A DNA stretch of 64,000 nucleotides from contig OX597821.1 of assembly GCA_951406725.2 (NCBI GenBank), positions 31,620,001-31,684,000 of the forward strand. Reading direction: 5' to 3'. Below, one piece after another: positions 1 through 64,000 of this stretch. Position 1 is the stretch's first letter. Each line of letters begins with the position of its first letter. This DNA comes from Octopus vulgaris (Eukaryota). The notes below the pieces were generated by a model that saw only the letters and a list, made by a program, of their open reading frames with translations, was not told where the DNA came from and did no database searches. The position numbers and the translations under genes were made by a program.

Positions 1-4
1 AATT

Positions 5-416
5 TATCTGTAAAAAAATATGGGACACTTATTCAACAGCCAATATAAATCTCAGAGTTTCAGATGCCGAGGGGGAAATCCACAACACCATCTCTTCGGG
101 TATCTGGCCATCTGAAAAACGCTATGAAAAAAGACCGTAATACGAAAGAAAATTACTGTGTTATAATTTCGCTACTTATATAAAAGCGCTAATACCATGA
201 CCGCTAATTAAAATAATGTTAAAAGTCCATAGTAAACACGTAAGCATGCCTACTCATATGCTGACATATATATATATAAGCAGCGAAATTATAACACAGT
301 AATTTTCCTTTGTGTTACAGCCTTTTTTTATAACGTTTTTCAGATGGCCAGATAACCGGCATCTGAAACTCAGAGTTTTATTTTGGCTATTGAATAATTG
401 TCACATGTTATTTTAC

Positions 417-420
<4 letters not shown>
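5..420. mobile_element. Fold-back non-coding element abutting (TA)n, with a decayed hammerhead
   Basis: ~5-182 is an inverted copy of ~270-420. Minus strand 45-103 reads ATAC-CCGAAGA-gatg..catct-GAAA-ctctgag-AT-TTAT. The plus arm keeps GAAA-ctcagag-TT-TTAT but has an internal deletion. Confidence 0.65.

Positions 421-509
<89 letters not shown>
418..509. repeat. (TA)n microsatellite, representative of more than 25 (TA)n/(CA)n tracts
   Basis: Direct reading. Other large tracts: 1210-1282, 3466-3598, 5551-5610, 6975-7062, 7575-7651, 19070-19188, 23095-23237, 30746-30886, 42868-43058, 43417-43472, 47082-47124, 51496-51640, 58718-58761, 63874-63957. Confidence 0.98.
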
Positions 510-1205
510 GGCACTTTCTTTGTTTCTGGAGGATGAAATATAACAGTTGTGCGAAGAGATTTATTTCTTGATTTATTTTTCCTGTACTGTATTTTTGTTG
601 TAGCATGATGCGTCTAATGGCTTCCTATTTATAATTATTTCTTTCGAATTCTGTAATAGATGTTTTAATTCATTATCGAAGCTGTCACTGAATGTCAATG
701 AAATGTATAGCTTCTACTTACTTAAATCACTCACCGTTCTATGGAATGACACGTTTCAATTGTTATATCGAATCAGTACTTTATATTTGCCATGGACATT
801 TTTATATCACACTACGTAAATGGAGCCAAATTTTTGGCAACTAAATTCTAAATTAGATCTAAACAATTACAATCTTTTTTCCTACCAAAATCAATTGTTC
901 ATCAATCTTTTCATCTCCCGCAGTAAATCTTTAGTCAAACTAACAAATTTTTGTATAATGCGGGAAGCTGCAAAGGGTACGTGAGTTTTAATTTAGAAAC
1001 TTTTAGCCTTCCATAATTTATTGGCTTTGAGCGATTTTTTATACGCTTATTTCCTTATACAAAATATGGTTTCTTATATTGTCTTGATAAAAAAAATATT
1101 CCTCCATCGTCTTATCGCGAAATGAAGTATTTTGCAGCATATTGTAACAGGTCAAATGCCCATTTAGTGATAGTGATTTAAGAATCATTCTTCATTACAA
1201 TACAC

Positions 1206-1286
<81 letters not shown>

Positions 1287-3462
1287 ATATAACAAAGCAT
1301 AATTCGCTAGATCTTTGAATATTGCACGTCAAAAATCTAATCTGTTCAAATTATAATCAACGTTGATATGAAATATCAGTTCCTATCAATTTGATATATA
1401 TCTTTATTTTTCAGACCGGTGCTGAGGTGGCACTTCTAATCGACCTGTAGAAACAATGATCCGTTATTGATATTTTGTATGGAATATCGCATCATCTTTA
1501 AACAGCCTCCCAATAGTATATTCAATATACAATTACTACAAGTTGCATTGCGGCTTCTTGTACGTTGGAGACTATTTGTCACCGTTAGCAAGCAGGCTTA
1601 AACCTACCGAATATATAAGATATGTATCTAAGAAATATTTCTTTTACTAACGCTACACTTTATAAAACATAATTAACAGTTACAATCATTTAGTTTGTAA
1701 ATAATTTTTGATAATATAATATTTAACAGTTCAATGGCTTACTGTAACAATTGTTCGGGTAATAGCAGCTTCTGTAATGCATTCAGGGTCTTTCTTTTAA
1801 AATCGTTCAAAGCTATTTTACTGGGCATAACTATAGTAATGTTGCTATTACTTTTATACTACAGCTTCCAATTTCGTTTTGCAAGACCATTCGATGGTGT
1901 GACCGTGAAACATACTAGTTACTATATGTCTCTGTTACTGAATAAAGTTTTCACATATGCTTGCGCGATGTTTGTCACATGAGCATAGGTGTAATAGGCA
2001 ATAAGCGGAGATGACTAGAAGAATGTATGTTATATCATAAGGGAACCATTCTGCATACCACTCCGTTTCACAGCGTATTTCTTCACAACATAATAAAATT
2101 CGCAATCTCCCATTTTCCTCTAGAGTATGTAATATTCAGTTTGTGGTATTATTTTAAAATATTAATTCGCATTTAAGAGTTTAATTTTAAGTGATTAAAG
2201 CTTTTTTCAGTTGGGTACATTAGCTAAACACAAGCTTACTAATGTTTATCAATAAAATGTGCTGCGAATATACTATGTATGTAAATGGTACGTAGTGAAA
2301 CCACACCTTACTTCAATCATCTTAAAAACCATTAATTACGTTATTTCAAGATGAAGAAGTTGATTGTAGGATCCAACATAAATATTTCAAGTAAATAAGA
2401 ATGGAAAGCTGACGTAAAATACAATTTTGTAATAACAGCACGTTTATCTGCAAGGGAATTAAACGGTGTTGTCATTCTATTCTTTTGATGTTGAAGTTCA
2501 AGAGAAAAAGACGAGATAATAAATCTCTAGTGAACAAAATTATTTGCCCAAATATATTGTTTTAAAGCTGTGTATAATTGTTTAAATTATTAGTTATAAA
2601 AAATATATAGCACCAAATTTCAAAGACAATATCACGCTATTAGTTTAGGTGAAAACGATAATAAATCATTATCAACGAATTACGTCAAGAGAAGACAAAT
2701 ACATACAAACTATAGTGCTAATACCATATTGCGTTGGTGTTCGAAAAATGAGAGTAATAAATATCGTGATATTGACGCCATTAACCACGACAAATACAAA
2801 TAAGATAATCTTGAAAAAAAACTATATAGGAGGCGAAATAATAAAACTGATTAAAGTAACAGAAATTTGGAGGAATTCTTTATTATGAATATGTGACTTA
2901 AAGGTACCTTGATATCACTGAAGCCCTTAATAATAGCGAACCTAATTAATATAATTAATATTTAATATTTTTGATATAACAACCCATGACTTTCTGTCAT
3001 AACATATGATTTGAATTTCTTTAACATATTACAGAATTCAGTATTTCATGGAAGGAAATTGGAAACTGTAGAATATTTAGGGGTTGTTGCGGCGTGTAAC
3101 AATGTTTCGTCTCTTCTTTAAGAAAATAGCCGCCATATTTGAAACAGAAATAAAGCTAATAAAACCAATGTTATCGTGTGCAGCTGGAAGCATATAAACG
3201 GTTGCTGATTAAAATTTAATTGACACGGAAATATGACCCAGCTGATCTTTATACCAGGTATAAGATGCAACTTTTAAAACGAAAACAGCCATTTAAACTT
3301 TAAGGTTCAATTAATTCATTTTCATTAGTTTACATGGGCACTACTGAAACAAATTTACTGGTGTATATCATGGGATCAAAACAATGACTTTAAGGAATGA
3401 ACCAGCAAACCTGAATCCAATGCTAAATTCAAAATATCCTTTTAAAACGTACTGTATAGAAT

Positions 3463-3503
<41 letters not shown>

Positions 3504-3518
3504 ATATATGTATGTATG

Positions 3519-3605
<87 letters not shown>

Positions 3606-3787
3606 AAAGGGCTTAGTAAAATAAATTACTTTGCCGCATACTGAACTCATTAGAAATAGCAGCTAAAAAAACTTTTTTAAAACTATTTCCAATACTTAAA
3701 GAAAATCTCTCTCGTAAAGTGTTTGCTCAATTCAACTCACGAAAGTATGAGGGTAGAAACATTAAAAAATCAAATGCAAAGGTTATT

Positions 3788-3839
3788 TGAGAACGTACGT
3801 TTCAAGATTAGTCAAAAAGACATTTCTATCATCAGCTCA
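3788..3839 (-). ncRNA. Minimal type I hammerhead ribozyme (inverted copy)
   Basis: Reverse complement of the motif at 4103-4154. Confidence 0.72.
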
Positions 3840-4102
3840 GAACTCCCTGGTTTGGATTTGAAAACACTGAAAGTAGGAGCATACCTTTTCGGCCTCCCAT
3901 CGTCTCCGAAGATCTACTCGAAACTAACAGTGCCAGCAAATTCGAACATGCAAGCGAAGAATTTCTGCTCTCCCCCTTCCACCAGCGTGGGTTAAAATCA
4001 GCAAACAACATGCTTTTTTTCGGTAAAATCCGAGGCATTAAATAGAGAGATATGAATTATAATTTCCACTTTCAGTGTTTTCAAATCCAAACCAGGGAGT
4101 TC

Positions 4103-4154
4103 TGAGCTGATGATAGAAATGTCTTTTTGACTAATCTTGAAACGTACGTTCTCA
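4103..4154 (+). ncRNA. Minimal type I hammerhead ribozyme
   Basis: TGAG-CTGATGA-(t aga aat gtc ttttt gac taa tct t)-GAAA-CGTACG-TT-CTCA. Helix I TGAG/CTCA, intact core, palindromic helix III, GUU triplet. Helix II is imperfect. Confidence 0.75.
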
Positions 4155-4658
4155 AATAACCTTTGCATTTGATTTTTTAATGTTTCTACCCTCATACATT
4201 CGTGAGTTGAATTGAGCAAACACTTTACGAGAGAGATTTTCTTTAAGTATTGGAAATAGTTTTAAAAAGTTTTTTTAGCTGCTATTTCTAATGAGTTCAG
4301 TATGCGGCAAAGTAATTTATTTTACTAAGCCCTTTTATATAATGTAAAAATTTGAATTCGCCTTAAATGGTCCCTTTGCATACTGAATACTTGGTGAAAT
4401 TGATTAATTAATTAATTTTACCCTCAATTGTTGAAATTATAATTCATATCTCTCTATTTAATGCCTCGGATTTTACCGAAAAAAAGCATGTTGTTTGCTG
4501 ATTTTAACCCACGCTGGTGGAAGGGGAGAGCAGAAATTCTTCGCTTGCATGTTCGAATTTGCTGGCACTGTTAGTTTCGAGTAGATCTTCGGAGACGATG
4601 GGAGGCCGAAAAGGTATGCTCCTACTTTCAGTGTTTTCAAATCCAAACCAGGGAGTTC

Positions 4659-4710
4659 TGAGCTGATGATAGAAATGTCTTTTTGACTAATCTTGAAACG
4701 TACGTTCTCA
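4659..4710 (+). ncRNA. Minimal type I hammerhead ribozyme (unit 2)
   Basis: Same motif as 4103-4154, 556 bp downstream. Confidence 0.75.
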
Positions 4711-5215
4711 AATAACCTTTGCATTTGATTTTTTAATGTTTCTACCCTCATACTTTCGTGAGTTGAATTGAGCAAACACTTTACGAGAGAGATTTTCTTT
4801 AAGTATTGGAAATAGTTTTAAAAAAGTTTTTTTAGCTGCTATTTCTAATGAGTTCAGTATGCGGCAAAGTAATTTATGTTACTAAGCCCTTTTATATAAT
4901 GTAAAAATTTGAATTCGCCTTAAATGGTCCCTTTGCATACTGAATACTTGGTGAAATTGATTAATTAATTAATTTTACCCTCAATTGTTGAAATTATAAT
5001 TCATATCTCTCTATTTAATGCCTCGGATTTTACCGAAAAAAGCATGTTGTTTGCTGATTTTAACCCACGCTGGTGGAAGGGGGAGAGCAGAAATTCTTCG
5101 CTTGCATGTTCGAATTTGCTGGCACTGTTAGTTTCGAGTAGATCTTCGGAGACGATGGGAGGCCGAAAAGGTATGCTCCTACTTTCAGTGTTTTCAAATC
5201 CAAACCAGGGAGTTC

Positions 5216-5267
5216 TGAGCTGATGATAGAAATGTCTTTTTGACTAATCTTGAAACGTACGTTCTCA
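5216..5267 (+). ncRNA. Minimal type I hammerhead ribozyme (unit 3)
   Basis: Same motif, 557 bp downstream of 4659. Confidence 0.75.
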
Positions 5268-5547
5268 AATAACCTTTGCATTTGATTTTTTAATGTTTCT
5301 ACCCTCATACTTTCGTGAGTTGAATTGAGCAAACACTTTACGAGGGAGATTTTCTTTAAGTATTGGAAATAGTTTTAAAAAAGTTTTTTTAGCTGCTATT
5401 TCTAATGAGTTCAGTATGCGGCAAAGTAATTTATTTTACTAAGCCCTTTTATATAATGTAAAAATTTGAATTCGCCTTAAATGGTCCCTTTGCATACTGA
5501 ATACTTGGTGAAATTGATTAATTAATTAATTTTACCCTCAATTGTTG

Positions 5548-5610
<63 letters not shown>

Positions 5611-5861
5611 GTCCATTAACCATATAATTCTTTCACAATTATATGAAAAAATTATATGGTTAATGGACAATATGTCCAATTTTTCGGCATATCTGGCATT
5701 AGAAATAGTTTCGTTTGCCCTTAATTATGAATTGTTTATAGATTTAACCTTTAAAGGTATTTTTTGATATGCTGGCCATTGATAAAATTTTTGGGGGAAA
5801 ATAATATTTTTTTCGAAATAATTTTATCTTACATTAGATATATGTATGTATGTATATATAT

Positions 5862-6435
5862 CTTAGGGATAAAGGTTTTTATCCCTAATAGTGGTTTGGA
5901 TTTCAGCTGTTCCATCTAGCGTGAAAGGAATCCTATGAAGGATACCTGTTATGTGTTTAAATGTACACTATATTTATATGAATAATATGTAGTCTATTGA
6001 CTAACTTTTCTACACTCTAGGCCACAAGTAGTAAACATTTCTAAAATATTCTTTAACCTGATATTATTAAATATTGATAGAGAATTGTTCGAAGAAATGC
6101 CGGTATGTTATTTACTGCCGACAAAAACTGCGCTTGCGCCGTGGATTTGAAAAGTTATAATGTACAAGCAAGAGGCACATGCTGGATTTGCCTCGTACTT
6201 ACGTCTCATCTAGGCGTACCTGTTGATGAAGACTTTGCCTAGCAAATTTATTTGCTACAAAAAGTCAGAAACCATGGTCAAGAAAATAGATGGTAAATGT
6301 TTTTTCTTTTTCATTCCCTCCGACTTTTTTTCCCCCTAATAGTGGTTTGGACTTCATTTCTTCCCTGTATCGTGAAAGGAATCCTATGAAGGATATCTCT
6401 TATGTGTTTAAACATACTCTGTATTTATATGAATA
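5862..6435 (+). mobile_element. Older (TA)n-flanked element with ~100-bp diverged direct repeats and a degenerate hammerhead
   Basis: 5883-5985 resembles 6334-6435 (period ~451). At 6223-6279: TTGATGA-agacttt..tagcaaat/atttgcta..aaagtca-GAAA-CCATGG-TC. Small 5' hairpin tagggataaa/tttatcccta. Confidence 0.65.
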
Positions 6436-6448
6436 TATATATATATAT

Positions 6449-6972
6449 AAAAATTGAGGGTGATAAATTAATATTAATTTTAATATCAATTTAAAACCAG
6501 TAGTCCAGCATTCAAAAAATCTGAGGAGTCAGAGAAAATTCAAATACATGTGTATATTGGCAGGGCTGGCCTGCTAGGTAGCCGGCCAGAATGCTAGAAA
6601 TAGATCATAAATGATCAAACTACAAGGGAAATTCTCTAGAGGAAGAATTCAGCGAACACCAGAACCAAATTTGGCGGGCAGGACATATGAAAAATTAAAT
6701 AAAAAACAGACTTAAATGCATACCTCGGTTTCGGTCTTAACAAAAGAATTACTTGCATAATTCAAGTGTCCGTGACTTCTTCAGTACATTCGGTCCTCGA
6801 GATGCAAACTGAAAGACTAACCCCAGCTCTCTGTGTCAAGACAGACACGTGCTTAGTCTTACTGATTACATCGGGAATAAAATTTCAAATGTCTTGGTTC
6901 CGGCGCGCTAAGAGACTCCTGAAGCGAATAATTCACTGCGGGTAAAGCTTACTACTAGGGAACGTATTTATT

Positions 6973-6975
<3 letters not shown>
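6449..6975 (-). mobile_element. (TA)n-flanked hammerhead-bearing element
   Basis: Contains the HHR at 6715-6790. Its left terminus (aattgagggt..tcaattt..accag) resembles the reverse complement of the 3' terminus of the 3599-5553 element. Confidence 0.75.
6715..6790 (-). ncRNA. Type I hammerhead ribozyme
   Basis: Minus strand: AATGTA-CTGAAGA-agtc..gaatta/taattc..gacc-GAAA-CCGAGG-TA-TGCATT. Six-bp helix I, intact core, GUA triplet. Confidence 0.8.
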
Positions 6976-7054
<79 letters not shown>

Positions 7055-7089
7055 TGTATATATAGGTTGATAGGTTAATAGATTGATTG

Positions 7090-7572
7090 ATAGATAATCA
7101 GAAAGATAGATAGATAGATGAATAAATAGAGAGAGGGAGAGAGAGCAGAGGGCTCTCTCTTCCACTTCATGATTCATGTATTTACTTAGTCATTTACCAT
7201 TGCATTGGAATGAGTTTAAGGATGGTGACCTATTAAAAAATGTGTGGTGTGGTCAACATTGAATTTTTTTTTGTTTTCTTTCTCTATACCCCCATTTCTT
7301 CCCCTCCCGTTCTTTCTTTTCCCTTTTTTCCTCCTTTTCTTTCCTCTTTCCTTTTTTCCTCTTTTTTTTATTTTTCTGCACTTTGAGTTAGATTTAGAAT
7401 ATGAAATTTGCTGTCTCCGCTTCTCTCTCAAACATTCAATTTCGAAAAGATTTTTTGATGCAATATAGTTCTGAACATTTGTAAAGATGAGCCACATTTG
7501 GAATTTAAAAAAATGCTAATTCTCCGCTTTACCATGAGACAATCAATTTTGGAGAGAATCCCTTGATGAAAT

Positions 7573-7640
<68 letters not shown>

Positions 7641-8620
7641 ATGTGTGTGTGTTTGTCTGAGAATATGCCCATGCTTATAAAGTCTAACTTCGATGTTTTG
7701 CATTGAAAAACAAAATCACGCTTCTTTCAATTTCATGATTTAGCATTAGTGAACATTAGTATGACACTTGCAAACTAGAAAAACACGCAAAGCTCAGAAA
7801 ATCTCAATGCAACATATACACACCTAAATATTTACTGAGATAAGCATTATGTTTCCTTTATTTGAGTTATATTTAGAATACAAAATGCACTATCTCCGCT
7901 TTCCTTTCCAACATTCAATTTTGCGGAGAATTTTTTGATTAAATGTAGTTCCATCGCTGTTTGGTATTGCGGATTGTCCCTTGCACATTATTAAAAGAAA
8001 ACATTTTTGAATTTTCCGTCGTTGCATATTTCCAGATGCTTACTTAATGGAATCTTACGCAATTCCTCTCGTCGGATATGTTGCCTGTGGATTCTTGCAC
8101 ATTGGCAGAGGGAATTATTTGTTTCGCCAATGTAATTTTCTTTGAAGTTAATACAGTATATGAGGTTATTTTGTTTTGCATTTCCTATCTGCAAAAACAA
8201 AGCCTCATATACTGCATTAGCTTCCCAAACTGTACAGAAAATTACATTGGCAAACAAAATAATTCATTTTGCTGACGTGTTTTTTTAATGCAAAACATCG
8301 ACGTTACACAGTATTAACAGGGACATTTTCCCAAACACACACACATGCACTCAGAGAGTCACTTCATCAAGGGATTGTTTCCAAAATTGAATGTAAAAGG
8401 CAGTAAAACGGGAAAAGGAAAAAGGGAAAGAGGGAGGGGAGAGAAAGTAAGAAAGTGATGATTACACCTCACCTGTTTTTTTTCGAACAGGTCGCCACCC
8501 TTAAACCCATTCTAATACAATGGTAAATTACTAAATGAATAAATGAAGGGTGAATAGGAAGGGAGATCTGTCATCTCTCTCTACCTATCTATCAATCGAT
8601 CTGTCTATCTATCAACATAT
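7090..8620 (-). mobile_element. Decayed Penelope-like element remnant: GIY-YIG endonuclease C-terminus, duplicated 3' end and inverted segments
   Basis: Minus strand ~7915-8180 gives NLIYCINFKENYIGETNNSL..RIHRQHIRREELRKIPLSKHLEIC..MELHLIKKFSAKLN. An inverted copy (LIYCISFPNCTENYIG) lies at 8195-8275. 7385-7480 resembles 7860-7950, and 7150-7250 plus 7540-7715 are inverted at 8280-8570. Confidence 0.8.
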
Positions 8621-8881
8621 CTACCTACCTGTATTTCTATCCATATATATCCATTGTCATGGAACCTCACTAAAAAAAAAATAAATAAATAAATAAAAAC
8701 CATGTTCTCCTCTTCTAAACAAAACCTGCAGAAAATATCTTTTATATCAATGAACAAGCTGATTGTGCATTCACAAAATTCTATTTGCCAAGTTTGAGAA
8801 ATGAACGAAGACACTAATAATAAATAGAAGTGTTTTTAAGAAAATTTCTGATGACCCTTTTTCACCTAACACACACACACA

Positions 8882-8931
<50 letters not shown>

Positions 8932-10239
8932 TCGGAATTTCAGCATATTCATTTGAAAGAGGTGGTGTGAATGATTGACGCTGGAATTGAGATGAATCTG
9001 AAATTATAATCATGCCAAATCTAAAATTCTATACTCTCAATTTCTATATAGGCAGCCGATTATGATAGCTTGGTACGTTGACTTGATAGTAATTAAGTGA
9101 CACTCACAATGTCAACAATTCTCCTCTAGGATTATATTTTAGTGTATCATAACCCTGAAATCCACCACTACTGTCTTCCAGCCGATCTTTGTCACCCTAC
9201 CCGCGGCAAAATTACATGAAGAAGGTCAACCGTTTAAGAATAACCAGTTAGTGTAATTAATTTCAAATATTATACACATGGAACAATAATTATTCAGTAT
9301 ATCATTGTATACGCAAAGCAAAAACATTGGTAATTATAAAATATTTTAATTCATTGAAACAATTTAGAAGATTGCCTCGACCACGCGTTCGGTTTCGGCA
9401 GAGAATAGTATAAAGATTATGTTTATTAAGTAAATTTTAACATGGTCATCTAAGTAGACTGAAGGGATGCTGATTAACGATGCTGGAGTTGTATGACACA
9501 CTCACACACATATGCTTTTATGTATGTCTCTTCGTATGTACATATATGGAGGTATGTATTGCCAAGGTAGCGACCTACACAAAAGCCATTCGTTTATAAG
9601 TAGCACACGTATTTCATTAATTCTCATTAATTTACACACGTGACGTCGGCCCATGTCTCCAAACGTTTATTATAGCACAAAAATAAAACTGCTAATCTGA
9701 ATAAAATATTTCAATGAATTAATAGCCAAGATTGTTTCCAATCGCTCTGCACGGTTTAATAAAACGTCTATAAAATATATTCCCCATTGTAAATTCGATA
9801 TTACAAAAATGGGATGACGAATGGAAATGTTATTTGGAAGATACCAGTTTATGGAAACCATTATGCAATTATATAAATCTAGACGGCCTCTTATAACTGG
9901 CCAAAACAATTTATTAAAATAAAATAGTTTTCAAATGTAGTAATTGTGAAGATTCATGCACTTATGCTGTTGCATATCACCTGTCAAGAATGAATTCTAC
10001 ATTCACACCGGTAATTATTTAGTAAAACTAACGACAATCCAACAACGGCTAAGGAATTCCTCTAGAATGATGTTAGTCTCCCGTGGTCTGAGACGGTTCA
10101 GCAATTTCTTGCCGAACGATCTTTACAGATGAATGTTATATTTTGATCAAGTGTTTGTGCTGTACATTAGTACACTTTCTCTATCAAACAGATGCTGGCA
10201 AAACAAGAACACAGTTCACGACGATTCTGGTGTCGAAGT

Positions 10240-10365
10240 GATTAAAGTGTAATGCGAAGAGAATTGTTTTGCTCAAGAACACAACGCACCACTTGCTCCA
10301 GGAATTGCAACCACCATCTCAAGATCGTAAGTGCAACACCCTAATAACTGGTCCATGTGGCCTCA
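10240..10365 (-). mobile_element. tRNA-derived SINE fragment (same type as 22260-22582)
   Basis: Reverse complement shows A/B-box-like head followed by gttgtgttcttgagcaa. Confidence 0.6.
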
Positions 10366-11097
10366 CTCTCTTTACAATACTGTTGATTACTTTAAAAGAG
10401 GAGTAATTTATTTATGTGATGTGAGTGTGGAAATAACTAAATACTGGCATTCATTTACAACCTTTCAGTGGTTTTAATATTTCAAAACACATTAAATACT
10501 CTGTGAAGCTTTTAATGCATAGATGTAATGTGTAGCCTATCACAACGCATAGCATCTAAGCTCATAAAAGCTCAGAAATGAAATTACTCAAAACATCGCA
10601 GTAAAAACATTATAAATATACTTAGTAATATTGGCTATAAATGAAAGTTCATTCCAGATAATTGAAGGTATATTCAACAGTCTCTTTTGTAATTTAAGTA
10701 ACGAATGAAACAACTGAGGATACGCTTGCTATTTCTATATATTCAGGAGGAATTTATATGAAATACGGCAGAATTCTACGACAGTTTACATTTGTAATTA
10801 AAAGATTTGATTTATGTAATGGACCGAACAGAAAAATCCAATCCAAAGAGTTATACTGTTATACATATAGATATGTGTGTGTTGGATTCTTAGAACTTTC
10901 AAAACGAGAAAACGGGGAGCCATTATGGTCCTCTGGAGGACATTTGTACTCAACCATTTGGACTACTGTTCCTAACTATGTTTAACACAATCCGTGTTTA
11001 TATAGACGTGTATACATTATACATGCACATCCAAATACACACACGCACATACACACACGCATATATATATCCTACTCCCGTTACCATATGTCAATAT

Positions 11098-11944
11098 ACA
11101 AGGGGATATCCAAAAGTGAGACAAATCCTTTGTAGTTCAGCTTTCCGCCAGTAGAAGCCATTTGATATGACCCTCAACCATATGAGTAAGATCGTACTGC
11201 CACGGAGTGCGAGTTTGTTTTGCAGTGTTTCTTCCATGTTCGTTGATTTTTTGAGTTGGCTGAAACGAGGGAACAGTGTACATCTGTGAGATTTTGATAT
11301 CTACTGGGGAACACGGCGGTGGGAGCAGTTGTTATGCGTTAAAAAACTTACAATGGCGCTGTCATAAGCAAAAGCAAAGTTTACGTCTGGTTTTCACGCT
11401 TTAGGAATGGTCACTTGTCTCTTGAAAACCATCTCGTTGAATATGACCGTCGACATCCCTAACAAATCAAAAAATCATGAGATTCCATGAACTGACTTTG
11501 GAGGACCATCACCGAAAATCGGACAAACTTGTTTATATGACTGGTGTGTCCTGGAACTCGTGACAACGAATTTTGATCGCGTAATTGCAAATGAAGGGTT
11601 TGCCCCTCTTGCTCGGGAAGGTCAAAAGCAGTTACGGCTAAGTGCGTGTCGCGAACTGAAAGCACTGTTGGAAATTGATCCGGGCCTTTTTTCGAAGGCC
11701 ATCACTGGGGACAAAAGCTGGTGCCACAGAATTTGCAGATGTGGAAGATATGAAGAATAAAGCGACGGAGGTTTTAAAAGGCATCGCTTTGCAGCACTGC
11801 TTTGAATATTGGAAAACGTGCATTGCTTCAAATGGAGAATACTTTTGAAAACGACAAGAGAATACTTTGAAAACGATAACATGTAAAACTAAGTGAATAA
11901 AATAATATTGAAAAATTCCTGTTTCTTTTCAGTATCTCTGTCTA
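11098..11944 (+). mobile_element. Degenerate, internally deleted Tc1/mariner transposon
   Basis: Fragments translate to SKSKVYVWFSRFRNGHLSLE (mariner HTH) and DPGLFSKAITGDKSW (first catalytic D motif). Stops and frameshifts present; TIRs weak. Confidence 0.75.
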
Positions 11945-13516
11945 TACAGTTAATGTATTTGGTACAATGAGTTATATATTAGCGTGGTAGTTTAGTAATC
12001 TTACATAGATTCTTACAAGATAGGAAGTCCTCCTATTTTAAAATAGTTTTATTTTTGCTTTACTTGCTTCTTTCTCTGAGCCTCTTGCTCATATATGTGC
12101 AGCAATAGTGAATGACTCGAAAAACCTACATTTACAAGTCTTTTCTTTACTTCGTCAAAACTGTAGCAATTTAATTTAGCACAGAAATTAATGAAATTAC
12201 ATAACGTTTGATACTTTCTAACACACTCTGATTTAAATAGAAATGAAAAGAGTGGTATTTACTATTTAATGTTTTATAATTTTGTTATGTGTTAGAATAC
12301 TCACTGTTTTAAGCGAATCATTATCAAAATATATCTTCTGAAAGGAACACCTTTTTGCATTAAGCTTTTCACGAATATATCTTAAACCGGAGCATGTAAA
12401 TGCTGCATTGATAAACTCCTGTTCCTTTGCACTGACAACACAACTACAGCTTCGTGCATGCTGCAATACCTTGCATTTTTGTGAAACTTTGCTATTATGT
12501 AAACTGCTGATAAAGTGAGAGATGCGTACGCTAGCTAAATTCGACACAATTTTGCTGAACCTGCTGAAGAAAATCCTTTAGTGTCAAGCACTTTGATTAC
12601 ATTACATATAAGATGTTCGGGGTTTAATAAACATTCTTCGGAGTATCTCGGCCTCGCTTTTCATTGAGGTAATGTGTTTTAGACGATGATTAAATATATC
12701 TGCAGTGTAGTCCAGTAATTTGATTAGAAATCGATTCTCATAAGACTCGCTTTCTGTTAGAAACAAACGACAAATACGCTAACCGATGTCTGTTAATTTA
12801 TCTGAAAGAAGGTATATAATTACTGACCCCCTACGCCAACCGGAACCAATCTACAATGTATTTTCATCTGTTGCTTTAATCTTGTGAGAAACACACGATG
12901 ATTGTGCTCTGTATGGCGCACATAACTAGTATTTTTCTTTGAATGTTTGTATAACTATAGTTTCTTTTCTTTGTCTATTACTATTGAAAATGGATCCATG
13001 TATCATCCACGGGCATATCTTTTCCAATGATTATATAATATATAATTAATAACAAGCGTCAGTACTCATGTAATGTCCTCAGTCAGGTTTTAGGAATTCC
13101 GTTTAAAACCTATTTGAGCATAAGTTATACTCCTCTCTCATCTTCATTTATTTTCATCGGTTGCTTCAGCATTTATTTCAAACTCAGTCTATCAATCGAT
13201 AAACAACTCACGTAATCAGGAGTTTGGACAATATGTAATAATATGCAAAGCTATTTGTTATGCTAGACAGTGAGCGATGCCTCCAGAAATATGATTTGTG
13301 TTATTTCCTTTTCAGTAATATTTTCCGCCACTTTCCAAACGTCACTTTATAAAATTTTAATTCATCGAAGGTACTCCGAATTGTTATGGACCACAACATT
13401 ATTTCGACTTGTAGTAATCAGTTTATCCACAGTTTCCTGATGTAATTCAAATAGACATCCTTCTAAAAAAATTTTATGGGGTCGTCGTGTGTACCTATCT
13501 TTGCAGGTGCTGAACA

Positions 13517-13919
13517 TACTCTTTACACTTTTACTCTTTTACTCCTTTCAGTCATTTGACTGCGGCCATGCTGGAGCACCGCCTTTAGTCGAGAAAATCG
13601 ACTCCAGGACTTATTCTTTGTAAGCTTAGTACTTATTCCATTGTTCTCTTTTGTCGAACCGCTAAGTGACGGGGGACGTAAACACACCAGCACCGGTTGT
13701 CATGCGATGTTGAGGTGACAAACATAGACACACAAACACACATATACATATACATGACAGGCCTCTTTCAGTTTCCGTCTACCAAATCCACTCACAAGGC
13801 TTTCGTCGGCTCGAGGCTATAGTAGAAGACACTTACCCAAGGTTCCACGCTGTGGGACTATACCCGGAACCATGTGGTTGCTAAGCAAGCTACTTACCAC
13901 ACAGCCACTCCTGCGCCTA
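13517..13919 (-). mobile_element. Full-length tRNA-derived SINE, family A
   Basis: Minus-strand head GGCGCAGGAGTGGCTGTGTGG with B-box-like motif, internal microsatellite and tail ggcggtgctccagcatggccgcagtcaaatgactgaaa. Matches other copies in the window. Confidence 0.92.
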
Positions 13920-15326
13920 TAGATAATTAGCTTTTATTACCCTTGCCCTACAGCTGTGGATGATAACACTTCGGCCATTCAAAGACAACTAGTACGCTGA
14001 AAACTACTTCTGCAAAAGCGAGAGAAACCTAAACGTATCTAAATCTTTTTCTTTTTGTTAGCACAATCATACATAACATCTCCGCTGCTCCGCCTCCTAT
14101 TGACTTAAAATTTGTCGAATTAAATTTGACATGTAAAGCTATAGAAACTAATTCGGAGACATATGCTGTTCAACCAATGATTGAAGTAAAATTGTACGTT
14201 TAAAGTTTCATTTAGATCGTTCTGATATACACTAGCGAGGGCAAGACTAGAACAGTAGCACTTTTCCAGATATAATTGCGGATGTAAAGACCATTTTGGT
14301 TGCTCGTTTGATTAATGACTGATTAGAGCATCCTGAGGGACGTTCTGAACGACATGCCTAACGAAACATTATCATGCAAAGTTTCAATAGTACGGCTCAC
14401 CAAATGATGAACCATGTTTCATACGGTTGTGCATGATTGGAGTAAAGGAAAGTGGAATTACTGTGTACTTTACATTGCATATTCAAATTTCAAGTTGATC
14501 ATGTCGTAGTTCAACATTGGAAGCTTTCTTGGGTCTAGGTCTACACTTTGTTAATTCAGATTATTCCCAATTTATTCAATAGATTGAAGACTTTTTGCGC
14601 CGTGTTTTTAGTTCTCTTCTACTAAATAAATCATGGTAGGTTTAGAATTCGCTATCCAAACAAGTTTTAGTCTCTCTCATATCAGATAATTTTTTGTATC
14701 GTCTATTGCCAGCTGTATGATAAATTACAGTTACTTTCAAGAGACGTGTACATTTCAGATATTTATGCCTGGGAAGAATATTAAACCTATAACACGCTTT
14801 CTAGTTTCTGTATTCGGGAATGACACAGAATGACCTGCTTAATCTTCGAGACTAGAATATAAAGAAAACCATGTAATTGAATAGTGTGGCCTTCTACACG
14901 TTATAGATGTAAATCTTGGAAAATAAGTTACAAAACTAATCAATGTTATGTTGGAAGGTAATAGCAATTTAGAAGGTAAAACAAAATAGCAGGAAGCATA
15001 TAATATGCTGTTGATGCAATGTTTCAGTGCTTAGTGATAAATTCGAATGATTTCACTCGATGCAATTATACAAATTAGAAAACTAAAAAAAATGTCCATT
15101 TTCTAAATAAGGAATATGATATGCGTAAACTCTAGTAGGCAGTAGTTAATATCAATAAGATAAGCTATAAAACCTAAGACATAACATTTTTAGAAAAGGC
15201 ATTAATACACGACTACCGACAAAGGCAGCAAAATCTTTGCTTACAAATTGGCTAAAATCTTGAAAATTTCATGTTTCAGATATATGGGCAGAAACATTCC
15301 AATTTCCTCCCCAACATTTTTTCATA

Positions 15327-15468
15327 TACTCTCTTTTACTTGTTTCAGTCATTTGACTGTGGCCATGCTGGAGCACCGCCTCAACAGAATTTGAACTCAG
15401 GACATAAAAACGGACGAAATGTAGCTAAGCATTTTGCCAAGCGTGCTAACGATTCTGCCAGCTCAACC
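15327..15468 (-). mobile_element. SINE family A tail fused to a SINE family B head
   Basis: 15327-15382 matches the family A tail; 15383-15468 matches gaatttgaactcag..gctaacgattctgccagctc. Confidence 0.75.
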
Positions 15469-16099
15469 CTACCAGTTGTCGCTTCACATGAGTGTTTTTT
15501 CACTTATCTTGCGATAGAAATCTAAGAGGAATTCACTTTATAAATCTGGCATATGTTCTTGGAACTTAGAAGATTAGACTGTCGAAACAATGTGGTTGGC
15601 TTCTCGTGCCAGTAGACATTGCATCTCCCATTTCCGTAGCAGTTATCGGATCCATGCATTTCTCTCCTTCCGGTGGCGATAATTGCAGCAGACCATGGGG
15701 TTAGGTGTAGCAATCTGTTTTACCCTCCGCAAAATATGTCGTTCCAATCAGTCGAAGAAAGAGTCGCTTGCAACAGAGAAGCACGAGTTAAAACCAAGCA
15801 ATGGATTTGATTCCAAGTGCGTCTCCACCACTAGCTTTAGTTCTGAAGACACTACCTTCGTGCTTTGCTCTGAAGACTTAGTCGACAGTAAATTTCACCG
15901 CAAATTTCTAATCTGTAACAATGCCTTTCTTAAACGTTATTTCAAACGTTCTAACTTTCCTTTTAGTCTAGCTTTTTCTATGACTAATTCGATAAATACC
16001 TTATCGATTCTAATTTAATCGCCTTTTTCAGTAACGGCTGCCTATGTCAAAGCGTAGAGCTTCCTTGCAAGTGGTAAACTCTCATGTAAACTGAAGGAT

Positions 16100-17105
16100 G
16101 GAATACTATGTATTATTCATAGAGAAGGAAGCAGATGCTAAAAGTTATAGACATGTCTCCCTGACATCACACATAAGCAAAGTCATAGAATGAATTGTCC
16201 GAAGGAAACTAGTTTCATTCCATGAAGAGAATGACTTACTACCTGACACCCAGCACAATTTTCGACCAGGTATGAGCTGCTAGACATAGATCAGGCAACG
16301 CTACGAATGGTGTTGTGTTAAGGTAGCTGTTTAACAATTCAAATGTGGACGTGATATATATCGCGATTTTGCAAAAGCCTTTGTTACATCGACCAAGGGC
16401 ACCAGCTACGTTATTTGTGGCATAGTCAGAAAACTTGAAGAGTGGTTACATGACATTCTAAAATACAGAAGTCAGGTAGTGGTGACCAAAAAGCCGCAAA
16501 TAGATTGGTGTCCAACTGGGTACTCTCTTGGAGCTACATCATACGCACATCTTCCCAGATAGACACACTTGCCAGCTATGCAGATGATACAAAAGTCGCT
16601 TACAGGATAAAGAACGTTGATGTTTGGCAACTTCAACAGTACTTCGACGCAGTATGTAGGTGGGATTAAGACGGTAAGGTGTACTTTAATGCTGGAAAAT
16701 TCCAAGCCTTCAGCTACCACCAGAAACTGAAAGATATGCAGACTCCATACACTACCCCGAGAGGAACTATAAACCCTTAAACACAATCAGTTCGTGACCT
16801 AGTTATTGATATAAGTATCGATGCAATAAAATGCAGAGGGCTGACCGAATGGATCCTTATAGATTTCAGAATGAGAGAACAACAAACAATGATGGTCCTT
16901 TCGAGACAATTTTTCCTCAGCCCTTTAGACTGCTTCTCCTAACTATAGTCACCATACTATGTAAAATTAACGACGGAACTCGAAGCAGCAAACCGACTCA
17001 ATGCAACATGACAGGTACTGGTAAAGACTGAAAAAACTCAAGTAGTGAAAGTATAGCAGAGATAACGGTGGTACTCCATCGTGGCCGCAGCTCTCAAGCT
17101 GAAAC
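16100..17105 (+). mobile_element. Highly decayed CR1-group LINE (RT region and 3' tail)
   Basis: Fragments YRHVSLTSHISKVIE, QHNFRPG, VDVIY..DFAKAF and YADDTK. The 3' tail matches 23746-23784. Confidence 0.8.
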
Positions 17106-18067
17106 TGGTAAAGGAAAATATCATCGCTCACTATGACAGATGGATTCCGCTTTCGATAATCAGTTACCTAACTAAGATGACTGTCTAGTTCGGCTGTACA
17201 GATTACAAACTTGTGGACCACGTAGCCAACCACAGTTGAATATGAACAGCCTATGCATTCGGCATCTATTTCTCAACTTATCTGGATAATCCACCTATAT
17301 ATGATTTGGTATATTGGTGACGTATTTCAATGACAAGATCGCAATATTGCAAAATGCTGCCGTTTATTGCCGTGCAGTGTAAACTATCTGAGCAGTGCCG
17401 TCAGAATACTGCATGCCCTTCAACAACTACAGTCTTACACAGAAAATATTGAGAAGTCTCTCGACAAGATAGTAGTCACTAGAAGAAATCTGACTACATG
17501 AACCATGATTATAGATATTTAATATTATGAAGCTAAAGCCTTTGCTTCTTATCATGATTAGTACTAATATCATAGCTTTTGGGTACAAGGAAATGGCCAG
17601 TAACGCGCGGTCCAACCATTTCAGAAATACACAAAGATTGTGCCTTACTTTTGTGGTCGATATGCAGATGCATGCATATAGCAGACTCAGAAAGTGAGTT
17701 TGAATCTCAAAGCGGCTCAGAAATTCTTATCCTACAAATGGCTACACTTCTGTGCATAGTGACCTGAGATGGTTGAGCCCTAAATCTTGGTTACATGCAC
17801 TTAGAAGCTGTGCAAAGACAATAACAATAACAACAACGACAATAATAATAACAACACATGTAACGATACGACCAGTAAACAAGTGTCACCTTAGTCTGTT
17901 GGCTGTGGAGAGCAAACACTTTTTATCACACCCAGCAAAATAAGCTGGGAGTTTTCATCAAATAATAATAATAATATCACTACTTGCATGTAACTTTAAA
18001 TAACCTACATGAACTCCCATATCGTTTGCGACGAACAATCTTTATTAATCCGTTTAGAATCTATACA

Positions 18068-18230
18068 TATAATGAGAATTTACAAAAAAGACGAAGACGG
18101 GTGTGTGACCAACAAACAGATCTATTAGTTTAACGCTCGAAGTGAGAATGTCTTTTACGTTTCGAGCCTACGCTCTTTGACATAAAGGAACACAGGAAGA
18201 GAAAATAGAAAAAGGTTTAGTGGCTGAGCG
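18068..18230 (-). mobile_element. Short hammerhead-like element, family C (decayed)
   Basis: Homologous to 23807-23970 and 31925-32090. Minus 18152-18187: CTTT-ATGTCAA-a-GAGC-gtag-GCTC-GAAA-CG-TA-AAAG. Confidence 0.65.
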
Positions 18231-18409
18231 ATTCTTTCTAGTATATTTTATTGTCTTGGGATTCACGGTCAAACGGCTGGGTGGAATTGCGCGAAAAATG
18301 ACACAAATGTGCAGAATAATACGGTGGTGTTGCTGGGCTCTGCATTTTTTCATAGCTCCCATGGTTACCGAGATAATCTACTATAATAATACTTTTCTGT
18401 TTAGGAATG

Positions 18410-19077
18410 ATAGATGAATAAGGAATGAAAAAGTAATGTCATACTTGGTAGTGGGATGATGAAAATTGCACGCTGAAAAAATAAATCAAATAGCGTTTCA
18501 ACTCCGTGCATATGTAAAGGGAGGGTATGTGTATGTGTGAGTGTGTGCGTGTGTGTTTGCTTGTGTGTGTGAGCGTGTGCGTGTGCAACGGAAGTGGGAT
18601 GGTTAACACTCAACGCTGAAAAAAACATCAAACACCGCTTCAACTCTGTGTATTTGGTATTTACTTATCAGTTCTTGTACTTATTCATGAATAGCTTTAT
18701 GTGGCCTTAAATCGGACAAGAAGGAAGAAAACTGAAAACTTCATTGAATCAGTCAAAGGATGTTAGTTGCCGATAGATTTTTCCCAAGTTTGGTAGTAAA
18801 AGAATTATTAAACTAAAACCTTAATTTTGTACTTTATCTAAAATAACAATACGCTTGCGTTTTTCTCTTCACAACGTATAAATGAGAAAGGAAGAAGTGA
18901 TAGACGGATAAAGAAGGAAGAAGTGAAGGAAAATTCAGTAGTGAGATGATGCGAACTGTACGGTGAAAAAGGTAAATCGGAATTTCAATTCTGAGTGAGT
19001 TTATGTGTGTGTATGTAAGAGGGAGGTACGTGAATGTTTGGAATTTTTGTTTTGTGTGTGTGTTTGTGCTTGTGTGC

Positions 19078-19130
<53 letters not shown>

Positions 19131-19511
19131 TGTGTGTGTGCGTGTGTGTGCGTGTGTGTGCGTGTTTGTGTGTGTGTGTGTGTGTGTGCAATCGAATTGG
19201 AATGGTGAACATTCAACGCGGAAGAGAAAAATCAAACAGCATTTCAACTCTGTGTATTTCGTATTTACTTGCCATCTACCATACTTAGTCACGGTCAGCT
19301 TTATGTGGCCTTAAGTCGGACAAGAAGGAAGGAAAATTTGAAAACACTTTTGAAGGAAGAAAGCAGTCAAATGATGTTAGTTGTGGATAGATTTTTCACT
19401 AAAAATTTAGTAATAAAAGAATTATTAAACCAAAATCTTGGTTTTGTACCTTATTTGTATATAAAATACTACAATTAACCGTCATTTTTGACTACACGCG
19501 GCCCAGTTAGT
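18410..19511 (+). mobile_element. Non-autonomous Helitron-like relic, partially duplicated
   Basis: 19288-19430 translates to [29 protein letters not shown] (PIF1-family helicase motif VI, Helitron C-terminus). A second decayed copy lies at 18690-18815, and a weak GC hairpin precedes TTAGT at 19478-19511. Confidence 0.7.
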
Positions 19512-20169
19512 TTGTATATAAATGCAAGATGCAATCCAATATGTTTGTAACTAATATAAAATTGTCTCTTACCTTCGATTGCTTGAAGCAAGAAGTAGAA
19601 TCAGATTTTAAGCATAACATAATATTGCTTATAGCATTTAGAAAAAAAACATCCGTTTATATTCGGTTATTCGTTTCTTCTCTGAATGTAGTAATCGTAC
19701 ATTATCACCTTAAAGCATTCTTCGAAAATATGGCAATATTTCACCGATATTTTCCCCCGTGTTTTCATTCTACTATCGTCGCTCAAAATGTTTCATAAAT
19801 ACATATACAAAGTTTTATCTAAGTTTTATATTGAGGAGCTTACTTTCAACATCTTTATTAGTGTATATTTGGTCGATTTCATGATAACCACTAAAATATA
19901 ATCTGCAAGTTGTTGGGTTCACGACAAAAACTTTTCAGTCACACTGACAAATGTCATATGGATAGTAGACGAATCTTAGGCTTCCAATCAAAATCAACTA
20001 TATTCATGTTGTCTTAAACAGATACTCAAAAGTCCTTTCGATTCATATATCTGGTTTTCAATGAAAGCGCTTCGATTATACCAGGTAGGTACTGTAAATT
20101 TAGGGTGAATACTTGATAAGTGTAAGCACATGTATACGCCAGCTAGTAGCAGAGGTGGGAGGGTATATG

Positions 20170-20322
20170 TATCAAATGAAATCAAAAACGGAACACAAAG
20201 GATGTCACGGTACACGTGTTTCAAGCTTTATAAACGAGTTTCAAGGTTTCAAGGTCGCTTATAAAGCTTGAAACACGTGTACCGCGACATCCTGTGTGCT
20301 CTGTTTTTGATTTCATTTGATA
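20170..20322. repeat. Fold-back inverted repeat containing the 3' half of a hammerhead in each arm
   Basis: Arms 20170-20237 and 20255-20322 each carry GAAA-CACGTG-TA. The CUGANGA half is missing at the inversion point. Abuts (TA)n. Confidence 0.7.
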
Positions 20323-20384
20323 TATATATATATATACACGCACACACAAACACCCACACACATATACACTCATATACTCCCCAC

Positions 20385-20418
<34 letters not shown>

Positions 20419-20509
20419 ATAATAAATATTAAGGGAATAAATCTTATATTCCTCCCCACCACTACAAACACAATACCACTATAAAATGGGTCAAAACGTC
20501 TCTAATTTA

Positions 20510-20548
<39 letters not shown>

Positions 20549-21210
20549 CTGTATCGCCAATCATGATGGCGATACTTATTACACTATAACCGTTGAATAA
20601 CTATAACACATATTTCGAAGAAGGATAAGAACATCGTAACAATAAAACATACTCCATGAACTATGCACTAACCAACAAACGATATTCGGACTAACTACCA
20701 AAACGACACTTTACGACTTCCTGCGATTAAGGCGTACTTTGTACCCTATCTCACTCAGACCACTACTATTTATGTCGTCTCGCCAGTCTATCCTCGCAGG
20801 GGGTGTCGTGACACTCACCGCAACATCTCTACTTTTGACATTTCGACTTCCGTTTGAAACGAAATATATTTTCATAATTGTTTTTGTTTTTCTTTGCAAA
20901 ACCTCTCCTTTTTGAGATTTTCATTCCCTACCAAGTTCAATATCTTTTCCACTTAGGTATTATTTCTAAATGTTTAATCTCTTTATGTTTTCTATTACTA
21001 CTCAATCCCTTTTGGCGCTGGCGCATGGGACATGTTGTAAAAGACTTACATTGGAATTTCCTCCCTTTGTTCCGTATGTCTAGTCTTTAATTGATTTAAA
21101 TTTCCTTGATGCCTCCATCGTTAGCCTTTTATATGTATATGCATATATTTATATATTATTTATATTATTATATGATCGAACGCCACGCATCCTTTTCCAA
21201 GTTATATTCT

Positions 21211-21650
21211 AGTGGAGTTTTCAAATCAAACTAAGTTCCTGTGTGAAAAGTTTTGACCATTTTATACTGGTATTGAGTTTGTAGTGGTGGGGAGGAATAT
21301 AAGACAGTACAAGAGGGTGATGGATGAGGAGCAAGTGAGAGAGAGAGAGAGCATGTGTGTATGTGTGTGCGTGTGTGCGTGCGTCTAGAGCAAAAAATAT
21401 TTTCTTCTTCTTCCCTTTCCCTTCACCTCTTTTTCTTTAGCACTCATTCCAAATACAAAAGCACGCACACACACACTCACGCACATACACACACACACAT
21501 ACACATGCTCTCTCTCTCTCTCTCACTTTCTCCTCACCCATCACCCTCTTGTACAGTCTTATATTCCTCCCCACCACTACAAACACAATACCACTATAAA
21601 ATGGTCAAAACTTTTCACACAGGAACTTAGTTTGATTTGAAAACCCCACT
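21211..21650. repeat. ~175-bp inverted repeat (fold-back)
   Basis: 21211-21382 is the reverse complement of 21461-21650. A third partial copy lies at 20443-20498. Confidence 0.88.
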
Positions 21651-22259
21651 ACAATGGGAGAAAGCGTTAATACATGATCTAAGTTATATGATGTATAAAA
21701 AATGTAATATACAAATAAATATCTGTAAATATAAACCATCCGATTTTCTGAGTACCTCATTTCTTATATATATATATATATGTTTGGTTTAAATGGCTGT
21801 TATATGTGACTGTGGCTTGAAAATAGTGATCAGCTCTACTTCCATCGCCTTGATTTGGTCCCATCTAATTAACTTCTATTTCCCAACATAAAAAAACCAA
21901 CATGCACTTGGTTGGGAATAACTAACGTGTTGACGTTAACGTCATACCTGCTGTTGACTTGACAGACCAACAGGAGCTCTATTATCCTTCGAGACGAAGC
22001 ACTGCAACACCACCGTTGGAACAATTGTGTGGATCCAGTATGAACAATGTTAGAAAAAATAGACCTCATTTGGCCATTTTCCACGAGGGGATCTTGCGCA
22101 GCCGCTGAAAGTTTCAGCCTACACACGTAAATAGTAAAATTAGGTATGTAATACTATACGAATGAAATAAATAGTTCTGTTTCAAATACAATTAGAAATG
22201 AGAATATCATTGATCATTTATGATATATCATAAGCATTGCAAATTTAATATGTGTATAT

Positions 22260-22582
22260 GTACATATACACATGTGAATGTACATGGCTCAGTGGTTAGA
22301 TCGTGAGGTTGTAAGTTCGATTCCCGGAGCGGGCTATGTGTTGTGTTCTTGAGCAAGACACTTTATTTTACGTTGCCCCAGTTAATTCAGCTGTAGAAAT
22401 GAGTTGTGACGTCACTGGTGCCAAGCTGTATCAGCCTTTGCCTTTCCCTTGGACAAAATCAGTGGTGTGGAGAGGGGGGGCTTGTATGCATGGGCGACTA
22501 CAAAGAATCTTGCCCTGACTTGGGCTTGGGAGGGTAACTCTCTAGATGTAATCCCATGGTCATTCATGACCGAAGGGGGTCT
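22260..22582 (+). mobile_element. tRNA-derived SINE, CORE-like family
   Basis: A box TGGCTCAGTGG, B box GTTCGATTCCC, then gttgtgttcttgagcaagacacttta. Confidence 0.8.
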
Positions 22583-23087
22583 CCTTTTCCTATGTATATA
22601 TTGCGTATAGGTCTAATTTTATATGTGTAAGAGTATTTGTGTTGTAGCTTATTTCGTGAAAAATGAAAACGTAATATTTTAAGATATATAGATACAAATG
22701 AGGCCATAAATCAAATTGTGTCAGAAAACATAAGAAAAAGTAATATTAAAGTCATTTTTAATTTTGTTGAATAAGAAATCTATTTATGTTACGTGTATAA
22801 GTGTCTGTGTCAATGAGTATATGTTTGAATTTACAAGTATGTATAAACAAACACATAAAGAAACACACATCTATATCTATTCATCATTAATCATTTACTT
22901 GTCATGATGGGGCATCGACATGAACACTTTCAGACTCCGGTACTTTTTTTAAAAGACTGGAACATATTCTATCGTGTCGTTTTGCTGAAACTGCTAAGTT
23001 CCAGAGATGTAAGCGTACCAGCACTTGCTGTCAAGCGGAGTGTGCGTGCGAGGAGTGAAATCCAGACAGGAAGACGCACAAAAACAC

Positions 23088-23172
<85 letters not shown>

Positions 23173-23182
23173 GTGTATATAC

Positions 23183-23217
<35 letters not shown>

Positions 23218-23237
23218 TATAGTTATATATATATATA

Positions 23238-23784
23238 CCAGTGTGAAATTAACAGCAGACCTTGAAGCAATCCAGAGAAGATTCACAAAGAAGATCGTCT
23301 CTTTGCAACAGCTCAGCTAATGGGAAAGGTTGAAACAGCTAAGACTCTACTCCCTGGAGAGAAGACGAGAGAGGTATGCAGTAATATATGTATGGAGAGA
23401 TCCTGGAAGGAATTGTGCCAAATTGTGGCATTGTAAGCTACACCAATGCTAGAACGGGACGACACTGCATAGTGCCAAAGATCCCAGCAATACCATCACG
23501 CTTCTGCAATAGTCTGGGTTTCAAGGGCCCACAGCTTTTTAATATTCTCCCAATGAGTCTGAGGAACTTGCACAAAGTAGATGTAGCGGTTTTTAACTCA
23601 AAGCTGGACATCTTCCTGTCGAGAGTCCCAGATGAACCTACCTCACGGCTAGAGGTGCAAATGAGAGTAGCTATAACAAACTCCATTCTTCACCAAGTGC
23701 CACATATTAGAGGAGGTTCTTCGTAATAACAGTGTAGCACAAAATGGCGGTGCATCAGCATGGCCGCAGCTCTGAGCTGAGACA
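23238..23784 (+). mobile_element. 5'-truncated CR1-group LINE 3' end
   Basis: [58 protein letters not shown], followed by a 3' UTR and tail. Stop and frameshift present. Confidence 0.88.
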
Positions 23785-23806
23785 ATATATATATATATAT
23801 ATATAT

Positions 23807-23970
23807 AGGGAGAATTTAGGAAATAAACAACAAAAGACGAAGACAGGTGGTGTACAAAACAAACAGATGTATTAGTATAACGCTCAGGAATAGAAAAAAA
23901 GTATTTTACGTTTCGAGCCTACGCTATTCTACAGAAAGGTACACAGAAAAAAGAAGAGAAAGAAGGAGAG
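23807..23970 (-). mobile_element. Short hammerhead-like element, family C, adjoining (TA)n
   Basis: Minus 23903-23938: CTTT-CTGTAGA-a-TAGC-gtag-GCTC-GAAA-CG-TA-AAAT. Confidence 0.65.
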
Positions 23971-24049
23971 AAAAATGAGAGTATCATTGATCATTTATGA
24001 AATATCACAAGCATAGCTAATTTAATATGTGTACATACATACATTCATA

Positions 24050-24205
24050 TACGACGGGCGTTTTATTTTTTTAATTTTTCCCTCTACAAAATCCACTGAC
24101 AAGGCTTTGGTCGGTCAGATGCTATAGTGGAAGAAATGTCATCAGGGTGCCACGGAGTAGGACTCAACACGGAACTATCTCGTAGGGGAAGCAAACTTGT
24201 AACCA
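24050..24205 (-). mobile_element. SINE family A 5' fragment
   Basis: Matches the acgacggg..caaatccact..aaggctttggtcgg block of family A. Confidence 0.75.
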
Positions 24206-24441
24206 CGAGAGAGGAAGGGGGAGTTTTCCTAATCCATGCATGCGCAGGAATGGGAATTATTTGTATACATGTTTTGACGTCATTGGCTTTCATAACCGTG
24301 CAGTTTCTTGTGATGCCAACGGATGATGTGTATGGCTCTACAAAGCACAGCCCTTGAGAGAAAGGACATTATCATTTGGCAAATATTTTGTGTGCTACTT
24401 TCTTTCTCTTGCCCATACATTGCATATACGGATATTATATA

Positions 24442-24804
24442 CTAGCACTATGACCCGGCAACGCCGGGTCATAGTGCTAGTGCATGCATATACAGCTGCG
24501 TGCGTGCGCACATACACGCGAGTACTGTCCAAATCTCCGACCAATCACACACAGCTAGCTGGCATTCAATTGGCGTATCAGGTTTCGGGCATTTTGATTG
24601 GGCTTTGGATAGAAAATTCACCAAAACTCATTTCTATTGATTTTTTAATGGCTTTGCGGGGTGACTGGGGAAATGTAAAGATGTGCACGACTACCCTTGG
24701 ACGGTTTTACATGACCATAGAAAGTGCGAGCCCTCTCACTGAAAAGTTTTGGATTTGTATAAAGGACACACACGCAGGAATTTTGCCGTTTATATATATA
24801 AAGA
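24442..24804 (-). mobile_element. Non-autonomous Helitron
   Basis: Minus strand starts TCTTTATATATATAAA and ends with hairpin gacccggc-gtt-gccgggtc plus CTAG. Lies between A and T, no TSD. Confidence 0.78.
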
Positions 24805-24806
24805 TG

Positions 24807-24837
<31 letters not shown>

Positions 24838-24848
24838 ATAACATAAAT

Positions 24849-24893
<45 letters not shown>

Positions 24894-24896
<3 letters not shown>

Positions 24897-25085
24897 TTTA
24901 TTCAAAGCAGCAGAAAATTCAGCAAAATCTGTTACTCTGAGTTTCTCGTTGCCGTTCATCAAACTGTCTGAGGAACGGCAACGAGAAACTTAGAGTAACA
25001 GATTTTGTTGAATTTTCTGCTGCTTTAAATAAAGTATTTGAGTACTCTTTTTTACCACCTTGTTTTACATTTATGTGTTTACTCC

Positions 25086-25087
<2 letters not shown>
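24894..25087 (+). mobile_element. Miniature fold-back hammerhead element, family D, inside (TA)n
   Basis: Arms 24894-24960 and 24970-25036, followed by a tail ending ttactccgg. Homologous to 30884-31112. Confidence 0.82.
24964..25001 (+). ncRNA. Minimal type I hammerhead ribozyme
   Basis: CTGT-CTGAGGA-acg-gcaa-cga-GAAA-cttagag-TA-ACAG. Helix I CTGT/ACAG, GUA triplet, helix II only 2 bp in this copy. Confidence 0.7.
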
Positions 25088-25118
<31 letters not shown>

Positions 25119-25176
25119 ATAAAAATAGTGAGACAACAAAAGAAAGAAAGAGACCTCGATATTATGTGAATAGAAG

Positions 25177-25220
<44 letters not shown>

Positions 25221-26096
25221 AAAATGAGATGCACTGGAAGTTACTATACAAAATGGTTAGATATATGATTAAGCTCGGATCTCAAAAAACAGTGATCCGA
25301 CCAAACAGAGCAACAGAATGTTCACGAGTGATAAAAAAGAAATCACGAAAACGATGTATGTATTTTGAAGCTTTTCTTAACATATGGCTTAGACGTGAAA
25401 GCAGATGTCTACGAATAAATAAATACATAAGTATGCCTATGTTCATACACAATCGCGCACGTACATGCACGCGCACGCACACACTTGCCCACGCACATAC
25501 TCTTACATAGATGCATGTTTGTACGTACGTATGTACGTACGATGCATATATCGTTATCGCTACGTTGCAATCTTTATGATATTGTTCTTGTGCTACAGAA
25601 TTGAATTACGTTACGATTGTTTTGAAACACCATTAAAATAACATATTTCGTGTTTTGTGTGTGAAAGGCATTATGGTTTTACAGCTGCTCCAGACATAAC
25701 TGTTACCCTTCATTTTCTTTTCTATAACTTCAGTGCTCTAGATTGATATTAATATTTACTGATTTCAATGTAGGCAGTCAGAGGGCTGTGTCATTTGTCC
25801 AAACTGATACAAAGTGTATTAAATCTACTCCCACGTATCTCTTTGTTTCCAACACATATCAATACTACGTTTTTCTTTGTTTTACTCGGTGCATTTCTTC
25901 TCTTCGAACTACCTTTTACTTTGAAGCAAAGACATGACATTGAGATTCTCATACTCGCTTTATTCTTCTGTATATTACAAATTACTTGATGCTTTATTTA
26001 TACACACACGTGCGACCGCTAGGGCACGCAGATATGCATAATTGTAGATGTATATATGTGAGTGTGTGTGTGTGTGTACATGTGTATATATATATA

Positions 26097-26550
26097 ATCA
26101 AATAGGGTAATAAAATAAATTATTATTACCAGTGGCCTAGCACAAAAGACAAATTAGTCGTTAGACTATATATTTTTCGTATAGAAATATAATAAAAGGC
26201 TTCCGAATAAGGAAGCGTAGTGCTAGAAACCAGAAAAAGAGGGATAAATTCATGAAAGGAGTGAAAATTAAAAACATTTACCATCTCAGCTATATCCCAG
26301 ACCGATCGGTTTCTACCTATTTTTAGCAAACTCACAGAATATATTCGCCAGGCCAGGTTCTTCAGTGGGAAGCCTTCGTAATCCTAGACGCACAGGCTGT
26401 AGAACCTGGCCTGGCAAATATATTCTGTGTGTTTGCTAAAAATATGTAGAAACCGTTCGGTCTGGGATATAGCTGAGATGGTAAATGTTTTTAATCTTCA
26501 TTCCTTTCATGAATTTATCCCTTTTTGTGATTATAGCACTACGCTTCCTT
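26097..26550 (-). mobile_element. Hammerhead element with inverted 5' segment
   Basis: 26209-26365 is inverted at 26397-26550. Left end adjoins a TG/TA microsatellite with the motif agggt..accagtgg. Confidence 0.82.
26295..26370 (-). ncRNA. Type I hammerhead ribozyme, canonical core
   Basis: Minus strand: TCCCA-CTGAAGA-acct..aggta-GAAA-CCGATCGG-TC-TGGGA. Five-bp helix I, 8-nt palindromic helix III, GUC triplet. Confidence 0.88.
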
Positions 26551-26659
26551 AGTACTTCGCCTAGTACTTATTCTATCAATACCTTTGCCGAACCGCTACG
26601 TAGCATTAACATAAACGCACCAGCATCTGCTGAGGTGGTGGGGAAACAAAACACACACT

Positions 26660-26738
<79 letters not shown>

Positions 26739-26870
26739 CGAGCTTCTTTCAGTTTCCGTCTACCAAATCTACTCACAGATCTTAGGTCGGCTTGAGGTTA
26801 TATTTGATGACACTTGCCCAAAGTAGTATATAAAGGAACTGAACCCAAGCCTCTCACCACACAGTCACAC
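26551..26870 (-). mobile_element. SINE family A, partial
   Basis: ctagtacttattctatc..gccgaaccgcta..cttctttcagtttccgtctaccaaatc matches family A. Confidence 0.8.
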
Positions 26871-26874
26871 AGAT

Positions 26875-27075
26875 ACAAAGCCAGTAATTTCGTGGGTGGC
26901 CGTAAATGCCTTACATGAACGCCAGTGCTCAACTGTTACCTATTTCATCGACCACGAAGTGGGATGAAAGGCATAGTCTGCTTCGCTGGAATTTGAACTT
27001 AGAACGTTAAGATGAAAAAATCCCGCTAAGCATTTTCCATCCCCACCCCCCGGTGCTCACTATTCCTCCAGCTCA
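26875..27075 (-). mobile_element. SINE family B
   Basis: cagtgctcaactg..atcgac..gatgaaaggca..ggaatttgaactt..ccagctc. Other copies at 33765-33962(-), 39138-39330(+), 54380-54500(-) and 63185-63385(-). Confidence 0.78.
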
Positions 27076-27155
27076 CCCCCTCAAAATATGTTAAATATTG
27101 ACACAACTTTCAGAATTATTTCAATCAAAGTGTAGGGGCTCCTCTCCGTAATGTA

Positions 27156-28418
27156 TTGGGTTGGCAACTAAGTTCACGCTGTTTTTTTATATTTCGGAAT
27201 TTATTGCGTTTTTAAATTTTGGAATCTATTTTTTTCGAGAATTCTATTTTTGAATCATTTTGGAATTTATTTTGTTTTGTTTCTAGTTAATTTTAGTTAT
27301 TTTTTGTTTATTTCCTGATCATTAAAATGGAATGCCTAGTTAAGAAAAATGAGCATTTTCGACATCTCTTTCCTTTTGCTTTCAATTAAGGTTTGAAGGC
27401 CGCAAAAGTAGCTCGCGATGTCTGTGCTGTGTATGGAGAGGAGCCATAGATGTAACAATCGCTCGTGATTGGTATACCAAGTTCCAAAATGAAAATTTTG
27501 GCCTCAAAGTCTCACCTCTTTCTGACTGTTCACTTCAGTTCGAGGAAAAGCGATTAAACCAACTTTTGCACGAGAATTCTCGCCAAAGGAGAAGGGAACT
27601 GGCAAAAAAAAAATGGAATGCTCCCACACTGCTATACAGGAGCATCTTCACTCGATGGGAAAGCTTTAGTAGTATGGAGCATGTGTTCCGCATGCTTTAC
27701 GCGATAACAATAAAAACCAACGACCCACAATCTCAGCTGGTTTGCTTGCTCGCCATCGCTCAATTCATGGACACAAGCAACGATATTTTTTACTGAATCG
27801 TTACTGGCGACGATAAATGGTGCCTGTACATCAATATGAAGCAGCGTAAGGAATGGCTTCGCTCCAGTAAACTAGCGACACCGTGCATGAAACAAGATCT
27901 TCATTTGCGTAAATGTATCTTGTGCGTATGGTGGGATTGGGAAGGTATTATCTATTACGAATTGCTTGAACGGAACCAAACGATCAACGCGGAACTCTAT
28001 GTTCAACAGATGGAAAGATTCAACGCGGCTATTCAAGAAAAAAGACCTAATAATTAGCGTGGTGTTCGCCAATATGACCAAGGAACCATTTAAACGCATG
28101 GCCGGGAAGTAATGCCACACCTACAGTACTCTTCTGATTTGGCACCAATGGATTTCCACTTCTTTCGATCTCTTTCAAATGTTATGGGCGGAGTTTCGGT
28201 CAACACTGATGCAGAATTGAGACCTTGGTTGGATAAATTTTTGGTGTGGAAATCGTGTGATTTCTACCAACGAAGTATTGAAAATCTTGTTGAACGTTGG
28301 GAAGAAGTTGTCAACAACAAGGGTGAATATATTAGTGATTAATTGGTTGTTATTTTTTATTAAGCCATTTACAAAATTTTAATTTTAAAAAACCACGGGA
28401 ATTTAGTTCCCAACCCAA
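27156..28418 (+). mobile_element. Near full-length decayed mariner transposon
   Basis: TA-flanked TIRs ttgggttggcaactaagttc / gaatttagttcccaacccaa. Pseudogenised transposase 27327-28342 with IVTGDDKW, LCVWWDWEGIIYYELL and HLQYSSDLAPMDFHFFRSL. Confidence 0.95.
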
Positions 28419-28545
28419 TATAAAAAAACTAATAGTAATGTACTATTACAATAACCCCCAACGATTACACATTTGTTCAAGGTATTATCTAGAACGTCAT
28501 ATGAATTAAACAACGGTTCGTTACAAAATATACATATATTTTTAT

Positions 28546-28953
28546 AGGCGTAGGAGTGGCTGTGTGGTACGTAGCTTGCTTACGAACCACATGGTTCCGG
28601 GTTCAGTCCCACTGCGTGGCACCTTGGGTAAGTATCTTCTACTATAGCCTCGGGCCGACCAAAGCCTTGTGAGTGGATTTGTTAGAAGGAAGCTGAAATA
28701 ATCCCGTCGTATGTATGTATATATATATGTGTGTGTGTGTGTGTTTGTGTGCTTGTGTGTCTGTGTTTGTCCCTCCAACATCGCTTGACAACTGATGCTA
28801 GTGTGTTTACGTCCCCGTAACTTAGCGGTTCGGCAAAAGAGTCCGATAGAATAAGTACTAGGCTTACAAAGAATAAGTCCTGGGGTCGACTTGCTTGACT
28901 AAAAGGTGGTGCTCCTGCATGGCCACAGTCACATGACTGAAATATGTAAAAGA
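28546..28953 (+). mobile_element. Full-length SINE family A
   Basis: A box TGGCTGTGTGG, B box GGTTCAGTCCC, internal (TA)/(TG) tract and 3' tail. Confidence 0.93.
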
Positions 28954-30204
28954 ATATTGAGGAATAAATTTAAGCCTAAATTGCATTTTCAGTTATAGAA
29001 TCCAATACATTCGCACTGAATGTTCGATATAATATTCCGTACATGAACAACGCCTCTGCTCTACGAGGAAAAATTCTGTTTCATGGTTACTTTATATAAC
29101 ATGCGAGTTTCTTATCGTCTTATGTAAAAATGTCAGAATTATTTTATAGATTACCAACAGACAAGTGAGGGTACATGGAGCAAAAATTTGTTTTCAGTCC
29201 TGTCATGAGCAAAAGTATCTTTTAAACACATCTGCTGTATTAAAAAATACATATGCTTCTGCCATATGCAATTGCCGCTAGCAGAGCTAAATTCAGCAGG
29301 TTGTCATACGAGGAATGTATTTTTAAACAACAATGTACGAAATACAGTTGTGTCCAAAGTGTCATATATCTACGGTATAGAATCTGTTTTTCTTTCTGTA
29401 TCTCTGTACCTTTAGAGGAAGTGAGAGTGGTATTTCACAGAAACGTAGTGAAAACATATCTACATACACCGATATTTTTTCTATGAATGTGCCATCCTTC
29501 ACTTCATTGGCTTCCTGTTTTCAAAAGAATGTGTGTTGTGCATTGGTGTTTTTCACTTTCCAACATTGTTCGTGATAGTAATGCATTTTAATATTACTAT
29601 CTGTGGAATCTTGTATCATTTGATGTGTTCTCCTATGCAAAAGAAAGTATATTTTCAACATAATCCCACTTCACTCATAAACATATTGAATATACACAAA
29701 GCAGTCAATAATACGATAAAATTCATATCATATCTAGGTTTCTCAATTGACATTTCGTTTTCCTTTGCCTAAATCATATCCATTTCGATAGTGACCTTTT
29801 GAGACACATTTATCTAACCTGGTGCAAGGTATGATGACATTCACATTTCTTAACGGTAAATGACAAACAATGTTCTCCTGAATGCAATTTACATATCGTA
29901 AGCATTTCGTTCTTGATACATAGAATATATTTATCAGTAAATCTCCTTAGAAGAATGCATTCCTTTTTTGTACAGATGTGCCAAGTTACACAAATACACA
30001 GACACATACACAAACGCACACCCAAACAAACACACACACACACACGCACAAATACACACAAGCACTACTACACAAACACAATCACATACACTTGCACACA
30101 TATCCACTCACACACACATGTGTATACATATGCACACGCGTATTTAATCAGGTTTGTTAGATGTGCATCTCTGGATTTAAACGTTAATGTTACTTATTCT
30201 CTAT

Positions 30205-30552
30205 CCGCACATATATCGTCGTGGTGGCACACCCTCGATTTCAACCACGAGGGTTTCAGTTGATCCGCTCAACGGAACAGCTACTCGTTAAATTAATGTG
30301 CAAGTGGCTGAGCATACCACAGAACCGTGTATCCTTAAGATAGTTCTCCGGGAGATTCTGGCATGACACAGAATGAGACTAGGCTGGCCCTAAAAGAAGG
30401 AACAAAGAGAGAGAGAAAGTTGTGGTGAATGAGTACAGCAGAGTTCACCATGGAGCGTCGTGGAGTTTTAGGTATTTTCGCTCAGGGAATAGAAACCGCG
30501 GTCCTATGACCGCGAGCCCACTACACGTACCACTGGACCATTGCGCCTCCAC
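30205..30552 (-). mobile_element. tRNA-derived SINE
   Basis: Minus-strand head GTGGAGGCGCAATGGTCCAGTGG..GGTTTCTATTCCC resembles the head at 37819. Confidence 0.65.
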
Positions 30553-30746
30553 GCACAGATACATACAAAGATAAAGAAATACATTAGAATACACACATAC
30601 ATGTGTACATATAGGGGCGTAGTCTCTAACCGTGAAAGGACACTTCTAGCGTGTTTCCCAAACGTTAAACTAACACGTTTGATATTCTTTCACCTCGTGC
30701 TGCGACTTTTGACGCACGCACAAACACACACACACACATATATAAT

Positions 30747-31157
<411 letters not shown>

Positions 31158-31597
31158 TAATAATTATATATATTTATATATAATTAAGAAGGCAAGGATC
31201 GATTGGAAACCAAAAAGGAAAAACAATTCTAAAATTAACAAAGAGTGACGGAAGATCTAGTATAGCTAGAAATACGAATCAAATTCACTTTAGCCATAGA
31301 CGTACATGCTCTATTTACTGACAGGGGACATAACCTCCTCACCTCAGGCGAGTAGCGTTAGAGTGTCGTGCCAATTTCCTATGGAAATTAATGCTCATTA
31401 TTAATGCTTACATCATTGCGGGTGGTGAAGTGAAATTTATCTTGTCATTACATATAGAATTGATCAGAAGAATCAGCGGGTGATTCTGTAAAATGGTAAT
31501 GAGAAAATTACAAAATAATTAGTGGCTAGAGGCAATACACATTCTCGTGAGGGCGAATTATTTCCTTTTTGGATTCGAATTGCCTCCTCAGCCCTTA

Positions 31598-31650
<53 letters not shown>

Positions 31651-31792
31651 ATGATTATAAGCATAATTACAATTAAGGTTCAGCAAAAATTGCTTCAACA
31701 CATACCGAAATTTAGAAATAGCAGTTATATACTATTCCACTACCATAAGATATATCCCAGACAGAAATACTCTCAACTCACACACACACACA

Positions 31793-31826
<34 letters not shown>

Positions 31827-31924
31827 AATATACATATGCATAAGTATATGTATACACATGTATATAGATATATATATATGTGTGTGTGTGTGTATTATGT
31901 ATGTATGTACGTCTGTATATAGCT

Positions 31925-32095
31925 ACTAAACCTTTTATTTTCTCTCTGAATATTCCTGCGTTCCTTTCTGTTGAAGAGCGAAGCTGGAAACGTAAAAGAC
32001 TTTCATATTTCTCGAGCGTTAAACTAATACACCTCTTTGTTGTTTACACACCCGTCTTCACATTTTCTTTAGTTTCGATGTATTTTTGTAAATTG
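31925..32095 (+). mobile_element. Short hammerhead-like element, family C
   Basis: 31964-31998: CTTT-CTGTTGA-a-GAGC-gaa-GCTG-GAAA-CG-TA-AAAG. Confidence 0.65.
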
Positions 32096-32115
32096 CAACT
32101 CCATATACATGTATG

Positions 32116-32179
<64 letters not shown>

Positions 32180-32197
32180 GCATGAATATAAGACACT

Positions 32198-32242
<45 letters not shown>

Positions 32243-35200
32243 TTATATGTGTTTGCGTGAATGTGTGTGTATATATGTATGTACACACCTACTCGTGCTT
32301 ATGCCTCAGTGTGTTTGTGTATCTGCGTATCAGTGGTATTAGTTGTAGAACGACAACCAATACACCATAGAATTTAGATACGAATGTGTACTCTTCCTAC
32401 AATGCATAATCAGTTTCTTACACTCCATTACATTCCCATTTTATTTTGTCTAATTTCGCTTGAAAAATAATTTAAACAATTTACATTAGTCATCTAACAC
32501 TTATGCTAAAATATGTATTCCCATAAAGATTTCTATTCTTGTTGTTGTCTAATATATTTGTATTAGAAATATTTCCTTGAGCATTTTCACATGCAAACAC
32601 ATTCCAGGTATATGAGTATCATACTTAATGTTCGAACACGCTCCGACTATTAAATCACAATCCAGCTGATACGTATACGTCTATTACCACATTACATATT
32701 AGCCGTTGGATGAATAGGTATTAAATAAATATTTTATGCACTAATAGCCCGTAATAAATCGCCTATAAATATATATTATTAGTCTACAGTTTATAACTTC
32801 TTGTAAAATGTCTTTGAACATATTTCTTAACTAGAATAATTATTGTCAACAGATTATGAAACTTTTAACAGCTAACACAAAAGAGAGTATTATGTATAAC
32901 TAAGAGGTAATTTTCTTCTTTAATATGGAATTTTATTTTCTTTCAGTATTCTTCATGTTAGTAAAATTTATAATATATTTAATTTGCGACATTCTAACAG
33001 AAATATTTCCATATAATTTTGTTCAAATTATTAGTGCCATTTAAAGCGCGTATATTATATATAGTTTAGAGATTAACTGAGTGTCTATGTGTGTTCTGCA
33101 AATGAAATGCTAAGTATCTGCAAATCACATTTGTAAAGGTTAATTACAATTAGAGTTATGTGTGAAACCATTAAAGAACAGATGTGTTTTCCACATACAT
33201 ATTTTACACTCCGAAATAATATAGCCATTATGTAATGTAAGTCCGTAATCTTTGACTTCGTTTAAAGCAAATTCTATTTAACTTCTACATAAGGAAATTT
33301 AGTTGTTGTAGCCGCAATACGCAGATATAATTAATTACTGTTGTGCTATTCGCTCCCATACATATTTCAAAAGTAATGCTTGGTTATTCTTTAATACATA
33401 TTTGGATTCATGGTTTAAAATCATTTCATTTTGAAGTATAACTGTATATGTATTTGTTTCGCTTAAGCAAGTGGATGTTTTTGCATGGTAGTACTCAATT
33501 TAAAATAAGTGATAGATCTTAAAATATAAACTTAATTAAATTAGTATTATTGCATGGAACTTCACTATTGCGATAGGAATTATTGAATGGGATTCCAGTC
33601 TTCCGAGAGAAATTATGAATTATTGTATATTTTGTACCAAAATTAAAGGTAATAAATCCTTACATTTCGGCAAATTTTGATTAATTAATCCAATATCTGT
33701 ACCAGTAATAACGATGGATTCAATAGACTAGAGTTTCCTGTTATATTCATAGTCCTTTCTATTGTAGGCACAAGGCCCGAAGTTTCGAGGGGAGAGTACT
33801 AGTTGATTAGATCGACCACAGAATTTCATTGGTGCTTGATTTATCGACCCTGAACGGGTGTAAGGCAAAGTCGACCTCGGCGGAAAATGTTACTCAGAAC
33901 GGAGTGACAGGCAAAATACGGCTAAGTATTTCGTTCTGTGTGCAAACGATGCTGCCAGCTAACTGTTTTTCCCCTTAAGTTCATAATAAATACCAACCTT
34001 AACTTCAACCGAACATTTAGTCCTTGTTTTTCTAATACATGCATTTGTATTAGTTCTCATTTTTACCTCATTAAAATTATTTCGTATTTATGGAATGCAT
34101 TTGAAATTTTCCCAATTTTTTTGTCTTGGGAAGGTCATTACGCCAATAATATTAAACATACACACTGGTTCGGTATCACTTCTTTATTGCTAGTCAGTTA
34201 TTTAAGTATCCAATCAACTATCTAATCGTTCATTTGTTTAATATACTCGTTAAACAATGAATCGGTTCTTTGTTTGGGCAAGGCCTTTCCTGGCTATATT
34301 TCCAACTCATCATGAGTATATCAGAATTAGTATTATATTAATATGTTTTGTCGATGTGTAACTGCTGACAAGAGAAGTGGAAACTGAGAGTAAACGAAGT
34401 GTATGTGTGTGTATGGGTGTATGAGCACGTACGCATGCACTCCAGCGTGTACATTCCCGTGACTGACTATATGTGTGTATGTCTGTTGTCAGTGTGTACG
34501 TGTGTTGTGAGTGTGGACATCTCTTTAAAGTTTAGGCCTCTTATTCAAGGTCGGTTCTGTTTCTTGTCAGCTGTGATTTACTTGTTATCCTGTAAAGATT
34601 TATCTGTGTAGTTCCTTATGCAGTTAGGCAGGAATGGGTGCGTAAACAGTAGGAGTATGTGTGTGTGCGTGTGCAACCGAGAGTGTGTGATCTAATGTGC
34701 GTGTCTTTGAAGTTGATTCGGTTTTTTGAGTGTGCGCATACGTTAATATGTATGTGAGTTACTGAGTGCATATTTGTGCATGTTTGAACATTCCATTATC
34801 TCGATGTGTGCACCTGTTTAAGCGTGCCACATGCAGATTGATGCACACTATAGTGCTTCAATACCATAATGTGGATATGTAGTTGACATCATTATTCTAG
34901 TTTGGACAATTCCATTTAGTCATACAGCGAAAGACGTGAGGAGTACAGAAGTACGCATCCAGCGCATAGCTAACTCTGTCCATCAGAGTATGAAGGTAAA
35001 GATAGACTAATCCAATAAGCACCCTACAATAGACAATATGGCATCGATACAGAGCTAACAATTAAAATGTGATATGAAACCAGCGCGTACGTTTAATACC
35101 ATTGGCATAATGGCCCTCCCAAGATTAACCAAGTTTTGTTTCAACGAATTCCTGTCAAGTGTCTCGCAGTCCAAATACAATAACGAAGTCTGATATGGTC

Positions 35201-36227
35201 GTTCTGATTTTATTCAGTCGCTTTCGCGTAATAAGTCTCATTTTGTCATAACCGACAGCAAGTCATGTAAACAAAAGTACCATGTTTATCGTGGAATATA
35301 GTCTGGCATTCCACTAAAGAGATGAAGACAGATTAGTATTGAAGACAATTAGAAAATAAGTTATCTCAAAATAACGTCCCCAATTTCTTTCCGATTCATT
35401 TCTCTCCATATTTGTTTGTCTTCGAGTACCCTGAAGAATTACCTCGTCAACTACATTCTCAGACTTTTCACATTGACACTTTTTCCCTCAAGGAACTACG
35501 TCAGCTCTTTAACTAAAACAATGTGAACGCAAACATTTTGGTAATGCTAAGGATTGCAGTTAATTATAGTACAAAATGTGATATCAAATTAGATAAAGTT
35601 TATTAAAATATGTATTTTGTAATGTTAAATTAGCACAAAATGTTAAAATACAGTCATCAGAACAGGAATTCAGATGTGCAATAATATTTGTTTAACAAAT
35701 TTGTGATTGAAGTTATTATAGAATGTTGATAAATTTCAAACAGAATTTTTTATAACCATTTTCCAGTGGGAAAAGAAAAGGCTATAATTTATAGAAGAGA
35801 AAATAACGGAAGAAGAACTGGATAATTATTGATATTTTTGATATTTTGGGAGGCATTTCTTGAAAAGAGGTTACATGAGGCTTTTTAAGTAAAGATAGCC
35901 ATAGGCTACACAACTACGAATGGCGATGCCTTGGGATTGAAAATGAAATTCTTTTAATTCTTCTGGCTTTTGAAGTACGCAGCAAGTTCAAAAATAACTG
36001 ACTACATTCATTTTTAGTCGATTTCACTGGAATGTTTGCCATCTAACTAGAAATCTCGTACATCACCCTACCACGTTCATTCCCTATGTTATTTTTAGCA
36101 CTTACTGGACATTGTTATCTGTGTTCCGCCTTCAGTCGCCTTTTCTGCATTTCTTCATATATATATACATATATATGTATCAATGCATGTGTGCATGTAA
36201 GTACATATGTATTTATTTATATATACA

Positions 36228-36276
<49 letters not shown>

Positions 36277-36435
36277 GCATACATACATATACACACACAC
36301 ACAAGTATATACAAGTAGAAATACAATATGCTTGATGAAGTAGTAGAGATTTTAATGCAACTTATTCTTAGTAGGATAATAGTACTGCTGAAGGTAATTC
36401 TATGCTGCCTATGCCCACTCGAATATTTGTACTAA

Positions 36436-36503
<68 letters not shown>

Positions 36504-37818
36504 GTATATATATAATATATATGTATATATATACATATATATATATACGCATATATATATATATATTTGTGTGTGTGTGCATGTGTGTATGTGTTTGTGT
36601 GTTTTTGCGTATGTGTATAACACGATGTACCTGTAAACAAAGTATTACAATAAAATCACAATTCCAGCGATCCGGGATTTGCATCTGCTTAGGAAGCTGA
36701 AAATATCCCGAAGAGGCTACAATCACATCTTCCTGAACTTACTGCAAAATTGCTTTTCAATATAAGAAAAATACCTTCAAAGCAAACGATATGCTGTCGA
36801 TGATACAGATTCTGGTACATGACTCTTATCTTATTTAAGAGACACAGCAATCGTGAAAATAACCCCGAAAATACAGTTATCGGATTATAATTGCATAAAA
36901 CTTCAGGTTATCTTGTTGCTGGGGTCAATGAAACTGATGTATATTTAATATACAATATATAAGAAAGAAACAATACGTATGTTATATTCGACTGAACGAT
37001 CTAACCTTATGAACGAACATGTTGCAGTGTAGTTCATATGTTCACTTATCTAGATATCTTGAGTTCGATACTATTTTGTAGTATCGACATTTGTATCACA
37101 GCTACGTGTTAACTAAAGCCTTGCGATTAAAATTAAGTTATAAGTCTTTATGAAAACACTTGGCTTAGACTGCATCTTCTCGTATGTGCTATATTTATTC
37201 ATCTTCCGGTTAAGCATCACCAGCTGAAGCTTGGATGTTTTTAGCTGAGTTTTGTATAAGGATACCAGTAATATGATGCACAGAGATGCACCGAGAGACA
37301 TATCGCGTGTCCCTTCCATTTATAAATCCGTCTATATTTAAAAATTTACTTCATGCATACACCGTGGTAAGGAAAATTTTTATTGATTTCATAGAACCCT
37401 GTTTCTAGCTATTTATTTACTTTCAAAAAGCCTATAAAACATTAAAGTGTGCTTTCATATTTCTCAAATATCCGTGTCGTTGTAATTCATACTATAATTA
37501 ATCTTAGAAATATTGAAGTTATTGCAGTTCTAAGAAATATGGGGATTACAATGTTTCGTTTCGTGAAAATTAATGATGTTTGAGACAATACTAATGGTGA
37601 TGGATGAGCCATGTGCATCCCTATCAATACATTTGTTAGTGAAAGTTTTAAGAAACAAACGAGGAAGATACTGACCTCGTTAAATGATAAAATATATAAA
37701 GAAACTGATCACAACTGAGAAGTGACTATAAGAATTGTAAACACAAACCACACAACGATACGTAAATTCATGAGTAACTTTTAGATGAAAGTACGACGTG
37801 TTTTATTAAATACTCAGG

Positions 37819-38104
37819 TGGAGGCACATGGCCTAGTGGTTAGAGCAGCGGACTCGCGGGTTTGAATCTCAGACCGGACGATATGTGTGTTTATGATCGA
37901 AAAACCTAAGCTCCACGCGGCTCTGGCAGAAATTAATGGCGAAACTTCTGCTGACTCTTTTGCTACAACTTTCTCACGCTCTTTCCTCCTGCATCATGCG
38001 ATGGACCGGTACCCCGTTCGGGTGGGGAACCTATACGCCAATAAATCGGGAAACCGGCCCTTATGAGCCAGGCATGGCTCGAGAAGGAACAAACAAACAA
38101 CAAA
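37819..38104 (+). mobile_element. tRNA-derived SINE
   Basis: A box TGGCCTAGTGG, B-box-like GGTTTGAATCTC and (AAAC)n tail. Confidence 0.8.
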
Positions 38105-41100
38105 TAGTCAGGTGTGAAAGTAGAATATGCCTCAGAAGCAATATAATTTAGACACTATGTAAGAGAAATAAGATGCTCACTTGCTATTAATGCTAATTAT
38201 TACTATATAAATTTAACAATTCAGAAAAAAGGCAAATCACTCTACCTACGAAGCTGACAAGGGCACCGTCATTTCTTCTCCGTGCGAAGACTTGTGTTCC
38301 TCTAAAACGTCCCTAAAGGATACATGAAGGATAGATTTAGCTCTAATTTAATGGTAAATTGTTTCCATTTCTTACCTCACTTTTAGAAGTATCTGTTATT
38401 GACACTTTTTAATAAAGGATAATATGTGTAAAATTCTCAATGTCTGCTTTGTTTCTTCTTTAGCGCGCACAAAATCAAAAGTGAGTTGGAATTAATCTGA
38501 ATACATGGCTTAAATCATCGCATTTATAAATCATGCGGGTTTTGTTTTGCGCAATACCGATTCAAACAGCTGCTAACCAGCACTCATAAAACATATATAT
38601 TATAGCTTATATGAAAAGGCACGCACACACACTGTCTTATTCCATTATAAATTGTAAGTTGTCGTCATTTATCTTATAAAAGTTATTTTGTTTGTACAAA
38701 ACATCTGAATTATAAATTTTTCATATATTATCAATTGTCTGACGTAAGCTAAAAGTATGAGAAAAAATTAAACTACGGCCGTCTATCGTATGAAATCGTG
38801 AAATAAAAAAGATACGTAAGTTTTCATGATATATGAATATTTTATTATTTAAATTTCCTGACTAGATATTTTCAAACGTAAATATAACAAGTACCTTTGA
38901 ATGATTTTTTCTTCAAATTTTTATTCAATAAATGTCATTTAAAATTAATGAAGGCAATAAAAGAACGCCTCCATTTGTTAATATTGGAGAGAAAAATGTA
39001 AAGAGGACTAGCCAGATGGGCATATTCAGGTAGTTTTTCACAATATTCTTAATTAACTTACATTATATGAGCATATTGAAATAAAACAAGAAATGAAAAA
39101 TACACATTTATACAGCTAAAATTAAAAGAAATTATAAAGGCGGTGAGCTATTACAATCATTTAGCTCGCCAGGCAAAAATGCTTGAAGCATTATGTCAGA
39201 CTTTACGTTCTGATTTCAAATTTCGCCGATTTTGTCTTTCGAAGTCGATGAAATAGATACCAGTTAAGCATTGTGGATCTATCTAATTAACTACCCCCAT
39301 CCCCTGTAATTTCGTACCGAAATTAAAATTAGAAGAAATTATATGATATTTGCTTGCTATGATAGTTTATTTTATGGGAATTTACGATATATATTTATGA
39401 CATGCTACATCCGAATTCACTGAGTTCTAATCAAGGCAGTCTAAACTTTACTAATCAGGAAGATAATTAACTTTCATCATTCGCTTACCCTGCTCGATTT
39501 TAAAATTCAACTCAAGCCTACAAAATATATGACGTTCAAACTGCTGAATACAATGCAGCCAATGTATTGCTGTTAATTTTATTTTCAAGTGTAGCAGGAT
39601 GAAAGGCGTAGTAAAATATAATTATGAAATGTCTTGAAATACTCCAGTAATACTCCCCTATTCAGTAATGAACTATGATTGCCAACATATTATAAGGATA
39701 CAACTGTGGAAAAGATTTACAATTGGTCACATAGTCTCTGCTACATAAATAGCAGACTGAATCCGGAAGCAAGCTCCTTGCTGCGCATGTAGTTTGCGTC
39801 TTGTCTAAGTTCGAGGGCGGTAATTAGCATCAGTACGTATTACATTTACCTGTGCACAATATAAATATGGGTGCGTGTGTGTGTGCGATTGTGTGTATGT
39901 ATCTATATGCATGCATTATGTGTGATTATGACAGGGTAGTGAGGATATGTATATATTTGTCTTGTTCTTGTTTGTGGTGCTATATATATATTAGGTGTAA
40001 ACGTCTCTCTCTCTTTTTCTCTCTCCCCCCCTCTCTCTCTCTCTCTGCACACTAGTTTACTTCGTTGTCTATGGTTAATGTGTATGAAAATTTGTATGCG
40101 ATGTTATAAGTATACCATATATTGTTTTGTCTTGAATATGAGTATGTGCATGTGCATATGTAACCATGTACTAGCATGATATGTATGTACATGTGTCAAT
40201 GTATTCGGATGCGTTGTATGTTTGTACGCATAGGATTGAATAATATTCTTGTATATGCGACGACGCTCTGCTTACAGTCGCAGACATCCTAAAAGATATT
40301 AAGAAGCCTATCGCAACCTACTTCAGCTTGGTAGATATCCTTCTCGGAGGCCAGCTTCACTCATGTGCAACTAGCCCTATCATCTCTACCTCCCTTTCAT
40401 TACTCCCATCCTATTCACATCACTAAACAGTACGCACTGTACTTTATCCCTAGGATTTTGACACTCATTGCATATACTGTCTTACTGTCTTTCATATGAA
40501 CTGCAGGAGAGAATCAGTGATAGCAGGAATCTCACCCTACCACCAAATACGCTATGGAAATGAGCTCACGAGAATCTTGTATAACAAACACTAATAAAGA
40601 ATAAATGTAATACAGTTCATTATTATCAAAAAAAAAAGAACATATAGCTCAAATTATCAAATGATAGAACCAAGCAGATCGAAAAATATAGGACCATCAA
40701 GCTCACTCCAAATACTAAGAACCAGTATCTCTGTGTATCTATCCTCTCTAAAGCACATCTTGAAGAAAGATGAGTCTTTATTGAAATAGCTACGTGTCTA
40801 ACAGAGTTTGAAATAATACAGCCTGCAGCTTTTGCTGACACCCTACATAAGTGAAATGTAAACCACAGACGTGCATTGTACGCATAAGAATGTCCCAGTT
40901 CATGTCAAGTGGCAGCGCGCAGCTGTTGGCGATTATAATACTTACACGCGGGAGCCTAAGCCTTCCGGTGTCTACGCTCTTATAATAATTCTGCCTGTCA
41001 TTGCTTTACCTAGACCGTCGGTAACGCTTTCACGTGATTAAAGAAAAAGAGGGAGAATGGAAAGGGGAGAGTATATAGGGAGTGAGAAAAAATGAAACGA

Positions 41101-41329
41101 GTAAAAGAGGGAGTGGGAAGCGTCAATGACGTGAGGTTGACGGAATGTAATTCTAACGCTTTCGCGTGATTAGTTGAGAGGAGACAGCATGTACAGATAG
41201 GGCAGTATTTGCAAATGTTTTACTACAAAGAAATATCGACACACTCCCTCCCTTCAAACAACTGGGATATTACACTGCTGTGAAAAATAAAACTCGAACA
41301 TTCACAGAATAATAAAGAAAGCTAGTATT

Positions 41330-41528
41330 TTTTTTACTTGTTTCAGTCATTTGACTGCGGCCATACTAGAGCACCGCCTCTAGTCGAGCAAATTAGTCGA
41401 CTTATTTTTGTAAGCCTAGTACTTAATCTATCAGTGCCTTTTTGCCGAACCGCTAAGTTACGGGGACGTAAGCACACCAGCATCGGTTGTCAAGTGATGT
41501 TGGGGGGGACAAACACAGACACAAACAT

Positions 41529-41597
<69 letters not shown>

Positions 41598-41766
41598 CAT
41601 ATGACGGGCTTCTTTCAGTTTCCGTCTACCAAATCCACTCACAAGGCTTTGGTCGGCCCGAGGCTATAGTAGAAGACACTTGCCCAAGGTGCCACGCAGT
41701 AGGACTGAACCCGGAACCATGTGGTTCGTAAGCAAGCTACTTACCACACAGCTACTCTTACGCCTA
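41330..41766 (-). mobile_element. Full-length SINE family A
   Basis: Close match to the reverse complement of 28546-28953. Confidence 0.93.
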
Positions 41767-42864
41767 TATCAATAATTTCCATTTTTATGAATGCGAGAAT
41801 TTAAGAAATATACTGATAAAATGAAATTCAACCCAAAGCATAATAAAATGTAAAGAATTATAAAATGCTGAATACGACTTGAAATATTTTACCCCAGCTT
41901 TTTTATTTCGACTGCTTCCAATGATAGGGAGAGCATATTTTAACACTTAGATTTGATTCAATAGAATATTAAATCTTGGTTTCAAGTTTTACAAATATAA
42001 TGGAGATGCATAAAAACTTATGTTATTACAAATATACATCCCTGAACATAAACGCCAAAACACACCCACACACACACAAAGACACACATATATATATACT
42101 CGCATATGAATATATATATATATATATATATACATACATATACATATGTATGTATGTGTAGCTACATATACATATATATGTAGGTGCATATGTATATATA
42201 CATACATATATTTATATGCATGCATACATATATATATATACATATATAAATGGGGCGTGTGGTGGGCTGTCTACATGTAACTATGTATTTTTACATCCAT
42301 ATAATTGTGCATATATACACATATGTGTGTGTTTTTTTGATTGCGTGCAACTCTATGTGTATATATTTATATTGTGAGTGTCTATCTACATGTATATTTG
42401 CGCACGGTTCGGAGATTGTTTGTGTGTATCACTGTATCACTTTATGATGAGTACTTTGTGCGTATTGCGATTCAATGATTTCTTGTGAAATAACGGACAA
42501 ATCTAAACGTATATACTTTCTATTGTCTTCTTGGAATATGAGAAATAAAAAGCACAAAAAATCAGCGTGTGATAGAAGACCTGTCTCATGTCTAGTAAAC
42601 TGTTACAGACAGTATTGTATTCCCTCGGTATGTATTAATTTATTCTATTCATATGGAAAATTGAATTTGGTTTTCCATTTCAGTAACTATTGTTGTCCAT
42701 TGGGATATAACGTTTGGTATATTTATTAGAAAACCTAATTGTTGCGAACGAATTGGTAGATGTTATTTTGTACCGTTTCATGTGGAAAAAATTGGTTAAA
42801 ATGGCTCAAGATACAAGCCGAAAACACACACACACACACGGATTGTTACAAGTATAATCATACA

Positions 42865-43063
<199 letters not shown>

Positions 43064-43174
43064 GAAAATACAAACATCATTAGAGAAGTAATATATTTAA
43101 CATACTTATGCACTTAGATATTTTAACATATGTATATGTACATAACTTTGTATGTTTGTATGCATGTATATAAC

Positions 43175-43246
<72 letters not shown>

Positions 43247-43415
43247 GGTGTGCATACGCACGCATGTGTATGTGTAGGTATGTATGATGGGGAAGGATTT
43301 GTGTAATCATGCGTACACACATATATATATGTATAAGTTAACATATATATACTTAGATATATACATTCTTTGAAGGGTTGAATGCAAATTTGTCTTTTAA
43401 CTGAAGTAGTTTCCA

Positions 43416-43472
<57 letters not shown>

Positions 43473-43475
<3 letters not shown>

Positions 43476-44702
43476 AGTCATTCCATAAGTTCTGTCCGAT
43501 TTTACCATATTTAAAATTTGAATGAATTTTAATAGTATTTTAGAATGTCTAATGGAATTTATAATTATTTTTATGCATTTGTGTACATTTAAACTAATTA
43601 ACTAATTAAATGTTATTTTACGGAATAATAGAATTAAAATTCCTTTATTTAAAACCCTTTCTATCATGAAAGTATACAAACCGCATTCGGGGCACATAAT
43701 GCTTTATGATTACAAAAAAAGGAAACTCTGCAACCGAAGAGACTCGAAATATACACTCAGTTTAATGGAAAGAATGTTTGAATGAAAGAAGTTGCCGAAG
43801 TTGGTTTGCGAAATTCAGAAGTGGAGATATCAGACTTTAACATGAATATCACACAGGACATCCAGTTGAGTTTGGTGATAAGGTCAGTGAGGCATAACTT
43901 GAAATAAATTCTGCATTATCAGTTGAATGGTTGGGAAAAAAGCTTAGTTCAAACCATAAAACTGTTCATCGTCAACTTCAACAACTTGGAAAGTTTCCTA
44001 AACTTGGAAAATGTGTGCCTCATGAATTGTCCGAAAGCAACTGAAAATCCTGAGTTGACATCTGCTCTTCTTTCTATTCTCGCGAACTCATTTCTCCCTT
44101 TTTGGATAGACTTGTGACTGGTGACAAAAAAATGGATCTTCTATCGAAATGTTAAACATCGTAAAAAAGGGAAAAAACTGAACAACAAGCGAGAACGGAA
44201 CTTCATGGGGAAAAGGTTCTTCTCTCTATCTGATGGGATTGCGAAGGGGTAAATCACTTTGGATTGTTACCACCTATTGCAACAATAAATGCTCAAGTCT
44301 ACTGTCAAAGATTAGAGCGTTTGAACCAAACTTTGAAGAACAAAACACCCTTTTTAGTGAATCGAAAAGAGTGATGTTTCATCAGGACAATGCGTGACCC
44401 CACACTGCAAAGATCACATCACAGAAGATTGAAGAGGTTGGTTGGAAAAAAATTCCTCATCCACCTTATTTCCCCGACCTTGTTTCGCAAGCCAGGATGA
44501 GGTCAAAACTTACATTTCAGTGTTCTTCGCTTTGAAACCAAAAGAGATTTACATTGAAAGGATTTAAAAGCTTGTAAATAGATGGAAAGAAGTCATAGAT
44601 AATCAGGGAAAGTACATTGCGGATTAAATTTCAATTGAATATAACATTTGATCACTTGTTTTCTTTATTCAAAATTCAGACAGAACTTATGATATGACCT
44701 GA
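43473..44702 (+). mobile_element. Decayed mariner transposon at the edge of a (TA)n tract
   Basis: TIRs tcaagtcattccataagttctgtc / gacagaacttatgatatgacctga. Motifs LVTGDKKW, FHQDNA*PHTA and PHPPYFPDL. Confidence 0.93.
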
Positions 44703-45773
44703 TTAAAGGAATCAATAAATATTTTATGCTCCCGAATTATTGATTGAAATAATACAAAAAAATTTATGGAAACACATATTTTCCCTGTAAATTATGATTC
44801 CTTTTTTGTTAGCACACAAATTTCCTGTTACATAGTTTCTGCTTTCGGTTAGATAGCCTCAACTTGTGGCGATTAAGTGTATCGCAATGACGAAATAAGC
44901 AATTTCTGGACTATCATCAGATATGTAGGTAGCTAAGTTTCTTAATGTGATTGGTCTGCAAATACACATAATTATATATATTATTGACATTTATGGGTTG
45001 CAGTATTTCTTTTGAAATTTTAAATAATTAAATTAGTGGAAGGCTGCTTACAACATGGAGGCCAATTCTGAATGAAATCAAATCCCTTATTCTACAGAAC
45101 TAGTATTATTTGCAATATTATACATTTCCTACCATTTTTTCTACGTAGTCAACATTCCCAGATATTAGATAGAAAGCAGTTTTTCTATAAAATGTCATCT
45201 TATGTAAACTGCGATATTTTATGGTGCCAATGCGTGCGTCTTCCTAGATATTTCTCATGTAACAAAGACACAAATTGCAATTTCATTCCCATGTTAATAT
45301 AACTTTTTATTTATAATCGCTGATAACGCAGAATAGGATTGCTGTTATATCCCGCAATATATTTCGTGTCAGAAAATATCGCTTACGTTATCACATTGTT
45401 ACAGCGGTAAATGTTTTCTTTGCACTTCTTATGTGATGCTTTTCATTTTCTACGCATAATGAATGTGAACACGTAAAACAAAAACGTATTTTTTAACACG
45501 CAGTTATGTAATAGAATGTATTTTCGATTTTATTGATTCTGGGCTCACTGAGGACACACATGTTCACACACACACACACACACAGTCATTCACACACAGA
45601 CATATACTTTTATACAAATGTATCTCAGTGTCTTTTTATGTATGTTTGTATATATATATATACGCATATGTACACATACGTATAGACATAAGTATACATA
45701 TGTATATACATACGCGAATAAACACACATATATACGTGTATGTACATACATATATATGTATACATATATACAT

Positions 45774-45804
<31 letters not shown>

Positions 45805-45946
45805 GTTTATATATATTATATGTTTACATATATAGGCATAGGCATGCCTGTATGGTAAAAAGTTTTCTTCCCAACCACATGGTTGTGGGATAAGTCCCAC
45901 TGCGTGGCACCTTAGGTGTCTTCTTCTATAGCTTCGGGCCAACCAA

Positions 45947-47023
45947 TTCATTCATTCATTGTTCGACCGTGGTCGAGACAATGGAATTTACCATGTTGCG
46001 CCAGACTTCACGGTCCATCATAGCATTACGGAGGTCCTGTTGCTGGATGCCTGTATCCCTGGAGATTACATCAGGGTAGGAGAGTGTGCGCCCTCTGGTG
46101 TTGCGAGTAGATGGCTTCCAGAGGAGAAGAGTAGAAATTACTTCTTTTTCAGCTCTACAACAATGTCCAGCAAACTGGACTCTCCTACCCTTCACAAGAG
46201 ATGACACAGGTGGTAATTTCCCATATATTTGCATTTTAGTTGGGTGGCGCCTCCACGAGAGATTTTGAGCTCTCATAAGGAGGCGAGTGTAGGTTCCATC
46301 CAACCGCCTCTCAAGCTTCTTTGATAACGTCCAGGTTTCTGAGCCATATAGTAGGATTGGTTCGACTGTGGCTTTGAATATTTCAAGTTTGAAGTCTCTA
46401 CTTAGATTTGATGACCAGATCTTATGCATGTCATTACAGGCTGACCAGGCCATACCCTTTCTAGTTAGAAAGTCTTTTCCAGATGATGATATGTATGACC
46501 CAAGATATTTATAATCAGAAACCATATTTAAAGGTGCACTGTTGAGAGTGTGGATGATGCAATCACTGTTGGACAGGCACTTGTTTATGTATTCAGTTTT
46601 GGTCTCATTAAGGTAAAGACCTACACAATTTGAGGCTTGTTCAAGAGATTGTAAAAGAGACTGGGCATTGGAGAGAGAATCACTGATAAGAGCGATGTCG
46701 TCAGCAAAGTCAGTGTCTGTCAAGTACTCAGCTGGGTGTCTGGAACTTCTTCTTGGTTTTATTTCAAAGCCCTTGCCAGAGATGGTATCAAATGACATAC
46801 GTAGCACATAATCAACAACAATGATGAAAAGAAATGGGGCGAGTGTGTCTCCCTGCAGTATTCCGGCCTCGATCGAGAAAGATGATGTTTCTCCATCAGG
46901 GGTTAAGATGGTTGAAGACGTATCTGTGTAGAGGACCTTGATGGCAGAAATAATTTTGTCTGGTATCCCATAGAGCTTAAGGATTTCAAACATCTTGCAC
47001 CTATCTACAGAATCGATTCTGTA
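45947..47023 (-). mobile_element. 5'-truncated RTE-clade LINE with open RT C-terminal frame
   Basis: GILQGDTLAPFLF, DFADDIAL, YKYLGS and ILLYGSETWTL. (TGAA)n tail. 11-bp TSD GGGCCAACCAA at 45936-45946 and 47024-47034. The first ~20 aa of the listed 373-aa ORF derive from the SINE and junction. Confidence 0.93.
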
Positions 47024-47080
47024 GGGCCAACCAAATCCTTGTGAATGGATGTGGTAGACGGAAATTGAAAGAAGCACGTC

Positions 47081-47126
<46 letters not shown>

Positions 47127-47387
47127 CAATTAAGGACAACTACTTAATAAGGAAAACTTAACAAGAAATTGTCAGGTAGATAGCGTGAAAACCTCATAAG
47201 AGAAAAAATTTCGAAAATAATTATTTCTTATTGAACATATTAATTTATATATAGAAGGCATTATACATACATGCCAGATGGCATTATACATACATGCCAC
47301 ACGCTAAGGGGGACAATTAGTCATTTCTACCAAAAATATTACTAATCCCACCGAATGCAATTTTTCAAAGTAAGACATTTAAAAAAT

Positions 47388-47435
47388 AGACCTGTATCAC
47401 AGTGATTTCATACTTACGTATTCATCAGCAGGCCT
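47388..47435 (-). ncRNA. Minimal type I hammerhead ribozyme
   Basis: Minus strand: AGGCCTG-CTGATGA-ATAC-gtaa-GTAT-GAAA-TCAC-t-GTGA-TA-CAGGTCT. Confidence 0.9.
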
Positions 47436-47863
47436 GGATATATCATACATAAACGACCCTGCCTCGCCTAAGCCGATCAGCTAACTGATCAACATCAACG
47501 AAGCACATGGGTGAGTTTACATATATTACATCCTGTAAATGTCAGACTTTTTACGAATTGCATTTCGGGAAAGGAAAAGTTTTTTTCGGAATAAAAATTT
47601 AGCAATTAAGGACAACTACTTAATAAGGAAAACTTAACAAGAAATTGTCAGGTAGGTAGCGTGAAAACCTCATAAGAGAAAAAATTTCGAAAATAATTAT
47701 TTCTTATTGAACATATTAATTTATATATAGAGGGCATTATACATACATGCCAGATGGCATTATACATACATGCCACACGCTAAGAGGGACAATTAGTCAT
47801 TTCTACCAAAAATATTACTAATCCCACCGAATGCAATTTTTCAAAGTAAGACATTTAAAAAAT

Positions 47864-47911
47864 AGACCTGTATCACAGTGATTTCATACTTACGTATTCA
47901 TCAGCAGGCCT
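47864..47911 (-). ncRNA. Minimal type I hammerhead ribozyme (unit 2)
   Basis: Identical motif 476 bp from the first. Confidence 0.9.
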
Positions 47912-48338
47912 GGATATATCATACATAAACGACCCTGCCTCGCCTAAGCCGACCAGCTAACTGATCAACATCAACGAAGCACATGGGTGAGTTTACATAT
48001 ATTACATCCTGATAAATGCCAGACTTTTACGAATTGCATTTCGGGAAAGGAAAAGTTTTTTCGGAATAAAAATTTAGCAAATAAGGACAACTACTTAATA
48101 AGGAAAACTTAACAAGAAATTGTCAGGTAGATAGCGTGAAAACCTCATAAGAGAAAAAATTTCGAAAATAATTATTTCTTATTGAACATATTAATTTATG
48201 TATAGAGGCCATTATACATACATGCCAGATGGCATTATACATACATGCCACACGCTAAGAGGGACAATTAGTCATTTCTACCAAAAATATTACGAATCCC
48301 ACCGAATGCAATTTTTCAAAGTAAGACATTTAAAAAAT

Positions 48339-48386
48339 AGGCCTGTATCACAGTGATTTCATACTTACGTATTCATCAGCAGGCCT
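48339..48386 (-). ncRNA. Minimal type I hammerhead ribozyme (unit 3)
   Basis: Same motif; one substitution turns the helix I G-U pair into G-C (CAGGCCT). Confidence 0.9.
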
Positions 48387-48875
48387 GGATATATCATACA
48401 TAAACGACCCTGCCTCGCCTAAGCCGATCAGCTAGCTGATCAACATCAACGAAGCACATGTCTTACTTTGAAAAATTGCATTCGGTGGGATTAGTAATAT
48501 TTTTGGTAGAAATGACTAATTGTCCCTCTTAGCGTGTGGCATGTATGTATAATGCCATCTGGCATGTATGTATAATGCCCTCTATATATAAATTAATATG
48601 TTCAATAAGAAATAATTATTTTCGAATTTGTTTCTCTTATGAGGTTTTCACGCTATCTACCTGACAATTTCTTGTTAAGTTTTCCTTATTAAGTAGTTGT
48701 CCTTAATTGCTAAATTTTTATTCCGAAAAAACTTTTCCTTTCCCGAAATGCAATTCGTAAAAAGTCTGACATTTACAGGATGTAATATATGTAAACTCAC
48801 CCATGTGCTTCGTTGATGTTGATCAGTTAGCTGATCGGCTTAGGCGAGGCAGGGTCGTTTATGTATGATATATCC

Positions 48876-48923
48876 AGGCCTGCTGATGAATACGTAAGTA
48901 TGAAATCACTGTGATACAGGTCT
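48876..48923 (+). ncRNA. Minimal type I hammerhead ribozyme (inverted segment)
   Basis: AGGCCTG-CTGATGA-ATACgtaaGTAT-GAAA-TCACtGTGA-TA-CAGGTCT. Seven-bp helix I, 4-bp helix II with GNRA loop, AUA triplet. Confidence 0.9.
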
Positions 48924-49215
48924 ATTTTTTAAATGTCTTACTTTGAAAAATTGCATTCGGTGGGATTAGTAATATTTTTGGTAGAAATGACTAATTGTCC
49001 CTCTTAGCGTGTGGCATGTATGTATAATGCCATCTGGCATGTATGTATAATGCCCTCTATATATAAATTATATATATATATATATATATATGTTTGAGTG
49101 TGTGTCGCAGTGCGTGTTTGTCCCCCACCATCGCTTGACGATAGACAATAGTTTAGGTCCCTTAACATAGTGGTTCGGCAAATAGACAGATAAAATAAGT
49201 ACTAAGCTTAAAAAG

Positions 49216-49604
49216 TGTTGAGGCGGACACCCCCAAGTGAGATGTATGCTTGTCCAATATTAATGAATATTGGACAGACCCAGCAAACAGTGTCAGTCAG
49301 CGAGGTATGCTTTTCAGCCAGCCACGCAGACGATGAAGTCGTCATAATCCTTGACATATCACTGTTGAATATCTCGATGTGGGATTTGAACTTCACGCGG
49401 TGAAAAGTAATATGCATACAGGGAATAAAATTATGGTTCTTTGCGAAAAAAAAAAACAATAATAATAACTAGTCTGTTCCACTGATTTAAATCAGGTCAT
49501 AATATGCTAATAGCGTTATAGGTAAACAATGTAAAGTGGTACTACCTGTGGCATTTTGAAAAAAAAAAAGTTCTGTGTGGAACAACATAATAATAATAAT
49601 GATG

Positions 49605-49668
<64 letters not shown>

Positions 49669-50671
49669 GGACGATGATGATGATGAGTCCGTACAAATGG
49701 TTTTATTCAGGTTGATATATGTAATAGAGCTATCGGTACACAACGTAGGCTGGTACTACCAGCGGCATTTTCAAAAAAATATTTTTCTGTGTGGAAGAAG
49801 GAAAATCTAAATAAGAGAAATATAATTCCGGTTAGAAAGAAAACAATTGAAAAACGAAATAATACTGCTTTGTTGAAAGAGGAAACACTATGTGTGTAAC
49901 AAGAAATCTAAATAAGAAGAGAAAAGATATTCTGGGTAGAAGAAAAAGGAATGAAAAATCTCAAAGTGTAGGGGTGTTATTCTTGACACCCCCAAGGGAA
50001 AGGTACGCTGGTCCACTACTAATAAATAGTGGAGAGACACAGCAGAGAAGTTTCAATCGGTGAGTTACATGAACAGTTTCTTTCTAGCGGCAAGTTCATT
50101 TGAACGAGAAGTTGTGTTTTGCGGGTTTTCCTTTTCAACGGTATTGTTGAATTGTTGTTTCAATTGTTTACATCGTTAAACTGTAGTCTCCTTGGCAGGT
50201 GTTGTTTTTGAACGTGTGTTCCTTCCCCCTAAGGGGAGGAATATTGTAATATTTACAATAGTTGTAAATTATGGTCAGATTTGGGCAATGTTATTGAACT
50301 GTGTTCCTTTCCCATACGGGGAAAGGGTTTGAACTGTTTATTGTTGTGCTTCTCTTACGAGAGTAAATTTTTATTTTGAATTACACATTTGAGAACTGTG
50401 TTCCTTTTGTTGAAAACTGTTGCCGACAATGTGAAGTGTACATCTATCTACTGAGTCTATCATAAAGATTGTTCTACGTCCATCCCTTAACAGGGAGAGG
50501 CAGGTGTTTTTGCTGCGGAACAGCCATACTGAAAGAGAATATGGAAGACGCGTTTGTCCCCTCCTTGTTGGGCCTATGTAGCCAAATAAAAGATACGCAG
50601 TCAGCAAGGTACGCTGTTCGGACCAGTCACCCAGAGGACGAAGTTAGCTCGTCATAACATGAGACATATCA
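49216..50671 (+). mobile_element. LTR-like (solo LTR?) insertion
   Basis: Interrupts the SINE. Begins TGTTG and ends ..CA, with imperfect 5-bp TSD AAAAG/CAAAG and AATAAA near 50585. No coding signal. Right end uncertain (50659-50673). Confidence 0.55.
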
Positions 50672-50777
50672 CAAAGAATAACTAGTGGGGTCGATTTGTT
50701 TGACTAAAGGCGACGCGTTCATTATCGACGCAGTCAAATGACTGAAAGAAGTAAAAGAATAAAAGAATATACATATC

Positions 50778-51187
50778 TCTCTTTTACTCTTTTACTTGTT
50801 TCAGTCATTTGACTGAGGCCATGCTGGAGCACCGCCTTTAGTCGAGCAAATCGACCCCGGGACTTATTCTTTGTATGCCCAGTACTTATTCTATCGGTCT
50901 CTTTTGCCGAACAGCTAAGTGACGGGGACGTAAACACACCAGCATCGGTTGTCAAGCAATGCTAGGGGGACAAACACAGACACACAAACACACACACACA
51001 TACATATATATATACATATATACGACAGGCAGCTTTCAGTTTCCGTCTACCAAATCCACTCACAAGGCATTGGTCGGCCCGGGGCTATAGCAGAAGACAC
51101 TTGCCCAAGATACCACGCAGTGGGACTGAACCCGGAACCATGTGGTTGGTTAGCAAGCTACTTACCACACAGCCACTCCTGCGCCTA
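50778..51187 (-). mobile_element. Full-length SINE family A, tail-to-tail with the previous copy
   Basis: Close match to other family A copies. Confidence 0.93.
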
Positions 51188-51466
51188 TATATATTTACGT
51201 TGTCAAACGTATTTGAAGAGTCAGAAACCGGTCCTGCATTATCCGATTCTAGGTTTTCCATTTATCGAATGTTCTTTCTAGAGGTAAGACAAATTTTTTT
51301 CATGTTTGTTCAATACACACCTCTTTGCTAGTATATACGCAGTGAAGCTATACAATAGCGTCGTATTTATTACGATTGCTATTTTCCAGTAAATATTGGT
51401 GCCTTCTTGTACCATTTATCTCTCTCTCTCACTATCTCTGTCTCTCACTCTCTCTCTCACTCTCTC

Positions 51467-51644
<178 letters not shown>

Positions 51645-52855
51645 TATAATAGCATGCATATTTTTTTTAAATGCGTTTTTGAGTGTAAGTGAAAGGAAAA
51701 TGAGAGAGTGGTAAATTCATATCCAGAGTGTGATCTGCATTAAATCTACGTGTTGATACTTATTCTTTATTATTACACAATTCTCTTTCTAAAGATTTGA
51801 TAAATATCTTTCAATGTTACGCCAATTTAATTCCTTACTCTGGATTTTGCGAAAGAGCGCAATGCCTTTTTTCCTTGTAGGATTCATTGCATATATACCG
51901 TCCAATTAACGACATCAATTAATCGTTGTGCCTTTCCCTTTTAAATATCAAGTAGTGTGATTATGCGGAACATCTATATAGCTTAAGCCCACCTATCATA
52001 TTTATGCAGTCTGTGTGTAATTCAACGTTGCATAAATGTATAAATACTGATATGCTATGCGTTACTAAAGGAAAACTACAATTTATAATGAATGAGTTTT
52101 AATTGTAGAAAGCCAATATGTTTACTCATTGCACAGAAATTGAAGCAACGGTAATACAATGTGTCTAATAATATAAAGCAATATTTTGTTTAATTTTCAA
52201 TAAATTTCATATAGTTCAAGTTAACCATTGAATACAATCGTTAGTGCACAATATTTCATAAACGATTCTCAGGCATATTTTTTACATCAGTATTTTTACA
52301 AAATATTTTTCACTTTGTCCAAACACTTTCTATGAGTATTTTTTACACCTTCCTGTAATGCTTCAGGTACTAATTAATTTAAAGATGAATTAGCATTTCA
52401 AATCGATACATGGACACCGGAATGCTTTTTTTCATGAATTATTATAGTTATTAAACGTGCAATATGGCATTCTCATTTGTAAACAATATTCAAGACGTTC
52501 ATTGAAATTAGCAACGTGTCTGTATATTTTTAAAAGATATAATACTCAGGGTGAAAAAGTTTGAATCGTATTGGTAAATTCATCTGAAAATTATATTTTG
52601 ATTTGTGTGCTACACGTTTTAGAACTGGGAAAGTATATGTAACAATAAAATTCTGAATTCTATTATTGCGGCATAGGACAATGCAATTCTGATATCCCAG
52701 CATCTCAGAACTTATTTTTACTTGAATAAATCTTCCAAAACATACTGGTGCATTTGTCATATTTATGCAACGTGCACCACTTTTTCGAAACTATTCCTGT
52801 GCCATTCGAAAATGGATAGCACATTGTATTATATTCATCATATTTTCAACCTTAA

Positions 52856-53462
52856 CCCTTGGACCCCACAAAATTTTTTTATGTTACGCAAATTTTACAT
52901 TTTTTATTTAAAGGATTATATATCTCATGACTTATATTGTTTACAGTTTATGTATACACCTAAAGATTTTTGAGCTAAAACGTTCCAGTCATATGAATGC
53001 TTTAGCATAAAATATGGTCTTTGGTGTCCAACTGGACACCATTGGTCTTCTGTACTATTATTTTCTTCTTTTCATTTTACAGATATTCTGATGAACTATA
53101 AGTCAATTTTATTCGTATTTGTACTGGTGTGAATCAGTATACTAAATAATTTTGTTTTATTTTACATTTAGTTGTATATGTATAGTTTACATAACCATAA
53201 AAGAATGTTGATTTCTTTCAATAAAGGTTTTTTTTTTCAGTTAATAAATAATATTTTAATTTCCTTTCATTAAACGCCAATAATTCCAGATATATACCTA
53301 TAAAGTGCTAAACGCTTGTTCTGCATTATTCACTCACACATATATACAAGATTAAGCAAATATAACTCTAGGGATAGTGCGGAAATGTGCAAAAATAAAG
53401 CGGAGTCCCACGGGACTCCGATGGCCTTCTGTGTTATTCTAACCCCGCCGGCCCATGAAGGG
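52856..53462. mobile_element. piggyBac-like non-autonomous element
   Basis: TTAA-CCCTT ... AAGGG-TTAA. Internal palindromes ggtgtcca-ac-tggacacc (53023-53040) and cggagtccc-ac-gggactccg (53401-53420). Confidence 0.65.
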
Positions 53463-55724
53463 TTAAAGGAAAATCCATAAATATATATTTACTTTCAATA
53501 ATGTTATAGCACATATCACCTACATGCCTACGCCATGAAATCCTAATTTCAATTTTCTTCTCTGACTAACCGAGTTGAATGGAAAGTAATTTCAGAAGAA
53601 TTTCTTTTTTGGGGCTAGTAGCAACACGTTTTAAATCTTTTGCTACTATCCTACCAATCTTCTTCCTTTGCAGTGACCTCACTAATTATGTTTATGATAG
53701 TTATTAACTTTTGCTGAGTCAGATATATCTGTTGACATGCCAAAGCTAAGTATGACCCTGTCTTATTTTACTAAATCCCCTAACAGCAATATTTGTAGGC
53801 CAGTAGATATTGCATGGATTCTTTTGATGATATCTTTAAACCTTGTATTGCTGACCTCATCTTAAATTTGTTAGAAACTCCATTAAGTAAGCTCTCGGCG
53901 ACACTCAGAAGTGCCTTTGTAAACGACACATCGTCTTGCTTCCTTTCTTTTTCGTCAGCAAAAGAGAGATTTTAAAAGAAGCAAAGAATCAAACGTCACA
54001 TCGTTGCACACACACACACACACACACACACAAACATATATATATATATATATATATATATTCACTATTTTTCAGGAAAAAAACTGACTTTTTAGCGGAT
54101 AGAGACGATTTTAGATAATTCAGTTTCTATCTTCGTATTTCTAATGAATGTAGATGGCTTTATTAATGACGTTTGATTCATGTTTAATATACCATGTTCC
54201 TTGAACAGGAAATACATGAAGATTTTTAAGAAGACACAGTCGTCCATATCTACACGAACACTCGATAGCTAAGTTTTTATCCCTCACGGAACTATGAAAA
54301 GCAACGTCGAAATCCGAGGTTAAAAGTCACAAGTAAATAATTGTTTTGTATGTACTCATCAGAACTCAGATTTTGGAGAAAGTTTTAATTAACTCAGTCA
54401 TACTTGGTACTTATTTGGTACCATATTTTATTGCCTCGTTAAAAATGGAATGCAAAGTTGACCTCGTTGGGAGTTGAACTCAGAATGTAAAATGCCAGAT
54501 GATGAATTATACATTTTATCTGTAGTTCTGCATATTTTGATAATCCACATTCATTATTAATTATTAAATAATAAATAGAAATATATTCATAGAAACACTG
54601 TCTTTCCACTAATTTAGTCGGCATTTATTTGCTGACGTACAAATTATAAGACAATTTCAAAATATTATTACATGCTCTGAACATTTTACTGATTGCATTG
54701 TGAAATCATTTTCTGAAAACTATTGTAGCATAAAGTACATATCATTACGCATTTGTTTATATTAGAAAACGGGAATTCATGTCACGAATTAACACAGAGA
54801 AGTAAACCTGATTCTCTTGCTCCATATTTGTATCCTTTTAAGTGTAATCTAAACATGTCTAACACAACGAATTACTTATAGCAATATTATTGACCAATAT
54901 CTCAGTTCAGTGAGCGCGAAATTGATCACTGTATATAATTCTTAATAACGTGTGGACTAAAAGAAGGAAATTGCGGGAAACTTTAAGTACATGCAGTATT
55001 ATGTACAATCTAGCTTCATCATCCGTACATTTCATATTTGAATATATTTGTGGAAAATTGGAGCCGCCTCAAGTTTCTAATATAAAGATCATGAAATAGA
55101 AAACGGATCACATTCATGTTTAATATACCATGCTCCTTGAACAGAAAATACATCAAGGTTTTGAAGAAGACATATTCGTCCATATCTACACAAACACTCG
55201 ATAGCTAAGCTATCTAGCTTCACCCTAGCTTCATCATCAGTATATTCTGTATTTGAATATAATATTTGAGGAAAAAATGGAGCTGATTTTCTTTGCTGAA
55301 ATCTATATTGGCACATAACCACAGGCATAAAATTATTTTTCTTTTAATATACACCATAAATGTTTTATTTAAAACATAATCTAAGCAGGTATCATGGATG
55401 AAATAGATTCGTAAACGAATCATTTTCGTTACACCTCATATAAAACAATCCTAATTTTCTGTAGTCAATCGATAGGGACAATCTGTATATTAATCATTGC
55501 TCTGATGTTTTGATCAGTTAGCTTATAAACCGATGAGTCCAATCGAAAGACACCATGGATAAATCGTTCTTATATCCCTTTCAGAAATACATCAATAATA
55601 ATTCATAAATATTAAATAAATGATGATCGGTATAATATTTACCGAGCAGTTCCTGCCCTAGAAATATAAATCATGTATGGCATAAGATCTTTCCAAAAGT
55701 TATGTGCTTCAAATTCTGTCACAA

Positions 55725-56590
55725 TGCCAGCAATTTCAAGTGAGGGGGTAAGTCAATTACCTTGACGCCAATTTTCTCCTGGTACTTATTTTATTGACTC
55801 CGAAAGAATGAAAGGCAAACTCGACGTCGGTGGAATTTGAACTTAGAACGTAAGGACAGACAAAATCTTTCTAAGCATTTTTTTTTTTATTTCCTGGCAT
55901 TGTATCGATTCTGCCAGCTCACCTCAACTTCCGAAAAATGTAACGGCACGAAATCGAGTGAGGAAATAAATCGATTTCATTGATGCCAGTGTTCAGAAGA
56001 AACTTACTTCGTAGACCCCGAAGCGATGAAAAGCAAAGTCGAACTCGGCGGAATCTGAACTTAGAACGTTAAGATGGACAGAATATCGCTAAACATTTTG
56101 GCCACCGTGCTAACCATTCTGCCAGCTAGCCGCCTTAATATCTTAAAGTATATTGAATGCAAATTTTGGCTCAACGCCAGCAATTTTGTGGGAGGGAATA
56201 TGTTTATTATCTCGAACACAGTGTTCAACAGGTACCGTTTTACAACTCCGAAGATATGAAACGGAAAACGGACAGCCCTGGAATTTCAACTTGGAACACA
56301 AAGATGGATGATATTCTGCTTAGCTTTTTTGCTCACCATGCTAATGATTCTGCCAGCTCGCCGCTTGATTTTCCTACATTATCTTGATTCCAAATTTCGC
56401 CACAAGTCTAGGAATTGCGGGAGTAACTCGGCTACAACGACCCCAAAGCTCACCTGATAGTTAATTTATCGATCCAAAAGAATGAACGGAAAAGTCGACA
56501 TCGGCGAAATTTAAACTCGGAATATAAAGACGGTCGAAATATCTGCTGGGATTTTTCTCCAGCGTGCTAACGATTCCGCCAACACGCTGT
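55725..56590 (-). repeat. Head-to-tail cluster of four diverged SINE family B copies
   Basis: Approximate units 55725-55925, 55945-56135, 56170-56365 and 56395-56590, each ending in a variant of gattctgccagctc. Confidence 0.8.
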
Positions 56591-57877
56591 CCTAATGTCC
56601 TAAAATATATTAACACTATTATACAAGCAGCAGCAAAACACAATATGTGAATTGTGACGGGCAACTTCTCTATTTTCGTTTGAAAATTAATTGAAGAGGA
56701 TTAATATTTATTATTCAATTTAGAATACCATTTATCTATTTGTTCACACCTGTAAAACATAAAACAGCTATATTCATTGAAAATACATGCCGATGCTACT
56801 TTTATAAAATTCAGTATTTTAAACGAAAGCAAATGTTCACCTACTTTTGCTTATTCCATGGTAACAATAAATACATCATATAATATATTCTCACCTTTCA
56901 AACATTTAATAAATACTGTTTTTACACAACGCATTATTTAGAGACAATTTTGTATACTTTTTCAGCACTCCTCATACATAAGATTATATAGCTCGCAGAT
57001 ATTTTTGAATACTACTTACATGTTTTGTTATGTTTTTGAGTGATTTATTTATTTTTTTGCCGGTATATTCTCTTTGAAATTTCTCATCGAACAAGGATAT
57101 GCATAGAATACATTACATTGGTTGTCAAGTGAAAAAGACATGTTTCCTGAGGTACAAATGGAGACATCAGTGATTTACTATATATTCATGTGAGATATAG
57201 AAAAAAAAGTGAAAAATAAAGAATATGGAAATGAGAAATACAAGTATTAGAACAGGAAATTAAATATGTTAAAACAACTAATGAAATAAATTACTGCGAG
57301 CTATAACAAATGTATTAAATAAAATATACCATATCTACTCACCTGTCGACGTACATGCTTCTACAACAATAACGACATATATGTTTATACGTTTACAAAT
57401 CGTTATATACAGAAATGCTTCTCGTGTACTACATTCTCTTATCTTCCTCTTGATGTCTCATTTTTTAAATTATTCATCTCTCTCTCTCTCTCTCACTCTA
57501 ATTCACTCCCTTTCTCTCTCTCTCTCTGTCTAATTCTCTCTTCTTCTCTCTCTCTTTCCCTTTACGTATGTAATTATCAACCTTTTTTTCCAAATTTAGA
57601 TACGTTAGTCTATCGAAATATATTCATGCATATTTGCCGCGACACACAGATACATATATTTGTAAATATATGCACATGTGTGTGTGTCTGAGTGTGCGGT
57701 TTGGTACTTATTAGTTTATTGAAAGTCTTACGCAGAGATGGTAATTTAGCAAATCGTTATAAGTTAGTGTCGATATAGAACATTACTATTACACGAATTG
57801 TCAGGTAACTCTTGGTAACAAACCTGATGAATTTTCCAAATATACCGCTTATCTGAATAACGGTTGAGATCCAATTT

Positions 57878-58292
57878 GGATCTTTTCGGTTTGAACAGCA
57901 ATTTTTTTCTAGCGGTGTCATATGAAATTGTCACTCATAATTATGACCCTAGTATCGATCTATTGCATTTCAATAGCTTTTAGGGTTAGGGTTAGGGGTA
58001 GGGGAAGGGTATCTTTTTTCTTCATAAATGTAAATAAACCCAATCTGTTTCTTAAACGAGGAACATATTCATACGGAACAGAATGTTTTTTTTACCCCAA
58101 TAGACGTAATTGATTGGTTGAAATTGCAGAAATTGAAGAAAAAAACAACAAATATTTTACAAACTATAGAATTTTCTCAAAAAAGCTAAGAGAAAAATGT
58201 TTTATAAACACATTCTACCAGTATACGAAGTTTAACATTTTTTAATTACCTAGAAATTATGTTAAAAACTGCCGTTCAAACCGAAAAGATCC
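57878..58292. mobile_element. MITE with ~28-bp TIRs and 8-bp TSD (Merlin-like)
   Basis: GGATCTTTTCGGTTTGAAC.. / ..GTTCAAACCGAAAAGATCC. TSD TCCAATTT at 57870-57877 and 58293-58300. Superfamily inferred from GG ends plus 8-bp TSD. Confidence 0.88.
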
Positions 58293-58710
58293 TCCAATTT
58301 TTTTAGCTCTGGATTAAATCAACTCTCAACAGCGTATTTAAACCAATTTGAAATTACGATACAGTTTCTGCTTAATCGCTAGCAATTCCATAATAAGCAG
58401 ATTAATTCTAACCATTATTTATATTTATATTCTGTTTAAAATTCTAAAAGCATACAATTTTAATTTTATCGTTCATGATACAGTGAAAATGCATTTAATG
58501 GAAATGTTGTAAACAATATTGAATTAAGAGATTCGATATATTTAATCCCTCAAAATGGGTATTTGAAAATATCAGGGGGGTTTTCTGGATTTATCTCATA
58601 AAAAGGTGATCTTGAAATTATTAAAGATTTACAAGAAATTTATAAATATGTCAAGTCATAAAAGATGAGATGTTGAATTAACAGTCATAAGTATATATTG
58701 CACATACCAG

Positions 58711-58760
<50 letters not shown>

Positions 58761-58765
<5 letters not shown>

Positions 58766-59135
58766 GAAATAGAGAAAGAGAGAGAGAGGTTGTAGTAGTA
58801 CAAGGCACCACTGTTTAGTGGAAATAGCAGTAGATAATTTAGGACGCTATAGTAAAGCATCACAGAATATATACTGGCAAAGGCGTGTGAGGGCAGCGTA
58901 CATTAAAAATAATTTTGTTTTGCATCGAGGAAGAGGATTAGATAAATGGATAACTCAGAATCGGATAATAGAGTATCTACGTTTCGACCTCTTCAAATAC
59001 GCTTGTTATCGTAAATTTGATTAGTCTACTTTCAGCTAGATTTACCTGGACAATGTTTCAAATGTTGCTACATCAATATGCCAGTATACGTGCCTGAACG
59101 ACTAGCCATTAACAGAACCGAGAACGGTGAATGTA
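58761..59135 (-). mobile_element. Old (TA)n-anchored element with a hammerhead relic
   Basis: Starts (TA)n-AGGGT and has gaaatagcag at 58821. Minus 58975-59041: CTGAAAG-ta-gac..tcaaat/atttga..gtc-GAAA-CG-TA-GAT. Confidence 0.5.
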
Positions 59136-60380
59136 TACATAGACACACACATACATATACATACATACATGCATACACACACGCACACACACACACACAC
59201 ACACGGAAGATATATTAAAAACCCTTTAAAAATTCACCATTTAAAGAATGTATTTATCAAACAATTAGGATTTTTAATGAAATATTGTTTTTCCAGATGA
59301 ACAAAATCAAATAATCACTGGATATTATTAATAACAATGTCTTTAGTGATGCTAGTAAAATTAACTCTCAAGCAATCAATACACAACACGCATTTACATC
59401 TACATACATCCGCAGACATATTTGATAGCCTTCATAAACAATTTGGTGAATTCCGCAGTTAAACCGCCTCTGAATAGAAATAAATACAATTGGGCTTTTA
59501 ATAACTAAAATTAATTGATAAAAAGATTTACCTCTTTTGACCGACCATCAAATCAAACATCCCAGAAAATACCTCTACAAGAGTCTCGAAGAAGTATATA
59601 TAAGTTTGCTGAAATATCTGCACTCACACATTCGTATAGATTTAAAACGACACAAACCATCTCAAATGACGGCTCCCAAACATGATTTTCTAAACCCCGA
59701 GAAAATATATTGACCATTGACCACACACGGATATATAGAAAGGAAAAATGTCTATCGAATCCTTGAATTGGATGTATTTATCCAAATTCTGATTCTTTTC
59801 TCTTATTCATATAAAAGAAACATGTTTGGGTAGAATTTATAAAATTAGATTTTGAATGACACAAATATACATACCTGTAATCTTGTAAGGTTTTTGTTCT
59901 CTCGTGATAGTTTTATTCGTAATCTTACTTTTTTTCTTAATATACATATGTGTGTGTTTGTGTGTGTGTGTGTGTGTGTGAGTGTGTGTTTTACAAAATC
60001 TAAAGCATGGGAATGGAAAATTTAAGTCTGCAATTAATTCTATGTCTTTTAGCTAATTTGTTTCTTCTTTGTTGAGAACATGTTTATTGTAATTGATGTA
60101 TGCTTTCATTTTTTTAAAAGTTATTTTCTACTTATTTGATCTGCTAAATTCTGTTTCTCGACAAAACACTTATAATATGTTTAAAAAAAAGTATTATCTC
60201 TTTTAAATAAACGTATCCAAATATTGTGACATTTATTAGCAATTCAACTTCAGACGAAAAAATTCTATTATACTTCATGTTGTATGAGATAAATATACTT
60301 TGAAACATGCAAGGAAACTAAACGGATGTAGGAAGAGTTCTCAGGTTACCAAGGATCATTAGTCATAAAAATGACAGTTT

Positions 60381-60413
<33 letters not shown>

Positions 60414-60416
<3 letters not shown>

Positions 60417-60860
60417 GATATGCCAATACACACAGATAGAGAAATTAAGGCCAACAGACCAGATATAGTTGTCAGAGATCATGAAGAAAAAATGCCTTCT
60501 AATTGATGCATCAATGTACAAGCAGATGACAACGTGTCTCTAAAATAAATGGAGAAATTTTCAAAATACAAAGACCTGGAAATAGAGGTAACTAGAATGT
60601 CGAATCTAAAATCAGAAACAATTCCTATCATAATAGGTGCATTAGGCATGATAAAAAAATATTCAGACAAATACATAACAAAAACACCAGGACTTTCAAA
60701 CACATATAACATACATAAAGTTGCACTACTAGGCACTGCACACATCCTAGGCAGACCACTTTCCATACAGTAGCCATCAGAGCATCACAACAAATCACAG
60801 CACACACCCAAGGCACACAGAGCTGCGCTCGGTAGTGAAGTGAAAGCACGCTATAAAAAA
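60414..60860 (+). mobile_element. R4/Dong-like non-LTR retrotransposon 3' end (restriction-like endonuclease)
   Basis: WDMPIHTDREIKANRPDIVV..LID..EKFSKYKDLEIEV..IPIIIGALG..KVALLGTAHIL. Directly follows an (AAT)n tract at 60383-60414. Confidence 0.85.
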
Positions 60861-60869
60861 GTATTCATA

Positions 60870-62480
60870 GAAAGTATTCATAACTGTCATCGAAACCTTA
60901 AAACAACGTGTGCGGACCAGAACTTTAAATGTGCAGAGCTACACTGATCGCATGTCACAGTTCCAGCAAAACCGTTTATTCTCAAATAAACAAAGGTAGT
61001 TTTTTAAAGTGCTGATGAGGAAATACAGAAGGTAATACATCTCCTGACGCAGAAGAGACACGACAATTTCGGATTAAAATTTGGGGGCAAGTAGTTTCCC
61101 ACTATCACGGTGCTGGGTGGATTCATTCCGTTAAATCCAAACTACATCATCCCGAGTCTCCACGAGAGGGTCATGTGCGTATAACTACAGAGGTGTCATT
61201 GCACAGGGATCAAAACTGGCAAACTGGAAAGCGGCAGGATCAGACGGAATTCAAGGCTATTGGTTCAAGGGATTTAGGTCATCACAGAATTGCATTGCAA
61301 TTAGACATTTGCCCACAGAGCGGTGCAGTTCTGGAGTGGATAGTAGAGGGCAGTGAGTTATACCCTTTGCTTATCAGGTATACTCGCAGGGAAAATATTT
61401 ACTTTTTCCTGCAGAAAACGATCTACTGTCAATAGAACAAAGGGGATGCCGAAAAGAATCTAAGGGCACCAAGGACCACCTTGTGATAGAGAAGGTTGTA
61501 ATGAAGAAGTGTAACCGGTACGAAAAACCTTATGTATTACTTCAAAAAGTCTTACGCTATGTTGCCGTATTCGTGGATTTCGGAAACAATCAATATGTGT
61601 GGAATAACTGAGAACATATGTGCACTGATTAAGAACAGCATGCCTAGTTGGAAAACAGGTATTTTCTGCAACAACCAGCACGTAGCCGATAACGCAAAGT
61701 CAGTGCCCAAAGTCAGCGCGCACAATGTACCTCATCTCAAACAGAGCCTAAAATGGAAAGGCTGGTTGAGATTATACAAATGTGCAGCAAGGATATAGGG
61801 GTGGAGTTCGGTAACTCGAAGTGTGCAGTGCTTAATTTGAAGAGGGGGAGAGTGTAAATTGTAGGTGCGTAGAATTGCCAAACGGGGAGAGAATAGAAGA
61901 CTAAGATGATGATATGTAGAACAACCTTGGCACCATGGAGCTGGACAATATATTTTGCATAAAGATCACTGCATATTTCAAGTGCCTTAGATTTCTCTTG
62001 AAATCAAAACTCAGCTCCATACACATTATGACTGCCATGAATATATGACCAGTTGCTTTAGTCCGCTATAGTGCACCCATTCTAAAATGGACATAAGCGG
62101 TGATTAATCAACTCGATCGCACTACCCGGAAGACAATGACCATGTATGGTGCCCTCCACCCCAAAGGCGAATGTATACAGGCTCTACATGAAGAGGGGTA
62201 GAGGTGGACGAAAGCGGATTAGCGTACGAGAGTGCATCAACAGTGAAAGAAGAAGCATGGCAGAATTTTGGGTAAACAGCAAACAAGACCTCATACAGTG
62301 TGCTGCAAGTGCAGAAGGATTTAACAAAAATGGATTTGGGAGTGCTCATGATTTCCGATCAAGAGAAGCCAACGAGAGAAAAGAAATCCTATTCCGGGTG
62401 GAATTACATGGTCACTTCCACCCGAAATCAACAAATTAAAAACCAGAAGCCTCATAGAGATAGCTTAACAAAGGTGATGT
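60870..62480 (+). mobile_element. Heavily decayed R4/Dong-like RT region
   Basis: Fragments EQRGCRKESKGTKDHLVIEK, KKSYAMLPYSWI, GVEFGNSKCAVL and PKANVYRLYMKRGRGG, with many stops and frameshifts. Confidence 0.78.
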
Positions 62481-62493
62481 AAAAAAGAATAAA

Positions 62494-62594
62494 AGGTGGT
62501 GGTGTGGGTGGTGGTGGTGGTGGTGGTGGTGGTGGTGGTGGTGGTGGTGGTGGTGGTGGTGGTGGTGATGGTGAAGAAGAAGAAGAAGAAGAAG
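62494..62594. repeat. (GGT)n(GAA)n compound microsatellite
   Basis: Direct reading. Other trinucleotide tracts: (AAT)n 49588-49667 and (GTT)n 63105-63180. Confidence 0.97.
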
Positions 62595-63866
62595 TAATGT
62601 TTTCCTATAGATTCGGAAGAGATCAAGTTTAACCTGCCTTTTTCCGACAAGAACCCACAAATCAATCGTGCACGGGAACTTGATGAAAATCTGCATAAGG
62701 TTTTCGCCCCTTGTGCACATCTGGTATAAATTCGGGTGTTGGTACCTCCACCTTTCATAGTTGTTATTAAAGAGACAATTACCTTCGTGAAGAATTATCT
62801 TGCGAAGGATATTTGGAAATTTATCACAAGTACCAACAGAAAACTCTTATAGAATCTTAGACTGTTTTTCACAACGCAGTGTGTCGGCGTTGTACAACTG
62901 ATAGGGTGCTAAATTGCCGGGCGATATTCTACATACCAAGTGCATCGGACCCAGTTGACTTTTAACTCACGAATGCAGGTTGATGAAAGAAATTTCACCG
63001 CACAAAAGTTGACCTCACTACTTATCGGTTATTTTTCAGCGACAGCATGGACGTCGTACAAAAATATTAAAAAAGGATTACTATTACGTTGATTGTTGAT
63101 ATTCTGTTGTTGTTGCTGATGTTGTTGTTGTTGTTGTTGCTGTTGTTGTTGTTGTTGCTGTTGTTGTTGTTGTTGTTGTTTCAAATTATGGTACAAAACC
63201 ATCAAATTGAGGGATAGGCTCCAATCAATACCAGCTACATTATAACTTGATTGGTACTTTATTCTATCGTCCCTAAAAGAATGAAATTTCAACTTAACCA
63301 CGCCGGGTTTATATTCTCTTAGCTCAGACGAAATGCTACTAAGCATTTTTGTACGAGACCCTAATGATTCTGCCGGGTTTGCCAGCATGACACACTAGTA
63401 ATTATTAACACAGACAGGGTACACCAAAATTTGTGAGAGGAGTAGATTTCAATGCATTAGAATCTGATTAGCATTACAAATTTCGGGATAAGGAATAAAT
63501 TTGCATTTGTGTGAAAGACAAAAGATTTAAGAGAATCCGAAATGAATACCCCAATAACATAACAATGGTAATAAGCAATTATTTTGTTTTATAAGATTCC
63601 ATAAGTGATTAAAGGATATAAAATATATTTCGGTCTCGGTCATTGGATAAGTGTACAACACAAGTTCGAAAACATAGTAACTGATAAGAATGAAGTCATA
63701 AAGGGCAGCCTGATAGGAAGTAGTAACTCTTTTGATATTGTATCAATTCATCCAGCCATGATAGTACAAATAGGTTTTGGATAGTGAGTGATTAATTGTT
63801 ACTATCCATTCGTTTGTAAATATCACATAGTTTCCATTCTTTCCCTAAATTATGTATATGTGTATG

Positions 63867-63959
<93 letters not shown>

Positions 63960-64000
63960 CATATGTGCGTGTTTGTGGGTCTGTATGTGTGTGGTCGTGT

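Follow-up and report, generated by a model that had tools for sequence, protein, structure and literature searches.

The window (the whole stretch of 64,000 nucleotides that was analysed) contains an element of about 1.95 kb that is composed of a 469-bp inverted arm followed by 2.67 direct units of 556-557 bp and set in (TA)n (Table 1). This bears out the first-pass annotation, which had described an inverted segment followed by about 2.7 near-identical 557-bp units in (TA)n. The inverted arm is 99% identical to the reverse complement of its two source segments in the unit, and between the five pieces of the element there are 3 substitutions and 3 single-unit indels. The unit has a GC content of about 0.32, lacks an LTR and is non-coding. 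Of the ATG frames that the element contains, the longest is antisense, measures 92 aa and crosses loop II of the hammerhead motif, a site at which abundant variants differ in length by one base, and a coding role was rejected, the frames being short and antisense. An ORF check of the element returned no reading frame for reverse transcriptase (RT) and GIY-YIG endonuclease.

Table 1. Features of the element in the window and the comparison element; u, position within unit 2
Feature	Position	Strand	Remarks
Left (TA)n target microsatellite	3466-3605		
Inverted arm	3598-4066	-	u367-557 then u1-277; outer end is fixed site A
Hammerhead motif 4	3788-3839	-	in inverted arm; core 3835; predicted cut between 3792 and 3791
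Head-to-head junction	4066-4068		two 5'-truncated arms meet; one extra C at 4067
Unit 1	4068-4623	+	556 bp
Hammerhead motif 1	4103-4154	+	CTGATGA core 4107; predicted cut after 4150 (GUU)
Unit 2	4624-5180	+	557 bp; reference for numbering, u1 to u557
Hammerhead motif 2	4659-4710	+	core 4663; predicted cut after 4706; U-U at stem II base, palindromic stem III
Partial unit 3	5181-~5555	+	u1-375, 0.67 unit; outer end is fixed site B, merging into (TA)n
Hammerhead motif 3	5216-5267	+	core 5220; predicted cut after 5263
Motif upstream of site A	5393-5422	+	u213-242; common to diverged sister families
Tail	5458-5555	+	about 97 bases between sites A and B; only at right end of element
Right (TA)n target microsatellite	5552-5610		
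Comparison element, 476-bp family	47125-49070		same two-arm, two-end layout; tail about 115 bases

The 2.8-Gb genome holds 1,565 exact matches to a 26-base word that covers the ribozyme and none to its reversed control, so that the repeat is not due to chance; the dispersed homologs whose absence would have told against the annotation are present. The first 100 matches occupy 49 loci, so that several hundred loci carry the word; with a pattern taken from the sequence upstream of the arm end, 5,610 matches were obtained, among them diverged sister families with hammerheads of their own. Family units measure 545 to about 565 bp and share about 85 to 99% identity with the window's unit; the array is a young member of a dispersed multi-copy family that ranges from dimers to multimers. 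One hundred elements were mapped in three samples: the 40 best-scoring loci, 39 of them usable (one holds a gap); 40 elements in position order on contig 1, taken from the 26-base word matches (four loci of the first sample skipped, one dropped for a gap, one holding two elements); and 21 loci from matches to the upstream pattern that lack the exact ribozyme word.

The second element is built on a 476-bp unit and displays the same layout, as had been claimed, with no extended similarity to the 557-bp unit (best local match 11 bases, E 0.22). In its family the ends lie near u358 and u476, and 12 of 16 two-armed copies have one of each kind; each of the remaining four has an end off site, and none of the 16 is A/A or B/B. 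The closest copies of both families are 97-99% identical, which indicates recent activity of both. [quoted passage not shown] The processivity limit suggested to lie behind the common size of about 1.95 kb is ruled out by the size spread of both families (0.3-8 kb): the 39 best-scoring copies span 919-8,029 bp, the 40 position-ordered copies 316-3,962 bp (median about 1.0 kb, none at 1.9-2.0 kb), and 18 other copies of the 476-bp family about 0.6-1.4 kb. Given this spread, the size match is chance, the other option that had been offered. At two loci (L126 and L052) elements of both types stand side by side at one TA run, indicating shared targeting.

Short fold-back elements beside TA runs were also observed in the window (24896-25087, 26097-26551, 30887-31112 and 31645-31760), each with many relatives among the fetched loci; the last is a member of a sister family of the 557-bp unit. 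At window position 3916, nearly all contig depth in public runs X15, X16 and X4 carries a different letter, so that these samples may have few or no members of the window's subfamily. All 29 bins of the unit are covered by contigs of four runs from three studies, presumed to be RNA; this coverage, having no silent control, was not counted.

Predicted hammerhead motifs

The three plus-strand motifs and their GUU cut sites at 4150, 4706 and 5263 lie where they had been annotated, and a fourth, in the inverted arm, had been missed. The motif carries the features of a type I hammerhead (core CUGANGA and GAAA, a UH triplet and three stems), with U-U instead of G-C at position 10.1-11.1, and an Rfam scan gave 0 matches at the gathering score. 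Abundant variants retain the core and the stems but differ at N7, in loop II and at the cleavage base (H17), and one stem II pair runs through C-G, U-G and U-A. In 14 chosen variants 97.3% of cells are paired, against 24-48% in slid controls, and 4 of 13 pairs are changed on both sides, a number reached by 5 of 500 shuffles; three of these four rest on two sister-family sequences. The predicted ribozyme fold is thus conserved, with compensatory changes.

For the monomer motif the hammerhead fold was calculated at -2.7 kcal/mol against -7.2 kcal/mol for the best fold, a cost of 4.5, and the pair probability of stem I in the circular unit is 0.02, so that the hammerhead is not the ground state, which counts against the ribozyme reading. 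The isolated motif is no more stable than its shuffles (z 0.48), whereas the whole monomer is (z -6.5). In the dimer, the double-hammerhead fold reaches -20.0 kcal/mol against -23.6 kcal/mol for the best fold, and on these models the predicted ribozyme probably needs a dimer for activity. A palindromic stem III is typical of dimer-type hammerheads (PMC4209133), and the axolotl HHR_Amex2, which the motif resembles in the U-U at the base of stem II and in a short, two-pair stem III with a tetraloop, cleaves, and does so better as a dimer (PMC7229834). Nevertheless, among Xenopus retrozyme dimers 1 of 9 cleaved in vitro. Elsewhere in the window (6640-6980, minus strand, core near 6790), another type I hammerhead-like motif lies in a segment that ends at (TA)n and is unrelated to both arrays.

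Arm ends and the Penelope-like elements of this genome

Two arms are present in 69 of the 100 mapped elements, and they stand head to head in all 69. The outer ends fall at two fixed places, site A at u265-292 (mostly 274-287, about u277) and site B at u360-380 (about u372), and 64 of the 69 copies have one of each (26/28, 26/28 and 12/13 by sample), the exceptions being one B/B (L022), one A/A (L245) and three with an off-site end. For the 66 copies with both ends on site, 64 are mixed, compared with 50% under free choice (p = 3e-17); two sampled loci (L252 and L253) look like one duplicated locus. A (TA)n run adjoins 130 of 135 arm 3' ends (66/67 and 64/68), within which a target-site duplication is unreadable. 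The inner ends are scattered and the junction position differs from copy to copy, either arm can be the longer one, and the gap at the junction ranges from -11 to +29 bases of overlap or extra sequence, mostly within 6 (49 junctions). The motif at u213-242 is a candidate recognition signal.

This genome contains apparently intact autonomous PLEs of two types, for which the labels Hydra and Neptune are tentative and follow the motif descriptions in PMC8557442. In the Hydra-type PLE the unit measures 2,590 bp, and the protein, of 708 aa, carries RWK, DKT and CxCX5C motifs. Its insertions show head-to-head arms and tandem units in (TA)n with ends at u2415-2419 and u2486, and one of each end was found in 13 of the 16 loci showing both, the other three having an off-site end (19 loci were examined, picked mostly for matches on both strands). 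A 202-aa RT piece of this lineage (L225-L244, e.g. L226:17-2606) is 100% identical in all 150 scored of 13,638 candidates, and from its sequence the lineage is extremely young. The Neptune-type PLE occurs in many (TA)n-flanked copies. Its intact frame of 781 codons encodes RT and GIY-YIG domains as well as a CX4CxxC linker, and the element carries a hammerhead-like motif of the U3-A8 type and, about 40 bases further along, a second end. Descriptions of PLEs give them a single frame; in this Neptune type, a 479-codon frame lies upstream of the RT-endonuclease frame and overlaps it (L108:1318-2757 and 2676-5021; also L098 and L106), has no Pfam family over the cut-off, and could represent either a second gene or an N-terminal extension that has been frameshifted. 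Copies of a second Hydra-like lineage (L325-L339) end at one of two distances past the endonuclease, about 500 or about 850 bases, from which a tail of about 350 bases would follow, far beyond published tails. The tails of this genome's own PLEs extend from about 30 to about 350 bases. Within the window itself, segments 1-424 and 25111-25191 are remnants with about 81% identity to the non-coding 3' end of the Hydra-type PLE, the former being a two-armed pair that ends in (AT)n, and a decayed GIY-YIG fragment of a Neptune-like PLE lies at 7901-8167 (minus strand, 36% identity).

PLE fragments occur near 9 of 98 family loci, all outside the elements, and no unit attached to a PLE reading frame was found among the loci examined. 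In the lineages sampled, PLE 3' ends have no resemblance to the 557- or 476-bp unit (best 11 bases, E 0.46). The partner search comprised a GIY-YIG family search (best 150 of 6,136 candidates scored), two protein searches (best 150 of 13,638 and of 15,550) and two sister-family DNA searches (best 40 of 2,390 and of 1,764); among these best-scored candidates, which belong to Neptune- and Hydra-type lineages, no autonomous PLE shares sequence with the unit. We thus infer the mobilising enzyme from layout alone, which counts against the PLE reading. The possibility that the unit is the terminal repeat of an autonomous PLE was rejected, as the unit matches near PLEs (L113, L114, L115, L325, L341 and L350) are set apart from the 3' ends of these PLEs; near L113-L115, where the full sequence was inspected, they are separate insertions in TA runs.

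Integration route and its alternatives

Because the autonomous PLEs of this genome have the same layout, the 557-bp family is very probably mobilised by a PLE. The fuller reading, a non-coding hammerhead repeat pasted into (TA)n in trans by a PLE reverse transcriptase-endonuclease as two arms with A and B ends, is likely; within it, priming from both strands is favoured, and we lean cautiously towards a linear multimer rather than a circle as the usual template. The array would be transcribed into a multi-unit RNA, whose hammerheads may cut it, probably as dimers, to 557-nt monomers that may circularise. The PLE protein would nick both strands of the TA repeat, and the free DNA ends would prime reverse transcription inside the RNA, one at A and the other at B, where AT-rich letters could help priming. 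Both cDNAs would extend upstream for variable lengths, through ribozyme sites, on an uncut multimer or a circle, and joining of the two cDNA ends with few shared or extra bases would create the inversion. With purified anole PLE protein, both strands are nicked and then extended from two sites inside the RNA, between which the tail lies, and the protein works mainly on unprocessed RNA (PMC11167929). In the same in vitro system, the start sites showed no strand difference and no target-RNA homology (PMC11167929); the rule of one A and one B is therefore not predicted by that activity alone, and this counts against the scheme.

Opposite arms of one locus differ by a median of 0.0%, against a 3.2% difference from a typical locus elsewhere (51 loci, 216 unmasked sites), the former value being the lower in 51 of 51; this near identity indicates that both arms derive from one template variant, although in 18 of 51 loci opposite arms are no closer than the single nearest other locus. 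Arms traverse up to 8-9 ribozyme sites, and inner ends within u78-92, around the cut site, number 2 of 119 with 3.2 expected (a sample chosen for the intact ribozyme word and thus biased against such ends) and 1 of 34 in a second sample. A footprint of cleavage in vivo was accordingly rejected, and the template should be an uncut multimer or a circle. Rolling-circle copying of one circular 557-nt monomer, which is compatible with PLE mobilisation, is a plausible source of the tandem units, if not the one we prefer: it would account for the passage through ribozyme sites and the avoidance of the cut site, agrees with the strong fold of the monomer and with circles shown for coral, mussel and axolotl retrozymes (PMC7229834), and suits near-uniform long arrays such as L165 and L251, the latter with one 555-bp unit and eight of 545 bp, of which a single unit deviates, at one site. 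In other arrays (L043, L055, L057 and L058), however, variants are common to subsets of units, and such mosaics mean that a circular monomer template is not established. Within-locus transitions fall at family-wide polymorphisms in 14 of 39 cases against a 13.5% background (p = 4e-4), whereas transversions show no excess (2/36); gene conversion after insertion or mutable sites are alternative causes of these variants. The autonomous 2.6-kb PLE units, moreover, form like tandems. The circular-junction reads that the first-pass annotation proposed could not discriminate here, since the genomic tandem holds the same junction as a circle.

With the same element and enzyme, a single priming event could suffice if the cDNA folded back and primed itself, and the endonuclease resolved the second end at the other site. 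As a general account this main rival is unlikely, but it may explain a minority of insertions. Junctions are symmetric within 3 bases in 7 of 61 copies where 0.8 are expected (p = 1e-5), three markers in L057 form a block pattern mirrored about the junction and not about the outer ends, and published accounts read palindromes at inverted PLE junctions as self-priming (PMC3846280) and the tail as endonuclease resolution (PMC8557442). Nevertheless, 54 of 61 junctions are asymmetric, with offsets up to 273 bases, either arm can be longer, the inner unit of one arm of L033 differs at 3 sites from both full units of the other arm, and symmetric junctions are also expected if two enzymes reach the same RNA end. 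Following a suggestion in bioRxiv 2026.07.22.740005, unequal crossover could have expanded one PLE terminal repeat locally into a satellite, which would be the tandem part; we hold this to be highly improbable. In L057, a private two-base change occurs in three neighbouring units and is missing from the opposite arm, which agrees with local duplication or conversion within long arrays, but satellite growth cannot explain why copies at hundreds of dispersed sites have TA flanks, ends fixed at A and B and inversion points that vary, and no unit was found joined to a PLE reading frame among the loci examined. An assembly artefact at the repeat can practically be set aside as the origin of the inversion. 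The annotation had asked for the 4066-4068 junction in raw reads, and no piece bridging 4066/4068 is among the contig pieces listed from public runs; yet 11 other inversion joints of the family are bridged in contigs of two independent public runs of unrecorded kind, and the 69 two-armed copies have differing junctions and rule-bound outer ends.

Returning to PLE integration primed from both strands, a more speculative version, which we hold as doubtful, is that one asymmetric PLE complex makes each insertion and is obliged to use two different start sites on one and the same RNA, one for each nicked TA strand, with a linear uncut multimer as the usual template. In that case the hammerhead would be retained for a different step of the life cycle, the model in which retrozymes spread by rolling circles would have to be revised, and the reconstitution of Penelope integration would have a minimal substrate in the 557-nt unit.

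Relation to known systems

In LINE-1 twin priming, two nicked strands prime two cDNAs and so generate an inversion, the two parts of which do not overlap, one starting at the poly(A) tail. The 557-bp family differs in that its two arms represent one stretch of sequence, begin at two internal sites that are fixed, and lack poly(A). Its layout is of the kind seen in PLEs, for which tandem and inverted arrangements, a one-ended tail and TA targets have been published (Craig et al. 2021, PMC8557442; Arkhipova et al. 2013, PMC3846280). Endonuclease-bearing PLEs of the Hydra and Neptune clades form partial tandems like those of the family (PMC8557442; Frangieh et al. 2024, PMC11167929; PMC3846280), and the likeness extends to an adjacent inverted, 5'-truncated copy, a tail at one end, a palindromic stem III hammerhead and the (TA)n target, which is reported for Hydra, Neptune and Naiad PLEs. 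Unlike PLEs, the unit has no RT or GIY-YIG reading frame, and its tail of about 97 bases exceeds the 30-40 given in the PLE texts compared, which counts against the assignment. Non-autonomous Chlamys PLEs such as MRC1 are likewise non-coding, multi-copy, head-to-tail and PLE-moved (PMC8557442); as described there, they share 3' sequence with an autonomous partner and mostly lack hammerheads, whereas the 557-bp unit keeps its ribozyme.

Animal retrozymes have been described as tandem hammerhead repeats with PLEs suggested as the mover (Cervera and de la Pena 2020, PMC7229834), and as non-autonomous PLE derivatives on the basis of co-occurrence and terminal-repeat kinship (Li, Clavereau and Pollet 2026, bioRxiv 10.64898/2026.07.22.740005). 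The retrozyme class, the PLE link and the one-ended tail are thus already published; near-strict A+B pairing, or a PLE footprint for a retrozyme, was not found in the literature searched, most subscription papers lying outside its coverage. The origin of the PLE inverted arm and one-sided tail, and the mover of animal retrozymes, are stated as open in the texts compared (PMC8557442, PMC7229834, bioRxiv 2026.07.22.740005). The 557-bp family offers structural evidence for PLE-style integration of a retrozyme, and the rule of one A and one B, counted here, must be explained by any mechanism. Furthermore, a short RNA and apparently intact candidate enzymes in the same genome make a direct test possible.

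The non-LTR retrozymes of both studies resemble the 557-bp family as non-coding, low-GC, dispersed tandems with one type I hammerhead in each unit, found beside PLEs (PMC7229834; bioRxiv 10.64898/2026.07.22.740005). Circles have been shown for the retrozymes of coral, mussel and axolotl (PMC7229834), whereas the cleavage of the 557-bp unit is predicted from its genomic sequence. The units of 545-565 bp compare with 170-400 nt in PMC7229834 and 51-972 bp in bioRxiv 10.64898/2026.07.22.740005, and the terminal-repeat kinship reported in the latter has no counterpart as a sequence match among the PLE lineages sampled here. The inverted arm, the two fixed ends and the TA target of the 557-bp family are not described for retrozymes in the main texts compared, the word 'inverted' having 0 occurrences in that of PMC7229834. 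The element in the window is best read as an animal non-LTR retrozyme, most likely copied by a PLE enzyme that primes from both strands of a TA target.
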